Assembly (NCBI GenBank): GCA_017535325.1
Contig: JAFXUC010000029.1
Coordinates: 14,878-78,877, forward strand
Direction: 5' to 3'
DNA length: 64,000 nt
Source: Bacteroidales bacterium
GTDB lineage: Bacteria; Bacteroidota; Bacteroidia; Bacteroidales; UBA3824
The notes under the pieces are model-generated. The model searched no databases. It saw only the letters and a list, made by a program, of their open reading frames with translations, and was not told where the DNA came from. Below, in pieces: positions 1 to 64,000 of this stretch. Every line of letters starts with the position of its first letter. Within the stretch, counting starts at the first letter, position 1. The translations under genes were made by a program, and so were the position numbers.

Positions 1-454
1 TCGGCTTGGAGTCCGAAGGAAAAATCCCGCCGTCTTCCGAAACCCAGCCCGCTTTCGAGAGCACCACTTCATACGTGTAAATCGGACACTTGAATTTCAG
101 CGCGACAGCCACCGCGTCGGAAGTCCTTGCGTCGAGCCTTATAATGTCGTCGTCCGAAAAACCGGGCATACGGCAGATAATTTCTGAATAAAAAATGCCT
201 TTTTCAACATTTGTGATAACAACTTCCGTTACCTCTATGTTGAAAGACTGTGCAAATCTGTATATAAAATCATACACTAACGGACGCGCCGGTGTAAAAC
301 CGTCAAGTTCTATCGCAATGGCCTGCGCCTCGGAAAAACCTATCACGACAGGGAGTTTTCTCTTGCCGCCGGTTTCTTCCAGAATCAGCGTATACGCATT
401 TTCAATATTGGTCTTGTTGGCAATATTTGCTACTGTCAGCGGTATTTTTTTCAT
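1..454 (-). CDS. bifunctional nuclease (BFN/DUF151) family protein; C-terminus runs off the window edge
   Basis: Absent from the ORF track because there is no stop in the window. Reverse-strand reading from the ATG at 454-452 gives MKKIPLTVANIANKTNIENAYTLILEETGGKRKLPVVIGFSEAQAIAIELDGFTPARPLVYDF..., a typical DUF151 N-terminal pattern. Track ORF 195..521(+) is antisense to it. Confidence 0.6.
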   Translation of the reverse strand, partial: MKKIPLTVANIANKTNIENAYTLILEETGGKRKLPVVIGFSEAQAIAIELDGFTPARPLVYDFIYRFAQSFNIEVTEVVITNVEKGIFYSEIICRMPGFSDDDIIRLDARTSDAVAVALKFKCPIYTYEVVLSKAGWVSEDGGIFPSDSKP

Positions 455-625
455 AGGGATTTGTTTAAAAAAGTTTAGCAAATATAGATTTTTTTTTTGT
501 CTCGGGCAATTTTTTCTTTAAAAATCGTCAGAAATTTTACAAAAGTGTAAAAAAATGAAACCAAAACGTAAGATTATTTGTTACCGAAGTATTAATTTTA
601 CCGAAAATTTTAACTTATTAATATT

Positions 626-2077
626 ATGAAGAGGTATTTAGTATTAGTTTTAAGTTCGCTTGCAGCGGCAAATCTTAATGCACAAACTGGTCAGCCTTAC
701 ATTCACGACCCTTCCACGATAGCGGAATGTGAGGGAAAATATTATACTTTCGGCACGGGAGGCGGCGGTCTTATTTCGGAGGACGGCGGCTGGACGTGGA
801 AAGGCGGCGCAGAGCGTCCCGGCGGCGGAGCGGCTCCCGACGTTTTGAAGATAAAAGACAGATATTTAGTGATTTACGGCGCAACGGGCGGCGGTCTCGG
901 CGGCGGTCATTACGGCAAAATCCTTACAATGTGGAACAAAACCCTCGACCCTAAATCCCCCGATTTCAAATTTACAAATCCGGTGGAGGTAGCCTCTTCC
1001 GACGGTTTGGAGGATTGCGACGCGATAGACCCCGGTTTGCTTTTAGATCCCGTAACCGGCAGGCTCTGGTTCAGTTACGGAACGTATTTCGGCAACATCA
1101 GGCTCGTGGAACTCGACCCCGAAACCGGCAAGCGCGTACCCGGCAACAAGCCTCTTGACATCGCTATCGACTGCGAGGCTTCGGATTTGATGTACCGCGA
1201 CGGCTGGTATTATCTTCTCGGCACACACGGCACTTGCTGCGACGGAGTCAACTCCACTTACAATATAGTCTGCGGACGCGCAAAACAGGTTACCGGCCCG
1301 TATTTGGACAATGTCGGCAGAGACATGAAACAGGGCGGCGGAAAACTCGTTGTGGCTACCGGCGACAAGGCGGTAGGAGCGGGGCATTTCGGAAGGTTTA
1401 TAGTTGACGAGGGCGTTGAAGTGATGTCCTGCCACTGGGAGGCGGATTTCAATCAGGGCGGAAGAAGCGTTCTTGCTGTCCTGCCTTTGGTTTGGAAAAA
1501 CGGCTGGCCTAAGGCGGGCGAAAAAATCAAAGACGGCGTTTACGAGATTCAGTCCGAAAGAAGAGGCTACGCTTTGGAAACAGCCGAAGATTTTGTACGT
1601 ATTCCCCAAGACAGACAGGCATGGTGGAGAATCAAACCAGATGACCCTGTTAAACCTCTTGAACTTCAAAAACTTAGCGATGTTGAAAAAACTTGGAAAT
1701 CCGGCACCCGCGAAGTACGTTTGAGCGATTTTATGTTCCGTCCCAACCAGAATTGGAAAATTGAAGCCGTTGAAGGAAAAGGCGGTTATCTCGGCAATCC
1801 GTATTTCAAAATCACCATCGAAGGCACTACGCGCACTCTTACGGCGACAAAAGATTTGGAAGTGGTTGCAAAAGAGAGTTTTACGGGCGACGACTCTCAG
1901 TTGTGGAGAATAGAGCAGACTACCGACGGTACGTACAGAATTATGCCAAAACGTATTGAAGGTCAGACGGTTGACAACAAGACTTACGTTCTTTACTCAA
2001 TCGCCGACAGCACTCCTACTTTGAAAGAATGGGATTTCAACACCGACAATTCAAAGTGGAATTTGGTTAAACACTAA
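626..2077 (+). CDS. glycoside hydrolase family 43-like enzyme with C-terminal ricin-type (QxW) lectin-like module
   Basis: Signal peptide MKRYLVLVLSSLAAANLNAQ. N-terminal YIHDPS and beta-propeller-like blocks (DAIDPGLLLD, WYYLLGTHG). C-terminal SQLWRIEQTTDGTYRI and SKWNL motifs. Confidence 0.65.
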   Translation: MKRYLVLVLSSLAAANLNAQTGQPYIHDPSTIAECEGKYYTFGTGGGGLISEDGGWTWKGGAERPGGGAAPDVLKIKDRYLVIYGATGGGLGGGHYGKILTMWNKTLDPKSPDFKFTNPVEVASSDGLEDCDAIDPGLLLDPVTGRLWFSYGTYFGNIRLVELDPETGKRVPGNKPLDIAIDCEASDLMYRDGWYYLLGTHGTCCDGVNSTYNIVCGRAKQVTGPYLDNVGRDMKQGGGKLVVATGDKAVGAGHFGRFIVDEGVEVMSCHWEADFNQGGRSVLAVLPLVWKNGWPKAGEKIKDGVYEIQSERRGYALETAEDFVRIPQDRQAWWRIKPDDPVKPLELQKLSDVEKTWKSGTREVRLSDFMFRPNQNWKIEAVEGKGGYLGNPYFKITIEGTTRTLTATKDLEVVAKESFTGDDSQLWRIEQTTDGTYRIMPKRIEGQTVDNKTYVLYSIADSTPTLKEWDFNTDNSKWNLVKH

Positions 2078-2107
2078 AAAATTTTTTTACAAAGCCGAAT
2101 ATTTTTT

Positions 2108-2115
2108 TAAATTTG
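2108..2115 (+). promoter_or_regulatory. Bacteroidota -7 box (TAAATTTG)
   Basis: Matches the TAnnTTTG consensus, 25 nt upstream of the ATG at 2140. Confidence 0.5.
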
Positions 2116-2139
2116 CAGTCGGAAAAAATGTAAGAAATT

Positions 2140-2643
2140 ATGAGTACTCTGACTGACAAAGAGTTTGAGACTTTGTTTAAAAATAATTTCGTGCCGCTTA
2201 CAATCTACTGCACGAAATTTGTTAAAGATACCGAGACGGCAAAAGACATTGTTCACAAGGGTTTTATGAACCTTTGGGAAAGAAGGTCACAGATACCTTC
2301 CGAAAGTAATGTCAAGGCTCTTTTGTACCGTATAGTAAAGAACTTGTCGCTCAATTACTTGCGGGATTCAAAAAAGAATGTCCCGGGCGAAGACTTTCCC
2401 GATGTTGCGCAAGATAATTCCGAGGCTGATACGGATATTCAAGCCTCGGAACTTCAAGCGCAGGTCGTAAAAGCCGTAAGAGAGTTGCCCGAAAGAAGCC
2501 GCGAAATATTTTTGATGAGCCGTTATAAGGATTTGCCTAACAAAACGATTTCCGAAAAACTCGGAATAAGTATCAAAACGGTTGAAGCGCATATTACAAG
2601 CACTTTGAAAACGTTGAAAATGAAATTGTTAGGAGACAGTTAG
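2140..2643 (+). CDS. ECF (sigma-70 family) RNA polymerase sigma factor
   Basis: 167 aa. Region 2-like block DIVHKGFMNLWERR and region 4 HTH ISEKLGISIKTVEAHITSTLKTLK. Followed by FecR and a TonB transducer. Confidence 0.85.
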   Translation: MSTLTDKEFETLFKNNFVPLTIYCTKFVKDTETAKDIVHKGFMNLWERRSQIPSESNVKALLYRIVKNLSLNYLRDSKKNVPGEDFPDVAQDNSEADTDIQASELQAQVVKAVRELPERSREIFLMSRYKDLPNKTISEKLGISIKTVEAHITSTLKTLKMKLLGDS

Positions 2644-2734
2644 AAAAAAGATGTGTTTTTTTATAGGGTTTTTATCACTTTATGTGTTATAAAGGATAAA
2701 ACGAGCATGTAAACAGAAAAAAATTAAAACCAAA

Positions 2735-3574
2735 ATGAGTGCAAACAATTGGAATGATATTCCGAAGATTACGGATTTGAGCCTTCTTGATATTGACGTT
2801 GACAAGGAGTGGTCAAAGTTTGCCGCAAATGCGGGAATCAAAAAAGAACCTAAAATATTCTCTTTGAGCGGGTTACTGATGAAAGTAGCCGCTGCGGTGA
2901 TTGTGGTGTTGGGCGTTAGTTTTACGGTTTATAAACTTACTTCAAAACCTTTTAACCAGACTTTTGCCGCATTGGGCACTACCGTGGAAGCGGTTGTGGA
3001 AAATGCTACGCAAATCTCCCTCAACAAAAACAGCGAGGCGGTTTGCAGTGCAGACGACGGCGTTTTCAGCGTCAATTTAAAAGGTCAGGCATATTTTGAC
3101 GTGGAAAAAAATCCGCAAAGGGAATTCCGCGTTAAGACTTCCGATGTAACGGTGATTGTTCACGGTACGTCGTTTGATGTCTGCGAAAAAGAAAACATGA
3201 CAGTCGTAACGGTAACTTCCGGAAACGTGGAGGTGAGAAACAATCAGGGCGAAGTTAAGGAAAACCTTACAAGAGGCAAACAACTTGTCTGCTTGAAAAA
3301 CGGGGAAATGAAAGTTTCAGAGGTTGAGAATTTCAATTCAATCGCATGGAAACTCAAAAAGTTTGAATTTACCAATACCCCGATGAAACAGGTTGTAAGT
3401 CAGTTGAGTAAGGCATACGACTTCAAGTATTGCTTTGAGAGTTGCGAACTCGAAGAAATTCCGCTTACGGGTGAATTTGACAATCAGTGCCTTAATTCGG
3501 TTTTGAGGGTTTTGGAACAGACCTTGGACATCAAAATCGAAAAAACGGGTGAATATTACAAAATTAAAAAGTAA
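2735..3574 (+). CDS. FecR-family anti-sigma factor
   Basis: Single TM segment (LLMKVAAAVIVVLGVSFTVY). FecR-like beta core (GQAYFDV...FRVKTSDVTVIVHGTSFDV) and the C-terminal domain typical of Bacteroidota FecR. Sits between the ECF sigma and the STN-TonB receptor. Confidence 0.8.
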   Translation: MSANNWNDIPKITDLSLLDIDVDKEWSKFAANAGIKKEPKIFSLSGLLMKVAAAVIVVLGVSFTVYKLTSKPFNQTFAALGTTVEAVVENATQISLNKNSEAVCSADDGVFSVNLKGQAYFDVEKNPQREFRVKTSDVTVIVHGTSFDVCEKENMTVVTVTSGNVEVRNNQGEVKENLTRGKQLVCLKNGEMKVSEVENFNSIAWKLKKFEFTNTPMKQVVSQLSKAYDFKYCFESCELEEIPLTGEFDNQCLNSVLRVLEQTLDIKIEKTGEYYKIKK

Positions 3575-3580
3575 ATGTGA

Positions 3581-6214
3581 ATGAATGAACTCTGCCGCCG
3601 TTTTGTTTTGATAATTGCAATCTTGTGTTTCAATTTTGCGGTATCGGCACAAAACGGCGGCAGTTTTGTAACCGTATCTTATCAAAAAGGTACGCTCAAA
3701 GATGTTCTGGACGATATTTCCTCTCAAACCGGTTTCCTTTTCGTTTACAACAGTTCGCAGGTTGACGACAAAGTAACGCTTGATATTAAAGTAAAACACA
3801 AAGATTTGGAGCAGGTCTTGACCAAAATTTCTGAAATTCTTGATTTCCAGTATATTATCACAGAAAAACAAATCATCTTAAAACCCCGCCGCACGGAAGT
3901 CAGAACCAAGGAAGGCGACAATTCAAAACTGCCCGTCATATCGGGTTATGTCAGGGATTTTAAGACGAAGGAGGTTTTAATCGGCGCGACAATCAGCGTT
4001 GAAGGCAAAAACATCGGTACGGCTACCAACGCTTACGGTTATTATTCCCTGCCTTTGAGCCGGGGCGAATACACTTTTATATATTCATATTTGGGCTACA
4101 AGCGCGAGTATGTAAAAGTTGTGCTCAGCGGCAGCGTTGACATCAACAAAGAACTTGAAGAAACAGAAAACACAATCGAGGCAATTTCGATCAGCGGCGG
4201 CGGCAACAATGCCGGTCCTAAGGAGAGCCTCAGCAAAAGCGGCAGCAGTATCAATGTAAAATGTTTTGCGCAGTATTCGGGCTTGGTTTTGGGCGGCGAC
4301 TTGGCGGGCATTCTTGCAACCGACCACGGAATCACAAGACTTTCTGACGGTTCGGCGTTTTACAGCGTCCGAGGCGGCGGCAAAGACCAAAATCTTGTCT
4401 TAATAGACGAGGCTCCGATTTATCACCCGTCGCATTTGTTCGGTTTTTATTCGTCGGTCTCTTACGAGGCTATTAACGCGATTGACGTCTACACTTCGGA
4501 TTTCCCGCTCAAATACGGCGGCAGAATTTCCTCTGTTACCGACATCAGAACAAAGGACGCAATTCAGGGAAAATTCCGCCTGACGTGCGAACTTACGCCT
4601 TTTACAATTACGGGACTTGTTGAGACACCCGTCCATAAAGACCAAATCACCGCGACGGTCAATTACAGAAAATCCATATTGAAATGGGCGCAGAGACTTC
4701 TCGACAAAACCGGCGACAACAGTTTTTATGACGTCAACACCAAACTGCATTTCAAAGTCTCGCCCAAAAACCGTCTTTATCTGTCTTTTTACGGCAGCAA
4801 CGATTATTACAACGGGCTCAACACTTCAACCGACTACGCCGTAACATGGCACAACATCGCCGCAACGGTGCGCGATTATCAGGTTATCGGAAAAAATCTG
4901 TTTATGAACAATTCGCTCTACATCGGACAATACAATTATAAAACTTTGACAAACACAGAGCAGACTGATTATTGGGCGACGAGTATTCAAAACATAAGTT
5001 TGAAGTCTGACTTCGTGTATAATTCGGGCAACAGGCGTACTTTGAGGTTCGGAGCGGAATATACTTACCACTTTTTTACGCCGGCGACGCTTTACACCGA
5101 CAGAAAGAAAACCGACATCGGACTCTTGACCGGCAATGCCGACAATGTGGTGGTTTATGCCGGCTGTGAATTGCAGTTGACTGACAACGTGGCGGTTAAA
5201 GCGGGAACAAGGTTCAATCTCTGGAACAATTACGGCGCGGCAAAAAGTTATTATTACGACAAGTTGAAAATGAAATGGGATACGGTTTCTTATCCGAAAG
5301 GCAGGTTCAACACTCTTACCGCTTTTGAGCCGAGGATTGCCGTGGTTTGCAAACCCTCAGAAAAACTTACGCTGAAACTTTCCGGCGAGAGAAACGTTCA
5401 GTTTTTGCACACTTTGTCCAATTCGATAAGTCCCTTTACCACATTGGATTTGTGGATTCCAAGCGGAAATTACTTTAAGCCGCAGTCTTCTGACGCGGTA
5501 AATTTTTCTTCGGAGTTCAAGACTTCTGACTTAACGCTTACTTTTTGCACTTATTACAAGTTTTCCGATAATCTTACGGAATATATTCAGCACGCCAACA
5601 TGCTGATTAACAAGACTATCGAAAATGAGTTTTATTTGGGCAAGTCAGATTCTTACGGTTTTGAGACCGCCGCCGAAAAAACAAGCGGCAAACTTTTTTT
5701 AAAGGCGTTCTACGCTTATTCCTATTCGAGACGTTATACGCCGGAGTTGTCCAAAAAAACTTACATTCCCGACTACAATATTCCGCATACTGTTCATTTG
5801 ATGGCAGCGTATACGTTTTCAAAACGGTTTTCCGTGAAAGCGGACTGGAATTTTAATTCGGGGATTCCGTACACCAAGCCGACGGGATTTTTCTATTATG
5901 AAAATTATAAAGTGCCTTTTTTTGGCAGCCGCAACAATGCGCGTCTGCCCGATTATCACAAAATGAACATTGCGGTGGAATATAATATTCCCGTGCGTAA
6001 AATCCGGAATTTCAGCCACTTGATAACGCTGTCTGTTTTTAATGTTTATAACCGCGTCAACTTTGTCATGGTCTCTTACAACAAGATAAAGGCAGAGGAC
6101 GGAAAATACGTTATTCCTTCTAACTATGTCAAGGACAACGATTTTCTTGCAACCGGACTTTCGCTTCCGGGGATAATTCCGATGATAAGTTATAAGTTTA
6201 AAATAGGGGAGTAG
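3581..6214 (+). CDS. TonB-dependent receptor/transducer with N-terminal STN signalling domain and carboxypeptidase-regulatory-like domain
   Basis: 877 aa. STN-like VSYQKGTLKDVLDDISSQTGFLFVYNSSQV, CarbopepD_reg-like ISGYVRDFKTKEVLIGATISVEG...GYYSLPL, beta-barrel ending in ...SYKFKIGE. No susD-like gene follows. Confidence 0.8.
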   Translation: MNELCRRFVLIIAILCFNFAVSAQNGGSFVTVSYQKGTLKDVLDDISSQTGFLFVYNSSQVDDKVTLDIKVKHKDLEQVLTKISEILDFQYIITEKQIILKPRRTEVRTKEGDNSKLPVISGYVRDFKTKEVLIGATISVEGKNIGTATNAYGYYSLPLSRGEYTFIYSYLGYKREYVKVVLSGSVDINKELEETENTIEAISISGGGNNAGPKESLSKSGSSINVKCFAQYSGLVLGGDLAGILATDHGITRLSDGSAFYSVRGGGKDQNLVLIDEAPIYHPSHLFGFYSSVSYEAINAIDVYTSDFPLKYGGRISSVTDIRTKDAIQGKFRLTCELTPFTITGLVETPVHKDQITATVNYRKSILKWAQRLLDKTGDNSFYDVNTKLHFKVSPKNRLYLSFYGSNDYYNGLNTSTDYAVTWHNIAATVRDYQVIGKNLFMNNSLYIGQYNYKTLTNTEQTDYWATSIQNISLKSDFVYNSGNRRTLRFGAEYTYHFFTPATLYTDRKKTDIGLLTGNADNVVVYAGCELQLTDNVAVKAGTRFNLWNNYGAAKSYYYDKLKMKWDTVSYPKGRFNTLTAFEPRIAVVCKPSEKLTLKLSGERNVQFLHTLSNSISPFTTLDLWIPSGNYFKPQSSDAVNFSSEFKTSDLTLTFCTYYKFSDNLTEYIQHANMLINKTIENEFYLGKSDSYGFETAAEKTSGKLFLKAFYAYSYSRRYTPELSKKTYIPDYNIPHTVHLMAAYTFSKRFSVKADWNFNSGIPYTKPTGFFYYENYKVPFFGSRNNARLPDYHKMNIAVEYNIPVRKIRNFSHLITLSVFNVYNRVNFVMVSYNKIKAEDGKYVIPSNYVKDNDFLATGLSLPGIIPMISYKFKIGE

Positions 6215-6269
6215 TGAAAAAGTGTGATTTTTTTACTAAAATCACACTGAAAAATGTAAAAAATATTAT

Positions 6270-6277
6270 TAAATTTG
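6270..6277 (+). promoter_or_regulatory. Bacteroidota -7 box (TAAATTTG)
   Basis: TAnnTTTG match 16 nt upstream of the ATG at 6293. Confidence 0.45.
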
Positions 6278-6292
6278 CATTTTTTCAAAAAT

Positions 6293-6439
6293 ATGAAAAC
6301 ATTACTATTTTATATCGTACTAATGATACTCATTAGTAGTTGTAAACTTGATGAAGAGTTGTCTTATTTACAATATGCAAATAAGACGAAAGACACTATT
6401 ATTGTGTTTGCATCACCTCAGATGGATACATCGTTATGA
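6293..6439 (+). pseudogene. 48-aa N-terminal fragment of the small-lipoprotein paralog family (truncated copy)
   Basis: Below the track's size cutoff. Reads MKTLLFYIVLMILISSCKLDEELSYLQYANKTKDTIIVFASPQMDTSL*. It has a lipobox (ISSC) and aligns with residues 24-51 of the next gene (DEETESIYYANNTDTSVHIIAKTQYADT). Its stop overlaps the next ATG (ATGA). Confidence 0.5.
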
Positions 6440-6897
6440 AAAAAATCTGTATTATAGTATTAGTTTTGTTATTGTATGTCAATGTATTTTGTAATTTGTA
6501 TATGGATGAAGAAACGGAATCTATCTACTATGCAAATAATACTGACACCTCTGTACACATTATTGCTAAAACACAATATGCAGATACAATTATGCCTTGT
6601 ATATTCTCAGAGAATGTTCACAGAACGTCTGTTTCTCCGCATAGTGAGCGTGATGCATTGATAGATTTTGACTTTTTAAATAACCCTGATACCATTACTC
6701 TTTTTATTCTAAAAAAAGATGATGTATTGAATTATTCATGGAAAGAAATTGCTGACAATAGTATGTTTTTGAGCATATATATTCTGTCCAAAAATGATAT
6801 TTTGTTATTGTCAGAAACGAAATTTAATAAAACAATACCATATCCGCCAACATGGAAAATGCGAAATATGAAGATTTATACACCCAAAAACAGATAA
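6436..6897 (+). CDS. small secreted/lipoprotein, paralog family member (unknown function)
   Basis: 153 aa with a hydrophobic N-terminus. Shares YSWKE and the C-terminal IPYPPTWKMRNMKIYTP motif with the next gene. Confidence 0.6.
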   Translation: MKKICIIVLVLLLYVNVFCNLYMDEETESIYYANNTDTSVHIIAKTQYADTIMPCIFSENVHRTSVSPHSERDALIDFDFLNNPDTITLFILKKDDVLNYSWKEIADNSMFLSIYILSKNDILLLSETKFNKTIPYPPTWKMRNMKIYTPKNR

Positions 6898-6899
6898 TT

Positions 6900-7379
6900 A
6901 TGAAAATATTGATTTTATTTGTGTTAACTGCTACATTATTAGTTAGTTGTAAGAAGTGTTATTTCGATTCGGATAATGCAGTTATCAAAAACGAATCTGA
7001 TAAAAACATCGTAATACTTAAACTATATTATGATTATCAAAAAAATCCGAATGATACTATAATTTATGATGATTTTTCCGTTTACGAATTATCTATGAGG
7101 TCAATAAAGCCCAAAGAAACATTGAGTATCATATATTGGAATAAGCGGGAAAAAGATGTAATTTCTGCTGCTGATACTTTTTCGGTACATATTTTAGATG
7201 AAGAAGTTGTTTATGAATATTCTTGGAAAGAAGTTTGTAACAAATACAAGGTACTGTGCCGATACGATTTATCAGGACAAGATATAATTAATCTTAATTT
7301 CACCATTCCTTATCCGCCTTCCCCCGAAATGAAGAATATGAAGATGTATCCGCCGTATGAAGAACTGAATTTCCATTAG
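6900..7379 (+). CDS. small lipoprotein, paralog family member (unknown function)
   Basis: Start moved to the ATG at 6900 (MKILILFVLTATLLVSCKK, lipobox). Shares YSWKE and IPYPPSPEMKNMKMYPP with 6436..6897. Confidence 0.6.
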   Translation: MKILILFVLTATLLVSCKKCYFDSDNAVIKNESDKNIVILKLYYDYQKNPNDTIIYDDFSVYELSMRSIKPKETLSIIYWNKREKDVISAADTFSVHILDEEVVYEYSWKEVCNKYKVLCRYDLSGQDIINLNFTIPYPPSPEMKNMKMYPPYEELNFH

Positions 7380-7432
7380 AAAAATTTAACAAAAAAGTCA
7401 TAAAAAGATTTTTATGTTAGAAAAAAAGTTTC

Positions 7433-7440
7433 TAATTTTG
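7433..7440 (+). promoter_or_regulatory. Bacteroidota -7 box (TAATTTTG)
   Basis: TAnnTTTG match upstream of rplM. Confidence 0.45.
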
Positions 7441-7501
7441 CACACCCGATTATTATCAAAATTTATAATTAGTTTATTAAAAGTTTTAAAAATTTAAAAA
7501 C

Positions 7502-7966
7502 GTGGATTCATTAAGTTTTAAAACCGTATCGCTCAACAAAGAGACGGCACAAAAAGAGTGGCTGTTGGTTGATGCTACGGATCAGACATTAGGACGCTTT
7601 GCGTCTAAGGTTGCCATGCTTTTAAGAGGTAAATACAAAGCCTCTTTCACACCGCATGTCGACTGCGGAGACAACGTTATCGTTATCAACGCTGACAAAA
7701 TCAGACTCACCGGCAAAAAATGGGCACAGAAAGAGTATGTTCACCATTCACTCTATCCGGGCGGTCAGAAAATCGAAATCGCTAAGGACTTCGCTAAAAA
7801 AGTAGACGGATATGAGAGAATTATCCGCAAGGCAGTCCGCGGAATGCTCCCGAAAAACAAACTCGCGGATGCAATTCTGAGCAATAATCTTAAAGTTTAT
7901 CAGGGCGCAGAGCACAATCACGAGGCTCAGAAACCCAGACTTATTAACGTTAACGAACTCAGATAA
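7502..7966 (+). CDS. rplM: 50S ribosomal protein L13
   Basis: GTG start. MDSLSFKTVS...WLLVDATDQTLGRFASKVAMLLRGKYKASFTPHVDCGDNVIVINADK is the canonical L13 sequence. Confidence 0.95.
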   Translation: MDSLSFKTVSLNKETAQKEWLLVDATDQTLGRFASKVAMLLRGKYKASFTPHVDCGDNVIVINADKIRLTGKKWAQKEYVHHSLYPGGQKIEIAKDFAKKVDGYERIIRKAVRGMLPKNKLADAILSNNLKVYQGAEHNHEAQKPRLINVNELR

Positions 7967-7968
7967 TC

Positions 7969-8358
7969 ATGGCAGAGGTTACAAATACAGTAGGTAGAAG
8001 AAAAGCCGCCGTAGCAAGAATTTACTTAACTCCCGGCAACGGCGCAATCAAAATCAACGGCAAAGATTACAAAGAATATTTTACCGTTCCGCAGTTTCAG
8101 AAAGTAGCCGTTCAGGCACTTGACAAACTCGGTGTTTTGGCTAATTTCGACATCAACGCCAACGTTCAGGGCGGCGGTTTCAAAGGTCAGGCCGAGGCTG
8201 TAAGAATGGGTATCGCAAGGGCTTTGGTAAAAGTAAATCCCGAAGACAGAACCGCTTTGAAAAAAGAAGGCTTCTTGAAACGCGATTCAAGAGTCGTTGA
8301 AAGAAAGAAACCCGGTCGTCCGGGCGCAAGAAAACGCTTCCAGTTCAGTAAGCGTTAA
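7969..8358 (+). CDS. rpsI: 30S ribosomal protein S9
   Basis: GRRKAAVARIYL...GGGFKGQAEAVRMGIARAL...PGRPGARKRFQFSKR. Confidence 0.95.
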   Translation: MAEVTNTVGRRKAAVARIYLTPGNGAIKINGKDYKEYFTVPQFQKVAVQALDKLGVLANFDINANVQGGGFKGQAEAVRMGIARALVKVNPEDRTALKKEGFLKRDSRVVERKKPGRPGARKRFQFSKR

Positions 8359-8463
8359 AAAATTAAGTTTAGTATCCAAACTTTTCGGGACCGGCATCTC
8401 ATGGGATTTGACATGTTGCTACCCGGAGGTTGATTTAAGTTGAACGTAAACAAAAAAATTCAA

Positions 8464-9282
8464 ATGGTAAGTTTTGAAGAATTATTAGAGGCAGGTGTAC
8501 ATTTCGGACACTTGAAAAGAAAATGGAATCCTGCAATGGCCCCCTACATTTTTATGGAAAAGGGCGGAATCCACATTATAGATTTACACAAGACGGCTGC
8601 AAAACTCGAAGAGGCAGCAGCAGCCGCTAAACAAATAGCAAAATCGGGACGCAGAATTCTCTTCGTTGCAACTAAAAAACAAGCGAAGGAAATCGTTGCT
8701 GAAAAAGTTCAGGCAGTAGGTATGCCTTACGTAACAGAGCGTTGGTCAGGCGGTATGCTCACCAACTTCCCCACTATCCGTAAGGCTGTTAAGAAAATGA
8801 ACACCATCGAAAAGATGATGACGGACGGCACTTTCGACCAGTTGTCAAAACGCGAAAAACTCCAAATCACACGTCAGAAAGACAAATTGGAGAAGAACCT
8901 CGGTTCTATCGCTGACATGAGCAAAACTCCCGCCGCTCTTTTCGTTGTTGACGTTTTGAAAGAAAAAATCGCCGTTAAAGAGGCTCACAGACTCAACATT
9001 CCGGTTTTCGGTATGGTAGACACCAACTCTGACCCGAACTCTGTTGACTTTGTTATCCCTGCCAACGATGATGCTGCAAAATCGATTTCTATCGTTCTTG
9101 ATGTTATCACAAAGGCAATTTCTGAGGGTTTGGCTGAAAGAAAATCAGACAAGGACAATGCTGACAATCAGAAAGGTCAGAACGCCGGTCAGAAACGCGG
9201 CAACAAAACCCGCGCTCGCAAAGGCGGCAACAACGAAAAGGCTAACGCCGACAAACCCGCAGAAACACCTGCACAAGAGTAA
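8464..9282 (+). CDS. rpsB: 30S ribosomal protein S2
   Basis: The ATG at 8464 gives MVSFEELLEAGVHFGHLKRKWNPAMAPYIF, the conserved S2 N-terminus. The track's TTG at 8440 adds 8 unlikely residues. Basic/Gln-rich C-terminal tail. Confidence 0.93.
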   Translation: MVSFEELLEAGVHFGHLKRKWNPAMAPYIFMEKGGIHIIDLHKTAAKLEEAAAAAKQIAKSGRRILFVATKKQAKEIVAEKVQAVGMPYVTERWSGGMLTNFPTIRKAVKKMNTIEKMMTDGTFDQLSKREKLQITRQKDKLEKNLGSIADMSKTPAALFVVDVLKEKIAVKEAHRLNIPVFGMVDTNSDPNSVDFVIPANDDAAKSISIVLDVITKAISEGLAERKSDKDNADNQKGQNAGQKRGNKTRARKGGNNEKANADKPAETPAQE

Positions 9283-9306
9283 TTTATTAAAAACGTAAAA
9301 AACACA

Positions 9307-10296
9307 ATGGCTGAAATAAAAGCAAGCGACGTTAAAAAATTAAGAGATTTAACGGGCGCAGGTATGATGGACTGCAAAAAAGCCCTCGCCGAAAGCAACG
9401 GTGATTTTGACGCAGCCATCGATATTTTGAGAAAAAAAGGACAGAAAGTAGCAAGCAAACGCGCCGACAGAGAAGCAAAAGAAGGCTATGTTATCGGTAA
9501 GGCTTCTGCTGACAACAAAAAAGCATACGTTGTTTCGCTCAACTGCGAGACAGACTTTGTTGCCAAAAACGCTGACTTCATCAAATTTGCTCAGGATATT
9601 CTTGACGCGGCAATCAGCGCAGATGCCGCTGACATAGAGGCTGTTAAGGCTCTCGCTTACGGCAAAGGCACTGTTAACGATGAAATCATCAACCAGACCG
9701 GCGTTATCGGCGAGAAAATCGAACTCGGTTTCTACGGCAAAGTTTCGGGCGAAGAGGTTTACTGCTACAACCACATGGGCAACCGTTTGACCGCTCTCGT
9801 AGCCTTCAACAAGGCTCTTGACAACACAGTGGCAAAGAACGTTGCAATGCAGGTTGCTGCAATGGCTCCCATCGCTGTTGACAAAGACGGTATCTCTCAG
9901 GAAACCATCAACAAAGAAATGGAAGTTGCAAAAGAGAAAACCGTTCAGGAGCAGATTCAGAAGAAGGTTGAAGCCGCTTTGAAGAAAGAAGGCATCAATC
10001 CCGCTCACGTTGACTCAGACGACCACATCGCTTCAAACATCACCAAAGGCTGGATTACCGAAGAACAGGGTCAACTCGCTAAGGAAATCAAAGTGAAAGT
10101 TGCCGCAGAAACAGTAGTTCCCGCTCAGATGATTGAGAACATTGCGAAAGGCCGTATCAACAAATTCTATGAGGAGGTTACTCTTCTCAACCAGAAATTC
10201 GAGCAGGACAACAAGATTACCATCAGGGAATATCTTAAACAGTCTGACAAGGATTTGACGGTTAAAGAATTTATCCGTTACGGTTTGGGTAATTAA
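9307..10296 (+). CDS. tsf: translation elongation factor Ts
   Basis: UBA-like N-terminus VKKLRDLTGAGMMDCKKALAESNGDFDAAIDILRKKG. Conserved rpsB-tsf synteny. Confidence 0.95.
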   Translation: MAEIKASDVKKLRDLTGAGMMDCKKALAESNGDFDAAIDILRKKGQKVASKRADREAKEGYVIGKASADNKKAYVVSLNCETDFVAKNADFIKFAQDILDAAISADAADIEAVKALAYGKGTVNDEIINQTGVIGEKIELGFYGKVSGEEVYCYNHMGNRLTALVAFNKALDNTVAKNVAMQVAAMAPIAVDKDGISQETINKEMEVAKEKTVQEQIQKKVEAALKKEGINPAHVDSDDHIASNITKGWITEEQGQLAKEIKVKVAAETVVPAQMIENIAKGRINKFYEEVTLLNQKFEQDNKITIREYLKQSDKDLTVKEFIRYGLGN

Positions 10297-10349
10297 TTCT
10301 GTTTCTTTTTCATATTGAAATATTAATTAAAAAAATGAATTAAGATTGA

Positions 10350-10378
10350 GGCTGTCCTTTTTTGGACAGCCTTTTTTT
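10350..10378 (+). terminator. rho-independent terminator after tsf
   Basis: GGCTGTCC-loop-GGACAGCC stem followed by a T7 run. Confidence 0.75.
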
Positions 10379-10400
10379 AACAAAATTCTCCTTATTTATT

Positions 10401-11132
10401 TTGAATCAGAACAACATTGAAGAGCCGAAAGACGAATTTGAACTCGGCAAAGTAATCGTTTTTGACAAGCCTTTGAAATGGACGTCTTTTGATATTGTCA
10501 ACAAAGTCAGATATTTGCTCCGTAGTTACAGGGGGTTGAAAAAGATAAAAGTCGGTCATGCCGGCACGCTTGACCCTTTGGCGACAGGCGTTTTGATTGT
10601 CTGCACCGGCAAAAAAACAAAGGAAATTCTTTCTTATCAGGAACACACAAAAGAATACGTTGCCACAATAAGACTTGGCGCAGTAACTCCGAGTTATGAC
10701 CTCGAAACTCAAATCATTCCTCAAAGTGATGCCTCGCATATTACTGAAAAAGACGTAGTTGACTGCCTTAAAACTTTTCTCGGCGAACAACTTCAATATC
10801 CGCCCGTGTATTCGGCTAAAAAGATTGACGGCAAGCCGGCGTTTCTGCTTGCGCACAAGGGCAGGGGAGACGAAGTGAAAATGAGGGCTCAACAAATCGA
10901 AATTTTTGACCTTGAACTTTTGGAGTTTGATGACATGAACAAGGAGTTTAAAGTCCGCGTGGGCTGCTCAAAAGGCACGTATATCAGGTCTCTTGCTCAT
11001 GATTTCGGACAGAGAATCGGCACGGGTGCTTATCTCGCCGGTCTGTGCAGGACAAAGATTGGTGAAATTTTGTTAAAAAACGCCGTTACGATAGAAAATT
11101 TTGAGAAAATGTTGGCGGAATCTCAAAAATAA
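10401..11132 (+). CDS. truB: tRNA pseudouridine(55) synthase
   Basis: GKVIVFDKPLKWTSFDIV and the catalytic-Asp block GHAGTLDPLATGVL. The track start (10362) lies inside the tsf terminator hairpin, so TTG 10401 is proposed. The exact start is uncertain. Confidence 0.85.
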   Translation: MNQNNIEEPKDEFELGKVIVFDKPLKWTSFDIVNKVRYLLRSYRGLKKIKVGHAGTLDPLATGVLIVCTGKKTKEILSYQEHTKEYVATIRLGAVTPSYDLETQIIPQSDASHITEKDVVDCLKTFLGEQLQYPPVYSAKKIDGKPAFLLAHKGRGDEVKMRAQQIEIFDLELLEFDDMNKEFKVRVGCSKGTYIRSLAHDFGQRIGTGAYLAGLCRTKIGEILLKNAVTIENFEKMLAESQK

Positions 11133-11160
11133 TTATTAACTTTGCAGATATTGCAATAAG

Positions 11161-11168
11161 TATATTTG
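11161..11168 (+). promoter_or_regulatory. Bacteroidota -7 box (TATATTTG)
   Basis: TAnnTTTG match 28 nt upstream of the queA ATG. A second match, TAACTTTG, is at 11137..11144. Confidence 0.45.
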
Positions 11169-11195
11169 TACTCTTAAAAAAATTAAAGGTTTCAA

Positions 11196-12245
11196 ATGAA
11201 GTTATCCAAATTTAAGTTCGAACTGCCTGACAAATTAATTGCTCAAAGTCCTTCTCAAAACAGGGACGAGTGCAAACTGATGGTTCTTAACCGTGCAAAA
11301 GGTACGATTGAGCACAAAAAATTCACCGACATTGTAAAATATTTCAGCGACGGCGATGTGATGGTTTTCAACAACACAAAGGTTATTCCTGCGCGTCTTT
11401 ACGGCAACAAGGAAAAAACAGGTGCGAAAATCGAAGTTTTTCTGCTTAGGGAATTGAACAAGGAGCAGAGACTTTGGGACGTTTTGGTAGACCCCGCAAG
11501 AAAAATCCGTATCGGCAACAAACTTTATTTCGGCGAAAACGACTCGCTTGTAGCCGAGGTTATCGACAATACGACTTCGAGGGGAAGAACTTTGAAATTT
11601 TTGTTTGACGGACAGTACGACGATTTCAAAAAAATGCTTTACGGCATGGGCGAAACGCCGCTTCCGAAATATATCCACCGTCCGATAACCGAGGAGGACG
11701 CAGACCGTTACCAGACCATTTACGCAAGGTTTGAGGGCGCGGTTTCGGGACCTGCCGCAGGTTTTCATTTCAGCAAAACGCTGCTCAAAAGGCTTGAAAT
11801 CGTGGGCGTCAACTTTGCCGAAATCACCCTTCACATGGGACTCGGACATTTGAGAAGCGTTGACGTGGAAGACCTCACAAAGCACAAAATGGACTCCGAA
11901 CAAATCATTATCGGAGATGCCTGCGCCGAAACTGTCAACAGGGCAAAAGAGGCGGAGAAAAAAATCTGCGCCGTCGGCATAACTACGCTTAAAACTTTGG
12001 AATCTTCGGTTTCAACCAACGGATATTTAAAGCCTTACGACGGCTGGACCAACAAATTTATTTTCCCGCCGTATGATTTCAGCGTACCTTCGGCTTTGGT
12101 AACCAATTTTCACCAGCCGTATTCAACGATGTTGATGTCGGCGTGCGCTTTTGCCGGATTTGAATTTTTGATGCAGGCTTATCAGGAGGCTGTCAAAAAG
12201 AAATACGCTTTCGGCGATTACGGTGATGCAATGTTAATATTATAG
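11196..12245 (+). CDS. queA: S-adenosylmethionine:tRNA ribosyltransferase-isomerase
   Basis: [19 protein letters not shown]...RDECKLMVL, and [13 protein letters not shown]. Full length, 349 aa. Confidence 0.92.
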
Positions 12246-12260
12246 TTAGTTTTTGTAAAT

Positions 12261-12298
12261 AAAAAAACGAATTGAAATTATTTCAATTCGTTTTTTTT
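12261..12298. terminator. bidirectional hairpin terminator between queA and the convergent gene
   Basis: A7-CGAATTGAAA-TTA-TTTCAATTCG-T8. A perfect 10-bp stem that overlaps the last codons of the minus-strand gene. Confidence 0.7.
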
Positions 12299-13375
12299 GT
12301 ATTGGTTTACAGCCTCTTCAAAGGCTTTTGCTCCTGAATGAAAAATCGGGAACAGGTCGTAAGTCGTGTTTATTATTTCCTCAATTCCCGTTCCGAAGTC
12401 AAAGACGGCGTTTTTGAAACTGTTGATGTTGATTCCGTCGCGTTTTACCAAGTCGAACTGAGCGTCGGCATAGCCTATAATATCCGGCATTGACGGCTGA
12501 AAATTAAAGTCTCCGCCGCTTAATCTGAGCGTTGAAATATCTTTTAAGTCTTTGTTTAAGAAATGCTGTTTAACACTGTGTTCTGCAATAAGGTACGCAT
12601 CAAGCGGCAAATCTTCCGCAAAAAAATCGTTTGACAAAGTTTCTGTTACATCGTCCTCTGAAAAACTGTAATTGTTTATCACTGACGGCAGTAAATTCTG
12701 AAAGTCTTTTTCGCCGTCGCTTGCAATGTAAAAGTCGCCGCAGCGGTGAAAAAGATAGTTGCCGTTTGGAATATAAAGCGTTTTTCCGGCTTTTAACGGG
12801 GATTTTCCGGCGGAAAGTCTGCGTTGAATGTAATGCAAAACGGGAGCAGAGTTCAGCGGTTTTACAAAGCCTTCCGTTTCTGAAAAATCCGGCACAAAAC
12901 CGAAGTCAGAGCCTAAGAGCCGGAGGGTTTTTATAACCGAAATTACAAGCCGCGAATAGTTGCAGCGGTAAGACGGAGCGGATTTCAGGACGCAGCCTTT
13001 TGCCAAGGAAAACTTTTCGTCCTCAAAAATATCCTCTTTTGCCTTCATGATTTTTCTGTAACCTTTTGACTTGAATTTGTTGACAAAATCCCTTAATCCG
13101 TCCTTGTTTTCTGCGCAAAACACTTTTTCGGGGTAGACGGTGTTCGGCGAAATGGTATTAAGACACTCAAAAGCGCGGGCGGAATCGGAGAAGGCGAAAA
13201 ATTTTTTTTCGTTTTTTTTATCAAAAACATTTTCGTCGATAAATCTTGATAATATAAAATTTTGCTTTATAAATATCAGATTTTCAGGTATTTCCAAAAA
13301 TACTTTTTCGCCGTTGAACGCCAAAAGCAGCGCGGAGAGTCCGTCGGCAAGCGATTTGAATTTGAATTTCAGCAT
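12278..13375 (-). CDS. hypothetical protein (365 aa, no confidently recognised domain)
   Basis: Long ORF. Start moved to the internal ATG at 13375 (MLKFKFKSLADG...) to avoid overlapping the divergent gene at 13411. No diagnostic motifs seen. Confidence 0.5.
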   Translation of the reverse strand: MLKFKFKSLADGLSALLLAFNGEKVFLEIPENLIFIKQNFILSRFIDENVFDKKNEKKFFAFSDSARAFECLNTISPNTVYPEKVFCAENKDGLRDFVNKFKSKGYRKIMKAKEDIFEDEKFSLAKGCVLKSAPSYRCNYSRLVISVIKTLRLLGSDFGFVPDFSETEGFVKPLNSAPVLHYIQRRLSAGKSPLKAGKTLYIPNGNYLFHRCGDFYIASDGEKDFQNLLPSVINNYSFSEDDVTETLSNDFFAEDLPLDAYLIAEHSVKQHFLNKDLKDISTLRLSGGDFNFQPSMPDIIGYADAQFDLVKRDGININSFKNAVFDFGTGIEEIINTTYDLFPIFHSGAKAFEEAVNQYKKNELK

Positions 13376-13410
13376 TTTAATTTTTAATTTTGCCAAAAAT
13401 ATGAAATTAA

Positions 13411-16380
13411 ATGATGACTTCAAAAATAAAAAACGTTTTTTTCTTTGCCGGACTTGCGCTGTTTTTTTCGGCACTGATGTTTTCATGTGCGCAGGTAGGC
13501 ACGATTACGGGCGGCGAAAAGGATACAACCGCCCCGGAACTCAAAAAAAGCAAACCGGTGATTTATTCTTCCGGTTTTGACGGCAGAAAGGCAAAAATAA
13601 AATTCAACGAGTATTACTCGCTTGAAAATGTCGAGCAGAAATTTATGATGTCGCCGCCTCAGGACAGTCTTAAACCAAAAATCAAAACCAAAGGTAAGTG
13701 GCTGATAGTCAAGTTTAAAGAAAAACTCAAAAAAGACACCACTTATACTTTGCAGTTTTTTGACGCGGTAAAGGATTTTAACGAGGGCAACAAGATTGAC
13801 AATTTTGAGTTTGTTTTTTCAACCGGCGTAGAGCCTGCCGATTCCTGTGCCGTTTCGGGTCAGGTTTTTGACGCTCAGACACTTGAAAAACAAAAAGATA
13901 TGCTTGTGTGTCTTTACGGCGTGCAGACCGGTTTTGCGGATTCCGTTCCCATGAAACGCCGTCCCGATTACATTACCCGTACCGATACGGCTGGAAAATT
14001 CAAAATCAACAATATCCGTAACGGCGAATATAAGATTTTTGCTCTTGCCGACATCAACGAAACGCAGCGTTTTGACCTCGAAAACGAAAAAGTCGCTTTC
14101 TTGAAATCGACTTTCAAAACCAACGCGCAAAGGGTTATGAAAATCGACTCTCTCAGGGCGGGAACGATTCTCCATTCCGGCGAAAAAGGACACAGAATTT
14201 TGGACACGCTTTTAAGCGACACCGTCATCATACAAGACCTTTTGTATACCACGCCGAACAATTTGAAACTGTACAGTTTTGAGGAAGTGCATCTTGTCCA
14301 GTACATTTCAGAAAGGACGAGAGACATGCGCTGCCGTGTGAAGTTAACCTTTAATAAAACGGTAGGAGAGGACACTGTATTAATCACTTACGTTGACGAT
14401 ACTTTGAAAAGTCCGTCTATGATTTACGACTACAACAAAACCCGCGATTCGCTTATCGTGTGGTTCAGGGACACCGTTGACATCAACAACGACACGCTCG
14501 AACTCCGCGTAACGTTTGCGACTTTGGACTCTCTGAAACGACCTACAACCGAGACCGACACAATCAGCGTAAAATTCAAGAAGAAAACCGCCGCAAAACA
14601 AACCGACAAAAAAGCCGCTAAAACCGAAGACACCGGCATTGACAGTCTGAATTTCAGAATCAAGACCAATTTCTCCGGCGATTTCGACATCAACGGCAGC
14701 ATAAATGTCCAGATTCCGATTGTGCTTGACGACATTGACACGTCGAAAATAAAACTTTACGAGGTTCAGGACAGCAGTTTTGCCGAGGATATGAACAACA
14801 AAATCGTTAAGACTTTGAGGCTTGACTCGGCAAATTACAGAGTGATTTTCAAGCGTCCGATTCATGGCGACATAATTTTTTACCCGACCGATTCTGTTGT
14901 AAGAAAAGACTGGTACAGAGCCGTTTACTCTAAAAACAGGGATACTGTTGACATTGAAGTTACGGATTCTGCGATGATACGCCGCTCAAAATTCCCGAAC
15001 CTTTTGAAATATTACAACGAATATTACATGGGTCAGGTTCAAAAAATCCGCGACTCTGTCTCAACGGTTATCGCGCCGCAAAAAATTATCCGTTATTGGC
15101 GTCCGACGAGGGATTCTGTGAAAATTATTTTTGAGAAATCTCCGTCGGAGCAGTTGGAAGCCCTGCCGATTAACATCGAGAAATTTCCTGAAAACGGTCT
15201 TGAATTTATCCGCGACAAGGAAAACGTTACGATTTTGCTGAAAGACACCTCTGCGTTGCGGAAAGATACTCTGGCTCTGAAAATCAATTGTTTTGACCGT
15301 CAGGTTTTCAACAAAAACCACAAACTTGTCAATAAGTTTTTGAAAGATACGCTCTTTGCTATTTACAAAATTCCGTTTCAGAGACTGAAAAGCAAGGAAC
15401 TTATTGACGGAGATACGATGCGTTTTGTTTTTGAACAGAAACTTGAAACTGTCCCGGAGGTTACTTTGACGGATTTTTCCAACAAGTCAACTTTGTGGTA
15501 TGACGGCTTTTTGAGCGCGGGAAAAGATACTTTTTCTCTTGTAGTTAACGATTTGGAAGTTAAAAAGTTGGATACGATTAATTATTGTATTGCTTATAAG
15601 TCGTTGACAAGAAGGGAAACCGATACTTTGATGCGCGACAGTCTGCGTTTTGTAAGACCGAAAGCCGAGCCGGAAGATGACGGCAAAGGCAACCGCCGCC
15701 GTAAAAGCGACGCGGGCAGGGAAAGCCGTCAAAAGCAGGAAGAGGCTAAAAAAGACATGGCACAGGCAACTTTGCTGTTTGAAAAACAGTATGTTATGAC
15801 CCGCGATTCGATGAACTCCAAAAACTTGGTTTTGAATTACGAGTTTGAGCCGGGCAAGCAGTATTATTTGGAAATTGAGGATTCTACCTTCAATTCCGTG
15901 TATTCAACGCCCAACCTTTATATTTTGAGCAAGGCGAAAATCCGCGAACTCGACTATTACGGCACAATGAAAATAAACCTTATGAACACCGGCAACGTTG
16001 AGCATTATCCTGACATTGACGAGGATTTGCCGCCGTTTGAGGATATTGACACGGCAAAAGTCCGCCGCAGAAAAATCAATCCTAACGACACTTTGCCGGC
16101 AACTTTTACGTCCGTTAACAAGGGACAACTCATTGTCTGCCTCTGCACCGACAAGGGCGAGATAAAATACTCAAAATTTGCAAAAGAAGACGGCGAGGTT
16201 TTGTTTGACTTTATCCTGCCTGCGGATTACAAAGTAAAAGTGATTTGGGATATGAACTCAAACGGCAAATGGGATACGGGAAAATATATTGAAGGTCTTT
16301 ACCCGGAAAAAGTTATTGAATTTCCTAAAAAACAGACCGTTAAATCGAAATGGGAAACCAACTTGGATTGGAAGTTATGA
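13411..16380 (+). CDS. large Ig-like (SbsA/Big_5-type N-terminal domain) lipoprotein, unknown function
   Basis: 989 aa. Lipoprotein signal LMFSCAQ followed by GTITGGEKDTTAPEL, a motif typical of SbsA_Ig-domain proteins. K/R/E-rich linker near residue 760. Confidence 0.55.
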   Translation: MMTSKIKNVFFFAGLALFFSALMFSCAQVGTITGGEKDTTAPELKKSKPVIYSSGFDGRKAKIKFNEYYSLENVEQKFMMSPPQDSLKPKIKTKGKWLIVKFKEKLKKDTTYTLQFFDAVKDFNEGNKIDNFEFVFSTGVEPADSCAVSGQVFDAQTLEKQKDMLVCLYGVQTGFADSVPMKRRPDYITRTDTAGKFKINNIRNGEYKIFALADINETQRFDLENEKVAFLKSTFKTNAQRVMKIDSLRAGTILHSGEKGHRILDTLLSDTVIIQDLLYTTPNNLKLYSFEEVHLVQYISERTRDMRCRVKLTFNKTVGEDTVLITYVDDTLKSPSMIYDYNKTRDSLIVWFRDTVDINNDTLELRVTFATLDSLKRPTTETDTISVKFKKKTAAKQTDKKAAKTEDTGIDSLNFRIKTNFSGDFDINGSINVQIPIVLDDIDTSKIKLYEVQDSSFAEDMNNKIVKTLRLDSANYRVIFKRPIHGDIIFYPTDSVVRKDWYRAVYSKNRDTVDIEVTDSAMIRRSKFPNLLKYYNEYYMGQVQKIRDSVSTVIAPQKIIRYWRPTRDSVKIIFEKSPSEQLEALPINIEKFPENGLEFIRDKENVTILLKDTSALRKDTLALKINCFDRQVFNKNHKLVNKFLKDTLFAIYKIPFQRLKSKELIDGDTMRFVFEQKLETVPEVTLTDFSNKSTLWYDGFLSAGKDTFSLVVNDLEVKKLDTINYCIAYKSLTRRETDTLMRDSLRFVRPKAEPEDDGKGNRRRKSDAGRESRQKQEEAKKDMAQATLLFEKQYVMTRDSMNSKNLVLNYEFEPGKQYYLEIEDSTFNSVYSTPNLYILSKAKIRELDYYGTMKINLMNTGNVEHYPDIDEDLPPFEDIDTAKVRRRKINPNDTLPATFTSVNKGQLIVCLCTDKGEIKYSKFAKEDGEVLFDFILPADYKVKVIWDMNSNGKWDTGKYIEGLYPEKVIEFPKKQTVKSKWETNLDWKL

Positions 16381-18221
16381 GGAAAATAGTTTTTTTGTTT
16401 GTGATAATTTTGTGCGGCGCGGCGGTTTCGGCGCAAAAACCTGTCGCTAAAATCTTCTCGCCCGACAAAAAATACAGAGCGGAGTTTTTTTTCAATGACT
16501 CCGTTCTTTGTTATTGTTTGAAAGACAACGCCGCCGATACGTTTGTAATTTCGGCTTCAAAAACGGGTTTTGTTTTGGACACGAATTTCGTTTTTTCCAC
16601 GCTGAAAGATACTCTGCTCGGTATGAAAAAGCAAAAATATTCTGCGGTTTTGAGGAATGATTTCGGTGAAAGAAAATTTCAGGAGGACAAATATACTGTT
16701 CTGCGTGCGGATTTAAAAAACGGCGGAGTAGGGTTTCAAATTCAGATAAGGCTTTATAACCGCGCACTTGCCGTCCGTTACATCGTTAAAACTACTGGAA
16801 AAAGGCTGATTACCGCCGACAAAACTGAGTTTAACCTCTCGCGTTTGAATCTTATTTATTACAGCGAATACCGCGTTGAAGACGGTTACAGGTCGGCTTC
16901 TTCGGATCTTTACAACAATTTGACGCCGCTTTTTGTAACGGACAGAAACCGTAAGTTTTCTTTTCTGATTAACGAGGCGGCAAACTTTGCACAGGCGTCC
17001 AAAATGCGGGTTACGATGAAAAAAGGCGTTTATATGCCGGTTCAGAGTTTTAAGAATGACACTATGATGATTACTCCGTGGCGTTATATCATTTATGGAA
17101 GTAACCCGAAAGAAATGGTTGAAAACAAATACGTTATTCATTCTTTGAATTTTCCGACCGACAAGGATACGAGCGGATGTTCGTGGATTAAGCCGGGGAC
17201 GGTTTACCGTTATGCCTTGCAGAATTATTCGTTTGACCTGATAAAAAACAGCATTGATTTTTGCGCGGAAAACTCTATAAAATACCTCCTTTTTGATGCT
17301 GGCTGGTATGGCAACGAAAACGATAAAAAATCCAGTCCTTTTTTCCCTGCCGGAGATTTTGACGTGAAAAAGACTTCCGCTTACGCAGCGGAAAAAAACA
17401 TCGGCATTATGCTGTATGTCAATCAGACGGCATGGTATAAATGCAACAAAAAGCAACTTTTGGATACTTTTCAACTTTGGGGCGTTTCGGGCGTAAAACT
17501 CGGCTTTATGGCGGCAAGAAGTCATTTCGGGCTTGCAAGTATTTATGATATTGTTGATTTGGCAAAAGAGCGTAAAATGCTCGTTAACGTCCATGACGAA
17601 ATGCGCCCGACGGGAACGGAAATCATTTATAAAAACATGATGACTTTTGAGGGCGTGCGCGGCAACGAATACACTGACAACTGGGCGTATCATACTATGC
17701 TTCTGCCTTTTACGCGGTGCATGACTGGTGCGACGGATTATACAATCTGTTATCCGGGCTATCCTGAGTACGCCAACGGAAAAGTATCGCAGATGCGCAA
17801 CTCCAAATGTCATCAGATGGCATTGTCGGTGATTCTGTTTTCGCCGTTGCAGCATATTTTTTGGTACGGTCAGCCTTTTTTTTACACTAAGAAGGAGGAA
17901 ATCGAATTTTTTAAGGGTTTGCCGACGGTTTGGGACGATTTTAAGGTAATTGACGGCGACCCCGGACGATATTTCTCAATCGCGAGAAAAAGCGGTAAAA
18001 AATGGTATCTTGCAGCCGCGTGTTTTTCGGCGAGAGAGTTTAATGTTGCTTTCGATTTTCTTGACCCGAAGAAAAAATACACCGCCGTTATTTACGAAGA
18101 CGACGGCAAAAACGGTGTCAAGATAACACGCGGCGTAAGTCTTACAAAAGACACTGAAATGAGTTTTTCTCTGAAACCTTCCGGCGGAATGACGGCGATT
18201 ATAGAAGAAATGCAAGAATAA
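16377..18221 (+). CDS. glycoside hydrolase family 97-like (alpha-glucosidase/alpha-galactosidase family)
   Basis: Start moved to the ATG at 16377 (MRKIVFLFVIILCGAAVSAQ), overlapping the upstream stop as ATGA. Blocks YLLFDAGWYG, GVSGVKLGFM and TFEGVRGNEY resemble the GH97 catalytic domain. Confidence 0.65.
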   Translation: MRKIVFLFVIILCGAAVSAQKPVAKIFSPDKKYRAEFFFNDSVLCYCLKDNAADTFVISASKTGFVLDTNFVFSTLKDTLLGMKKQKYSAVLRNDFGERKFQEDKYTVLRADLKNGGVGFQIQIRLYNRALAVRYIVKTTGKRLITADKTEFNLSRLNLIYYSEYRVEDGYRSASSDLYNNLTPLFVTDRNRKFSFLINEAANFAQASKMRVTMKKGVYMPVQSFKNDTMMITPWRYIIYGSNPKEMVENKYVIHSLNFPTDKDTSGCSWIKPGTVYRYALQNYSFDLIKNSIDFCAENSIKYLLFDAGWYGNENDKKSSPFFPAGDFDVKKTSAYAAEKNIGIMLYVNQTAWYKCNKKQLLDTFQLWGVSGVKLGFMAARSHFGLASIYDIVDLAKERKMLVNVHDEMRPTGTEIIYKNMMTFEGVRGNEYTDNWAYHTMLLPFTRCMTGATDYTICYPGYPEYANGKVSQMRNSKCHQMALSVILFSPLQHIFWYGQPFFYTKKEEIEFFKGLPTVWDDFKVIDGDPGRYFSIARKSGKKWYLAAACFSAREFNVAFDFLDPKKKYTAVIYEDDGKNGVKITRGVSLTKDTEMSFSLKPSGGMTAIIEEMQE

Positions 18222-18258
18222 AAAATGCCGGAATGTTTTCTCAACATCCGGCATTTCA
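18222..18258. terminator. bidirectional hairpin terminator between GH97 and gldK/porK
   Basis: ATGCCGGAATGTT...AACATCCGGCAT stem flanked by A and T runs. Confidence 0.65.
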
Positions 18259-18286
18259 ATAAAGAGTATTATGAAATTATTTTTTT

Positions 18287-19735
18287 TTAGAAATTGCCAT
18301 ACTCCCAATCGGTTGAACTGCGTCCCATGTAAGATCTTACGCATCTGAAACCGATGTAACATTTTGCTGTGTCCTGATATTCGTAAGTTCTTGTTGCAAC
18401 TTGAAGATAATATCCTACGTCTTTCCAAGAACCGCCGCGGACAACTTTTCTTTTCAATACGGGTGGATCGTCAGCCAAAGCATTGTAACTGTAATCGGGG
18501 TTCAAGTCGTGTGTGTAACTGTAAGCCGATTCGTCGAATGCATTAGAAGTCCATTCTGCAACGTTGCCTGCCATATCGTAGAGACCGTATTCGTTAGGAG
18601 CGTAGGTTGCAACTTCGATTGTTCTTGCCGCACCGTCGTCTGCGTAACGACCTCTAAGCGGTTTGAAGTTTGCGATAAAACATCCTGAGTTGTTTCTTGT
18701 GTAAGGACCGCCCCAGGGATACATTGAGAGTGCCAAGCCGCCGCGTGCTGCGTATTCCCATTCAGCCTCGGTGGGAAGACGGTAGTTTTCCATAGGATAT
18801 TGTCCGTTCTGAATGAGGTGGTTGTTCAAAAGGTCGGTTCTCCAAATACAGAATGCCGTAGCCTGTTTCCAGTTGACACCTACAACGGGATAGTCGTCAA
18901 ATGCAACGTGCCAGAAATACTTTCTTGCCATAGGCTCGTTGTAAGAATAGGTATAATCGCTCATCCAGCAGAGTGTGTCGGGATATACGTTGATTCTTCC
19001 CTGCATGATGAAAGAACGTCTGTCCTGAATCGGAACTACATTGCCTTTTGCGTCAATTACCGTTCCGTCGTATTTACCGCCGGTGAAGTCTTCGTTGAAG
19101 TTGTAACGGTTCTGTTTCAAAGCCGCCTGACGGAGATCTACCCAATAATAGTCGTAAATCAACTTTCTTGTGTCAATTTCCTGTAATTTGTTGAAACGCT
19201 CCTCTTTGATAAGGAAGAGGTCTTTTGTTGCATCAGAAATAGCCTGACGCTCTTCGCCTTTGCCGGATTTGTCCCAAACTTTCTCTCTGTTTTCCCAGTT
19301 GAGCCAGCAGGTTTTGGGGTCTGACGGGTCGTATTCATTGGGGTCAACATTCTCTTCGTCAACGTTGATTTTAAAAATATTCCCTTTTGCATCGTCGCCG
19401 ACACCTGCTATAAGGCACAAACGCATTGCAATAGAGTCTCTTACCCATTCTACAAACTGACGGTATTCGTTGTTTGTAATTTCTGTGTCATCCATCCAAA
19501 ACGGGTCTACCGTTATGGTTTTTGCCCGTGCGGTCATCGAAAAGGGTACGTCCTGATCGTTGGGTCCTATGTTGCAACTTCCCTGAGGTATAAAAACCAT
19601 ACCGTAAGGATCTGTCTCGATATAGTTTTTAGGACGGTTGCCTGCTCCTACGAGTTCGCCCGTTTCCTTGCTTCCTCCGAGACAGCCGCTGAGAACCATA
19701 AGTCCTGATGCCGCTGCTATAATAACTTTCTTCAT
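18287..19735 (-). CDS. porK: GldK/PorK-family type IX secretion / gliding lipoprotein (FGE-sulfatase/SUMF1 fold)
   Basis: Lipobox LSGC. GELVG...PYGMVFIPQGS...TVDPFWMDDTEITNNEYRQFVEWVRDS and the C-terminal VVRGGSW match the GldK/PorK pattern more closely than GldJ. 482 aa. Confidence 0.75.
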   Translation of the reverse strand: MKKVIIAAASGLMVLSGCLGGSKETGELVGAGNRPKNYIETDPYGMVFIPQGSCNIGPNDQDVPFSMTARAKTITVDPFWMDDTEITNNEYRQFVEWVRDSIAMRLCLIAGVGDDAKGNIFKINVDEENVDPNEYDPSDPKTCWLNWENREKVWDKSGKGEERQAISDATKDLFLIKEERFNKLQEIDTRKLIYDYYWVDLRQAALKQNRYNFNEDFTGGKYDGTVIDAKGNVVPIQDRRSFIMQGRINVYPDTLCWMSDYTYSYNEPMARKYFWHVAFDDYPVVGVNWKQATAFCIWRTDLLNNHLIQNGQYPMENYRLPTEAEWEYAARGGLALSMYPWGGPYTRNNSGCFIANFKPLRGRYADDGAARTIEVATYAPNEYGLYDMAGNVAEWTSNAFDESAYSYTHDLNPDYSYNALADDPPVLKRKVVRGGSWKDVGYYLQVATRTYEYQDTAKCYIGFRCVRSYMGRSSTDWEYGNF

Positions 19736-19820
19736 AATACTGTATTAATTTGCTGATATACTCTTATAACGTAAGTTTCTGAATTTTCTTTTGCAAACGA
19801 GAAACTTTTTTAATTTTTTT

Positions 19821-20744
19821 TTACAAAAACCTCACGCTCCTTACTTTTTGCGCCGGTTTTGATTTTTCTGGCATAAAACTGTATCCCAACATCAGTTCAA
19901 AAGAACCTGAGTTTGTTTTTCTGAGTTTTGAGATTCCGACTTCGTAAGCCGCGCCTACCTTGAAATCTCCCGCCACTATCAATCCCGCCAAGAGCGTTAT
20001 TGCATCTTCGTTTCTATAAGTAACGCCGCCCCATGCTTTTTTATTGTATAAAACATTAAGATTTATATCAAATTGTAAGGCGTTGCCGTCTGACATTACA
20101 ATAACCGAGGGTGTCAAATCAAATAACGAATTGGACAAAGAAATATTATACGAACCCGTTAAAAAATAATGTCTTGCCAAAAATGTCTGTCCGTCTTCCG
20201 AAAAATCCAATGCCGGCTCGTGAATGTGCGAAGACGAAAGTCCGAGCGTAAGTCCACCTATGTTATAATAAACTCCCGCGCCCAAATCAAAAATCATTTT
20301 GCGGGTTTTGCCTTGAAAAATCGCTTCAAATTCGTCCGGAAACTGCCAGTCGCCGTCAATGGACTTGTTGTAAAGCCCCGCGTCAACGCCTATTGCAAAA
20401 ACTCCCGCACCGGCTTGTATGTGGTGCGAATAAGCCGCCTTAGCAGTGAAATTGGTCTCGTAGCCGATGTCGTCGTTTACCATCGTAAAGCCGATTCCGT
20501 GCTGACGGCCGAGAATGTTGACCGGCATGTCGGCTGTCAGCATCGTTGTTTTAGGACCGCCGTCAAGTCCGAGCCACTGGTTTCTGTAAATCAAAGTGCC
20601 GTTGATAACGCCTTCCGTGCCGCAATAGGCGGGATTGTAGCCCGTCTGGTTGAACATGAAATGGCTGTAATGCGGATCTTGCTGCGCAAAACAGCAGTAA
20701 GCATTAAGCAGCACCGTTAAGACGGCTAATAAATGTTTCATCAT
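19821..20744 (-). CDS. porP: type IX secretion system membrane protein PorP/SprF
   Basis: Signal peptide followed by AQQDPHYSHFMFNQTGYNPAYCG, the hallmark PorP/SprF N-terminus. About 300-aa beta-barrel. Confidence 0.85.
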   Translation of the reverse strand: MMKHLLAVLTVLLNAYCCFAQQDPHYSHFMFNQTGYNPAYCGTEGVINGTLIYRNQWLGLDGGPKTTMLTADMPVNILGRQHGIGFTMVNDDIGYETNFTAKAAYSHHIQAGAGVFAIGVDAGLYNKSIDGDWQFPDEFEAIFQGKTRKMIFDLGAGVYYNIGGLTLGLSSSHIHEPALDFSEDGQTFLARHYFLTGSYNISLSNSLFDLTPSVIVMSDGNALQFDINLNVLYNKKAWGGVTYRNEDAITLLAGLIVAGDFKVGAAYEVGISKLRKTNSGSFELMLGYSFMPEKSKPAQKVRSVRFL

Positions 20745-23257
20745 TTGCTTGTTTTTTTAGTTTTTTTTGCAGGTTTTTCTTCCTTGCCGCCGTTTTTAAC
20801 GCCCGCTATTGCAAGACATTCCTCTTCGGAAAGTTTTGCGGGGTCGGTCTGTGCGGCAATTTTGAAGTATTTTTTCTTGTACCAAACCGTCGGGTGTCCC
20901 CAGCGGTCTTTTACAACTTTGAGGTCGTCGCTGAACTCTTTAATAAGCCTTGCCGCGTCGGTTTCTCTCTTTTGGTTGATTAACTCGATGCAACGCTCGT
21001 AACTTACGGTCATCGGGTCGTCGGTCTTTTTGAGCGAGATGAATTTGCCGGCGTGAGAAATGTAAGGTCCGAACCTTCCCACCGCAACCGTCATTTTCTT
21101 GTCTTCGTATTCGCCGACAACTCTCGGTAATTCAAAGAGTTTTAATGCTTCATTTAAAGTAACTTTTTCAACAGTCAGCGGTTTCAAAAGTGTTGCGTAC
21201 TGAGGCTTTTCGTCGCCTTCGTTTTCGCCGAGTTGAACCATAGGACCAAACCTGCCGACTCTCGCGTAAACGTTTTTGCCGGTTTTCGGGTCAGTACCCA
21301 ACAGCCGTCCTCCCTGCTCATTATTAAGCAGTTGAAGTGCCTCTTCTAATGTAATACTTTCAATATGCTGACCTTTTGTAATCGAAGCGTAAACGGGTTT
21401 TTCGTCATCGGTGGTCTCGCCTAACTGAACGATAGGACCAAACCTTCCGATTCTTACCGAAACGGGTTTGCCGGTTTTCGGGTCGTTGCCCAAAACTCTT
21501 TCGCCGACACTGCGTTTGCCTTCGATACTCTTGCCGATTGTCTCGTGGAACGGGTCGTAAAACTCTTTCAGCATTTTAGCCCATTCGAGGTTGCCTTCTG
21601 CGATTTCGTCAAAATCTTTCTCCACCCTTGCCGTAAAGTTGTAGTCCATAATGTCAGTGAAATTCTCTGACAGATAGTCCGTTACAACCATTGCAATATC
21701 GGTGCAGAAAAGTTTGTTTTTTTCCGCGCCGGTGGTTTCCGTCTTTACGCTGCGGGTGATTTTGCCGTCTTTTAACAAAAGGCTGACATATTCGCGCTCC
21801 GTGCCGGGACGGTCTTCTTTAAGAACGTAACCTCTTTTTATCACCGTTGTAATAATAGGTGCGTAGGTTGACGGACGGCCGATTCCGAGTTCTTCAAGCC
21901 TTTTGACGAGGCTTGCCTCCGTGTAACGCGCCGAAGGACGTGTGAATTTCTGGTTGACTTCCAAATTGTCAAGGAACAACGCCATGCTCTTTTTTAAGTC
22001 GGGCAGGAGTTGCTCGTCTGAATCGCTTTCATCGTCGGTGCCTTCCAAGTAGACTTTCAAAAAGCCGTCAAATTTTACCGTTTCGCCGGTTGCTGAGAAT
22101 ACCGCGCCGTTGTTAGCGGACTCTATTTCGATGTTTCTCCTTTCCAAAACTGCGTCCGACATCTGAGATGCGAGAGTGCGTTTTAAGATTATTTCATAAA
22201 GGCGTTGCTCGTCCCATTTCTGACTTACGACCTGACGTTTTACAGAAGTCGGACGGATAGCCTCGTGAGCCTCCTGTGCGCCTTTGGCTTTTGTCTGATA
22301 CTGACGGGGTTTTGAATAGTTTTCGCCGTAGGTTTCGGTGATGAAACTTTTGCAGTCGTTGATGCAGAATGCGCTGAGGTTCACGCTGTCAGTTCTCATA
22401 TAAGTGATAAATCCCGACTCGTAAAGGCTCTGCGCCAGAGTCATCGTCTGACTTACCGAAAAACCGAGTTTGCGGCTTGCCTCCTGTTGAAGCGTAGAAG
22501 TTGTAAACGGCGGTGCGGGAGTACGCTTTGCCGGTTTTGTCTCAATGTTTTTAACTGCAAAACTGCTGTTGAGACAGCCTTCGAGAAGTGTTTTTGCCGC
22601 TTGTTCGTTTTCGAGAGTGCCGGTGTATTCGGCTCTGAAAGTGGTGTTTTTTGCAAACGGAACGGTGAATTTTCCCACCGCCTTATAATAATCAGTGGAT
22701 TGGAAATTCATGATTTCCCTTTCCCTTTCAACAATCAGCCTTACCGCAACCGACTGTACGCGGCCTGCGCTGAGGTTGCTTTTAACCTTTTTCCAAAGCA
22801 CCTCGCTGAGTTCAAAGCCTACAAGACGGTCGAGAATACGCCTTGCCTGTTGAGCGTTGACAAGGTTTAAGTTGATGGTGCGCGGGTTTTTTACCGCCTC
22901 GTCGATGGCGGTTTTTGTGATTTCGTGAAAAACAATTCGTTTTGTGGTTTCAACGGGCAGTTTCAGCGTTACAGCCAGGTGCCATGCGATAGCCTCTCCT
23001 TCGCGGTCCTCATCGGATGCGAGCCAGACGGTCTGTGCTGCCTTGACGTCTTTTTTTAGTTCGCTGACAACTTTTTTCTTTTCGGCGTCAACCTCGTAGG
23101 TCGGCTCGAAACCGTGTTCAATGTCAATTCCGTAATTTTTTTTCGCCAAATCCCTGATATGTCCGAAACTCGGCTTTACAATGTAGTCTTCGCCCAAAAG
23201 TTTGCCGATAGTCTTGGCTTTTGCGGGAGACTCCACAATCACTAAATTCTTTGCCAT
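20741..23257 (-). CDS. topA: DNA topoisomerase I
   Basis: Start moved to the ATG at 23257 (MAKNLVIVESPAKAKTIGKLLG, Toprim). Three C-terminal GRFGP repeats and a Lys-rich tail. The stop overlaps the porP start. Confidence 0.95.
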   Translation of the reverse strand: MAKNLVIVESPAKAKTIGKLLGEDYIVKPSFGHIRDLAKKNYGIDIEHGFEPTYEVDAEKKKVVSELKKDVKAAQTVWLASDEDREGEAIAWHLAVTLKLPVETTKRIVFHEITKTAIDEAVKNPRTINLNLVNAQQARRILDRLVGFELSEVLWKKVKSNLSAGRVQSVAVRLIVEREREIMNFQSTDYYKAVGKFTVPFAKNTTFRAEYTGTLENEQAAKTLLEGCLNSSFAVKNIETKPAKRTPAPPFTTSTLQQEASRKLGFSVSQTMTLAQSLYESGFITYMRTDSVNLSAFCINDCKSFITETYGENYSKPRQYQTKAKGAQEAHEAIRPTSVKRQVVSQKWDEQRLYEIILKRTLASQMSDAVLERRNIEIESANNGAVFSATGETVKFDGFLKVYLEGTDDESDSDEQLLPDLKKSMALFLDNLEVNQKFTRPSARYTEASLVKRLEELGIGRPSTYAPIITTVIKRGYVLKEDRPGTEREYVSLLLKDGKITRSVKTETTGAEKNKLFCTDIAMVVTDYLSENFTDIMDYNFTARVEKDFDEIAEGNLEWAKMLKEFYDPFHETIGKSIEGKRSVGERVLGNDPKTGKPVSVRIGRFGPIVQLGETTDDEKPVYASITKGQHIESITLEEALQLLNNEQGGRLLGTDPKTGKNVYARVGRFGPMVQLGENEGDEKPQYATLLKPLTVEKVTLNEALKLFELPRVVGEYEDKKMTVAVGRFGPYISHAGKFISLKKTDDPMTVSYERCIELINQKRETDAARLIKEFSDDLKVVKDRWGHPTVWYKKKYFKIAAQTDPAKLSEEECLAIAGVKNGGKEEKPAKKTKKTSK

Positions 23258-23415
23258 TTGTATTGAATCGTTTTTACGTAAAAAATCAAAGCGCAAAATA
23301 ATAAAAATTATTGCGGACGGACAAATTTTTTTTGAAAATTATTTCGGGGTTAAATGCCGTTTAAAAAATATCATAAACTTTTTTGCTTTTAGTGTTTTAG
23401 GTTACTTTTTTTTGT

Positions 23416-23423
23416 TATATTTG
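23416..23423 (+). promoter_or_regulatory. Bacteroidota -7 box (TATATTTG)
   Basis: TAnnTTTG match 39 nt upstream of the ATG at 23462. Confidence 0.45.
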
Positions 23424-23461
23424 CAAAATATTTTTCCTTACAAAAAACGACGTACAAAAAA

Positions 23462-25963
23462 ATGGAATTGAGTGAAAAAACAAAAAGAAATTTCTTTATT
23501 TTACTTTGGGCGGGATTTTTGATTCCCGTTATAGCAGTTTTTATTATCTTGTTTATGATTGGGACGGGTCATTTGGGATATATTCCTGATTTTGAGGAAC
23601 TTGAAAATCCCAAAAGCAGTCTTGCCTCGCAGATAATTTCGTCTGACGGTGTCCTTCTCGGAAAATTTTACAAGGAAAACCGCACGACTGAAAACCGTTT
23701 CAACGATATTCCAATCAACATAAAATCGGCTCTTCTTGCTACCGAAGACGTGCGCTTTTACGAGCATTACGGCGTGGACTTGCAGTCGCTTTTCAGAGTT
23801 GCAAAAGGTCTTGCGACAAGAAACGCTTCGTCAGGCGGCGGAAGTACGATTTCGCAGCAGTTGGCAAAAAACCTTTACAACATGCGCGACCATGAGCGTC
23901 CGAGAGGTCTTATGGGAAAAATCGTTATGAAACTTCAAGAATGGGTTACCGCCGTAAAACTTGAACGCCGTTATTGTAAGGACGAAATCATGTCAATGTA
24001 TCTTAACACCGTCGGTTTCGGTCATAACGCTTACGGAATTGAGGCGGCTTCAAAGACGTTTTTCGGTTGCAAGCCCGAAGATTTGAAACTCGAAGAGGCT
24101 TCCGTGCTTGTCGGCTTGTTGAAAGCCCCGACGAAATACAGTCCGAAGTCAAACCCGAAAAATGCCAAAAACCGCAGAAACACGGTGCTTTCTCAAATCG
24201 AAAAATATCAGTCAAAAGTCAGCAAAGATGTCCGCGGTTACAAAATGCTTTCTCATTCGGAGTTTGAAAGCCTTAAAGCCTCGGATATAGTTTTGAAATT
24301 TTCGCAGGATACTCACGTTGAAGGACTTGCGCCGTATTTCAGAGAATTTTTGAGAACTACGATGACCGCCAAAAAGCCCGAAAGAATTAATTACGCTTCG
24401 TGGCAAGACGATATTTACCATGAAGATTCTCTTATGTGGGAGACAAATCCGCTTTACGGCTGGTGTTATAAAAACCAAAAAGCAAACGGTGAAAATTACA
24501 ACATCTACAACGACGGTCTTAAAATTTACGTTACGATAGATTCCCGTATGCAAAAATATGCGGAAGAGGCTGTTCGCGAGCACATGGGTACAGGTTATAA
24601 ACTGCCTAACGGTACAAAACAAGAAGGACTTCAATCGGTTTTTGAGAGGATTGAAATCAGAAAACATAAAAACAACCGTCCTTTTAGCGCGAGAATTTCG
24701 GAGGCGCAGATAAAACAGATTATGAACCAGTCTGTTAAGAGAACGGAGCGTTGGAGAATCGGCAGCAAGGTCAACAAACTTGACTCCGTTACGATTATGA
24801 AACAGTTTTACACGCCGACTAATATGCGGGTTTTCACCTGGCAGCACCCTGAGGGCGTTGATACGGTGATGACGCCGTGGGATTCGATTCTCTATTACAA
24901 AAAGTTTCTGCGCTGCGGCATGATGAGTATGGAGCCTCAATCGGGACACGTAAAAGCGTACGTCGGCGGCATCGATTACCATTATTTTCAGTATGACCAC
25001 GTAAGTTTGGGACGGCGTCAGGTCGGCTCTACTTTCAAACCGTATGTTTATGCGGCTATGTTCTTGAACCACAGGGAAATCCAACCCGACCATTTAGTTG
25101 CTAATGTGGAATATTCAATCGACAATCCGGGCGGTATTCCTCCGCATTATACGCCGAAATTTTCAAAATCTTCGCGCGACGGTCAGATGATAAAACTTTC
25201 AACGGGTCTTGGTCTTAGTCTTAACCAGATTTCAGCATGGTGTATGAAACAGACGTCGCCGAAAGCCGTTTTGGAATTGGTGAGAAAGTTGGGCATAATT
25301 TCGCCCGTTCCCGAAGCACCGAGTATCTGTGTAGGTTCGGCGGAGGTAAAACTCAAAGAAATGGTGGCGGCTTACTGCGGTTTTGCCAACAACGGATTTT
25401 CAACTTCACCTGTCTTTGTGGTTGCAATAGAGGACAAGAACGGCAACAAAATCAGCGAGTTCTCCTCAACGCACAATCAGGCGATGGAGGCTATCGAGGC
25501 TTACAAAATGGTTGAAATGTTAAGGGTTGTAACCCACGGCGGCACGGCAAGCAGAATTTCCGCGTCATACGGTTTCAACATTGCGGCTGACTGCGGCGGC
25601 AAAACCGGAACAACAAACCTCAACGCCGACGGCTGGTTTATGGGCATAACCCCGCAACTTGTTTCAGGCGTTTGGACGGGCGGCGAAGAGCGTTCGGTTC
25701 AGTTTTCAAACGGTGAATGGGGACAGGGTTCAAGACTTGCGATGCCGGTCTGGGGACTTTATATGAGAAAAATTTACGACGACCCCGACCTTTCAAAGAT
25801 TTACCGCGACGACGTAAGATTTGAAATGCCTGAGGATTATGAAAAATATGTTCAGGAAAACAAGTCAAACGTTCAAAACAATTCCGGCATCGAAAGCAAC
25901 GTTGACGGCAACGAGTTCAACAATTATAACAACAACGACGACATTCAGGAAGGGGATTATTAA
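23462..25963 (+). CDS. mrcA: class A penicillin-binding protein (transglycosylase + transpeptidase, PBP1A-like)
   Basis: N-terminal TM. GT51 motifs ATEDVRFYEHYGVD and GGSTISQQLAKN. Transpeptidase motifs STFKP and KTGTT. Asn-rich C-terminal tail. Confidence 0.9.
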   Translation: MELSEKTKRNFFILLWAGFLIPVIAVFIILFMIGTGHLGYIPDFEELENPKSSLASQIISSDGVLLGKFYKENRTTENRFNDIPINIKSALLATEDVRFYEHYGVDLQSLFRVAKGLATRNASSGGGSTISQQLAKNLYNMRDHERPRGLMGKIVMKLQEWVTAVKLERRYCKDEIMSMYLNTVGFGHNAYGIEAASKTFFGCKPEDLKLEEASVLVGLLKAPTKYSPKSNPKNAKNRRNTVLSQIEKYQSKVSKDVRGYKMLSHSEFESLKASDIVLKFSQDTHVEGLAPYFREFLRTTMTAKKPERINYASWQDDIYHEDSLMWETNPLYGWCYKNQKANGENYNIYNDGLKIYVTIDSRMQKYAEEAVREHMGTGYKLPNGTKQEGLQSVFERIEIRKHKNNRPFSARISEAQIKQIMNQSVKRTERWRIGSKVNKLDSVTIMKQFYTPTNMRVFTWQHPEGVDTVMTPWDSILYYKKFLRCGMMSMEPQSGHVKAYVGGIDYHYFQYDHVSLGRRQVGSTFKPYVYAAMFLNHREIQPDHLVANVEYSIDNPGGIPPHYTPKFSKSSRDGQMIKLSTGLGLSLNQISAWCMKQTSPKAVLELVRKLGIISPVPEAPSICVGSAEVKLKEMVAAYCGFANNGFSTSPVFVVAIEDKNGNKISEFSSTHNQAMEAIEAYKMVEMLRVVTHGGTASRISASYGFNIAADCGGKTGTTNLNADGWFMGITPQLVSGVWTGGEERSVQFSNGEWGQGSRLAMPVWGLYMRKIYDDPDLSKIYRDDVRFEMPEDYEKYVQENKSNVQNNSGIESNVDGNEFNNYNNNDDIQEGDY

Positions 25964-26766
25964 TGAAACTGACTTTTGCGGCTTTGGCGTTTGCGGTGTT
26001 TTTTTCATCGTGTGTTCATGAGATTCCGTTTTCGATAGACGGGGTTGACACTACTGCCGTTGTCGTGGAAGGTACGATAACAAACGAGTTTATTAATCAC
26101 CCTGTTTATATTTCGAGGCTGTCGGGCTACGGCGATACGGCAAGAGTTCCGCTCAAAAACGCCAAACTTGTCGCCGTAACCTCGTCAGACAACAGTGCGA
26201 CGTATTATTATCAGGAGACTTCCGACGGACTTTATACTTCGGTAGAAAAGTTCGTCGGCGTTACCGGCAATACATATTTTCTTCACATCGAACTTGACAG
26301 CATGGTTATAAGTGCCAAAACTACGATGCTGCCCGTTACTCAGCCAGAAAAAATCAAGTACAGCCGAAAAGATAACGGATTGTATTCAATAGATTACGTT
26401 TCAGACAGTTATGTTAAAGAAAATCCTGCGAAATACGTTCTGAACCTTTCGTGGGATACTGTTAACACGGCAACGCTTTATTATTATTCTTTGACGACGA
26501 CCGACATTGCGCAACTTTTTGCGCCGAAAATGCAGGTTACATATTTTCCGGAAGGGGCGCAGATAATAGAGAAAAAATATTCAATTGACAAGGATTATGA
26601 AATTTATCTGCGCTCGCTGCTTGCGGAGACGGTCTGGACGGGCGGCTATTTTGACGAGGCGCACGGAAATCTTCACACCAACATTACAAGCGACAATCCG
26701 AGGGTAAAAACCGCCGGTTATTTTTCAGCAAACACCGTTTATATAGATACGATATTGGTGAAGTGA
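25963..26766 (+). CDS. DUF4249-like lipoprotein
   Basis: Lipobox FFSSC followed by AVVVEGTITNEFINHPVYISR, typical of DUF4249. The start overlaps the PBP stop (TAATG). Confidence 0.55.
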   Translation: MKLTFAALAFAVFFSSCVHEIPFSIDGVDTTAVVVEGTITNEFINHPVYISRLSGYGDTARVPLKNAKLVAVTSSDNSATYYYQETSDGLYTSVEKFVGVTGNTYFLHIELDSMVISAKTTMLPVTQPEKIKYSRKDNGLYSIDYVSDSYVKENPAKYVLNLSWDTVNTATLYYYSLTTTDIAQLFAPKMQVTYFPEGAQIIEKKYSIDKDYEIYLRSLLAETVWTGGYFDEAHGNLHTNITSDNPRVKTAGYFSANTVYIDTILVK

Positions 26767-26779
26767 TATTATAAGAAGT

Positions 26780-26808
26780 GTTGGAGTGCGGGCTTCCAGC
26801 CCGCTTTG
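26780..26808. terminator. GC-rich hairpin (bidirectional terminator) between the DUF4249 gene and the ParE-like gene
   Basis: GTTGGAGT-GCGGGCT-TCC-AGCCCGC-TTTG. A near-identical 26-nt module recurs at 59386..59411. Confidence 0.6.
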
Positions 26809-26819
26809 CTCTAAATACA

Positions 26820-27131
26820 TTATTTAACTTGTGCAGCAAGTGTGTCCGGGTCGCGGCGGCAGTCCCAAAAATCCACCACAGAAACACAATCATCCTTGAT
26901 GCAATAGACAATCTTATTATGACGTGAAACGACAAAACTGCGGTATTCACAAGGCAAATCAATTAAGAAAGGCTCCAACTTTCCGATATAAGGATTGTTT
27001 TCTATAAGTTTTCTCGTATGACGCACCTCGCTCATAAATTTATCTTTACTTTTTCTGCCGAACTCCGTCAAAATGTATTTGGCAGTTTTGTAAATCGCTT
27101 GTTTTGCAAACTTTGAAATAAAAACTTTCAT
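26820..27131 (-). CDS. ParE/RelE-superfamily type II toxin (cassette 1)
   Basis: 103 aa. Typical Bacteroidota ParE-like layout: ...NPYIGKLEPFL...YRSFVVSRHNKIVYCIKDD.VSVVDFWDCRRDP. 4-nt overlap with the upstream small acidic ORF. Confidence 0.75.
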   Translation of the reverse strand: MKVFISKFAKQAIYKTAKYILTEFGRKSKDKFMSEVRHTRKLIENNPYIGKLEPFLIDLPCEYRSFVVSRHNKIVYCIKDDCVSVVDFWDCRRDPDTLAAQVK

Positions 27132-27451
27132 ACCGCTTCTGCCATTTCAAGTTCTGGTTCTTCGATTTTGAGTTCTGACTCTATTTCGTCCATCGCTTCA
27201 TCAAAATCCATATATTCTCCTGCGGCAAACTGCTTTTCACTTTCGGCAATCCGCGCATGAAGTTCTTCAATTGTATAAGGCATGGGAAAGTCCTCTTCTT
27301 CTTCCGACTCTACAAACACCGGTTCAAGACTTCCAAGCAGCATCAAGCCTAATTCATATCTCTGAGCATTATTCAGATTCCATTTTTGCACCTCGTCCCA
27401 ATACGTTGAAACCTGCGGCGCAGCAGTACGTTTTTTTGTTAATGTTTCCAT
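27128..27451 (-). CDS. putative antitoxin of cassette 1 (acidic, 107 aa)
   Basis: Start moved to the ATG at 27451 (METLTKKRTAAPQ...). Acidic C-terminus (EEPELEMAEAV). Translationally coupled to the toxin. No recognisable RHH/HTH. Confidence 0.6.
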   Translation of the reverse strand: METLTKKRTAAPQVSTYWDEVQKWNLNNAQRYELGLMLLGSLEPVFVESEEEEDFPMPYTIEELHARIAESEKQFAAGEYMDFDEAMDEIESELKIEEPELEMAEAV

Positions 27452-27538
27452 AGTAATTTTATTTTTACGGGGTAAAGGTAAAGATTTTTTTTGAATGAAC
27501 AACGTTTTTTTATAATTATTAATTCAATGTTAACAAAA

Positions 27539-27762
27539 TGGAAAAACGATTTTGCACCTTGCAATAATGACTTTTCCATAGTGGAAAAACGATTTTGCAC
27601 CTTGCAATAATGACTTCTCCATAGTGGAAAAATGATTTTGCACCTTGCAATAATGACTTTTCCATAGTGGAAAAACGATTTCGCAGGTTGCAATAATGAC
27701 TTTTCCATAGTGGAAAAATGATTTTGCACCTTGCAATAATGACTTCTCCATAATGGAAAAAC
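27539..27762 (-). repeat. tandem array of 43-bp direct repeats (5 full units plus a 9-nt partial), no spacers
   Basis: Units start at 27539, 27582, 27625, 27668, 27711 and 27754. Plus-strand unit: TGGAAAAACGATTTTGCACCTTGCAATAATGACTTTTCCATAG. It contains the palindromes TTTTCCA-TAG-TGGAAAA and TTGCA-CCT-TGCAA. A conserved 40-nt flank lies at 27497..27536. Confidence 0.95.
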
Positions 27763-27776
27763 TAAATCACAAAAAA

Positions 27777-28091
27777 TTAATACACAAATTCTTTCTTTAA
27801 TTTTTCAGGATTGCGTCTCATATCCCAGAAATCGACTATTTCTATGCTGTAATTACTTATATAGTAGATAATTCTGTTGTATTTGTCAATTATGTAACTT
27901 CTGAATTTCAACGGCGCATCTTCCAATAAAAGTTCTGTTTGACCAAGTTTCGGGTTGTTTTCTAAAAGTTCAGTAATATGAAAAACTTTTTTCAGAAATT
28001 TGGTTTTACTCTTTTTCCCGTATTCGGTTTCTATGTAATCCGCAGTTTTTGAAACCTTTTTCAAGGCGAATTTTGACCATATTACTTTCAT
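27777..28091 (-). CDS. ParE/RelE-superfamily type II toxin (cassette 2)
   Basis: 104 aa paralog of 26820..27131 (NPKLGQTELLL...FRSYIIDKYNRIIYYISNYSIEIVDFWDMRRNP). 4-nt overlap with its upstream partner. Confidence 0.75.
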   Translation of the reverse strand: MKVIWSKFALKKVSKTADYIETEYGKKSKTKFLKKVFHITELLENNPKLGQTELLLEDAPLKFRSYIIDKYNRIIYYISNYSIEIVDFWDMRRNPEKLKKEFVY

Positions 28092-28339
28092 GCCGTCTCC
28101 AATTCGTATTCTTCCATGCCGAGCATCGCCATAACTTCCTCATTTGTATAACATTCGCCGTTTTCTATTTGGCGGTGTCCTGTCATGGCGCGTTTGATAA
28201 GTTCTTCTTTGGGATTTAAATTCAAGAATTCTTTTTCCGTGAGATAATTTTCTAATTCGTCAATCAGCCACGAAATATCTTTGTTGGAAAGCGTCCCGAT
28301 GATAAAATCCTTAAACTTGATTAATTCGTCTTTGTTCAT
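28088..28339 (-). CDS. putative antitoxin of cassette 2 (83 aa)
   Basis: Small acidic protein ending EEYELETA. Translationally coupled to the toxin. Confidence 0.6.
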   Translation of the reverse strand: MNKDELIKFKDFIIGTLSNKDISWLIDELENYLTEKEFLNLNPKEELIKRAMTGHRQIENGECYTNEEVMAMLGMEEYELETA

Positions 28340-28398
28340 GATTTTAGAAATTTAAGCCGCCGTAAAAATATGAAAGAAAATTTGTTTTGCAAAATTTT

Positions 28399-29610
28399 TT
28401 ACCCACTAATTTTCTTTACCGGCACTTGCGCCGCCAAAAATCCGATTACCGTTACAACAACAAAACTGATGATGATGTCAACAAATCTTACTTCCACCGG
28501 GTAATAATCTATTATAAACGAGCCGTCAGAGGGAAATGTCAGAAGATGAAACTCTATTTGAACCCAGCATATTAACAGCCCGACAACAAGCCCCGCAACC
28601 GCACCCGTCAGCGTTATAAGTCTGCCCGTGTTGGCAAAAACACTTTTGATAAATCTCTCGTCGCCGCCAAGATACGAAAGGGTCGCAATGTCGTTTTTCT
28701 TGTCGATTATCAGCATCGAAAGTGCGCCCGCTATGTTGAAAGAGGCGATTATGATGATAAAAGTCAGCATTACGATGATTGAAAGTTTCTCCGACTGCAT
28801 GACTTTATAAAGCGTGTCCTGCTGTTGATAACGGTCTTTTACGAGAAAACCGCCGCCGAGAATTTTTTCTATTTTTTTGATTACGGCATCTGTCCGGACG
28901 TTTTCACGGCACGAAATTTCTATCGACGAATACTCCTTTGGCGCGTAATCCAAAATCTCCCTGACAAATTCTACGGGAGCAATTACGTATTTGGCGTCAA
29001 AGTCCTGATGAATGTGAAAAATTCCGGCAGGGGTGATGTCCGTTTTCGTAAAGGCGTTGTAAGGGTTGGTAACGGATATTTTTTCGTTTTTTTTCGGCGC
29101 GTATATCCTGAGCGGCGGAAAACCGCCGAGCGTGATGCCGAGGTTGCCCGCAATGTCGCAGCCTACTACGGCAAACGGTACGCCGGAAACGCTGTCCCTT
29201 AAAACGTAATCGCCTGCGTAAGTGCAGTTTTTGATGCCGCAAATCTTGTCGTAATTTCCGGAAACGCCTTTCAGCGTGCAGATATACTGATAACTGCGGT
29301 ATTCAAAAAGCGCGGTTTCTTCTATTGACGGGGATACGGCTGAGACTTCTTCAAGTTGTTTTAATTCATTGAGTTGAAAGTCTTCGAGCATAAAAGTTTT
29401 GCCGGTTTCCGCCGTTATTTTTATGTCGGGGTCAAACTGGTTTATCATCGAGCGGATAAGAGAGTCAAACCCGTTGAAAACCGATAAAATCACAATCAGA
29501 GCCGCGCTCATTCCCGCTACGCCGAAGACGGAAATCAGCGTTATTATGTTGACAAGGCTCATTTTGCCCGAAAACAAATATCTGAAAGCAAATTTTACGG
29601 GTAATTTCAT
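28399..29610 (-). CDS. FtsX-like ABC transporter permease (LolE/MacB-type)
   Basis: N-terminal FAFRYLFSGK...SLVNIITLISVFGVAGMSAALIVILSVFNGF, a large periplasmic loop, and three C-terminal TM helices. Confidence 0.8.
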   Translation of the reverse strand: MKLPVKFAFRYLFSGKMSLVNIITLISVFGVAGMSAALIVILSVFNGFDSLIRSMINQFDPDIKITAETGKTFMLEDFQLNELKQLEEVSAVSPSIEETALFEYRSYQYICTLKGVSGNYDKICGIKNCTYAGDYVLRDSVSGVPFAVVGCDIAGNLGITLGGFPPLRIYAPKKNEKISVTNPYNAFTKTDITPAGIFHIHQDFDAKYVIAPVEFVREILDYAPKEYSSIEISCRENVRTDAVIKKIEKILGGGFLVKDRYQQQDTLYKVMQSEKLSIIVMLTFIIIIASFNIAGALSMLIIDKKNDIATLSYLGGDERFIKSVFANTGRLITLTGAVAGLVVGLLICWVQIEFHLLTFPSDGSFIIDYYPVEVRFVDIIISFVVVTVIGFLAAQVPVKKISG

Positions 29611-30419
29611 TTTATCGCTTTTACTATCAGTCCCGTGCCTTTTTCGTGTGTTGTGATTGTGTCAATCCAGTCAAGCAAAAAGACAAACGGATAAACTATG
29701 ATGTAATACGGAATCAGTAAAATAAAAAACAGTTTTGAGACATTGAGCATCGTAATAGGCCATTTCATCGACAGAGTCCAAGCCAATGAGCCGGGTTTGC
29801 CGTAAGAATATTTAGCCTCGGCAGTTGAAAAGCCTGCGTTTTTCAGTTTAGTTTTTATGTCTTCGATGTTGTAACCGTCGCGGACATGCTCGTCGATAAA
29901 CGAATGTTCGCCTTCGTGGTGAACGTCAGAGCCGCCTTGGTCTGAGGGCGTGGAAATCAATAAGATACCGCCTTTTTTCAGACTTTTGTTGATGTTTTCA
30001 AAAACTTTTACGTCGTCTTCGATATGCTCCATAACATCTACCGAAAGGGCAAGGTCGTAAGTGTTTTCTTTTTGAAATTCCGTTAAATCGGCATATTCAA
30101 ATTTCACTCTGTCAGAGCGGTGTATTTGCTTAAAAAAATTGTTGCAGTCTTCGATTTGTTCTTCTTTTACGTCAACGCCAAGGATTTTTGCCTTTTTGAG
30201 ATATGACGACATAAAAAAACAATACTGTCCGTAACCGCTGCCGGCATCAAGAATCTGTAATTCTTCCTCGCGGCGGTTGCGGAATTCTTTTTTTATTTCT
30301 TTTTTGATGTACCAGGCTCTTAACAGAAGAAGGTCAAGAAGCCTGTAAAAGAATTTTCTTAAAAACGGGGTTTTGTTGAAAACTTTTCCCAACGAGCGTT
30401 TTACGGGGTCGTATTGCAT
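29607..30419 (-). CDS. class I SAM-dependent methyltransferase with C-terminal membrane segment
   Basis: Motif I ILDAGSGYGQY and post-I LGVDV. Hydrophobic tail. Confidence 0.7.
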   Translation of the reverse strand: MQYDPVKRSLGKVFNKTPFLRKFFYRLLDLLLLRAWYIKKEIKKEFRNRREEELQILDAGSGYGQYCFFMSSYLKKAKILGVDVKEEQIEDCNNFFKQIHRSDRVKFEYADLTEFQKENTYDLALSVDVMEHIEDDVKVFENINKSLKKGGILLISTPSDQGGSDVHHEGEHSFIDEHVRDGYNIEDIKTKLKNAGFSTAEAKYSYGKPGSLAWTLSMKWPITMLNVSKLFFILLIPYYIIVYPFVFLLDWIDTITTHEKGTGLIVKAIK

Positions 30420-30424
30420 GATTT

Positions 30425-30769
30425 TTATTTTTTATCCTTGTCCAACAACTGCTGAATCCTTTCCGCGTAGTCAAGTGTCTCGTCTTTGAGGAAAATCAGT
30501 TCGGGGATTCTCCTCAACTGAAAACGGATTTTTTTAGCGGTTTCAAAACGGATTTCTTTTGTGTCTTCTTCTATCTTTTGAAAAACTTCGTTGCGTTTTT
30601 CATTCGGAAAAATAGATACAAAAATCCTTGCTTCGTCCAAATCGGGAGTAATTCTGACCTCCGAAACCGAAATCATTGCGCCCGTATAGTTTTGACTGTT
30701 GAGAAGGAAATAATTTGCCAACTCCTTTTGTAAAAGTCTGCTTATTTTGCTTTGTCTTGTAGAGTCCAT
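30425..30769 (-). CDS. rbfA: ribosome-binding factor A
   Basis: R.SKISRLLQKELANYF...VSEVRITPDLDEARIFVS. Confidence 0.88.
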   Translation of the reverse strand: MDSTRQSKISRLLQKELANYFLLNSQNYTGAMISVSEVRITPDLDEARIFVSIFPNEKRNEVFQKIEEDTKEIRFETAKKIRFQLRRIPELIFLKDETLDYAERIQQLLDKDKK

Positions 30770-30824
30770 TATTTATAAATTTTCCACAAAGGTAGAAAAT
30801 TTATAAATAATAAACAAAACTTTT

Positions 30825-33296
30825 TTAAAAATCGCCGCCGTCAAAGCCGCCTTCCATGTCGCCGCCTTCGCCTCTGTCGTCGCCTTCTTCCATGTCGCCC
30901 GGACGTTTTTCCTTAAAGTTGTTGAACTTGTAGGAAATTCCGAGATTCCAGACCGGAGCGGCGCGGTATCTTTCTGTATAGAGCCAGTATGCGGGTGTGT
31001 CGGTAGTGGATTTGCGCTTGTGCGCTCCCGTCATATCCCTCATGCTGAAAGAAACAGAAACTTTCTTTTTGAAAAGGCTCTGACGGATTGCAAGTCCGAG
31101 GTCAAAGTCGCCTTTGTTGTCCGAAATAAGAGTCTTGTTCTTGCCGTTCAAGCGGAAAGTCAACTGAACTTTTGTGCTTTTGCCCGGAGAGAGCGACAAG
31201 GTCTCTTTTGTGCGCCATGTCTGACCGTTTCTTGACAGGTCTTCTCCGTCGTAAGTACCGCGTATGTAATATTTTCTCATTTCAAATGTCGCGTTGAAGC
31301 GTATCCATTTGTTGATGTCGTAGTTGCCGGTAAATTCAAGACCGAAGTTGTTGTTTGTTGAGAGGTTTTCAAAACGCGAGAGCAAAATGCCCGAACCGTC
31401 CTGCATAAGATAACTTACGTTTTCGGTTGCGCCGTCGGTGTGGTTGTAAAACGTCTCCATCGCAAAAAACACCTTGTCGAAATTCATCTGATAGTTGAGT
31501 TCCATAACGTCGGTGTACTGCGGTTTCAAGTCAGGATTTCCGACCCTGCGCGAATATTCGTCGGAATATGCGGGAAAAGGATTCAGAGCCTGTTCCCACG
31601 GACGGCGGATTCTGCGCGAATAGCCCGCCTGCAAAGAGTTTCTCTCGCCGACCTGTTTTGAAACGTGAACCGACGGAAAAAGGTCAAAACGGTTGATTGT
31701 GTATGTCGAATCCGAAAAGCCGTTTTCCGTATCCATCTGGCGGTAAGTGTATTCGCCTCTTAAACCGAGTTGCAGTCCGAACGTTCCGAATTTACGTCCG
31801 AAAGTCGTGTAAACCGACGAAATTGAGCGCAAAAATGTTACGTCGTTTGTAAATTCAGGATTTTGGGTATAAGCGTCCGATGCCTGAACATAGTCGTAAA
31901 AATCATAGTCAGTAACGGCATGGTTGAAATCCTCCTGAAAGCCCGCCTCAAACTTGCCGTCATTGTCAAAAGGCTTTGTGTAGTCGAGGTTGAAACGGCC
32001 TCTGTTCGTTACTTTGCCGTTGTCAATGTCGTGTCCCGTCTTTTTGCCGGTCTGTATTACGTTTTGAATAAAACTGTTGTCCTCGTCGCGGTTGTTGTGC
32101 GAGAAAAAGGCGTTTGCGTTCAGTTTGTGTCCCTTGCCCGCAAAATTGCGCGTGTAAGAGAAGTTCGTGTTGAAATATTTTGACTCGTCTTCGCTGTCGG
32201 TTTTTGAGGTAACGTCTTCTATGTCAAACTGTTCGTCTGAATTAAGAAGTTGTGTCCAGTTGTTGTAGGTGTTGTGTCCGTCATTGTCGCCGCCCCATTT
32301 TCCGCCTTCAAGCGAAAAGTTGAAAAGGTTGTTGTCATTGGCGTAAAAATCCAGACCGGACCTCAGACCGTAGCCTCCGAAACGGCTTTCGTGGTCGGCA
32401 ATCTGATTGACGTATTTGTCGTATTTGTCTTCAACCTTTTTGGTAATCCGGTTTGACTCGTTGTGAAAATTGAAGCCCCTGCGGTTGTAATATCCGCCTA
32501 CAAAAACATTTACTTTGCCGGAGCGTTTGTTGACAAGAAAGTCGCCGCCGTAGCGTCCCTGGCTTCCTACGTTGGCGTTGATAACGCCGTTTACGCCCTG
32601 AACCATGTTTTTCTTGGTAACAAGATTGATGATACCCGTTGTGCCTTCTGGGTCGTATTTCGCTGACGGATTGGTGATTATCTCGATGTTGTCAATCATT
32701 GCGGCGGGAGTCTGTTTCAAGACGTCGGCAGCGTCCAAAGAGGTCGGCTTTCCGTCTATCAGGACGGTGAAGTTGCTGCTGCCGCGTAAAGAGACGTTGC
32801 CGTCAATGTCCACGTCAACGCTCGGAACGCCTTCAAGAGCGTCTGCCGCGCTTCCGTTGTCAGCATTGACATCGGTGGAAAGATTGATGACTTTTTTGTC
32901 AAGTTGGTAACTGATGTCTTTTTTCTGTGCGGTGATTTCCACCTCTTCGATTTCGGCGTCAGAGGTTTCAAGTTTTATGACGCCCAGGTCAACGTCCTTG
33001 CCCTGAACGTTGATGTCCCTGATTATTTTTTCGTTGTAACCGATAAATGAGGCTTTCAGATAGTAAATTCCGCTTTTTACGCCTTCAATTTTGAAAAGTC
33101 CGCCCGGCATTGTGATTGTTCCCGTAACAAGGGCGTCGGTTGTCTGATTGTAGATTGCGACCGTTGCGTATTCAACGCTCTGGCTTGTTTTGCTGTCAAT
33201 AATTTTGCCCGAAATTGCCGATTTGTCTTCCGGACCGGCGTATGCAACGCCAAGACACATTATAAAAAGTGTCAAAAAGGAAAAAATTGTTTTCAT
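30825..33296 (-). CDS. TonB-dependent / outer-membrane beta-barrel receptor with carboxypeptidase-regulatory-like domain
   Basis: 823 aa. ISGKIIDSKTSQSVEYATVAIY...GLFKIEGVKSGIYYLKASFIGY, plug-like ALEGVPSVDVDIDGNVSLRGS, and an acidic Gly-rich C-terminal tail. Confidence 0.8.
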   Translation of the reverse strand: MKTIFSFLTLFIMCLGVAYAGPEDKSAISGKIIDSKTSQSVEYATVAIYNQTTDALVTGTITMPGGLFKIEGVKSGIYYLKASFIGYNEKIIRDINVQGKDVDLGVIKLETSDAEIEEVEITAQKKDISYQLDKKVINLSTDVNADNGSAADALEGVPSVDVDIDGNVSLRGSSNFTVLIDGKPTSLDAADVLKQTPAAMIDNIEIITNPSAKYDPEGTTGIINLVTKKNMVQGVNGVINANVGSQGRYGGDFLVNKRSGKVNVFVGGYYNRRGFNFHNESNRITKKVEDKYDKYVNQIADHESRFGGYGLRSGLDFYANDNNLFNFSLEGGKWGGDNDGHNTYNNWTQLLNSDEQFDIEDVTSKTDSEDESKYFNTNFSYTRNFAGKGHKLNANAFFSHNNRDEDNSFIQNVIQTGKKTGHDIDNGKVTNRGRFNLDYTKPFDNDGKFEAGFQEDFNHAVTDYDFYDYVQASDAYTQNPEFTNDVTFLRSISSVYTTFGRKFGTFGLQLGLRGEYTYRQMDTENGFSDSTYTINRFDLFPSVHVSKQVGERNSLQAGYSRRIRRPWEQALNPFPAYSDEYSRRVGNPDLKPQYTDVMELNYQMNFDKVFFAMETFYNHTDGATENVSYLMQDGSGILLSRFENLSTNNNFGLEFTGNYDINKWIRFNATFEMRKYYIRGTYDGEDLSRNGQTWRTKETLSLSPGKSTKVQLTFRLNGKNKTLISDNKGDFDLGLAIRQSLFKKKVSVSFSMRDMTGAHKRKSTTDTPAYWLYTERYRAAPVWNLGISYKFNNFKEKRPGDMEEGDDRGEGGDMEGGFDGGDF

Positions 33297-33354
33297 TCTC
33301 AGTTTGATAATGTCTTTTTTCCTTTTTGACGGTAAAATTTTTGAAAGGTTTAAT

Positions 33355-33966
33355 TTATTTTACAGAAAAATCCAAAACTTTTTTGTCTTTTAAGAAACCT
33401 TCTACTTTGTCGCCGATATTCAGCCTGCCGACACCTTCGGGCGTACCGGTAAAAATCAGGTCGCCGGTTTTCAAGGTTACAAACTTTGAAATGTAGGATA
33501 TAATCTTGTCGCAAGAGAAAATCATGTTTTGAGAGTTACCTTTCTGAACCTCTTTGCCGTTGATTTTCAGGGAGAAATCCACGTCGTTTATGGTGTCGAA
33601 CTCCGTTTTGTTAACAAAATCGCCCACGGGTGCCGACGAGTCAAAACCTTTTGACAAAAACCACGGCAGACCTTTTTTGCGGGCTTCGTTTTGGACGTCG
33701 CGTGCTGTGATGTCAAGTCCGACGGTGATTTCGTCATAATAGCGGCAGGCAAATTTTTCTTCGATACATTTGCCCATTTTGCCGATTTTTATGACAAGTT
33801 CCGTTTCGTATTCCACCTGGGAAGAAAAATCGGGAAGATAAAAATCGTAATGGTTTCTAAGCAAAGCAGTTTCCGGTTTTATGAAAAAAACCGGATTTTC
33901 TTCCGCCCGCATTTTTATTTCTTCGTTGTGTTTCGGATAATTTGCTGCAACACAAAAGATTTTCAT
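33355..33966 (-). CDS. fumarylacetoacetate hydrolase (FAH) family protein
   Basis: NPVFFIKP...EYETELVIKIG...DITARD...GDLIFTGTPEGVG. Confidence 0.85.
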   Translation of the reverse strand: MKIFCVAANYPKHNEEIKMRAEENPVFFIKPETALLRNHYDFYLPDFSSQVEYETELVIKIGKMGKCIEEKFACRYYDEITVGLDITARDVQNEARKKGLPWFLSKGFDSSAPVGDFVNKTEFDTINDVDFSLKINGKEVQKGNSQNMIFSCDKIISYISKFVTLKTGDLIFTGTPEGVGRLNIGDKVEGFLKDKKVLDFSVK

Positions 33967-33971
33967 TTTTT

Positions 33972-34379
33972 TTAGTTTTTCGTCATGTCCACCGTACCGG
34001 TAGTTGTACCGTTGAAAGTCAGTGTGGTTGTGCTTTTAAGTTCGCCGCTGTAATTTACGTTGTCGTCGCCTGTGCCGGAAAACTTGCCGTCAGCCTCGTT
34101 AAAGGTGTAAGTGATTTTTACATTCTGTGCAACGGGGTCTGTGTTTTTGGCAACAGTTTTTTTGAAATATGTCAACGTCATATCGCTTGTTGACGTAACT
34201 TTCAATGTTACAGTGCCAGCCTCGTTGTTGCCTGTCCAAGTTGACGAAGCAAACGATGTTGCCGTCAAAAATTTTGCTGTCTGTTCAGGCTCTTTGTCTT
34301 TGTTGTCTTTTTTGCTGCATGATGCCAAACAAATAACCGTCATCAAAAAAACGGTGAATAATGTTGTGATTTTTTTCAT
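33972..34379 (-). CDS. small lipoprotein, unknown function
   Basis: Lipobox LASCSKK, Thr-rich beta-type sequence, 135 aa. Confidence 0.55.
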   Translation of the reverse strand: MKKITTLFTVFLMTVICLASCSKKDNKDKEPEQTAKFLTATSFASSTWTGNNEAGTVTLKVTSTSDMTLTYFKKTVAKNTDPVAQNVKITYTFNEADGKFSGTGDDNVNYSGELKSTTTLTFNGTTTGTVDMTKN

Positions 34380-34465
34380 TTTGATATACTTTTTAAAATG
34401 TTAGAAAAACTGCGGCAAAGTTAAGATTTTTTTTGGATATTTTGCTTTCGCTTTCGGAAAATTTT

Positions 34466-34473
34466 TATTTTTG
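34466..34473 (+). promoter_or_regulatory. Bacteroidota -7 box (TATTTTTG)
   Basis: TAnnTTTG match 24 nt upstream of the ATG at 34497. Confidence 0.5.
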
Positions 34474-34496
34474 CAGCAAAAAAACTTTAAAAACTA

Positions 34497-36296
34497 ATGA
34501 ACATCAAACAACTTTTCCAAAACGTCTGGCCGTTTGTAAAGCCTTACAAATGGCTCGTTTTGCTGACGCTTATTCTGACCTTTGTATCTTCGTTGGCGGC
34601 TCAGGTCAACGCCGTGGTCTTGGACAAAACCGTTGACGCAATCAACGGACTTTTGCATATTGAAGGCGGTTTTCAGTGGTCAGAGGCGACAAGAATTTTG
34701 ACAATTATTTCCATAATTCTCTTGGGAAAAGAGGTTTTGGTGGCGGTGATAACCTTCGGTCAGAGGTTTTTCGGTGAAAAGTTAAAAATCTTTGTTTCAA
34801 GGGATTTGGCAAAAGCGGTCATCGAAAAAGTCCTGACTTTCAAAGTGGCTTTTTTTACCAAGGACGAAAACAAGCCCGGAATGGTTCAGACCCGTATCGA
34901 CAGGGGCGTTAATTCTATCTGCATGGCGGTCAACAACTTTTTTCTTGACATTCTGCCCGCCGCAACGAGTGCCGTTATCGCGCTGATTCTCATGTTTTTG
35001 GCTAATTTTTACGTCGGACTGACTGCGCTTTTGATTGTCCCCGTATACTTTTATATTACGTACCGTCAGGTTCAAAAACTCAAAGGCTGGCGCAGAAACA
35101 TGCGTTCAAACCACGAGGCAAAGTCAAACGGAATTATGAACATAATTCAGTCGATGACGGTCATAAAAAGTTTCAACCGCGAAGAAATCGAAAACGAAAA
35201 GCAGTACGCGCTTCAACTTCAACTCACTGACAACGAGATGAATACGCGGCGTTACAGTTTTCTTTTCAACTCTTTGAAAACTTTTACCGAGCAAATCGGC
35301 ACGGTTTTGATTATCATTCTGACGGCGTATCTTGTCCTGATTGACTATCCGGGCATGACAATCGGCAAAATTATGTATCACATTATGCTTTTTGCCAACG
35401 TTACCGCTCCGATACGTCAACTGCATTTCATTTACGACAACTTGAACGATGCAATGATTTACGCCGAAGGCTTTTTTGATATTCTTAACAACAACGAAGA
35501 TTGCGAAAAATCAGGAGGTTATCGTCCCGAAAAAGTGAAAGGCAATTTTGAAATTTCGGGCGTGGATTTCACTTATCCAAACGGCACAAAAGCCTTGACA
35601 AATATCAACATGAACATTCAGAGCGGCAAAATAACGGCGTTTGTGGGCTTGTCGGGCGCGGGCAAAAGTACGATTGTCAATCTTTTGGATAAGTTTTACG
35701 AGCCTCAGACGGGTTCTATAAAACTTGACGGTGTTGACATCAGGGACTGGGACACGCGGTTTTTGCGTGAAAACATCGGTCTTGTGCTTCAAAAGAATCA
35801 TATTTTTGACGGTTCAATTGAAGAGAACATCCGTTACGGCAAGCCGGATGCTGACTTTTCGGAAGTGGAAGAGGCGGCAAAAAAGGCATATATTTACGAT
35901 ATGATTGTTAAAATGCCGGAGGGTTTTAAGACGAATGCGACAGAACTTTCTGGCGGTCAGCAGCAAAGAATTGCGATTGCGAGAATGTTTTTGAAGAATC
36001 CGCCGATAATTTTTCTTGACGAGCCGACAGCAAGTCTTGACGCGGTTGCAACCGAACAAATAAAGAACGCCATTGACGCCATAAAACAGAACCGCACTGT
36101 TGTAATAATTTCGCACTCGATTTCGCAAATTATTGATTCAGAGATGATTTACGCTTTGAAAGAGGGCAAGGTCGAGCAGCATGGCAACCCGGATGAAATT
36201 TACTGTCAAGGCGGAATTTACAAGGAGATTTTTGACGCTTCGGCGCGGAGTCTTAATATTGACAAGATTATTAAGACGACACAGTCAAACGACTGA
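34497..36296 (+). CDS. ABC transporter, fused permease/ATP-binding protein (MsbA-like exporter)
   Basis: Six-TM N-terminal half. Walker A GLSGAGKST, signature LSGGQQQR, Walker B IIFLDEPT. Confidence 0.9.
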   Translation: MNIKQLFQNVWPFVKPYKWLVLLTLILTFVSSLAAQVNAVVLDKTVDAINGLLHIEGGFQWSEATRILTIISIILLGKEVLVAVITFGQRFFGEKLKIFVSRDLAKAVIEKVLTFKVAFFTKDENKPGMVQTRIDRGVNSICMAVNNFFLDILPAATSAVIALILMFLANFYVGLTALLIVPVYFYITYRQVQKLKGWRRNMRSNHEAKSNGIMNIIQSMTVIKSFNREEIENEKQYALQLQLTDNEMNTRRYSFLFNSLKTFTEQIGTVLIIILTAYLVLIDYPGMTIGKIMYHIMLFANVTAPIRQLHFIYDNLNDAMIYAEGFFDILNNNEDCEKSGGYRPEKVKGNFEISGVDFTYPNGTKALTNINMNIQSGKITAFVGLSGAGKSTIVNLLDKFYEPQTGSIKLDGVDIRDWDTRFLRENIGLVLQKNHIFDGSIEENIRYGKPDADFSEVEEAAKKAYIYDMIVKMPEGFKTNATELSGGQQQRIAIARMFLKNPPIIFLDEPTASLDAVATEQIKNAIDAIKQNRTVVIISHSISQIIDSEMIYALKEGKVEQHGNPDEIYCQGGIYKEIFDASARSLNIDKIIKTTQSND

Positions 36297-36312
36297 TTTT
36301 CAAGCAGACGGC

Positions 36313-36654
36313 TTAATCCAAGTTATTCTTTTTGATTAATCGTTGGATTTCCTTGTCGGAAATGCTGTCTTGCTCTGATTTGTCGTAAATAGTTAAAAGT
36401 GTGGTGTTTACACCGTCAGTCTCAATGATGACATTATGTGTTATGACTCTTGCGCCGCCGCTTTTGCCCTTGTTTTTTGATGCGATTGCCATTCTGACTT
36501 TGCGGACATTATGCCCCAAATCCGTCCCTAAGAACGGATTTGCCGTTAATTCTTCAAGAAAACTTTTATAGTCTTCTTTAATTGATTTGTAGCGTTTTGA
36601 AAGTCTTTTAAATTCACGCACAAAATCCGGAGAAGCAAATATTCTACAATTCAT
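36313..36654 (-). CDS. RelE/HigB-like type II toxin (cassette 3)
   Basis: 113 aa. F..EFKRLSKRY...LGHNVRKVRMAIASKNKGKSGGARVI is typical of this addiction-module toxin family. Overlaps the upstream small ORF by 11 nt. Confidence 0.7.
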   Translation of the reverse strand: MNCRIFASPDFVREFKRLSKRYKSIKEDYKSFLEELTANPFLGTDLGHNVRKVRMAIASKNKGKSGGARVITHNVIIETDGVNTTLLTIYDKSEQDSISDKEIQRLIKKNNLD

Positions 36655-36889
36655 TTAACAGTTCCTCCGCTGGTATGCATTTGATTTTGCCTTCTTTAAT
36701 TAAATTGACTTGTGCCAAAGCATGGTCAATTTGTTCAAGTGTTTTTTGTTTTTCTTTTTCCTGCGCCCGTTTCCGTTTGTTTTCGGCGAGTTTTTTTACG
36801 TAGTCAATTATCTGACGAAGAATGTCTTTGTCGTCGGCAACCTCGCCCATAACACGGAACAATTCGGCGTTTAACTGTAATGCTGTCAT
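36644..36889 (-). CDS. putative antitoxin of cassette 3
   Basis: 81 aa, helical, charged (KRKRAQEKEKQK). Overlaps the toxin start. Confidence 0.55.
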   Translation of the reverse strand: MTALQLNAELFRVMGEVADDKDILRQIIDYVKKLAENKRKRAQEKEKQKTLEQIDHALAQVNLIKEGKIKCIPAEELLNEL

Positions 36890-36974
36890 AATTTTAAACT
36901 TTTTTTCTGCGCAAAGATAACAACGCCAGAAGAAAAAACAAAATTTATTTCCGGCAAAAACGGCTAATACTTAG

Positions 36975-38066
36975 TTAGTTTTTAATCAATTCATAACACG
37001 TACTTCTGCCGTTGGATTCCGTTTTTATCAAAACCCCTTTTTTTACCAAATCCTGAATGTCCCTGAGTGCAGTGTCAGGCGAACATTTTGCAATTTTTGC
37101 CCATTTGCCGGTTTGAAGTTTGCCTTCAAAACCGTCCCAAAGCATATTGATTATTTTTATCTGACGCGGATTAAATCCAGCCAAACGGTATTTGTCCCAA
37201 AACGCCGCTTTTTGCAAAGTTTTGTCCGTTGTCAGCAAGGCTTTTTTAACGGACTGATTAAGACAGTCCAAAAACCACAAAAGCCATTCTGAAATATCCA
37301 AACCGCCTTTTTGTGTGCTTTCCAAAACGCTGTAATACGATTTACGGTTTTCTGCAATAGCCGCCGACATACTGTAAAAACGGTTACGGCTTTTGTCGCT
37401 GCGAGCCAAAAGCATGTCCATGATAGTACGTCCGAGCCGTCCGTTGCCGTCGCTGAAAGGGTGAATCGTTACAAACCACAAATGCGCTATTGCCGCTTTT
37501 ATTATGCCGTCAACATTTGAGGTTTCGACAAATTTAAAAAGATCTTCCATCATTCCCGGAATCTGCGATGACGGCGGTGCTTCGTAATGCACCATTTCGC
37601 TGCCGTAACGTCCTGAAACCACCTGCATTGGCAAACTGCTTTTACGGTATTCACCCACCGTTATTTTTTCAAAACTTTTTACGGACGGGAAAAGAAGCGT
37701 ATGCCAGCGGAACAGTCTTTCGCTTTTCAGCGGCTCGTCATAATTGCTTACCGCGTCCAACATTACCTCAACAACGCCTTCAACATAACGGTTTGAGGCG
37801 GGAACACCGGCGTTTTCTAATCCAAGTTGCCACGCCACTGACGAGCGCACGTCGTCGCGGCTGAGCATAATGCCTTCTATTGCCGATGACATCAAAATAT
37901 CAGCGGTCATTGAATCAAGAACGGTGGAATTTTTTACGTCAAAACCGAGCGTTGCCATCATTCCCGAAAGCCGTCCTATTTCGAGTTTGACGTCAGAAAG
38001 CCTTTGTAATACTTTTTCTTTGTCCCAAACAAAATGCGGAAAATCTTTTTCTTGCCAGATATACAT
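36975..38066 (-). CDS. Fic/DOC family protein (class II Fic with N-terminal inhibitory motif, C-terminal wHTH)
   Basis: Start moved to the ATG at 38066 (MYIWQEKDFPHF). Canonical active site HPFSDGNGRLGRT (HxFx[DE]GNGRxxR). The upstream SSAIEG matches the [ST]xxxE[GN] auto-inhibition motif. Confidence 0.88.
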   Translation of the reverse strand: MYIWQEKDFPHFVWDKEKVLQRLSDVKLEIGRLSGMMATLGFDVKNSTVLDSMTADILMSSAIEGIMLSRDDVRSSVAWQLGLENAGVPASNRYVEGVVEVMLDAVSNYDEPLKSERLFRWHTLLFPSVKSFEKITVGEYRKSSLPMQVVSGRYGSEMVHYEAPPSSQIPGMMEDLFKFVETSNVDGIIKAAIAHLWFVTIHPFSDGNGRLGRTIMDMLLARSDKSRNRFYSMSAAIAENRKSYYSVLESTQKGGLDISEWLLWFLDCLNQSVKKALLTTDKTLQKAAFWDKYRLAGFNPRQIKIINMLWDGFEGKLQTGKWAKIAKCSPDTALRDIQDLVKKGVLIKTESNGRSTCYELIKN

Positions 38067-38207
38067 ATTGTTTAATTTTTTTCTGCGGTGAATAACCGGT
38101 CTAATCACCGCAAATTCTGCGGCGAATATAATAATTTTTCACCGCATAGAAAAGAAAAAGTAAAAAAAATAAAATTCCAAACATTTTGCGATTTTCGGCA
38201 AAAGTAT

Positions 38208-38215
38208 TATTTTTG
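38208..38215 (+). promoter_or_regulatory. Bacteroidota -7 box (TATTTTTG)
   Basis: TAnnTTTG match 25 nt upstream of the ATG at 38240. Supports the shorter start for the TIR gene. Confidence 0.5.
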
Positions 38216-38239
38216 TGCAGTAAATCAACAGCAAAAAAC

Positions 38240-39262
38240 ATGAACAATCCCGTATATATATCGTATGCTTGGGCTAACGACAACAATCCCGATTTGGAGG
38301 ACGATGTTAACCGTTTGTGCCGCGTTATGGAAAAAAACGGTATTTATTATAAGCGCGACAAAGAAAACCTTTGTCCCTACCGTTGGAGTATAAACAAAGC
38401 CGAAGAAGAAATCGGAGAAGGTTGCGCCGTTATCGTTGTTATCAGCGAAAAATACATAAAATCTCTTCACTGTATGCACGAATGGCATTTGATAAAAGAA
38501 AACGGAAGAATCTGGCAGAGAGTTTTTCCTATCGTTTTAAAAGGTGCGGATTTGACCAACAAATGTAAATATAAGGAGTATTACAAATTTTTTATAGACC
38601 GCCGTGACGAACTTGTTGAACAACTCCGCGAAGGTATTATTCCGCTTTCGCAGTCGGAAACCGAGGCGGCGCGTTTCGGATATTATATCTCCGACCTCGC
38701 TGAAATGTACCAGTATCTTACCGATTACAATACCGCAAAATCCGTAGTCAGAGAAAACGATTTTGAATTGGTAATCAGTCAGTTGAAAAAATATTTAGGT
38801 GTTTTTGACTCTAAGATACAAAAGCCGGAGCCTAAACCGGAACCGAAGAAAGACTCTAAACCCAAAAAAGAACCTAAACCTGAACCCAAAAAAGAAGAAT
38901 CTCAAAAAAAAGGCGGTTCTGTTTATGACGGTTTGACAAAAAGGCAGACTTCCTTGTTGCAAAAAAATATTAACTCCACTTATTATGCGTTTTTGGAGGA
39001 CGAAAAAAATGACAATAACGGTTATGCAGCTAAGGAATTTTTAAAGAATGTAACGAAACCGCTTCGTACTGACGGCGTTTATGATGAGGAAACTAAAAAT
39101 GCTGTTATGGAGTTGCAACACTATCTTAACCGCAGACAAGTAGGTTGGTTGGAAATATCTTTGACGCTTGACGGAATTTACGGTCCTAAAACCGAAGACG
39201 CATACGACAAGTGGTCTAAAAAAGCAAATCCTAATGCTGATAAAAGAATTTTAGATAAATAA
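38240..39262 (+). CDS. TIR-domain protein fused through a PEPK-repeat linker to a peptidoglycan-binding-like (PG_binding_1) domain
   Basis: The N-terminus MNNPVYISYAW and ...VVISEKYIKSLHCMHEW match the TIR beta-A and S..Y..S..C..E motifs. Linker KPEPKPEPKKDSKPKKEPKPEPKKEE. The C-terminal DGVYDEETKNAVMELQHYL...DGIYGPKTEDAYDKW resembles PG_binding_1 repeats. No signal peptide. Confidence 0.7.
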   Translation: MNNPVYISYAWANDNNPDLEDDVNRLCRVMEKNGIYYKRDKENLCPYRWSINKAEEEIGEGCAVIVVISEKYIKSLHCMHEWHLIKENGRIWQRVFPIVLKGADLTNKCKYKEYYKFFIDRRDELVEQLREGIIPLSQSETEAARFGYYISDLAEMYQYLTDYNTAKSVVRENDFELVISQLKKYLGVFDSKIQKPEPKPEPKKDSKPKKEPKPEPKKEESQKKGGSVYDGLTKRQTSLLQKNINSTYYAFLEDEKNDNNGYAAKEFLKNVTKPLRTDGVYDEETKNAVMELQHYLNRRQVGWLEISLTLDGIYGPKTEDAYDKWSKKANPNADKRILDK

Positions 39263-39296
39263 AAAAAGCGGCTAAAAAAAGCCGCTTTTTATTTTA
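39263..39296. terminator. bidirectional hairpin terminator between the TIR gene and serS
   Basis: A-run-AAGCGGC-loop-GCCGCTT-T-run. Confidence 0.7.
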
Positions 39297-40574
39297 TTAT
39301 TCGATGGTGTCGAAATGTGTGTATTGTCTTAATACTTCGGGGATTTCGATTTTGTCTGCTTTCTGACAGTTTTCGAGGATTGAAGCCACGATTCTCGGCA
39401 ATGCGAGACCCGAACCGTTCAAAGTGTGGCAGAGTTTCGACTTTTTGTCGCCCTCTTCTCTGAAACGCAGTTTCAAGCGGTTTGCCTGGAAAGATTCAAA
39501 GTTGGAAACCGAACTTACTTCAAGCCATTTGCCCTGAGCGGCGCACCATACCTCAAAATCGTAGGTCATAGCCGAGGTAAAACTCATGTCGCCGCCGCAA
39601 AGACGGATAATTCTGTACGGAAGTTTCAATTTTTTGAGCAAGCCTTCAACGTGCAAAACCATCATGTCCAGAGCGTTGTAACTCTTGTCGGGGTGAACGA
39701 TTTGAACTAATTCCACTTTGTCGAACTCATGCAGACGGTTGAGACCTTTAACGTCTGAGCCGTAACTGCCCGCCTCGCGTCTGAAACACGGCGTATAAGC
39801 GCAGTGTTTAATCGGAAGTTGTTTAACGTCAAGGATTTCGTCTCTGTAAATGTTGGTGACAGGAACCTCTGCCGTGGGAACAAGATACAGATTGTCAACC
39901 TCGCAGTGATACATCTGACCTTCTTTGTCGGGAAGTTGTCCCGTGCCGAAACCTGATGCCTCGTTTACCAAAACAGGCGGCTCAACTTCCAAGTAGCCTG
40001 ATTTTTCAGCCTCGTCAAGGAAAAAGTTGATAAGTGCGCGTTGAAGTTTTGCGCCTTTGCCTTTGTAGAGCGGAAAGCCTGCGCCGGTGATTTTAACGCC
40101 GGTTTCAAAGTCGATGATGTCGTATTTTTTAGCCAAATCCCAGTGGCAAAGCGGTTGAAAACCTTCATAATTAGGATTTTCGCCGCCACGACGGATTTCT
40201 ACGTTGTCTGCTGCGCTTTTGCCCGGTGCAACAAGTTCGTAAGGAAGGTTAGGCAGCAAAACCAAAGTGTCAAAAAGTTCCTTGTCAAGAGCCTGAAACT
40301 TGTCTTCCTGCTCTTTGATAATGGTTTTGAGTTCCGTAGAACGTCCTTTTGCAGCCTCTGCGCCTGCTTTGTCGCCGTTTTTGAAAAGTTCGCCGATTTT
40401 TTTTGCCAATCCGTTTTGTTCGGCTTTATTGTCTTCGAGTTGTTTTTGGATTTCGCGTTTTTCCTTGTCAAGGGCGACGATTTTTTCAACCGCCGGTCTT
40501 GCGTCGCGGTTTTTTATCGCCAAACGCTCAATCACAAATTCGGGATTCTCTACTATTGTCTTTACTAACAGCAT
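39297..40574 (-). CDS. serS: seryl-tRNA synthetase
   Basis: N-terminal coiled-coil arm, class II core (LPIKHCAYTPCFRREAGSYG, TLNGSGLALPR). 425 aa. Confidence 0.95.
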   Translation of the reverse strand: MLLVKTIVENPEFVIERLAIKNRDARPAVEKIVALDKEKREIQKQLEDNKAEQNGLAKKIGELFKNGDKAGAEAAKGRSTELKTIIKEQEDKFQALDKELFDTLVLLPNLPYELVAPGKSAADNVEIRRGGENPNYEGFQPLCHWDLAKKYDIIDFETGVKITGAGFPLYKGKGAKLQRALINFFLDEAEKSGYLEVEPPVLVNEASGFGTGQLPDKEGQMYHCEVDNLYLVPTAEVPVTNIYRDEILDVKQLPIKHCAYTPCFRREAGSYGSDVKGLNRLHEFDKVELVQIVHPDKSYNALDMMVLHVEGLLKKLKLPYRIIRLCGGDMSFTSAMTYDFEVWCAAQGKWLEVSSVSNFESFQANRLKLRFREEGDKKSKLCHTLNGSGLALPRIVASILENCQKADKIEIPEVLRQYTHFDTIE

Positions 40575-40676
40575 GATGTACTTAATTATAAATAAAAACT
40601 CCCAAGAGATTTTTCTAAACGAAAAGCCGTCTCAGGAGTCGTTGTTTTTTTGTTGTTTAATTTAAATATTCATACG

Positions 40677-40943
40677 TTATTTGGCTTCAACGTTTTCAAT
40701 TACGTTAACGTAACTTTTGTCTTTGCCTTTAACTTCAAATTTCACTACTCCGTTTGTGAGTGCAAAAAGAGTGTGGTCTTTGCCCATACCTACGTTTTTG
40801 CCCGGATAGTGCTGTGTGCCTCTCTGACGTACAATAATGTTGCCGGCGATAACTGCCTCACCGCCGAATTTTTTTACGCCCAAACGTTTGCTGTGTGATT
40901 CGCGGCCGTTTCTCGAACTGCCGACACCTTTCTTATGTGCCAT
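40677..40943 (-). CDS. rpmA: 50S ribosomal protein L27
   Basis: [29 protein letters not shown]. Confidence 0.95.
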
Positions 40944-41006
40944 TTCTTTTACTAAGTTTTTGAGATTTTACAATAAATTTGTCTTAAAATTCTTACCGCC
41001 AAACTT

Positions 41007-41318
41007 TTAGAAATTAATATCTTCGATAAGAATCTGGGTTAAATACTGACGGTGTCCCCTCTTAACGGCGTAACCTTTTCTGCGTTTTTTGTGGAAAACG
41101 ATAACTTTGTCGTCTTTGAGGTGTTTGAGAACTTTTGCGGAAACCTTTGCGCCTTCTACTTTCGGTGCGCCGATTTTAACATCGCCGTCGTTGTCAACCA
41201 AAAGAACGTTGTCGAAACTTACATTGCTGCCTTCTTCGTTTTTGAGGCGGTGAACATAAACTTTTCTGTCTTTCTCAACTTTGAACTGTTGACCTAAAAT
41301 TTCTACTATTGCGTACAT
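41007..41318 (-). CDS. rplU: 50S ribosomal protein L21
   Basis: Start moved to the ATG at 41318 ([16 protein letters not shown]...). Conserved rplU-rpmA order. Confidence 0.93.
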
Positions 41319-41498
41319 TTTTTGAAATTTTTTGTGCCGGTAAGGCGGTAACTTTATAAAAGTCAATCACTTAAAATACCTCCCGACTGATTAATACTAT
41401 TTTTTCGTGCGGCAAAATTACGCTTTTTTATTCATATAACAAAATTTTTTGGATTTTTTTTGTTATTTTTTCTCTTTGGAAGTTATCAAAAAAATAAC

Positions 41499-41506
41499 TA
41501 CCTTTG
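41499..41506 (+). promoter_or_regulatory. Bacteroidota -7 box (TACCTTTG)
   Basis: TAnnTTTG match 25 nt upstream of the ATG at 41531. Confidence 0.5.
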
Positions 41507-41530
41507 CACCCCGAAATAACGAATGAATAG

Positions 41531-44500
41531 ATGGGAAAATTTTTCGGAAAAACTTGGTGGGGCGAGCGGTGGCTCAACGCGCTTTCAGGTATAGACTTAT
41601 CAAACCGTATACCGAGAGGTTCGTCCTATGCAAAAAACGGAATGGTCAAAAGCCTTAAATTCAGCGGAAACAAGGTTTCTGCGGTTGTGCAGGGCACATG
41701 GAATTATTTTGTGGATATAGAAATTCCCGAATTTGACGGGGCACGGTTTGAAAATTTTATCGGCTGCCTCAGGGAAAAGCCTGCCGTTATTTCAAAACTT
41801 CTGAACAGGGAACTCGACCCTGAAATCCTTGACATCGCCCAAAAGTCGGGCTTGAAAGTTTTCCCGGGAAGGTGGAGCGACATAAGAATGCACTGCGATT
41901 GTCCCGATTCTGCCGTCCCCTGCAAACACCTTGCGGCTGTCATCTACACGATAAGCCGCGAAATCGACAACAATCCTTTTGTGGTTTTCAAACTTCACGG
42001 CGTAGATTTGATTGAGGAACTCAAAAAACGCGGCTTGGAACTCGACGCTGAAAACCTTATCGAAGTTCCCGGTTTGGAATCTCTTTTTGAAAAAGACAAA
42101 AAGCCGTCACCCTCAGGAGAGTTTTTCAGGGTGGATTTTTCCGTTATCAACGACAATATTCAGGCTATCGGCAACATTCTGCCGAAAGAGACACCTTTTT
42201 ATCCGACAGCAGGTTTCTACAAAAAATATAATTCCGAAATTCTTTACATTGCAAAGACTGCAAAACTGATTCTTGAAAAAAAATCGGATTTTTTTGAGCG
42301 GCTTTGTGAAAATTCCAAAACCAATTTTGACGGAAAAATTACCAACGATACCGAATTTCAGATATTTGCAGATTCGGATTTTAATTTTTTTGTTGCAGAA
42401 AAAGATACTGAAAAAACTTGGCCATTAGAAGAAATTTTGTATCAGGTTTTTTCTATTCCGCAGGATTACATAACAGATTTTTCACCGTCGGTAATCGCTA
42501 TTAATCAAATTATTATCTGCGCGTTGTATCTTTTGGCGAGCGGAAATTTTGCTCCCGCCGTTTTCAAAACCTCTGTTAAAAACTATTTCGCGGTGTGGTT
42601 CGGTACAAAAATCGACCCTTCTGTGGACGTCGTTTTCAACAGTCTTGAAAAAATATTTCCCTCGGATTTGTTTACCGTAAAACCCTTCAATGGCAGAAAA
42701 TATTTCCCGGTAAAACGCCGTGCGGGGCTTGCTGTTTCGGCGTTTGTCGGCTTTTTGGTTTCCAAGATTTCGCGCTCTGACAAGGGCGACAAAATTTTGG
42801 AGTTTCTTTTCCGTCAAAAGACCGAGCGTTTTGCCTCTCCGGGCGAAAAGGAAATCCCCGGCAGCATCAAGGCGTGGACTGACAGATTGTTTTTCAACAC
42901 CGGTCAATACGGCTTTCAGGTGGTTGTAACGGAGGCAAACAGGGAGTGTTTCAATCTTGAACTGTCCGTTGACATCAAAAAAGAGACTGTTTTGCTCAGG
43001 GAAATTTTGCAGTTGAAAAAATACGTGGGCGAAAAATTCAAGATTCTCAAAGAACTTTCCCTGATTTCAACGTTTTTGGAAGGTTACGAAAAATACATCA
43101 ATTCTGACGCTTCGGAGCCGATGGTTTATACTTTGGCGGGCTTGTCGGAATTTTTGTTTTCGATTGCGCCGTCTTTGAAACTTCTCGGAGTAAAAATCAT
43201 GCTGCCGAAGTCTTTGAAAAACCTGACACGTCCGAGGGTTATGATGAAAATTTCCGCTCAGCAGAGTAAGTCAAAGAGTTATATCCGTCTTGACGACCTT
43301 TTGAATTTTGACTGGCAAATCGCTTTGGGCGACAACAGCATAAGTTACGAGGACTTTTTGAAACTTTATTCAAAGGCGAGCGGACTTGTGAAAATCAAGC
43401 AGAGTTATTTTTACATCAACGAGTCCGACATTGAGCGCATAAAAAAAGTCGTTGACACAAAAACGGGCTTTTCAAAAGCGCAGATTTTGCAGACGGCTTT
43501 GTCGGAGAGTTTTGACAATATGCCCGTTGAACTCAACAAAGAGGCGAAAGAGTTGATTAAAAAGATTAAGAATTTTCCGGAAGTTCCCGTCCCTGAAAAT
43601 ATTCACGCCGTTCTAAGACCTTATCAGCAAAGAGGTTACGAATGGCTATGTAAAAACAGCAGACTGGGTTTCGGAAGTATTCTGGCTGACGACATGGGTC
43701 TCGGAAAAACGCTTCAAACGGTTGCCTTTTTGCAGAATTTGAAAAACGCGGGCGCGTTCAAGAAGAAAAAAGCCTTGGTTGTAGTGCCGACGGGCTTGAT
43801 TTCAAACTGGCAAAACGAGGTCGCAAAATTCGCTCCCGAAATGACCGTTTTCACTTATCACGGCATTGACAGGGACATCAAAAAATTTGACACCGACGTT
43901 TTTTTGACAACTTACGGCGTAATGCGCTCCGATGTTGACAAACTTAAAAAATTCAAATGGGCGGTTATGGTGATTGATGAGGCGCAAAATATTAAGAATC
44001 AGACGACTGCGCAGACCAAGGCGGCGGTTTCGCTTTCTGCCGACACCAAGATTGCGCTTTCGGGTACGCCTGTCGAAAACCGTCTGTCGGAGTTTTGGAG
44101 CATAATGAATTTTGTCAACGCGGGTTATTTCGGCTCGCTGAAAAAGTTTTCGGAAAATTATGCGAATCCGATTCAGAACCTCGGCGACAAGGTTTGTGCG
44201 GAGCGTTTGAAAAAATCCGCCGCGCCGTTTATGATGCGCCGTCTGAAAACCGACAAGACGATTATCAACGATCTTCCCGACAAAATTGAGCAGAACGAAT
44301 TTGCGCAACTCACCGCTCAGCAGGCGGCTGTTTACGAAACCACCCTGCAAGAGGCGATGACGGCGATAAAAGGTATAGAACAGACTGATTCACAGTCGCT
44401 TTTCAAACGTCAGGGTTTGATTCTTCAAATGATTCTGGCTCTGAAACAGATTTGCAACCACCCCGCGCTGTTTCTTAAAAACAAGGATTTCAACCCCGGA

Positions 44501-45016
44501 CTTTCGGGCAAGGCGGAGATGTTTCTCTCGCTTGTTGACAATATCACGGAAAGCGGTCAGAAGGCGATTGTTTTCACTCAGTTTAAGGAAATGGGCGACA
44601 TTCTCTCTGAAATGGTTTTTCAGCAGACGGGCAGGCGTCCGCTCTTTTTGCACGGCGGCTGCACCGTTGAGCAGAGAAAGCAGATGGTGGAAAAATTTCA
44701 GACGCAGCGTCAGCACCAGATTTTTATACTTTCGCTCAAAGCGGCGGGTACGGGTCTTAATCTAACTGCGGCAAGTCATGTGATTCATTACGATTTGTGG
44801 TGGAATCCGGCTGTGGAGGCGCAGGCAACAGACCGCGCTTACCGTATCGGACAGCATCAAAACGTTATGGTTCACCGTTTTATAACGCAGAATACGTTTG
44901 AGGAAAAAATCGACAAAATGATTCAGGACAAAAAACTTCTTGCCGATATGACCGTTGCCTCAGGCGAAAGTTGGATTGGAAAACTCACAAATAAGCAGTT
45001 GGAAGAGTTGTTCTGA
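41531..45016 (+). CDS. SNF2-family helicase with N-terminal SWIM zinc finger
   Basis: SWIM CDCPDSAVPCKH. SNF2 motifs DDMGLGKTLQT, DEAQNIKN and GTGLNLTAASHVIHYDLWWNPAVEAQATDRAYRIGQ. 1161 aa. Confidence 0.88.
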   Translation: MGKFFGKTWWGERWLNALSGIDLSNRIPRGSSYAKNGMVKSLKFSGNKVSAVVQGTWNYFVDIEIPEFDGARFENFIGCLREKPAVISKLLNRELDPEILDIAQKSGLKVFPGRWSDIRMHCDCPDSAVPCKHLAAVIYTISREIDNNPFVVFKLHGVDLIEELKKRGLELDAENLIEVPGLESLFEKDKKPSPSGEFFRVDFSVINDNIQAIGNILPKETPFYPTAGFYKKYNSEILYIAKTAKLILEKKSDFFERLCENSKTNFDGKITNDTEFQIFADSDFNFFVAEKDTEKTWPLEEILYQVFSIPQDYITDFSPSVIAINQIIICALYLLASGNFAPAVFKTSVKNYFAVWFGTKIDPSVDVVFNSLEKIFPSDLFTVKPFNGRKYFPVKRRAGLAVSAFVGFLVSKISRSDKGDKILEFLFRQKTERFASPGEKEIPGSIKAWTDRLFFNTGQYGFQVVVTEANRECFNLELSVDIKKETVLLREILQLKKYVGEKFKILKELSLISTFLEGYEKYINSDASEPMVYTLAGLSEFLFSIAPSLKLLGVKIMLPKSLKNLTRPRVMMKISAQQSKSKSYIRLDDLLNFDWQIALGDNSISYEDFLKLYSKASGLVKIKQSYFYINESDIERIKKVVDTKTGFSKAQILQTALSESFDNMPVELNKEAKELIKKIKNFPEVPVPENIHAVLRPYQQRGYEWLCKNSRLGFGSILADDMGLGKTLQTVAFLQNLKNAGAFKKKKALVVVPTGLISNWQNEVAKFAPEMTVFTYHGIDRDIKKFDTDVFLTTYGVMRSDVDKLKKFKWAVMVIDEAQNIKNQTTAQTKAAVSLSADTKIALSGTPVENRLSEFWSIMNFVNAGYFGSLKKFSENYANPIQNLGDKVCAERLKKSAAPFMMRRLKTDKTIINDLPDKIEQNEFAQLTAQQAAVYETTLQEAMTAIKGIEQTDSQSLFKRQGLILQMILALKQICNHPALFLKNKDFNPGLSGKAEMFLSLVDNITESGQKAIVFTQFKEMGDILSEMVFQQTGRRPLFLHGGCTVEQRKQMVEKFQTQRQHQIFILSLKAAGTGLNLTAASHVIHYDLWWNPAVEAQATDRAYRIGQHQNVMVHRFITQNTFEEKIDKMIQDKKLLADMTVASGESWIGKLTNKQLEELF

Positions 45017-45028
45017 AAAAAACGAGTT

Positions 45029-45056
45029 GTGTTAACAAATTTTAACACATTTTTTG
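45029..45056 (+). terminator. hairpin terminator after the SNF2 gene
   Basis: GTGTTAA-loop-TTAACAC followed by a T run. Confidence 0.55.
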
Positions 45057-45257
45057 AAACCTTTTTTTTGGTTTTACGTATATATCTATTACTAAGTTGC
45101 AAAAAAAGAGAGGTCAATACAAAAAAACGTGAAAAATGAATTCATTATTGCACAGAATTTGCAACTGTTGAAAGAAAAATATGTTTAACTAAAAAAATTA
45201 CGGAGGAGATGCCTATAAGATGAGAGCTACGCTTTAAAACTTAAAACATCATTGAAT

Positions 45258-45848
45258 ATGGACTATAAGAACATGAAAGACCAGGAACTTGTTGATATGT
45301 TTATATTAACGGGTGATAATGATTGCATCAAGGAATTGGTAGAGCGTTATAAGAGTAAGATATACACTTACATTTTGTTGAACGTTAAGGACAGCGAACT
45401 GGCTGGCGATATTTTTCAGGAAACGTTCATTAAGGTGATAAAGTCGCTGAAAAAAGGCAGGTATATGGAAAAGGGCATTTTTATGTCTTGGGTAGTAAGA
45501 ATAGCGCATAACCTGATAGTAGACCATTACCGTAAGGACAGACACATGAAGTTGACGTCTACCGACCAGACGGATGCAGATATTTTCAACAGCAAAAAAT
45601 TTGCGGACAAAAATGTTGAAGATATAATGGTACAAAGTCGTATAGAGTTTGAAGTTAGACAGCTCATTAACGAACTCCCGAAAGATCAAAAGGAAGTGAT
45701 ATTGCTCAGACACTACGGAGAGATGAGTTTCAAAGAGATTGCCGACCAGACGGGCGTCAGCATTAATACTGCACTCGGACGTATGCGTTATGCGTTAATC
45801 AATTTGAGGAAAATGATTGAAGACAGAAATCTCCGTCTGTATGCCTGA
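45258..45848 (+). CDS. sigma-70 family (ECF-type) RNA polymerase sigma factor
   Basis: The ATG at 45258 is preferred over the TTG at 45252. Region 2 DIFQETFIKVI...WVVRIAHNLIVDHYRK, region 4 SFKEIADQTGVSINTALGRMRYA. No adjacent anti-sigma. Confidence 0.8.
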   Translation: MDYKNMKDQELVDMFILTGDNDCIKELVERYKSKIYTYILLNVKDSELAGDIFQETFIKVIKSLKKGRYMEKGIFMSWVVRIAHNLIVDHYRKDRHMKLTSTDQTDADIFNSKKFADKNVEDIMVQSRIEFEVRQLINELPKDQKEVILLRHYGEMSFKEIADQTGVSINTALGRMRYALINLRKMIEDRNLRLYA

Positions 45849-45919
45849 ACCCGCTTAAAACGAGGATTAAGAAAGGGTAAAAAACAATTTATTACTTCTG
45901 AATTTTAGGAAATTAAAAT

Positions 45920-45962
45920 GCCGGATTCTTTTTTCGCATCAAAAAGAGTCCGGCTTTTTTTT
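45920..45962 (+). terminator. rho-independent terminator after the sigma factor gene
   Basis: GCCGGATTCTTTTT...AAAAAGAGTCCGGC followed by T8. Confidence 0.7.
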
Positions 45963-45996
45963 ATTGGAAAAATTTGATAAAACAAATATATTTTGC

Positions 45997-46004
45997 TAAA
46001 TTTG
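45997..46004 (+). promoter_or_regulatory. Bacteroidota -7 box (TAAATTTG)
   Basis: TAnnTTTG match 24 nt upstream of the ATG at 46028. Confidence 0.5.
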
Positions 46005-46027
46005 CCGCTTGTAAAATCTGATTAATT

Positions 46028-46588
46028 ATGCAAAAAGATATTCAGAATGCGGTCAGAGCGTTGAGCGAGGGAAAAATAATTCTTTACCCTACCGATACGG
46101 TATGGGGTCTGGGCTGTGATGCCACCGATGCAAAAGCGGTGGAAAAAATTTTTGAGATAAAACACCGCACGGCAACCAAAAGCCTTATTGTTTTGGTCAG
46201 CAACTTCCTTATGCTGAGGGAATATGTTGCTGAGGTGCCTTTCCGTGCCGTGGAGTTGATGGAAGAGGCTACCGGCCCGCTTACCGTGATATATCCGAAA
46301 TCAAAAAATCTTGCCGGCAATCTTCTTGCTGAGGACGGCTCGGTAGGTATCCGTATTCCTGATGACCCTTTTTGTAAAGGTCTTATTTCCGCTTTCGGCA
46401 AGCCCATCGTTTCGACTTCGGCAAACATAAGCGGCGAAAAGCCGTCAAGCGTGTTCAAAAACCTTTCCGGCGAAATTATAGAAGCGGTAGATTATGTGGT
46501 CTCTTACCGTCAGGATGATGAGACTGTTGCCGAGCCGTCAAGTATTATAAAAGTAGGCAACGACGGAAGTGTCATAAAAATCCGTTAA
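46028..46588 (+). CDS. tsaC: L-threonylcarbamoyladenylate synthase (YrdC/TsaC family)
   Basis: ILYPTDTVWGLGCDA, SLIVLV and STSANISG motifs. 186 aa. Confidence 0.85.
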   Translation: MQKDIQNAVRALSEGKIILYPTDTVWGLGCDATDAKAVEKIFEIKHRTATKSLIVLVSNFLMLREYVAEVPFRAVELMEEATGPLTVIYPKSKNLAGNLLAEDGSVGIRIPDDPFCKGLISAFGKPIVSTSANISGEKPSSVFKNLSGEIIEAVDYVVSYRQDDETVAEPSSIIKVGNDGSVIKIR

Positions 46589-46604
46589 AAACAACAAATA
46601 GAAT

Positions 46605-47694
46605 ATGTACAACAAAGACGAATATAAGGCTCTCGAAAAACGTTTGTGGGAGTTGAGGAGGCATCTTTGACATTGAAGGCAAAAAAAAGGAAACCGCTGA
46701 AAAGCAACTCAAAACCGAAGAAGACGGTTTTTGGGACGATGCCAAGGAAGCGGAAAAATTTTTGAGGGAAATTGCCTCCGTAAAAAAATGGGTTACGGAT
46801 TTTGAGGCTGCTGAAAACGCTTTCAAAGATTTGCAGGTTTTGGCGGAGTTTGCCGAGGCGGGCGACGATCCCGGCGAGGATTACGACTCTCAGTTCAAAG
46901 CCGCGCTTTCAAAAATCGAAGACCTCGAATTTAAAAACATGCTCGGCGACGAGGAAGATTCCTTTGACGCTATTTTGAAAATAAACGCCGGCGCGGGCGG
47001 CACCGAGTCAAACGACTGGGCTGCGATGCTTATGCGTATGTACAGCCGCTGGGCTGAGGACAACGGATACAAAGTTACAGTTACAAACTATCTTGAAGGC
47101 GAAGACGCGGGTATCAAGACGGTTTCTTTGCAAATCTCCGGCGAATACGCTTTCGGCTGGCTCAAAGGTGAAAACGGCGTTCACAGGTTAGTCAGAATAT
47201 CGCCTTTCAACGCACAGGGAAAACGTCAGACGACTTTTGCCTCGGTTTTTGTTGTGCCGCTTATCAATGACGACATCGAAATCAACATCAACCCCTCAGA
47301 CCTCGAATGGGACACTTTCAGGTCTTCGGGCGCGGGCGGTCAGAATGTCAACAAAGTGGAAACTGGTGTCCGTGTCAAGCACATTCCCTCCGGAATTGTC
47401 GTTGAAAACACCGAAAGCCGCTCTCAGGGGCAAAACCGTGAAAACGCTCTCAGGATTCTTAAATCCCATCTTTACGAAATAGAAATGAACAAGAAACGGG
47501 AAAAACAAGCCGAAATCGAGGGCAAAAAGAAGAAAATAGAGTGGGGGAGTCAAATACGCAGTTACGTTATGCACCCTTACAAAATGGTAAAAGATCTCAG
47601 AACCGGAATCGAAACCTCGGACGTTCAAGGCGTTATGGACGGACAGTTGAACGAATTTTTGAAAGGGTTTTTGATGCAGTACGGTGCTGAATAA
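46605..47694 (+). CDS. prfB: peptide chain release factor 2, requires a programmed +1 frameshift at 46668
   Basis: Frame 0 reads MYNKDEYKALEKRLWELRRHL then TGA (46668-46670). The +1 frame continues DIEGKKKETAEKQL...FWDD... into track ORF 46762..47694, which carries the SPF tripeptide (RISPFNAQG) and GGQ (SSGAGGQNVNKV). Confidence 0.92.
46656..46671 (+). promoter_or_regulatory. prfB +1 frameshift site (internal SD-like AGGAGG, 3-nt spacer, CTT TGA C)
   Basis: AGGAGG-CAT-CTT-TGA-C has the same architecture as the classical RF2 autoregulatory site. Confidence 0.9.
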
Positions 47695-47733
47695 TGTTAA
47701 AATTAAAATTCTGAAATTTATGAAACTGTTTTT

Positions 47734-48159
47734 TTGAAAGCCGCATTGTTGCTTTTGGTTTGCTTGGAATTTTCGTGTGCGAAAACAGAACGCGGAGATT
47801 CTGTTTTTAATATAAAAGTGTTAGTCAATGACGGTCGGACAGCCTTGGCGTATAAAAAAATATATTGCGTAAGCGAAGTCTCAAAAGATGTTCAACGCTA
47901 TTCAATATATAGCGAAGTAACTGACAGTATAGGGGTTGCAACGTTTCATATACCTGCAAGAACGCTTGCTATCGGTTACAAGGATGAGTACGGAAGCCAA
48001 TCTGTTTGTGATTGTCAGGCGTTTTTTGAGTTGCTGTACAACGACGACATTTATTACACAAAATTTTATGTACAGCATATTGATATCAATGAGGAAAGGG
48101 AATATGATTATAGTTTAGAGATTAATACTCAACAAAAACCTCCTTTGATTGAGGAATAA
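47734..48159 (+). CDS. small lipoprotein, unknown function
   Basis: TTG start inside a T7 run. MKAALLLLVCLEFSCAK lipobox. 141 aa. Confidence 0.55.
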   Translation: MKAALLLLVCLEFSCAKTERGDSVFNIKVLVNDGRTALAYKKIYCVSEVSKDVQRYSIYSEVTDSIGVATFHIPARTLAIGYKDEYGSQSVCDCQAFFELLYNDDIYYTKFYVQHIDINEEREYDYSLEINTQQKPPLIEE

Positions 48160-48199
48160 AAAAATGCGGATTTTCTTTTAAAAAAATCCGCATTTTTTA
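48160..48199. terminator. bidirectional hairpin terminator
   Basis: ATGCGGATTTT-loop-AAAATCCGCAT flanked by A and T runs, between convergent genes. Confidence 0.7.
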
Positions 48200-48201
48200 T
48201 T

Positions 48202-48690
48202 TTACCTTAATCCGCTTATCAGTGAGGCGTACATTTTTAGTGAATCAGAATTTTTACATTCAACGCCGTCGCGGAAACATTTGTAAATCTTGTTGTCTTT
48301 CAAGTAAACAGTTTCCAGATAGTTGGAGTCTACGTCCAAAACCCTTTCCCTTGACAAAAGCAGCGGCTGGGAATCTTTGTAATAAATGTCAATGTCCTCT
48401 TTCAAAGAGTCGCCGATCAGAGATATTCTTACGGTGTCTTTGTCAAGAACGCTGATTACGGTTTTGACGTCTTTTGCGTGGTTGTGAATAAATTGCAGTT
48501 TTTCACCGTTTGCCTTTATATAGTTCACGTATTCGTCAATACCGTTGAGATAGTTGTCGCTGTTGATTTCGGCGTTGTAGACTATGTCCGGTTTTACGCC
48601 GTCATCATTTTTGACATCACGTTTGAAACCGTCGCAAGAGGCCAAAACAAGTGCTGTCATAATACTAAAAACACATAAATAATTTTTCAT
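48202..48690 (-). CDS. lipoprotein, unknown function
   Basis: Start moved to the ATG at 48690 (MKNYLCVFSIMTALVLASCDG). This removes the overlap with the upstream methyltransferase. Confidence 0.55.
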   Translation of the reverse strand: MKNYLCVFSIMTALVLASCDGFKRDVKNDDGVKPDIVYNAEINSDNYLNGIDEYVNYIKANGEKLQFIHNHAKDVKTVISVLDKDTVRISLIGDSLKEDIDIYYKDSQPLLLSRERVLDVDSNYLETVYLKDNKIYKCFRDGVECKNSDSLKMYASLISGLR

Positions 48691-48778
48691 TTTTCCGTCG
48701 GTTTTAGAGTATTCGTAAAAGTGCCGCAAGTTACTAAAACAAAATGTAAAATACAAATTAATTTTGTTAAAATTTAAT

Positions 48779-49936
48779 TTAATTTTCGTATTTTTTCTTT
48801 TTACTGCCCTCGTACATTTCAAAGCACTCCAAACGGCACTCCAAAGGTCCGTTGAAGAGTTTTATTTTCTTTGACGGGTGGAGTCCGAGGTTTTTTAACG
48901 CGGTGAGGTTTCCGCTTAGAATCCAAGCCTTGGAGCCTGAGTAGCAGGATTTCAGCGTGTCGCCTATCTGTTTGTAAAACTCATTCATGTCTTCCTGGTT
49001 TTCAAGACGCTCGCCGTAAGGCGGATTCATTACCATAAACAGTCCGAAACCGTTTTCTGGCGTATTGAAAAAATCTTTCCTGTCAAAATTTATGAACTTG
49101 TCAACACCCGCGTTTACGGCGTTTTGAGAGGCAATGTCAAGAGCCGTAACGTCTTTGTCAAAACCGTAAACCGTGTTTTTCGGAGCGGTTTTCCTTAAAT
49201 CTTTTGCCTCTTTTTTTATCCGTCCCCAAAGTTGGGAGTCAAAACTGCGCCATTTTTCCAAGGCAAAATGTCTGAAACTTCCCGGCGCGATGTTCATCTG
49301 CATAAGGCATGCCTCAATAGGGAAAGTTCCCGAGCCGCACATCGGGTCAACAAAAGGCATTGAAAAATCCGTCTTGGTGAGCGTTAAAATTCCGGCTGCA
49401 AGCACCTCGTTGACAGGGGCTTCGGTCTGGCGTGTCTTGTAACCTCGCTTGCTCATCGGCATACCCGTAGAGTCAAGCGAAACCGTAACCTGAGAATTGT
49501 AAACATGGACGTTAATCCTTAAATCCGGATATTCTACGTCAACGTCGGGACGGCGTCCGCGTTTTTGACGGAAATAGTCGGCTATGGCGTCCTTGCATTT
49601 GAGGGCCAAATATTTTGAGTGCGTAAAAATCGGCCCAGATGCTACACAATCCACTGCAAACGTGTCAGTTACCGCCATGTAGTCCTGCCACGGAATTTTG
49701 TACGCCTCTTCGTAAAACTCTTTGTCGTTGAAAGCCGAAAAAGTTTTTACCGGAACGAGGATTTTTAAGGCAGTCCTCAGCCAGTAGTTTGCCTTGTAGA
49801 GCGTTTCGTTGTCTCCCGAAAAAGAGACCGCCCGCGTAAGCCTCTGGACATCAGTTGCGCCCAACGCTTTGATTTCATCTGCCAAAACTTCTTCCAAACC
49901 GAAAAAAGTTGTCGCTATAATATTGAATTTTTCCAT
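48779..49936 (-). CDS. THUMP-domain class I SAM-dependent RNA methyltransferase (RlmL/YpsC-like)
   Basis: N-terminal THUMP-like region, DPMCGSGTFPIEA (motif I) and NPPYGERL (motif IV). Confidence 0.82.
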   Translation of the reverse strand: MEKFNIIATTFFGLEEVLADEIKALGATDVQRLTRAVSFSGDNETLYKANYWLRTALKILVPVKTFSAFNDKEFYEEAYKIPWQDYMAVTDTFAVDCVASGPIFTHSKYLALKCKDAIADYFRQKRGRRPDVDVEYPDLRINVHVYNSQVTVSLDSTGMPMSKRGYKTRQTEAPVNEVLAAGILTLTKTDFSMPFVDPMCGSGTFPIEACLMQMNIAPGSFRHFALEKWRSFDSQLWGRIKKEAKDLRKTAPKNTVYGFDKDVTALDIASQNAVNAGVDKFINFDRKDFFNTPENGFGLFMVMNPPYGERLENQEDMNEFYKQIGDTLKSCYSGSKAWILSGNLTALKNLGLHPSKKIKLFNGPLECRLECFEMYEGSKKKKYEN

Positions 49937-49945
49937 TTTTCTTTT

Positions 49946-50401
49946 TTAATAAATGCTGTTGTTGGTGATTCTTAAAATGCCGCTGTTTGAGGAATAGACC
50001 GCCGAGTATTCCTGCAACGAAAGTTTTGCCGAACCGTAACTCACCGCTCCGTGCAACAGTACGCTGTATCTTGAATTACAGTTGTTTACGGTATCGCTGT
50101 GATGAAGGCATTTGTCTTTTTCGTCAAAAGTCAAAGGCGTGTCCTTCAAGTTGTCGGGGCAGGCTCTGTCGTAAGCGTAAAACGTTGTGCCGTTGAAATT
50201 GTATACGAACACTCCGCCGTAGCCGCCTGTTAAATAAGCGTAACCGCCCGGTGATTTCAAGTCCTTGTATTGCGGAAAATTGAGGTTGACCTCAAAGTTG
50301 ACGTACATTTCTGCAAGCGGATTTTTCGCTGTCTCGGAGCAGGAAAAAAACACTCCCGCAAAAAAAGGTGCGGCATACCAAAACAATTTTTTTAAATTCA
50401 T
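49946..50401 (-). CDS. lipoprotein, unknown function (Cys-containing beta domain)
   Basis: Lipobox VFFSCSE. 151 aa. No confident family call. Confidence 0.5.
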   Translation of the reverse strand: MNLKKLFWYAAPFFAGVFFSCSETAKNPLAEMYVNFEVNLNFPQYKDLKSPGGYAYLTGGYGGVFVYNFNGTTFYAYDRACPDNLKDTPLTFDEKDKCLHHSDTVNNCNSRYSVLLHGAVSYGSAKLSLQEYSAVYSSNSGILRITNNSIY

Positions 50402-50464
50402 CGTTTTTTTTAATATGTTTGCAACGGCAATTTTTTTGCAAAGGTAACAAATTAAACTTGAAAT

Positions 50465-51502
50465 ATGAAATCATTACTATTAAAAATACTTATTCTGTTG
50501 ATTTTGACGGGTTCGTTTTTCCCGCCTGTCCTTTATGCACAGAATCAGGGGCCTAACGGCACAGTAGACTGGGAGGCAGAATTTGCGCCCTCAGGCAAGC
50601 AGTTTACTCAGGACGGTTTTTTGGCTGACAAGGCTGTTTCCAATAAGAAAAAGAAAAAAATGTACAAGAAGTACAAAAAATACATGGACAAAAAGCAAAA
50701 AATCAGGGAAAAAGACTCTTTGCGACGTGTAGAAAAAATCGAGAAGGATTCTCTTGCTGCAATTAAAAAGGCAGAAAAACAGCAGGAAGAAGATGTTGAA
50801 ATGTCTGAAAAAGACGCGGAAAAAGCGGCTAAAAAAGCGGAAAAGGAGGCTGCCAAAAAAGCCAAAGCCGAGGCTAAACGTGCTAAAAAAGAGGCAAAAA
50901 GAAAAAAGAAAAGCGGAGAAGACGAAGAAGATGAAACCGACTACGACGTTACCGACTTGGAGGATTTCGGCAAAGTAGGTGAGAGTGCGGAATTTGAAGA
51001 CGTAGAGCAGAAGTCTGTGCCGTTGGAGGAGGTTGAGGTCAAGGAAGAAAAAAACAAAAAAGATAAAAAGGCAAAACTGACCAAAGAGGAAAAAGAGGCA
51101 AAGAAAAAACAGGATGCCGCCACCAAAGCCTTAAAAAAAGGCGGTAAGAAGGTTGACCATAAAAAGAATCAGAAGAAGCATGAAAAAGAGGCTCAAAAAG
51201 CAAAAAAGGAGGCGGAAGAAAAAGACGCTCTGAAAAAGATTCATGACAAGTTGGACAGGGGTGAAACTCTTTCAAAGAGCGAGCAGAAACAGTTTGATGC
51301 CAACAGCAAAAAGTCGGCAAGGGAAAAGCGCAAGCAGGAAATTGCAGATTATAAGCATGAGAAGCAGGCGAAAAAATCCATTTACAAAATTCAGGATAAT
51401 TCGACACGCAAAAAAATGAAACGGCATCACAAGGAAACCAACAAACGGATGAAGAAGAAACACAAAACTTCAAAACCCGGATTTTTTAAGAGAATTTTTT
51501 AA
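50465..51502 (+). CDS. secreted, extremely Lys/Glu-rich low-complexity protein
   Basis: Signal peptide MKSLLLKILILLILTGSFFPPVLYAQ, then about 300 aa of KKAEKEAAKKAKAEAKRAKKE-type sequence. Antisense track ORFs here are composition artefacts. Confidence 0.6.
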   Translation: MKSLLLKILILLILTGSFFPPVLYAQNQGPNGTVDWEAEFAPSGKQFTQDGFLADKAVSNKKKKKMYKKYKKYMDKKQKIREKDSLRRVEKIEKDSLAAIKKAEKQQEEDVEMSEKDAEKAAKKAEKEAAKKAKAEAKRAKKEAKRKKKSGEDEEDETDYDVTDLEDFGKVGESAEFEDVEQKSVPLEEVEVKEEKNKKDKKAKLTKEEKEAKKKQDAATKALKKGGKKVDHKKNQKKHEKEAQKAKKEAEEKDALKKIHDKLDRGETLSKSEQKQFDANSKKSAREKRKQEIADYKHEKQAKKSIYKIQDNSTRKKMKRHHKETNKRMKKKHKTSKPGFFKRIF

Positions 51503-51520
51503 AATATAAAAAACAGTAAT

Positions 51521-51886
51521 ATGAATACATCTGCATTTGTCGGTATAATGCTTTTGATTGTTTTTGCTTTTATAGCGGGAATGATTTGGGCTTATCGCAA
51601 AAATGATTATAAGACTACTAAACGGGAGTTTAAAACCGAGGTTTTGAACTCCCTTGATTCCACGCTTGAAACTATTACAGTGCATACAGGCGGGGCTGCG
51701 GCTCTTGGACAAAACCAGCCGGATACCGACGGCTCTCAAGAGGAAAAAGACAAGACCTCGGAAATAGAACTTGAAAGTCGTAAACAGATAATTCAGGAGA
51801 AAAACCATATCAAAAAATCGGCTGCTGACGAGTATTTTGAACGGACAAAAAAAATGGCAAACGAAATTTTGCAGCCGAAAAAATAA
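51521..51886 (+). CDS. small single-pass membrane protein
   Basis: TM FVGIMLLIVFAFIAGMIWAY followed by a charged tail. 18 nt downstream of the K/E-rich gene. Confidence 0.5.
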   Translation: MNTSAFVGIMLLIVFAFIAGMIWAYRKNDYKTTKREFKTEVLNSLDSTLETITVHTGGAAALGQNQPDTDGSQEEKDKTSEIELESRKQIIQEKNHIKKSAADEYFERTKKMANEILQPKK

Positions 51887-51918
51887 ACTTCACGGTTGTT
51901 TTTCTCGTTTTTTTGTTA

Positions 51919-51926
51919 TAGTTTTG
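51919..51926 (+). promoter_or_regulatory. Bacteroidota -7 box (TAGTTTTG)
   Basis: TAnnTTTG match 25 nt upstream of the ATG at 51951. Confidence 0.5.
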
Positions 51927-51950
51927 CACAAACAAAATTCAAGTTATATT

Positions 51951-53927
51951 ATGTTAAAAAAAGTATTTTCATTATCGCTTATGGCTGCCTCTGCATTGAG
52001 CCTTATGGCACAGGCACCGGCCGGCGGCAAAAAAATCAGCAACGAACTTATCGGTATTTTCTTTGAGGACATCAGTTCCTCTGCCGACGGCGGACTTTGC
52101 GCCGAGATGGTTCAAAACGGCTCGTTTGAATACAGCCCTATCGAAAAAGACGGTTGGGGAGCAGGTTCTTTCTGGCGTTTTATCCGTCCGGGACATTCGC
52201 TCGGATACATCGAACCCCGTCAGCAAAACCCGATTCACCCCAACAACCCAAATTACATGCACGTTGTAGTTGAGCGTGTAAAAGAGTATTACGATTACAA
52301 AGGTTGGAAAGGCGCTGGACTTCAAAATGACGGTTTTGAAGGATTTTTAGTAAAAAAAGGCGCAAAATACGACTTCTCGTTTTTCGTTCGCAATACCGAC
52401 AACAAGGAAAAAGAGTTCCGTATAGTTTTGGCTGTTCCCGCTCCTTGGGGTCAAGACCCGAAAGCAATCGGCGAGACAACAATCAAAGTCAGCGGTAACG
52501 ATTGGAAAAAATACACCGCAACTATCGAAGCAACAGAGGATTGCAAAAACGCAATTCTTCAAATCTTATCGCTCACAACCGGTGAATTTGACATTGACAT
52601 GGTTTCGCTTTATCCGCAAGAGACTTTCAAAGGACACGGACTTAGAACAGATTTGGCTCAGGCTTTGGCAGATTTGAATCCGAAATTTATGCGTTTTCCG
52701 GGCGGTTGTGTGGTTCACGGCGGCGGCGACGGTTTCTGGAACACTTATCACTGGAAAAACACCGTAGGTCCGAAAGAACAACGCAAACCCAACAAAAACA
52801 CTTGGGGTTATCATCAGTCGATGTCAATCGGTTATTTTGAATATTTCCAATTTTGTGAAGATTTGGAAATGCAGCCCGTTCCGATTTTGCCTTGTGGTGT
52901 AAGTTGTCAGGGAACTAACGGCGGTTGGAATATGTGGCCGACTCAGGCTCAGGACGTTTGCCCGATGTCTGACATGGAAAAATGGACACAAGACGCTCTC
53001 GACCTTATCGAGTGGGCTAACGGCGATGTTAACACAAAATGGGGAAAAGTTCGCGCAGATGCTGGACACCCGAAACCATTCAACCTCAAATATTTGGGAA
53101 TCGGCAACGAGGAAAAAATCACTCCCGAATTTGAGGAACGTTTCAAATATATGTACGACAAAATCACGGCAAAATATCCTGACATCGTGATTGTCGGCAC
53201 GGCAGGTCCGGGTTCTCACAAAGGCAATCCTGATTACGACGAAGGTTGGAAATTTGCAGAAAAACTCGGTCTTCCGATTCTTGACGAACATTATTATGAG
53301 CCAAGAGATTACTTCTTGACTTCTCGTCAGTATGACAGTTATCCGAGAGACCGTAAAACCAAAGTTTACTTGGGCGAATATGCAGCAAAAGACAAAAAAC
53401 TTATTGATGCCCTCGCAGAAGGTCTTTATTTGCTTCATGTTGAAAGAAACGGCGATGTTGTTGTGATGACTTCATACGCTCCGCTTTTCGCACGCAAAAA
53501 CGCTACAAACTGGAATCCCGATTTGATTTATTTTGACAACGAAAAGCCTTATTTGACATGCAGTTATTATGTTCAGCAGATGTTCGGACAGTCTTCGGGC
53601 GATTATTACTACGGCGATTGCGTAACATTCAACCGCAAAAACGATAATCTTCTCGGACAGTCGGTGGTTTACGATTCAAAATCTAAGAAACTTTTCGTAA
53701 AGATTTGTAACGCTGGTTCTCAAACTGCACAGGCAAATATTGACTTGTCAAAATTCAAGATTTCAAAATTTGAGGCTGAAAAGACTGTTATTTCCGGCGA
53801 ACCTAACGACGAAAACAATTACGAAAAACAGCCGATAATTCCGGTTAAGGAAAAAATCGCTATCAAATCAAAAATGGTTGAAAAAATTGAACCGTACTCA
53901 ATTTCAATGTGGACGATTCAGTTGTAA
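51951..53927 (+). CDS. alpha-L-arabinofuranosidase (GH51-like)
   Basis: Start moved to the ATG at 51951 (MLKKVFSLSLMAASALSLMAQ). Blocks GIFFEDI...GGLCAEMVQNGSFE, MRFPGGC, LGIGNEE and YLGEYA are typical of GH51. Confidence 0.8.
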   Translation: MLKKVFSLSLMAASALSLMAQAPAGGKKISNELIGIFFEDISSSADGGLCAEMVQNGSFEYSPIEKDGWGAGSFWRFIRPGHSLGYIEPRQQNPIHPNNPNYMHVVVERVKEYYDYKGWKGAGLQNDGFEGFLVKKGAKYDFSFFVRNTDNKEKEFRIVLAVPAPWGQDPKAIGETTIKVSGNDWKKYTATIEATEDCKNAILQILSLTTGEFDIDMVSLYPQETFKGHGLRTDLAQALADLNPKFMRFPGGCVVHGGGDGFWNTYHWKNTVGPKEQRKPNKNTWGYHQSMSIGYFEYFQFCEDLEMQPVPILPCGVSCQGTNGGWNMWPTQAQDVCPMSDMEKWTQDALDLIEWANGDVNTKWGKVRADAGHPKPFNLKYLGIGNEEKITPEFEERFKYMYDKITAKYPDIVIVGTAGPGSHKGNPDYDEGWKFAEKLGLPILDEHYYEPRDYFLTSRQYDSYPRDRKTKVYLGEYAAKDKKLIDALAEGLYLLHVERNGDVVVMTSYAPLFARKNATNWNPDLIYFDNEKPYLTCSYYVQQMFGQSSGDYYYGDCVTFNRKNDNLLGQSVVYDSKSKKLFVKICNAGSQTAQANIDLSKFKISKFEAEKTVISGEPNDENNYEKQPIIPVKEKIAIKSKMVEKIEPYSISMWTIQL

Positions 53928-53944
53928 AAACTTTTTTATCTTAT

Positions 53945-53986
53945 AAAAAATGCGGCTCTGAGAATTTTTAGAGCCGCATTTTTTTG
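53945..53986 (+). terminator. rho-independent terminator after the GH51 gene
   Basis: AAAAAATGCGGCTCT-loop-AGAGCCGCATTTTTTT. Confidence 0.75.
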
Positions 53987-53999
53987 TTATAGAATTTAT

Positions 54000-54101
54000 G
54001 ATAACTTAGCGGAATCGCCCAAAAAAATCATACATTCCGCTATGCTATCCACGATAACTTAGCGGAATCTGTAAAAAAAATCCACATTCCGCTATGTTAT
54101 C
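54000..54101. repeat. two tandem ~49-nt palindromic units (period 53 bp)
   Basis: Unit 1, 54000..54049: GATAACTTAGCGGAAT-N18-ATTCCGCTATGCTATC. Unit 2, 54053..54101: GATAACTTAGCGGAAT-N17-ATTCCGCTATGTTATC. The arms are reverse complements with 1-2 mismatches in 16. Confidence 0.85.
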
Positions 54102-54108
54102 AAGAAAA

Positions 54109-54141
54109 ATATCGTTATATTTGCAAAAAAAATAACGATAT
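54109..54141 (+). promoter_or_regulatory. 10-bp inverted repeat bracketing the -7 box (TATATTTG, 54116..54123) and the start codon of the ATPase gene
   Basis: ATATCGTTAT (54109..54118) and ATAACGATAT (54132..54141) are perfect reverse complements. The right arm includes the AT of the ATG at 54140. Confidence 0.6.
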
Positions 54142-55573
54142 GGACAACACCGAAATTATTGGCAGAGAGATTGAGCGTCAACTACTTAAACGCACTTACA
54201 ATTCAGGAACAAACGAATTTGTAGTAGTTTATGGCAGAAGGCGCGTTGGTAAATCGTTCCTTATAAACAAATATTTTGGGGGAATGTTTGATTTTTATAT
54301 GACGGGGCTGTACCAAAAGCCCAAGAATTTTTTGCTATCAACATTCGCTGTTGCGCTTGAAGAATATTCAGGGAAAAGTCGTCCCGTGCCCAAAAATTGG
54401 ATGACAGCAATGCAGCAACTCAAAGAATACCTGTCATCATTGTCGGCGAAACAGCGCATCTTGGTTTTTATCGACGAAATGCCGTGGCTCGACACTCCAA
54501 AATCCGATTTTTATGCCGCCTTTGAGTGGTTTTGGAACGGATGGGCTGCAAATCAAAAAAACATTATGATGGTAGTATGCGGCTCGGCAACTTCGTGGAT
54601 TGTTGAAAAAATACTCAGCGATAAAGGCGGTTTTTTCAACCGTGCCACCGTGAGAATTGCCCTAAAACCGTTTACGCTTCACGAAACCGAACTTTACTTA
54701 AAGTCAAACGGCGTAGATTTCTCACGTCGCGACATTGCCGAATGTTATATGACGATGGGCGGCATACCGTTTTATCTGAAACAGATTTCGCCCGCACTCA
54801 GTTTCAACGCCAATATCGACAGGATGTTTTTTGGTGAAAGCCCGTTGCTTGATGGCGAATTTAAGGCGTTGTTCAATACACTGTTCAAAAATTCAGAACC
54901 GTATATGAAAGTTGTAGAAGCGTTGTCAACAAAAAATATGGGTCTTACCCGCAAGGAGGCTCTCGCCGTCACCAAAATGACTGACAATGGAACGTTTACA
55001 AAACTATTAGACGACCTTTGCACTTCGGGAATCATCACTGCCTACAACTATTTTGGGTCAGAAAGGAAAGATACAGTATATCAACTATGCGACTTTTTCA
55101 CATTGTTCTATTTCCGTTTTATCAAAGGGCGTAGCGGCAATGACGAACATTTTTGGACGTTAACCATTGATAATCCTATGCGACGTGCGTGGGCGGGATA
55201 CACTTTTGAACTTCTTTGCAAATATCACATCACACAACTGCGCAAAGCGATAGGAATCAGCGACGTACTTACAGAATGTTCGGTATGGTTTCACAAAGAA
55301 AACGGCAAACGCGGTTGTCAGATTGACCTTGTAATTATGCGTCGCGACAATGTTATCAATATCTGCGAAATGAAATTTTGCAACGGCGAATACGTAATTG
55401 ATGCCGGCGATGAGGCCAATTTCCGCAACAAGATTGAAACCTTCCGCCGTGCCACAGCCACAAAACATTCGTTATATTTTACAATGATAACCACATACGG
55501 CATCAAGAGCAATGCTTACAGCGGCATTGTTCAAAAAAGTATTATACTTGACGATTTGTTTGATTACAACTAA
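54140..55573 (+). CDS. AAA-type ATPase (archaeal-ATPase/DUF234-like family)
   Basis: IGREIERQLL...FVVVYGRRRVGKSFL (Walker A), ILVFIDEMPWL (Walker B-like), and a C-terminal DUF234-like nuclease-fold region (CQIDLVIMRRDNVINICEMKF). Confidence 0.75.
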   Translation: MDNTEIIGREIERQLLKRTYNSGTNEFVVVYGRRRVGKSFLINKYFGGMFDFYMTGLYQKPKNFLLSTFAVALEEYSGKSRPVPKNWMTAMQQLKEYLSSLSAKQRILVFIDEMPWLDTPKSDFYAAFEWFWNGWAANQKNIMMVVCGSATSWIVEKILSDKGGFFNRATVRIALKPFTLHETELYLKSNGVDFSRRDIAECYMTMGGIPFYLKQISPALSFNANIDRMFFGESPLLDGEFKALFNTLFKNSEPYMKVVEALSTKNMGLTRKEALAVTKMTDNGTFTKLLDDLCTSGIITAYNYFGSERKDTVYQLCDFFTLFYFRFIKGRSGNDEHFWTLTIDNPMRRAWAGYTFELLCKYHITQLRKAIGISDVLTECSVWFHKENGKRGCQIDLVIMRRDNVINICEMKFCNGEYVIDAGDEANFRNKIETFRRATATKHSLYFTMITTYGIKSNAYSGIVQKSIILDDLFDYN

Positions 55574-55584
55574 ATTTACAATAA

Positions 55585-56082
55585 ATGAACTACCTCCACG
55601 CCACTTTAACCCACATCGACGAAATAATGTCGCTCTATGGTGCTGCCACAGCCGCAATGGAACAGCAAGACATTCACCAATGGGACAACATATATCCTGA
55701 CTATCAAACAATTGCCGATGATATTACAAAAAATCAAATGTACATCGGCACTATCAACAACAAAATTGCCGTTTGCTTTGTTCTCAGCCAGGAGTGCGAC
55801 GAACAATATAAAAACGGCAAATGGGAACTCCCCGACTCAAAATTTTGTGTAATTCATCGCCTATGCGTTTCGCCTGAATTTCAGCACCAAGGCATAGCGT
55901 CTCAAACAATGGTTTACATCGAAACACTATGTAAATCAGCGGGATATGATTCAATTCGTTTAGATTGTTTTACTCTCAATCCGTATTCCAAAAGACTTTA
56001 CGATAAATCAGGTTATAAAATTGTGGGCTATGCCGATTGGCGCAAAGGGCGGTTTGAATTGAGGAAAAAAGGGATAAAATAA
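55585..56082 (+). CDS. GNAT-family N-acetyltransferase
   Basis: 165 aa. The acetyl-CoA motif RLCVSPEFQHQGIAS and ...RLYDKSGYKIVG. Confidence 0.8.
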   Translation: MNYLHATLTHIDEIMSLYGAATAAMEQQDIHQWDNIYPDYQTIADDITKNQMYIGTINNKIAVCFVLSQECDEQYKNGKWELPDSKFCVIHRLCVSPEFQHQGIASQTMVYIETLCKSAGYDSIRLDCFTLNPYSKRLYDKSGYKIVGYADWRKGRFELRKKGIK

Positions 56083-56118
56083 TAAACTCTTGGTGTGATA
56101 TTTGCACAAAAAACATCG

Positions 56119-57090
56119 ATGATACTTTTAGTTGACATAACGGAAAATGAGGCATACTGGATGGACAGTCTACTTAATTGGGCACAAGAGAATATCAACT
56201 TGCTTTTGTCCTCGTTTGTGGTGTCGGTTTTACTTGTAATCGCCTTATTTATAGTTATATACAAAATTATTATTATCAAGCGCAAATCCGAAAGCCGTCT
56301 TGCCGAAAAAAACATGGAAATTCGCGAAGTCAACCAAAAAATGTTAGCGAGCGTAATTTATGCAAGCCGTATACAAGCGGCTGTGATTTCGTCGATTGTT
56401 GATGTTAAGGCTATTTTTCCCGAAAATTTTGTGCTTTATCGCCCTCGGGACATTGTCGGCGGCGACTATTACCGCGCAATACGTTGCGGACGTTATTCTG
56501 TTATGATTACTGCTGATTGTACGGGTCATGGTATTCCGGGTGCGTTGCTTTCGATGCTCGGAGTTTCTGCGCTTAGGGAATATATGGTAACGGAATACGA
56601 TGCAGAAAATCCCGGTACTGTTCTTGATAGAATTAGAACTTTTATAAAATCCACTCTCGTGGCAAAAGACGGTCGTACGCTCGATGACGGTATGGATATG
56701 ACAATTTGTTGTTTCGACTTTGAAAAAATGGAAATCCGTTATGCCATTGCAAATCAGACAGCGTTGATTCTTAGAGGTGATAATGTTATCAAATTGAAAG
56801 GTGATTCTATGCCTGTCGGTAAGTATATTGTAGAGCGGACGCATTTCCAGACTTTAACAGTCAACATTGAAAAAGGTGATATGGTTTATATGTTTTCGGA
56901 CGGGCTTCAAGATCAACTCGGCGGTAGTAATTGTAAAAAGTTTCTTTTGAAAAACCTTATTGCAACTCTTGTTGAAATTCATAACGAACCTTTAAACGAA
57001 CAGCGTATAGCCCTCGAACAAGAAATTATTGCTTGGCGCGGCGGTATTTCACAAATAGACGACATGACTATGGTGGGAATAAGGGTGTAA
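56119..57090 (+). CDS. membrane-anchored PP2C/SpoIIE-family serine phosphatase
   Basis: The ATG at 56119 is preferred over the GTG at 56095. TM LLLSSFVVSVLLVIALFIVIY, then the SpoIIE-type core (GGDYY...DCTGHGIPGALLSM...SDGLQDQ...DDMTMVGIRV). Confidence 0.8.
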   Translation: MILLVDITENEAYWMDSLLNWAQENINLLLSSFVVSVLLVIALFIVIYKIIIIKRKSESRLAEKNMEIREVNQKMLASVIYASRIQAAVISSIVDVKAIFPENFVLYRPRDIVGGDYYRAIRCGRYSVMITADCTGHGIPGALLSMLGVSALREYMVTEYDAENPGTVLDRIRTFIKSTLVAKDGRTLDDGMDMTICCFDFEKMEIRYAIANQTALILRGDNVIKLKGDSMPVGKYIVERTHFQTLTVNIEKGDMVYMFSDGLQDQLGGSNCKKFLLKNLIATLVEIHNEPLNEQRIALEQEIIAWRGGISQIDDMTMVGIRV

Positions 57091-57095
57091 CTATC

Positions 57096-57132
57096 AAAAA
57101 AAAATCAGGAGTTTGTTTACTCCTGATTTTTT
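57096..57132. terminator. bidirectional hairpin terminator
   Basis: A9-ATCAGGAGT-loop-ACTCCTGAT-T8 between convergent genes. Confidence 0.7.
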
Positions 57133-57375
57133 TTATACTGATTTTACTGCTTTTGCCAACTGATCGGCGCAAGAAGTAGGTTTGTCGCCGCAGAGGTTGC
57201 CGGAAAGAAGTTCGTAAATCTTGTCGGCAGACATACCGTTAACAAGTTTTGAAATTGCTTTCAGATTGCCCGAACAGCCGCCGAAGAATTTTACGTTGGT
57301 GATGATTCCGTTTTCGTCCTTGTCAAAAGTTATTATTTTTGCACAAGTTCCTGTTGTGGTGTATGTGTGTTGCAT
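57133..57375 (-). CDS. TSCPD-domain small protein (TIGR03905-like)
   Basis: 80 aa. GTCAKIITF...I.NVKFFGGCSGNLKAISKLV.GM. Confidence 0.7.
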   Translation of the reverse strand: MQHTYTTTGTCAKIITFDKDENGIITNVKFFGGCSGNLKAISKLVNGMSADKIYELLSGNLCGDKPTSCADQLAKAVKSV

Positions 57376-57385
57376 TTTTTATCTT

Positions 57386-58240
57386 TTATAATAATGTAAT
57401 GCAAACGATTCCCATTATAAAACAATAAATTGCAAAATAAATGAGTTTGCATTTTTTTATCAGTTGAACCATCCATTTGCAAGCAAAACAGCCGCTGATA
57501 AATGCCGCTAAAAAGCCGACAATAAGTGCTAATGCCGGTGTCGGAGTTGAGACTCCGTGTTCAGCCAAATATTCTGCTGACGGTGCAAAAATATGTTTGA
57601 AGTCCAACAATGCTTCGCCCAAAATCGGCGGAATCACCATCAAAAACGAAAACTGCGCTACGTTTTCCCTTTTGTTGCCCAAGAGCAGACCTGTTGCAAT
57701 CGTTGAACCCGACCTTGAAAGTCCCGGCAAAACTGCAACTGATTGCGCCAAGCCTATTATAAAAGCGTGAAGCGGAGAAATTTCTTTTTTCTCTTTGTTT
57801 TCATCAGACTTAAAAAAGTGCGTTAACGCAAGTAAACATGCTGTTACGATTAGACAAACTCCCACAACAACAATGCTTGAGGCAAAAATCTCTTCAACTT
57901 TGTCTTTGAAACACAGCCCTACAATGCCGATTGGAATCATTGAAATCACAATCAAAACCACATAACGCTGTGCATCGTTGAGCCTTTGCCAAAGCGGAAG
58001 ATTTTTATTGGGATTTAGTTTTTTGAAAAAGCCGCAAATCAAATCCCAAATTTCTTTTCTGAAAATCGTAATTGTTGCCAGTACGGTTGCAACGTGTACC
58101 ACGATGTCAAAAGTAAGACCGCCGGTTTCTTGAACGCCCAAAAGGTGTTGCCCGATTTGAAGGTGTCCGCTGCTGCTGACAGGTAAAAACTCCGTCAAAC
58201 CCTGTACAACGCCTAAAATTAACGCTTCTAATTCTCCCAT
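57386..58240 (-). CDS. uppP: undecaprenyl-diphosphate phosphatase
   Basis: [15 protein letters not shown]..., SRSGSTI. Eight-TM profile, 284 aa. Confidence 0.9.
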
Positions 58241-58623
58241 TTGCTTACGATTTTGTCGGCAATTTCCTGCATTTCGGCCTTTTCCAATGTCATTTTGTGT
58301 TCAAAAGACATATCGTTGACCTCGTTTAAGGGTACTAAATGTATGTGAGCGTGAGGCACTTCAAGACCTACTACCGCAATGCCGACTTTTACGCAAGGGA
58401 TTGCCGCTTTGATTGCTGCGGCAACTTTTTTTGCAAAAGCCATATAACGGCCTAATTTGTCGTCGTTGATGTCGAAAATATAAGAAATTTCTTCTTTCGG
58501 GACTACCAACGTGTGGCCTTTTTGAATCGGGTTAACGTCTAAGAAAGCAAAAAACTCGTCGTTTTCGGCGATTTTGTAACAAGGTATCTCACCTTTTATA
58601 ATACGTGAAAAAATTGTTGCCAT
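58228..58623 (-). CDS. HIT-family (histidine triad) protein
   Basis: Start moved to the ATG at 58623 ([22 protein letters not shown]). HIT motif HAHIHLVP. Confidence 0.88.
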
Positions 58624-58636
58624 TTTTTTTAAGTTT

Positions 58637-59110
58637 TTAAATGCTGATGTCAATGATTTTGAATTCTGCCTCGCCTGCGGGGATTTTTATTTTTGCAATA
58701 TCTCCGACTTTTTTGCCCATAAGACCTTTTGCGATAGGCGTTTCAACGGAGATTTTACCTTCTTTGAGATTTGCCTCGCTTTCTGCAACAAGGGTGTAAG
58801 TCATTTTCATTTTGTTTTTAACGTTCTGAATCGTTACCTTGCTGAGAATCTGAACAATGTCAGACTGCATTTGGCTTTTGTCGATGACGCGGGCGTTTTT
58901 GATGAGGTCTTGAAGTTTTGAAATTTTAAGTTCAAGAAGACCCTGAGCCTCTTTTGCCGCATCGTATTCGGCGTTTTCAGAAAGGTCGCCTTTTTCGCGC
59001 GCCTCTGCTATCTGTTTTGATATATTCGGACGCTCTATGGCGATTAAATGATCTAACTCGTCATTGAGTTTTTTTAGACCTTCTTCGGTCAAGTAAGTGG
59101 TTTTTGCCAT
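58637..59110 (-). CDS. greA: transcription elongation factor GreA
   Basis: Start moved to the ATG at 59110 (MAKTTYLTEEGLKKLNDEL...). GDLSENAEYDAAKE motif. Confidence 0.92.
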   Translation of the reverse strand: MAKTTYLTEEGLKKLNDELDHLIAIERPNISKQIAEAREKGDLSENAEYDAAKEAQGLLELKISKLQDLIKNARVIDKSQMQSDIVQILSKVTIQNVKNKMKMTYTLVAESEANLKEGKISVETPIAKGLMGKKVGDIAKIKIPAGEAEFKIIDISI

Positions 59111-59299
59111 TTTCTTTTTTAATTTTATTAGATAAAACAAAAAACAAAGAAGAATTCAAAACGTCTTCCATTTTGGATTCTCCCTTGCTTAAAACATTAA
59201 CTACGCTGCAAAGTTAATATGAATTTTTGTTTAAAAAAAATTTTTTGAAAGAATTTTGCGAAATTAATATTACAAATGTTTTTTTGTCAGCGGGGGTTT

Positions 59300-59443
59300 T
59301 TGCCGCTAAGAGCGGCAACACAGCCGCCTAACGTATGCCGCCGCTCTGCGGCTGGAATTCTATTACAGGGTGCAAAATATAAAAAGTTGGAGTGCGGGCT
59401 TCCCAGCCCGCCTTATAAGCGTTTTGCAGGCAGGGATGCCTGC
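59300..59443. other. cluster of GC-rich hairpins in an AT-rich spacer
   Basis: TTGCCGCT-AAG-AGCGGCAA (59300..59318). AGAGCGGC (59309..59316) is complementary to GCCGCTCT (59340..59347). CAGCCGC (59321..59327) is complementary to GCGGCTG (59348..59354). GCGGGCT-TCCC-AGCCCGC (59394..59411). GCAGGCA-GGGA-TGCCTGC (59426..59443). Confidence 0.7.
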
Positions 59444-59461
59444 GTTCCAATACTTCTTTAC

Positions 59462-59740
59462 CTTGCAAAATCATTTTGTTACTATGACAAAGTCATTATT
59501 GCAAGGTGTAAAATGGTTTTGCTACTATGACAAAGTCATTATTGCAAGGTGTAAAATGGTTTTGTCGTTATGACAAAGTCATTATTGCAAGGTGCAAAAT
59601 CGTTTTGTCGTTATGACAAAGTCATTATTGCAAGGTGTGAAATGGTTTTGTTGTTATGACAATGTCATTATTGCAATGTGCGAAATGGTTTTGTCGTTAT
59701 GACAAAGTCATTATTGCACCTTGCAATTTTCATTTTGCAA
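59462..59740 (+). repeat. second tandem array of the 43-bp repeat family (6 units plus a partial), inverted relative to 27539..27762
   Basis: Units start at 59462, 59505, 59548, 59591, 59634, 59677 and 59720. Example unit: GGTGCAAAATCGTTTTGTCGTTATGACAAAGTCATTATTGCAA. The 30-nt core equals the reverse complement of the array-1 core. The shared 40-nt flank at 59743..59782 has one mismatch against 27497..27536. Confidence 0.95.
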
Positions 59741-59805
59741 TTTTGTTAACATTGAATTAATAATTATCAAAAAACGTTGTTCTGATATAGTACACAAGCG
59801 AAGAA

Positions 59806-59886
59806 ATGTTCAAAGACCTTAACGATGAATTTCATTTCCTTGATACCCGCCGCGACCCGGACGCGCTTGCCGCACAAGTTAGATAA
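59806..59886 (+). pseudogene. relic of a ParE-like toxin gene (C-terminal 26 codons only)
   Basis: Reads MFKDLNDEFHFLDTRRDPDALAAQVR*. The last ~40 nt are nearly identical at nucleotide level to the 3' end of 26820..27131 (...DFWDCRRDPDTLAAQVK*). Confidence 0.7.
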
Positions 59887-60045
59887 TTTTCTTTCTTTAT
59901 TTCTTTGAAAATCAGTATTTTGCTTCTTACATTAAAAAAAACTAAAAAAAAATTGTTAATTTATTTGGAAAGTTCGTTAAAAAAATATTAACTTAGGGAA
60001 TTAAAAAACAACAACTTTAAAGAAATCGTTAAAAGGTTGTATATT

Positions 60046-61131
60046 ATGAATTTACTGAAAAAATTAACACTTTTTGTTTTGATTTTTGTAACTGCAAACC
60101 TTGGTTTCGCGCAAAATCAGACAACGGAAAGCGCAGACGAAGCGGCTTTTGAGCCCGGCGAACTTATTATGGAGCATATCGGCGATGCTTATGAATGGCA
60201 CGTTGCCACTTTTGGCGACTTTCATCTTTCGCTGCCGCTCCCGTGTATCGTTTATAGCGAAAAAACCGGTTTGCATATTTTCTCTTCTTCCAACCTTCAT
60301 CACGGAGAGCAGGAATTTGAGGGATTTAAGATTTCCGAGTCCGAAAACTACAAAGGCAAACTCGTAGAAATTATCGGCGGCGAAGAAGTCCGTCCGTGGG
60401 ATTTTTCTATTACAAAGAATGTTTTTGCATTGCTTTTTTCTGTCTGCCTTATCTCCTTTATATTTATAAAGATGAAAAAATACTACGAAAACAACAAAGG
60501 CAAAGCCCCGCACGGCTTTTTCAACGCTCTGGAAATCGTAGTCCTTTTTGTCCGCGACGACATTGCTTACGCTTCGCTCGGTAAAAAACACGGCGATAAG
60601 TTTATGCCGTTTTTGATGACGGTCTTTTTCTTCATCTTTATTAACAACCTGCTCGGTCTGATTCCGATTCTGCCGGGCGGTGCTAACGTAACGGGCAATA
60701 TTGCAGTAACTTGCGTGTTGGCGTTGTTCGTTTTTGTTATCACGACAATCAACGGTAAAAAAGAATATTGGCTCGATATTTTCTGGCCGAAAGGTACTCC
60801 TTGGTGGCTTAAAATGCCGCCGATTTTGCCCGCAGTAGAAATTATGGGTATGTTCACAAAACCGATTGTCCTTATGGTGCGACTTTTTGCAAACATCACA
60901 GCAGGACACATCATTGCTCTGGGTTTCTTCTCGCTGATTTTCCTTTTCGGTGCTAAAAGCGTTGGCGCAGGTTACGGCGTTTCTACGGTGTCGATTCTCT
61001 TCACCGTGTTTATGTCGGCTTTGGAACTGCTTGTAGCATTTATTCAGGCATACGTGTTTACGCTTTTGTCGTCAATTTATTTCAGCATGGCGGTGGCAGA
61101 AGAGCATGAAGAAAAACCGGCGGTTAATTAA
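60046..61131 (+). CDS. atpB: F0F1 ATP synthase subunit a
   Basis: The ATG at 60046 (MNLLKKLTLFVL...). Conserved LMVRLFANITAGHI and the C-terminal QAYVFTLLS. Confidence 0.92.
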   Translation: MNLLKKLTLFVLIFVTANLGFAQNQTTESADEAAFEPGELIMEHIGDAYEWHVATFGDFHLSLPLPCIVYSEKTGLHIFSSSNLHHGEQEFEGFKISESENYKGKLVEIIGGEEVRPWDFSITKNVFALLFSVCLISFIFIKMKKYYENNKGKAPHGFFNALEIVVLFVRDDIAYASLGKKHGDKFMPFLMTVFFFIFINNLLGLIPILPGGANVTGNIAVTCVLALFVFVITTINGKKEYWLDIFWPKGTPWWLKMPPILPAVEIMGMFTKPIVLMVRLFANITAGHIIALGFFSLIFLFGAKSVGAGYGVSTVSILFTVFMSALELLVAFIQAYVFTLLSSIYFSMAVAEEHEEKPAVN

Positions 61132-61170
61132 CCTCGGAAAATAAAATATAGAAAATTACTAATTTTTTAA

Positions 61171-61461
<291 letters not shown>

Positions 61462-61550
61462 TCCGACTTTAAGAAGAAAAGTATTCCGCTTGCAAAGCGG
61501 TTGGCTTTTGGGGCGGAATACATTTTGTTGAATTAAAAAAAATACAAGTT

Positions 61551-62045
61551 ATGAATCTCGTTACTCCGGACTTCGGGCTGCTGTTTTGGATGGTTCTCTC
61601 TTTCAGCATTTTGCTGATAATCCTGAAAAAATTTGCGTGGAAACCTATCTTGAAAATGCTTCAAGACAGGGAAGATGAGATTTCAAAATCGTTGGAGGCG
61701 GCTAATCAGGCAAAAGCCAAGATGGAGCAACTCAACGCCGAAAACGAGGAAATCTTAAAACAGGCGCGTGCAGAAAGGGAGGCGATATTGCGCGAGGCTA
61801 AGGCCGCAAAAGATAAAATCGTATCCGAGGCGCAATCCGCAGCCAAATTAGAGGCAGACAAAATCATAACCGCCGCCAAAGGAGAAATCGCGGCGGAAAA
61901 AGAGGCGGCTATGGCGGAACTGACTTCAAAAGTTGCAAGCCTTTCGGTGGAAATCGCCGAAAAAATCCTCAAAAGGGAACTCGCGACAGAGGACAAACAA
62001 AACGGTTACGTCAAAGAACTTGTTAAAGAAATTTCTCTGAACTAA
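61551..62045 (+). CDS. atpF: F0F1 ATP synthase subunit b
   Basis: N-terminal TM followed by a long Ala/Glu/Lys-rich helix. Position between atpE and atpH. Confidence 0.88.
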   Translation: MNLVTPDFGLLFWMVLSFSILLIILKKFAWKPILKMLQDREDEISKSLEAANQAKAKMEQLNAENEEILKQARAEREAILREAKAAKDKIVSEAQSAAKLEADKIITAAKGEIAAEKEAAMAELTSKVASLSVEIAEKILKRELATEDKQNGYVKELVKEISLN

Positions 62046-62059
62046 TACTTTTTAAGCAG

Positions 62060-62596
62060 ATGAACAACAGCAAAATATCAGTCAGATATGCAAAAGCGTT
62101 GCTCCAAACCGCAATCGAGAAAAAAATCGAGACCGAGGTGCAGAGCGATGTAGCCGTTCTGCTTGACTGTATTAACGGGGCGGAGGATTTTAAAGCGGTC
62201 TTGGACAGCCCCGTTATATCTCCTAATGACAAAATCAAAATTTTCAACTCAATGTTTGAGGGAAAATTTCAGAAGTTGACTTTGGATTTTTTTGCAATGA
62301 CTGTTAAAAACAAAAGAGAAAACTTTTTGAAGATAATCTGTATGAATTATCTCGGTTTTTACGCTCAGAGCAAAAATATCCGCAAAGTCGTTATCACTTC
62401 TGCGGCAAAACTTGACAAGGATACGTCTTCTAAGATTTCGTTGCTTGTTAAGGGTCAGGACGAGACAAGTTCGGTGGAACTCTTTGAAAAAACCGATGAA
62501 AGCATTATCGGCGGTCTGATAGTTCAAATAGACGACAAAGTCTACGATGCAAGTATCAGAACACAGTTAAAGAAAGTAAAAGAAAAATTAAAATAA
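62060..62596 (+). CDS. atpH: F0F1 ATP synthase subunit delta (OSCP)
   Basis: ISVRYAKALLQTA... and the C-terminal GGLIVQIDDKVYDASIRTQLKK. Confidence 0.88.
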   Translation: MNNSKISVRYAKALLQTAIEKKIETEVQSDVAVLLDCINGAEDFKAVLDSPVISPNDKIKIFNSMFEGKFQKLTLDFFAMTVKNKRENFLKIICMNYLGFYAQSKNIRKVVITSAAKLDKDTSSKISLLVKGQDETSSVELFEKTDESIIGGLIVQIDDKVYDASIRTQLKKVKEKLK

Positions 62597-62603
62597 TTAA
62601 ACT

Positions 62604-64000
62604 ATGGCTTCCATAAAACCCGGTGAAGTATCGGAAATTTTGAAAAGGCAGTTGCAGGGCTTGGATACCGATGTCGCGTTAAACGAGGTCGGTTCGGTTC
62701 TTCAAGTTGCTGACGGTACGGCACTTATATACGGTTTGTCTAACGTACAAGCCGGCGAAATGATAGAGTTTGACAACGGAGTCAGAGGCATAGTCCTTAA
62801 CCTTGAAGAAGACAATGTGGGCGCGGTTTTGCTCGGATCTTCGGAAGGAATCCACGAGGGCTCGCAAGTAAAACGCACGAAACAAATCGCTTCAATCAAC
62901 GTTGGCGAGGGTTTGTTAGGACGTGTTGTTAACACTTTGGGCGAACCTTTGGACGGAAAAGGCGAAATCACGGGCGAGGTCTACAATATGCCTTTGGAAA
63001 GGAAAGCGCCGGGCGTGATTTACCGTCAGCCCGTAACAGAGCCGTTGCAGACAGGTTTGAAAGCGATTGACGCAATGATTCCTATCGGAAGGGGTCAAAG
63101 GGAACTTATTATCGGCGACCGTCAGACAGGAAAATCGGCTATCGCAATCGACACAATTATCAATCAGAAAGAGTTTTACGACAAAGGCGAACCTGTTTAT
63201 TGTATTTACGTTGCAATCGGACAAAAAGGTTCGACGGTGGCGCAACTCGCTAAAACATTGGAGGAAAAAGGCGCAATGCCTTATACCGTAATCGTTTCGG
63301 CGACAGCGAGCGAGCCGGCTGCTTTGCAGTATTATGCACCGTATGCAGGCGCGGCAATCGGCGAATTTTTCCGCGATACGGGTCGTGCGGCGTTAATCGT
63401 TTATGACGACTTGTCGAAACAAGCGGTTTCTTACCGTGAAGTGTCTTTGCTTCTTCGTAGACCGCCAGGACGTGAGGCTTATCCGGGCGATGTTTTCTAC
63501 CTCCATTCAAGGCTTTTGGAAAGGGCAGCAAAAATCATCAACAACGACGAGGTCGCAAAACAGATGAACGACGTGCCGGAGTCAATCAAGCATTTGGTAA
63601 AAGGCGGCGGTTCGCTGACGGCTCTCCCGATTATCGAAACGCAGGCTGGCGACGTGTCGGCGTATATTCCGACTAACGTTATTTCAATTACCGACGGTCA
63701 GATTTTCTTGGAGTCTAACCTTTTTAACGCGGGTGTCCGTCCGGCTATCAACGTCGGAATTTCGGTTTCGCGTGTAGGTGGTAACGCTCAAATCAAAGCC
63801 ATGAAAAAGGTTGCCGGTACATTGAAACTCGACCAAGCACAGTTTAGAGAATTGGAAGCGTTTTCAAAATTTGGTTCCGACCTTGACGCGGCTACGTTAG
63901 CGGTTTTGGAAAAAGGACGCCGTAACGTCGAAATCCTTAAACAACCTCAGTATGCACCGTATAGGGTTGAACAGCAAATTGCGATTCTGTATTGCGGAAC
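62604..64000 (+). CDS. atpA: F0F1 ATP synthase subunit alpha (3' end beyond the window)
   Basis: Not in the track because it is open to the window edge. From the ATG at 62604: [19 protein letters not shown]..., and later the Walker A region [18 protein letters not shown]. Confidence 0.93.

Follow-up and report, generated by a model that had tools for sequence, protein, structure and literature searches.

A spacer-less array of tandem hairpins upstream of a ParE/RelE-type toxin-antitoxin cassette in an uncultured Bacteroidales bacterium

What kind of element is a 43-bp tandem repeat, without spacers, that lies between two ParE-type toxin-antitoxin (TA) cassettes? The question arises in a 64,000-nucleotide stretch of a Bacteroidales genome (GCA_017535325.1, JAFXUC010000029.1:14878-78877; hereafter the window), in which TRF reports at 27539..27762 a 43-bp period with 5.2 copies, 92% matches, 0 indels and a score of 392. 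From TRF, the sequence, a unit list and our repeat model R1 (66.7-71.3 bits), we place this array, array 1, at 27536..27776 on the minus strand, where a degenerate leading half-unit (27776-27753) is followed by five 43-nt hairpin units with junction arms of what we call type A (TGGAAAA/TTTTCCA). The start, period and consensus unit given in a preliminary description of this DNA are the same in TRF. The two short palindromes per period noted there are both present in the sequence, as are the changed centre (CGCAGGTTGCAA) of the fourth unit, at 27668, the 14 nt that separate the array from the stop of the open reading frame (ORF) at 27777..28091, the -7 box at 27473-27480 and the ATG at 27451. 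Three exclusions made in that description also hold. The array is not CRISPR, as the units abut with zero spacers and cas genes are absent from the window and from 10 kb on each side; it is not coding, as 43 is not a multiple of 3 and the type-B units described below carry stops; and, with its exact 43-nt head-to-tail period, it has a regularity well beyond that of a REP cluster. Type-A units have zero stop codons in every sense frame. A 17-nt core, GTCATTATTGCAAGGTG, matches 11 times across the window with up to 3 mismatches, compared with 0.12 matches expected, and all 11 are confined to two arrays.

On the minus strand, array 1 follows cassette 1 (27777..28339), which consists of antitoxin 1 (28088-28339) and the ParE-like toxin 1 (27777-28091; Pfam ParE_toxin PF05016, E=1e-9); there is no terminator between the cassette-1 stop and the array. 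Beyond the array comes an A/T-rich conserved tail, TTTTGTTAACATTGAATTAATAATTATAAAAAAACGTTGTTC (27497..27538, minus strand), identified by alignment and by an exact 27-mer in common with 59741-59767, and the 3' end of this tail adjoins the promoter region of cassette 2. The candidate Bacteroidetes -7 box of cassette 2, TACCTTTA (27473..27480, minus strand), was located by motif scan 3' of array and tail; the array ends 59 nt upstream of it, with the tail in between, and a small palindrome, TTTAC-CCC-GTAAA, overlaps it. A consensus scan of both strands for TAnnTTT[G/A] found no -7 box inside array 1 or array 2. Cassette 2 comprises a 107-aa antitoxin 2 (27128..27451, minus strand) and a 103-aa toxin 2 (26820..27131, minus strand), the latter placed in the RelE/ParE superfamily by its homologues. 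Toxin 2 itself has only weak YoeB/RelE-type matches; a homologue 85% identical to it (P0003) has a weak precomputed PF05016 match, and the related toxin at the greA-atp locus of L088/L089 has an unmarked PF05016 match. Directly 3' of the toxin-2 stop is a GC-rich hairpin, GCGGGCTGGAAGCCCGC-ACTCCAAC (26780..26806, minus strand), which is an inverted copy of a hairpin 5' of array 2.

The second array, related to the first and in the opposite orientation, does not appear in the preliminary description. Array 2 (59460..59742, plus strand; TRF score 388, core matches, model R1 61-68.9 bits) consists of a leading half-unit (59460-59482) and six 43-nt units whose arms are of type B (TGACAAA/TTTGTCG); in the last of these units the centre is flipped (TTGCACCTTGCAA). 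A greA-like gene lies on one side of array 2 and the ATP synthase operon on the other; the upstream greA gene is divergent, and a motif scan recognised no sense promoter. Both arrays end in one 42-nt A/T-rich tail, TTTTGTTAACATTGAATTAATAATTAT[A/C]AAAAAACGTTGTTC, in which 27497-27538 on the minus strand is equivalent to 59741-59782 on the plus strand. At array 2 the tail feature (59741..59795, plus strand) contains the 42 conserved nucleotides and a CTGATATAGTA extension that is also in L077 and L079; the tail proper is found in L077, L079, L089 and L090 as well. Because a common tail follows each array, the element has polarity. We therefore call sense the strand that reads array then tail; for array 1 this is the minus strand, and for array 2 the plus strand. 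The arrays are mutually inverted, and each is co-directional with its own downstream genes.

A 41-nt stretch from the toxin-2 3' end matches sequence directly 3' of the array 2 tail, where a decayed TA remnant is found (59791..59886, plus strand): a C-terminal piece of an antitoxin is fused to a toxin C-terminus, reading YTSEEMFKDLNDEFHFLDT and then RRDPDALAAQVR up to the stop. This remnant is the antitoxin/ParE pair, intact at the same locus in L088/L089, after two deletions. Other small repeats lie 5' of array 2 (59291..59450, plus strand) as separate, independently polymorphic elements, namely a GC-rich 'head' of ~80 nt (59291-59370, plus strand) and two GC hairpins (59386-59412 and 59425-59444, plus strand). 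Head and hairpins accompany arrays and are present, absent or inverted, depending on the strain.

The two palindromes of each period are the tip and the base of one long hairpin. Read in the register TGGAAAAGTCATTATTGCA-AGG-TGCAAAATCGTTTTTCCA-CTA, the unit forms an 18-bp imperfect hairpin with one bulged A, a 3-nt AGG loop and a 3-nt linker. In a set of 25 distinct units, taken from seven assemblies, the paired cells amount to 94.7%, compared with 40-56% when partners are slid; two pairs have changed on both sides (GC to or from AU, and AU to or from CG), and eight vary one-sidedly with G.U retained. The junction arms occur in four versions (TGGAAAA/TTTTCCA, TGACAAA/TTTGTCG, TATAGA/TCTATA and GGTAGAA/TTCTACC), each of them complementary, and the first two coexist in this genome.

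The pairing also distinguishes the strands. Non-Watson-Crick pairs on the sense strand of 24 unique standard-orientation units comprise 69 G.U and 6 A.C, an excess that is partly inherited rather than independent (~8 variable positions vs 4). The 5' arm and loop are nearly invariant, and the 3' arm drifts via pair-preserving transitions. Predicted folding energies are -70.4 kcal/mol for the sense vs -65.1 kcal/mol for the antisense strand of array 1, and -96.5 vs -66.6 kcal/mol for array 2, with fold z-scores for the window arrays ranging from -6.1 to -9.6 (-7.4 and -9.6 for the sense strands). The sense strand folds more stably in five of six arrays, the antisense strand being slightly better folded in that of L077. 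Flipping of the central palindrome, seen in many units of L077 and L079, turns G.U into A.C, and the strand preference is not absolute. Since the two arrays are inverted and GC skew has one sign throughout the window, the favoured strand tracks the direction of the downstream genes, not replication. Taken together, these features suggest that the unit acts, or at the least has acted in the past, as a folded single strand, and they speak against a symmetric duplex binding site. Of the two options offered in the preliminary description, a protein-binding array and a processed repeat RNA, the G.U count favours a single-stranded role over a duplex protein-binding array. The hairpins are not canonical terminators, because no U-run lies 3' of them. 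Canonical terminators do exist in this genome (53945-53984).

To which cassette does the array belong? Positions 27760-27298 of the window align with L089 over 465 nt at 93% identity, and this block holds the array, the tail, the promoter region and the start of the antitoxin gene (~150 nt); past it, identity drops to 50-60%. The greA-atp locus of L088/L089 has five type-A units in an array, followed by the tail and by an intact pair encoding a 111-aa antitoxin and a 103-aa ParE toxin. Since the 465-nt block is found again at this second locus, the array is to be assigned to the upstream end of cassette 2 and not to cassette 1. The tie to both flanking cassettes that was suggested earlier is therefore upheld as a physical tie to the downstream cassette 2 and given up for cassette 1. 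Physical linkage to the cassette is what the alignment gives; a function there is something we infer. On contig ERZ27256878:k141_24106, where the window spans positions 19369-83368, we searched the window and 10 kb to either side of it with model R1. These ~82 kb of uninterrupted sequence contain only the two arrays and zero solitary units, and both arrays adjoin this cassette type, intact or as a remnant.

Co-occurrence in relatives, an earlier proposal, turned out to be partial: the array is TA-linked in L088/L089, the element is found without TA genes in L077 and L078, and TA genes without an array are found in L083-86. In L075/L077, array and tail lie between a DUF6261 gene and a putative DNA methyltransferase gene, the latter assigned by eye and lacking a Pfam match. 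L078, which comes from a relative whose atp operon is 78% identical in nucleotide sequence, has four units and no tail after an ODP gene, and no TA genes; the same ODP site in the present strain is a 13-nt intergenic gap with no array. L083-86 encode a toxin-2 homologue with 65% identity and a clearly homologous antitoxin, preceded by a 95-nt upstream region without an array. In all, the element was found in four genomic contexts, which span two or more species-level lineages and come only from ruminant-gut metagenomes. Three of the four contexts have the conserved tail, and at the other end of the array there is only a degenerate half-unit and no common leader. Related loci were reached in part through spurious ORFs that matched array translations in a protein database search.

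Unit number varies among strains. At locus 1 there are five units in the window, L001-3, L006 and L008, four in L079 and three in L009; at locus 2 there are six in the window, L092-94 and L097, five in L096, L090, L073/74 and L088/89, four in L070 and two in L091. Arm type varies among strains at one locus, and a flipped central palindrome, common in L077 and L079, recurs in the last unit of array 2. Larger changes are seen as well. The locus variant L007 is missing cassette 2 together with the array. Most of ParE1 is gone from L079, which carries a chimeric toxin with a ParE1-like 3' end, such that the ParE1 3' end is duplicated and flanks the array-antitoxin2-toxin2 segment. In L073/L074, the region 5' of array 2 is rearranged. 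Several assemblies have contig ends or N gaps inside arrays.

The family is rare. Only five called ORFs derived from such arrays are present among 5.8 billion protein clusters, and a full HMMER search with the array peptide against 1.84 billion cluster representatives found no further true arrays; three candidates (P0011-13) were rejected as unrelated repeat proteins. Array-derived ORFs are accordingly very few among ~15 billion proteins. A search of a genome collection with the pattern CATTATTGCA-N31-35-CATTATTGCA, which was too loose, returned 60 loci that did not include this species; these were mostly chance or unrelated tandem repeats, and none fits model R1. Nothing in Rfam reached the gathering score for the array, and at E<=10 only sub-threshold matches to long-hairpin miRNA precursors were returned, reflecting the hairpin shape. 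The PLSDB plasmids contain no similar sequence. Phage matches were to a 45-nt AT-rich stretch in a T4-like capsid assembly gene and are regarded as chance, and three scans of viral contigs (with the unit, the flipped unit and the tail) gave nothing but one chance match in a coding region.

The array resembles several described families of modular repeat. BOX elements (boxA-[boxB]n-boxC) are likewise intergenic and hairpin-forming, with 45-nt boxB modules in variable tandem number and spurious ORFs from large copies; they are co-transcribed with neighbouring genes and strongly structured (PMC3049150), and they are restricted to a narrow clade, as our arrays may be. However, the BOX ends boxA and boxC are conserved and pair mutually, whereas here only the tail is conserved and each unit is its own hairpin; there is no internal promoter motif and no sequence similarity to BOX, and copy number is apparently low, while BOX is highly abundant in pneumococcal genomes (PMC10532202). 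The preliminary description knew of no ParE/RelE-family module with such an array, which is too strong a statement. In pneumococcus a BOX element is found upstream of yefM-yoeB and of hicBA, and RUP repeats accompany relBE; a boxAC element directly upstream of the RelE-superfamily yefM-yoeB operon, near hicBA, supplies a promoter at yefM-yoeB, and downstream BOX insertions are proposed mRNA stabilisers (PMC10532202). Interspersed hairpin repeats beside RelE-superfamily TA operons are therefore already known in that organism.

Within the Bacteroidales, the P. gingivalis repeats BrickBuilt and MITE464/PgRS are also spacer-less, tandem, intergenic and strain-variable, and they are species-restricted. 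BrickBuilt is a spacer-less minisatellite with a leader and a tail and 23-nt repeats, and PgRS has 41-nt repeats (PMC4596501). BrickBuilt has IS5-like terminal inverted repeats, ~19 copies per genome and bidirectional promoter activity, none of which we saw here, and the consensus scan showed no BrickBuilt-like internal promoter in either array; the units described here differ from BrickBuilt and PgRS in being long hairpins tied to a TA cassette. What characterises BOX, BrickBuilt and PgRS together, spacer-less units of strain-variable number with extensive predicted secondary structure, is found in our arrays. The REP/BIME elements of enterobacteria, reported mRNA 3' stabilisers, are also intergenic imperfect palindromes, and REPs are transcribed with flanking operons. 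Unlike our arrays, with their exact period and apparently low copy number, REPs are high-copy and alternate in orientation with variable linkers; a RAYT-type transposase is absent from this window.

Taking these comparisons together, we consider it probable, if not by much, that the array is a lineage-restricted, spacer-less tandem-hairpin repeat of the BOX/BrickBuilt/PgRS kind, situated at the upstream end of a ParE/RelE-type cassette. That it represents a new family of structured spacer-less tandem repeat is the best-supported reading. Such arrays would grow and shrink by slippage or unequal exchange, would be homogenised by gene conversion, and could travel with the cassette through homologous recombination with no dedicated enzyme. 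Array 1 would be transcribed via read-through from cassette 1, a suggestion that rests on its start 14 nt after the stop and on the missing terminator, and the read-through RNA would fold into a row of five stable hairpins ahead of the cassette-2 promoter. The folded RNA may end, process or stabilise the upstream transcript, and the hairpin row may shield an autoregulated cassette-2 promoter from read-through. By analogy, a role as transcript boundary, stabiliser or insulator would fit, as proposed for BOX and REP.

Three points weigh against a strong functional claim: the array 2 hairpins stand beside a dead cassette and behind a divergent gene, the flipped units have lost the advantage of G.U pairs, and template switching in quasi-palindromes can yield compensatory changes without selection. 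Indeed, array 2 has the best hairpins and a dead cassette, so that hairpin upkeep is independent of a working TA system. The more ambitious proposal, that the array is no passenger but works in cis as an integral component of a portable ParE/RelE-type cassette, whether in read-through control, as a toxin decoy or substrate, or as a single-strand exchange site, we rate as distinctly unlikely; if true, it would add a new kind of accessory module to type II TA systems.

The foremost rival holds that the array is a purely selfish, non-autonomous, MITE-like minisatellite, and that its adjacency to TA genes reflects common accumulation in variable intergenic hot spots. This is what Croucher et al. 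concluded for BOX, RUP and SPRITE (PMC3049150). The spread over four contexts and at least two species-level lineages, the presence or absence of the array after the ODP gene, the assembly breaks inside arrays, and the neighbouring head and GC hairpins, which are likewise polymorphic and invertible, all suit it. However, no transposase genes are present in the window or its flanks, and neither terminal inverted repeats nor target duplications are seen at the array ends in the four contexts. Moreover, there are only 2 arrays and no solitary units in ~82 kb, array-derived ORFs are very few in the protein collections, and both arrays have the same tail and stand beside a TA cassette or its remnant. 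We judge a purely selfish element unlikely, while taking it more seriously than the other alternatives.

Could the palindromes instead act as a duplex operator array, binding antitoxin 2, the TA complex or another dimeric regulator and phased every four helical turns? The 43-bp period does correspond to ~4 helical turns, and TTGCA/TGCAA, the inner arms, vary least within the unit and survive the centre flips. Array and tail are also co-inherited with the promoter and the N-terminal half of the antitoxin, while the toxin-binding half and the toxin differ. The array-less L083 may hold a similar, junction-type inverted repeat beside the -33 element; this is weak (z ~2.4, the alignment being only ~2.4 sd above shuffles), and we do not rely on it. 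Against these points, the junction arms differ within one genome and between strains with the same antitoxin (L079) and are always complementary, which indicates structure and not recognition of a sequence, and a nearly invariant 5' half-site with a 3' half-site that drifts by G.U-preserving transitions is unlike a symmetric duplex site. In addition, the array does not cover the promoter but is found upstream of the -33 region, and at 59 nt upstream of the -7 box it is not in the position of an ordinary type II TA operator, for which the TTTAC-CCC-GTAAA palindrome at the -7 box is a more ordinary candidate. Unit number, moreover, ranges from 2 to 6, and arrays occur without TA genes (L077, L078) and TA genes without arrays (L083-86). 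An operator array is thus a slender prospect.

A protein-binding array of another kind, the F-plasmid centromere sopC, had been drawn as a parallel, which does not hold. Each of the direct 43-bp repeats that make up sopC contains a 7-bp inverted repeat, and tandem 43-bp direct repeats with short inverted repeats are indeed common to both. In contrast to sopC, two arrays with different arm sequences, strand-asymmetric G.U pairs and housekeeping-gene surroundings are found here. No partition (ParA/ParB), cas or integrase genes were found in the window or its 10-kb flanks, using gene tables for most of the window and for the 10 kb to its left and right, and a Pfam scan of the remaining large ORFs. 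The locus context (ftsX, rbfA, PBP, topoisomerase, greA and the ATP synthase operon) is chromosomal, and no similar plasmid is known from PLSDB. A ParABS centromere of the sopC type was accordingly rejected.

Cassettes might also be swapped, duplicated or excised at the arrays, via RecA or an attC-like single-strand recombinase, which would make the array a portable recombination module. The block is present at two loci, the chimeric toxin of L079 has the ParE1 3' end on both sides of array-antitoxin2-toxin2, and L073/L074 are rearranged 5' of array 2. Integron attC sites have a bulged base on the folded strand, and so does the hairpin described here. The units are nevertheless in tandem rather than one per cassette, and neither a tyrosine recombinase nor another integrase or recombinase is encoded in the window and flanks, so that integron attC sites were rejected. 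Furthermore, the common block stops inside the antitoxin gene and not at a cassette boundary, and the right-hand end is not common to the loci. We regard a portable recombination module as quite improbable.

Finally, a processed repeat RNA of a type III-like or hybrid type II/III system, whose unit-length RNAs would bind, or be cut by, the RelE/ParE-type toxin, is most improbable: the structure of the sense strand is conserved, its 5' arm and loop hardly varying, the array is adjacent to and co-oriented with toxin genes, and RelE-superfamily proteins include RNases, but both cassettes encode a protein antitoxin of their own, the toxins fall outside the ToxN, CptN and TenpN families, the -7 box lies 3' of the array so that the cassette's own mRNA would exclude it, neither ToxI nor any other Rfam family matches, and arrays stand beside a dead cassette or without TA genes while one TA homologue is array-less. 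The ToxI parallel drawn earlier falls with it. ToxI, CptI and TenpI are likewise short structured tandem repeats beside, and co-oriented with, a toxin gene; here, in contrast, the toxin family is another one, arrays occur without toxin genes, and a tail, a -7 box and the 107-aa antitoxin gene intervene between array and toxin 2, for which reasons type III systems (ToxIN/CptIN/TenpIN) were rejected.

If the tandem-hairpin repeat reading is true, a Bacteroidales example from uncultured rumen organisms joins the few modular hairpin repeats (BOX, BrickBuilt, PgRS), and its unusually clear covariation and strand-specific G.U signature make a folded-single-strand role testable. The recurrent placement at the upstream end of one family of TA cassettes, and the series of strains from intact cassette to remnant, would then provide a natural experiment in the joint movement and decay of such repeats and TA modules. 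At a practical level, unit count, which ranges from 2 to 6 in the assemblies examined, is a possible strain marker. The arrays also break short-read assemblies and yield spurious protein predictions, of which P0007 and P0008 (142 aa) are examples.

At the junctions between units of array 1, the 43-nt hairpin array (27539-27762), the sequence ACTATGGAAA(A) matches the start-codon context of the neighboring antitoxin-2 gene, ACTATGGAAA(C) (27440-27460), and both are then followed by CATTA. Local alignment of the junction with the start-codon context gave P of about 0.0065 relative to shuffled sequences, in a comparison that was made post hoc. The boundary between array 1 and its tail, TTTCCAT, is also complementary to ATGGAAA at the antitoxin-2 start codon. 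The array unit may have been derived by duplication of the 5' end of cassette 2, which comprises antitoxin 2 and toxin 2.

Most of ParE1, the toxin of cassette 1, is deleted in a strain variant on another assembly (L079, 5030-6520). The second toxin of this variant, P0003, is 85% identical to toxin 2, and its 3' end and downstream spacer are ParE1-like. This arrangement suggests that the two paralogous toxin genes recombined with each other across the array.

A GC hairpin, GTTGGAGT-GCGGGCTTCC(C)AGCCCGC, is shared by both array loci. It lies upstream of array 2 (59386-59412, plus strand), with an inverted copy directly past the toxin-2 stop (26780-26806), so that cassette 2 is bracketed by array 1 on one side and the GC hairpin on the other. 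No U-run follows this hairpin, which is thus not a canonical terminator. Self-BLAST of the window revealed perfect or near-perfect palindromes at 53945-53984, 12261-12297, and 48159-48198. The first of these (AAAAAATGCGGCTCT..AGAGCCGCATTTTTTT) has an A run and a T run on opposite sides and, by shape, is a putative bidirectional intrinsic terminator; canonical terminators are therefore used in this genome, in contrast to the array hairpins.

A GC-rich "head" element of ca. 80 nt (59291-59370), with motifs CGGGGGTTTTTGCCGCT..GCGGCAACAC..CCGCCTAACGTAT..GCGGCTGGAATTC, is also found upstream of array 2. Other copies occur at L007 (4748-4830) and L079 (6357-6440), in both cases 3' of the toxin gene, and strain comparison showed the head to be in reverse orientation in L073/L074 and cleanly missing from L090. 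Its best Rfam match, Acido-Lenti-1, is sub-threshold (18.8 bits vs a gathering threshold of 37). The head looks like a separate small repeat that is mobile or recombining. Between its ODP gene and its array, a related species has another three GC-rich hairpins (CCGTGGGTTCACACCCACGG, CACCCCTACGGGGT, and GACGGGGGTGTGACCCCCCGGC; L078, 6330-6460), which form a further small-palindrome repeat cluster that adjoins an array.

A pattern scan of the genome-contig collection identified long spacer-less tandem arrays containing CATTATTGCA at seven loci (L024, L068, L044, L051, L025, L041, and L037), with periods of 21, 42, and 63 nt, in other Bacteroidota and Ignavibacteria MAGs. Model R1, which recovers arrays 1 and 2 of the window, gave no matches to these arrays; thus, the common 10-mer is probably an artifact of the search pattern. 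Long spacer-less tandem arrays seem widespread in this phylum.

A defence-like gene cluster occupies about 36300-45016. Besides a small RelE-like pair, it contains Fic/DUF4172 (36975-38108), a protein combining TIR_2 and PG_binding (38186-39262), and a helicase of the SNF2 family (41531-45016). No array lies beside the RelE-like pair, the third TA-like pair of the window. At L004, a locus on another assembly, the Fic gene is absent and the TIR gene directly adjoins the RelE-like pair, showing that the region varies between strains. Elsewhere, two direct 53-bp repeats (54000-54110), each holding the inverted repeat TAGCGGAAT-N17/18-ATTCCGCTA, lie just upstream of an ATPase_2 (PF01637) gene (54140-55573) and may be binding sites for a regulator.

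Follow-up and report, generated by a model that had tools for sequence, protein, structure and literature searches.

Two arrays of 43-bp palindromic repeats, lying 32 kb apart and in opposite orientation, occur in the stretch of DNA analysed here (the window, 64,000 nucleotides), which comes from an uncultured member of the Bacteroidales that inhabits the gut. The central parts of their units differ in sequence and are nevertheless self-complementary in both. The locus raises the question of what these arrays belong to, and of what keeps their units symmetric while the sequence changes.

Organization of the arrays

Array 2 (59462..59742, plus strand) consists of six 43-bp units, starting at 59462, 59505, 59548, 59591, 59634 and 59677, and a partial unit at 59720; cutting the sequence at 59462 + 43n returns every unit listed in the original prediction, including the partial one. 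Each unit contains a palindrome at the unit junction, TTGCA-N3-TGCAA (P1), and a central palindrome (P2) of type B, TTTGTCG-TTA-TGACAAA, or a variant of it. Array 1 (27539..27776, minus strand) begins right after the stop codon of the toxin 2 gene and is composed of type-A units, in which P2 is TTTTCCA-CTA-TGGAAAA. Tandem Repeats Finder assigns a period of 43 to both regions, with 5.5 copies, 92% matches and a score of 388 for 59483-59718, and 5.2 copies, 92% matches and a score of 392 for 27539-27762. Isolated units are not found elsewhere in the window, which holds two arrays in its 64 kb.

The similarity of the arrays is beyond chance: the shared 24-mer block AGTCATTATTGCAAGGTGCAAAAT occurs 10 times with at most 3 mismatches against 0.00 expected, and all 10 matches in the window fall within the two arrays. 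Perfect P1 copies are also confined to them. The array-1 unit quoted before, GGTGCAAAATCGTTTTTCCACTATGGAAAAGTCATTATTGCAA, is found exactly on the minus strand in the unit at 27601. The "typical" array-2 unit is likewise exact at 59591 but occurs only this once, the other five units differing from it at 1-5 positions. Array 2 is internally more degenerate than array 1, and flipped CCTTGCAA centres are seen at both of its ends. It is an inverted relative of array 1, and the inversion arises because the two cassettes to which the arrays belong sit on opposite strands. A coding reading of the arrays was rejected, since the 43-bp period and the changes in copy number shift the frame and array 2 holds stop codons.

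Both arrays are followed on the same relative side by a common flank, which occurs exactly twice, at 27512-27536 on the minus strand and at 59743-59767 on the plus strand, and a full read of the 40 nt reveals a single differing base (A/C), in agreement with the original prediction. The conserved AT-rich tail of array 2 is longer than was then described. It runs over about 53 nt (59741..59794, plus strand; TTTTGTTAACATTGAATTAATAATTATCAAAAAACGTTGTTC + TGATATAGTACA), overlaps the last partial unit by 2 nt and reads TTTTGTTAAC...GTTGTTC + TGATATAGTAYA, reaching 59794, as it does in the related contigs L025, L048 and L022. Array 1 has the short form without TGATATAGTAYA (27497..27538, minus strand), and the general form is TTTTGTTAACATTGAATTAATAATTAT[A/C]AAAAAACGTTGTTC, with or without TGATATAGTAYA. 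This tail is present after every array whose downstream end is on a contig.

Directly upstream of array 2, two GC-rich hairpins and TCCAATACTTCTTTAC (59390..59461, plus strand) are present in all occupied alleles of the locus. They are related to a single hairpin at 26770-26810, after toxin 1, and each is then followed by TCCAAYACTTCTT; the stems GCGGGCT/AGCCCGC and GCAGGCA/TGCCTGC differ by compensatory changes. The single hairpin also resembles a terminator for the convergent DUF4249 gene.

Covariation of the central palindrome

P1 spans the unit junction with loops of AGG, ACC, CCT, CCC or ATG, whereas P2 is central and has 7-bp arms and a 3-nt loop. The dyad centres of P1 and P2 are spaced 21 and 22 bp apart. 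Since the spacers between the dyads are themselves roughly complementary (GTCATT vs AAATGA/AAATCG), each unit is one long imperfect palindrome and the entire array can self-fold. Read in the register of array 1, with 7-bp arms and a 3-nt loop, type B has one G.T and differs from type A by two true double changes, T-A to G-C and C-G to T-A.

To describe the covariation, 26 distinct full units from related contigs were aligned with a two-helix structure (P1 and P2) named. In this alignment the P2 helix is 94.5% paired and two-sided changes are present in 5 of its 7 pairs, including UA/GC, UA/CG/AU and CG/UA; the units are related, with an effective sample of about five P2 types. P1 and P2 together pair in 95.2% of cells; a shift of the 3' partners by 1-3 columns lowers this to 37-54%. 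None of the P1 pairs is changed on both sides, the arms being conserved with one-sided transitions only. Besides types A and B, the units include B1 (TTTGTTA-CTA-TGACAAA) and B' (TTTGTTG-TTA-TGACAAA). Wider sampling for a freely varying centre brought further types that are still self-complementary, namely type C, which includes the perfect palindrome TTGTCATGACAA (L010), and types D (CTCTATA-CAT-TATAGAA) and D1 (TTCTACC-AAT-GGTAGAA), both from L022.

P2 covariation is therefore real and extends over at least five sequence types, within the limit set by the relatedness of the units. P1 is conserved in sequence, and P2 is free in sequence but kept symmetric. The claim that the central palindrome retains its complementarity as its sequence changes thus holds. 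Selection is one interpretation of this among others, since template-switch correction of quasi-palindromes or unit-level conversion could also match the arms. The sequence-free P2 beside the conserved P1 offers a testable contrast that separates selection on DNA or RNA structure from mutational upkeep of palindromes.

Related loci, copy number and mosaic arrays

Species-representative genomes and metagenomes were covered by one pattern scan each, with an exact pattern that could miss divergent copies. The genome scan returned five stretches, of which only L004 is a tandem array; the other four are single-site matches in other genomes, and the one of these that was read (L005) sits inside an ORF. 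The metagenome scan returned a handful of contigs. Array and tail have no match among plasmids, and the pattern scan of viral contigs is empty; phage matches comprise only 45-bp AT-rich stretches inside T4-like head genes, which we regard as chance. With arrays found by these scans in few Bacteroidales contigs only, the array family is lineage-restricted. About 40 alleles of both loci were collected by exact-protein look-ups with toxin 1, atpB, greA and antitoxin homologues.

Array 2 is located in the greA-atpB spacer. An intact toxin-antitoxin (TA) operon is present in this position with about 1.8 units in L062-64 and with 5-6 units in L052 and L065. L044 has a dead fused ORF and 3 units, the window and its close relatives have a remnant (31 codons in the window) with 4-6 units, and L004 has a larger deletion with 5 units. 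The array is absent from L040 and L043, in which ATTTTCACTTTGTTAAC may be its scar. Locus 1 has between 3 and 6 units. The array is thus a variable-number repeat, with 0, about 1.8, or 3 to 6-7 copies depending on the strain; the whole range is seen between near-identical strains, and every intact cassette sampled has at least 1.8 units. Because assemblies often break inside the arrays, copy numbers from short reads are minimum or uncertain values. A run of N lies inside the array in L034 and L042, and contigs end at the arrays in L010, L020, L029, L030, L032, L037 and L038.

The greA-atpB spacer (59111-60045 in the window) is a hot spot of cassette turnover; its alleles in the window and in L040, L041, L043, L044 and L062-64 are variously empty, occupied by a DUF3791/DUF3990 insertion, by an intact TA operon or by a dead fusion, or reduced to a remnant. 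The arrays both break metagenome assemblies and mark this hot spot. The 32-kb segment between the arrays was considered as a mobile element or invertible segment and rejected, as it contains housekeeping genes and has the same flanks in every allele.

The unit types are mixed among these alleles. In L052 a single operon is preceded by two B units and then three A units, L050 has a hybrid unit that is A on the left and B on the right, and L048 has one A unit and then B' units. The orthologue of array 2 in L004 is of type A. In L025 and L027, the antitoxin is identical to that of the window (107/107) and toxin 1 is the same exact match, while the arrays are of type B' with flipped junctions; L025 is a recombinant, with the array, tail and leader of L048 and the coding region of the window. 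These cases demonstrate that the P2 type is exchanged unit by unit and block by block. The P2 type is uncoupled from every neighbouring gene. The original prediction of compensatory evolution in situ in the two arrays is not borne out, because both types circulate in the population and recombine unit by unit.

Toxin-antitoxin genes and the operon remnant

Downstream of array 1, antitoxin 1 (107 aa; 27128..27451, minus strand) precedes toxin 1 (103 aa; 26820..27131, minus strand). Toxin 1 belongs to the RelE/ParE superfamily, its homologues having a precomputed PF05016 match, and is 47% identical to ParE toxin 2. The latter (27777-28091; Pfam PF05016, E = 1e-9) is part of the TA2 cassette (27777..28339, minus strand), composed of an antitoxin of 83 aa and a ParE toxin of 104 aa, and it is this toxin gene that array 1 abuts. 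The TA2 cassette varies among strains: L025, L027 and L049 lack it, with the array abutting the FtsX stop codon, and L048 has a truncated form.

Array 2 is followed by the remnant of a deleted TA operon (59794..59886, plus strand), which comprises 30 sense codons, TSEEMFKDLNDEFHFLDTRRDPDALAAQVR, and a stop. The remnant corresponds to the C-terminus of the toxin and to the final part of the antitoxin-toxin ORF that is fused in L044, and its last 41 nt match toxin 1 at 90%. Array 2 is therefore the upstream region of a second cassette of this kind, the genes of which have been deleted. It is an orphaned copy and a paralogue of the intact cassette at 26820-27776.

The N-terminal 48 residues of the antitoxin are nearly invariant in the array-associated clade, whereas the C-terminal half is exchangeable. 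These residues occur in combination with at least three different C-terminal halves; in L052 the partner toxin is only 41% identical to toxin 1. The 48 codons have pN of 0.00-0.03 against pS of 0.03-0.40. Noncoding DNA is also constrained: of the 87 bases of tail and leader, 8 differ in a comparison of the window with L048, against a pS of 0.36 in the adjacent coding DNA, and conservation in the P1 arms, the GTCA block and the tail exceeds that of nearby synonymous sites. The 43-bp array is absent from a related antitoxin clade with a different N-terminus, and for the divergent antitoxin of L060 the contig includes only 170 nt of upstream sequence, too little to be informative. More distantly related antitoxins (L054-L059) form part of tandem sets of two or three ParE-type pairs, which lack the 43-bp array. 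Searches of Pfam, NCBIfam and PDB sequences for the fold of the N-terminus gave sub-threshold matches only, and the AlphaFold2 model of the antitoxin (pLDDT 66, pTM 0.27) is too poor for a fold search.

A proposed operator-like control region

We tentatively propose, at a probability of roughly 40%, that the arrays, as an expanded and phased upstream region, control a TA cassette of the RelE/ParE family in the manner of an operator, and that array 2 is an orphaned relic of such a region. All A/B-type arrays whose downstream side is on the contig are followed by the tail and then by a METLTKK-type antitoxin and a RelE/ParE toxin, or by a remnant of these. The operator-like reading further draws on the decay series at greA-atpB, which leads from the intact operon through the fused ORF and the 31-codon remnant to the larger deletion, and on the observation that about 1.8 units suffice beside an intact operon. 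It is also favoured by the constraint on tail, leader and P1 together with a modular antitoxin of invariant N-terminus, and by the lack of arrays in the antitoxin clade with another N-terminus. Precedents exist in sopC and in the multi-site TA operators compared below. Type II antitoxins are usually modular, with a DNA-binding N-terminus that goes with its operator and a toxin-binding C-terminus (PMC3920265). By analogy, the invariant N-terminus and the conserved noncoding DNA point to P1 and/or the tail as the sequence that may be recognised.

Under this proposal, the 43-bp unit would be one long dyad-symmetric module, with P1 conserved in sequence and P2 conserved in symmetry alone. A minimal intact cassette carries about 1.8 units; slippage and unequal crossing-over would expand these to 3 to 6-7 and also shuffle the unit types between strains. 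The array would act as double-stranded DNA presenting phased dimer-binding sites, with the 43-bp period corresponding to four helical turns and the dyad axes recurring every two turns. The best candidate for the binding protein would be the antitoxin of the cassette, which would contact P1 and/or the tail through its nearly invariant N-terminal domain, and its binding may lead to cooperative autoregulation of the TA operon. The relic at array 2 might still titrate the antitoxin made at locus 1. We infer the protein binding, the regulatory role and the position of the promoter.

As for the promoter, the octamer TACCTTTA (27473..27480, minus strand) is the sole match on the array strand to TAnnTTT[G/A], the -7 box of Bacteroidetes, with a TTG 19 nt upstream, and is a candidate TA1 promoter. 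It lies downstream of the tail, with the array about 60-350 nt upstream of the box and not over it, and no TAnnTTTG box is found inside the arrays. A sigma-70 promoter and terminator scan was uninformative in a Bacteroidales genome.

Several observations argue against an operator. The antitoxin has no recognisable DNA-binding fold, and the array is well upstream of the sole candidate -7 box. Because the P2 type is uncoupled from the neighbouring genes, a sequence-specific protein does not explain P2 covariation. The type-D array of L022 precedes a DUF6261 gene, with no TA homologue on that contig, and arrays persist and keep varying once the adjacent operon has been lost. If the arrays are a phased operator, they would constitute a TA control region in which the number of sites varies among strains, a natural test of operator multiplicity in autoregulation, and would place a 43-bp, four-turn repeat architecture outside plasmid centromeres.

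Alternative explanations

An RNA element is a rather unlikely alternative, though one with several points in its favour. The array would be read through from the upstream gene, and its hairpins would serve as a stabiliser, terminator, insulator or RNase III substrate, in resemblance to intercistronic REP/BIME, with selection acting on RNA structure. This agrees with the covariation of P2 without sequence conservation and with the imperfect hairpin of about 20 bp that each unit could form. In four independent contexts the array begins 0-15 nt past the stop codon of a co-directional gene; this gene codes for toxin 2 in the window and for FtsX in L025/L049, while in L022 it encodes a methyltransferase and in L010 a GH2 enzyme. 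Read on the array strand, the departures from pairing are in many cases G.U, and in 10 arrays of A/B/B' type this strand folds better than its complement by 3-30 kcal/mol.

The types C and D, however, fold better as the opposite strand, and flipped P1 modules yield A.C on the array strand. Counted by site, wobble changes number about 7 on the array strand against 3-5 on the other, a difference that is not significant. Moreover, greA is divergent at locus 2, which excludes read-through there, and P1 is conserved in sequence and not merely in structure. A terminator-like tail is found neither after the array nor as a similar site between array and genes, and Rfam returns no match at gathering score anywhere in the window. 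The array starts at stop codons fit a 3'-UTR element, and they also fit a deletion-prone palindrome in which deletions are stopped by selection at the gene end. Strand asymmetry was discarded as a test of RNA against DNA, as it is inconsistent among unit types.

The arrays could also be a palindromic minisatellite without function, which we regard as unlikely. An ancestral inverted repeat upstream of the TA operon would have been expanded by slippage, and the arms would be matched by the template-switch correction and unit-level conversion mentioned above, not by selection. Such an origin would accommodate the copy-number range from 0 to 6-7 between near-identical strains, the mosaic arrays and the hybrid unit, the survival and continued variation of arrays after operon loss and the greater degeneracy of array 2, as well as the few copies per genome and the narrow range of lineages. 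It accounts less readily for P1 arms, a GTCA block and a tail that exceed nearby synonymous sites in conservation, for the retention of at least 1.8 units in all intact cassettes sampled, or for a P2 that is paired across types differing at 5 of 7 pairs.

A site of recombination or a cassette junction is considerably less probable. As with integron attC sites, recognition would depend on the structure of the folded hairpins, and TA and other small cassettes would be gained and lost through them. In its specific form, which we consider equally improbable, the arrays would be attC-like, sequence-free hairpin sites by which Bacteroidales swap small cassettes, including TA pairs, restriction-modification genes and DUF3791/DUF3990, with the recombinase encoded elsewhere. 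If true, this reading would explain why P2 covaries, why arrays start at stop codons and why the cassettes next to them are polymorphic. That polymorphism includes the variable state of TA2, the DUF3791/DUF3990 insertion in L041, a restriction-modification pair upstream in L022 and the empty allele L040, and the preservation of structure rather than sequence fits as well. Against it, an integrase, transposase or other recombinase is absent within about 6 kb of any locus, and none is present among the inter-array ORFs of at least 220 aa. The array starts fall in differing unit registers, target-site duplications and a clean empty site were not found, direct reading reveals no GTTRRRY core, and inversion between the inverted arrays is seen in no allele.

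The earlier suggestion that type-A and type-B arrays serve as operators with distinct specificities, one for each cognate antitoxin, was prompted by the two different palindromes adjoining TA-type genes in the window and is now hardly credible, given that array 2 has no antitoxin gene or operon, that the same antitoxin and toxin follow type A in the window and B' in L025/L027, that B and A units stand before a single operon in L052, that the array 2 orthologue of L004 is of type A, and that hybrid units exist.

Comparison with known systems

The closest system in form is sopC, and the closest in context are multi-site TA operators. In plasmid F and its relatives, sopC consists of 43-bp repeats in 3-17 copies; each repeat spans about four helical turns, so that the sites lie on one face (PMC3177203). 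The present arrays share with it the direct tandem repeats of about 43 bp with an inverted repeat in each unit, the copy number that varies between replicons, the four-turn period and conserved spacers. The sopC dyad TGGGACC-RY-GGTCCCA, however, has no sequence similarity to the present arrays, whose units hold two dyads, one of them free in sequence. Furthermore, sopC belongs to an enterobacterial plasmid, whereas the present arrays are chromosomal in Bacteroidales with housekeeping neighbours. ParA/ParB (SopA/SopB) genes were found neither around either locus nor among the large inter-array ORFs, and there is no plasmid match.

Multi-site operators are known for type II TA systems, such as the tandem inverted repeats of relBE, the four sites of hipBA and the heptads of omega (PMC3920265). 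As in these, dyad-symmetric sites are iterated upstream of a TA operon and the antitoxins are modular. Known TA operators, on the other hand, have 2-10 short sites that overlap the promoter, in a number constant between strains, whereas the present arrays comprise from 1.8 to 6-7 of the 43-bp units and are placed well upstream of the candidate promoter, and their variable palindrome does not track the antitoxin. A type III TA (ToxI-like) array was rejected, since the downstream genes encode a protein antitoxin and a RelE/ParE-type toxin rather than a toxin of ToxN/AbiQ/CptN/TenpN type, and no terminator-like site separates them from the array.

The REP/BIME elements of enterobacteria are imperfect palindromes that lie outside genes in tandem clusters, with some units flipped, variable unit number and frequent placement past stop codons; REPs are GC-rich, number hundreds of copies and are linked to RAYT transposases. 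The present arrays resemble them as extragenic tandem palindromes with flips, placement at stop codons and variable unit number. In contrast to REPs, they are AT-rich, number one or two per genome and go with a single family of TA cassettes. The many dispersed copies typical of REP/BIME are not seen, as there are two arrays in 64 kb and, by exact pattern, one tandem array (L004) among the representative genomes.

BrickBuilt, a minisatellite/MITE of Porphyromonas gingivalis, is built from a 23-nt unit, ends in inverted repeats and is present in about 19 copies per genome (PMC4596501). It is similar to the present arrays in its occurrence in Bacteroidales, its intergenic tandem repeats without spacers, its distinct "tail" subunit and its lineage restriction, but the present arrays are palindromic, low in copy number and variable at their upstream boundary. 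Terminal inverted repeats of a BrickBuilt-like MITE are not visible, the upstream boundary falling at differing points of the unit among loci. Two further classes were set aside: integron attC sites, given the tandem units, a nearest motif (GTTAAC) that fails GTTRRRY and gene tables without an integrase; and CRISPR arrays, given units that run head to tail without spacers.

Other elements in the window

A 99-bp GC-rich element (CGGGGGTTTTTGCCGC...GGCTGG...) at 59291-59389 is absent at the same site in L045, whereas L004, L052 and L065 carry it the other way round; its behaviour is like that of a small element of REP/MITE type, mobile or invertible. Between the arrays, Fic/DOC-domain and TIR-domain proteins are encoded adjacent to each other at 36975-39262 among housekeeping genes, and may be defence or toxin proteins. 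At 54000-54133, just upstream of an ORF that starts at 54140 and has an ATPase_2 domain, an element of about 52 bp that is self-complementary (GATAACTTAGCGGAAT ... ATTCCGCTATGCTATC) is present twice.
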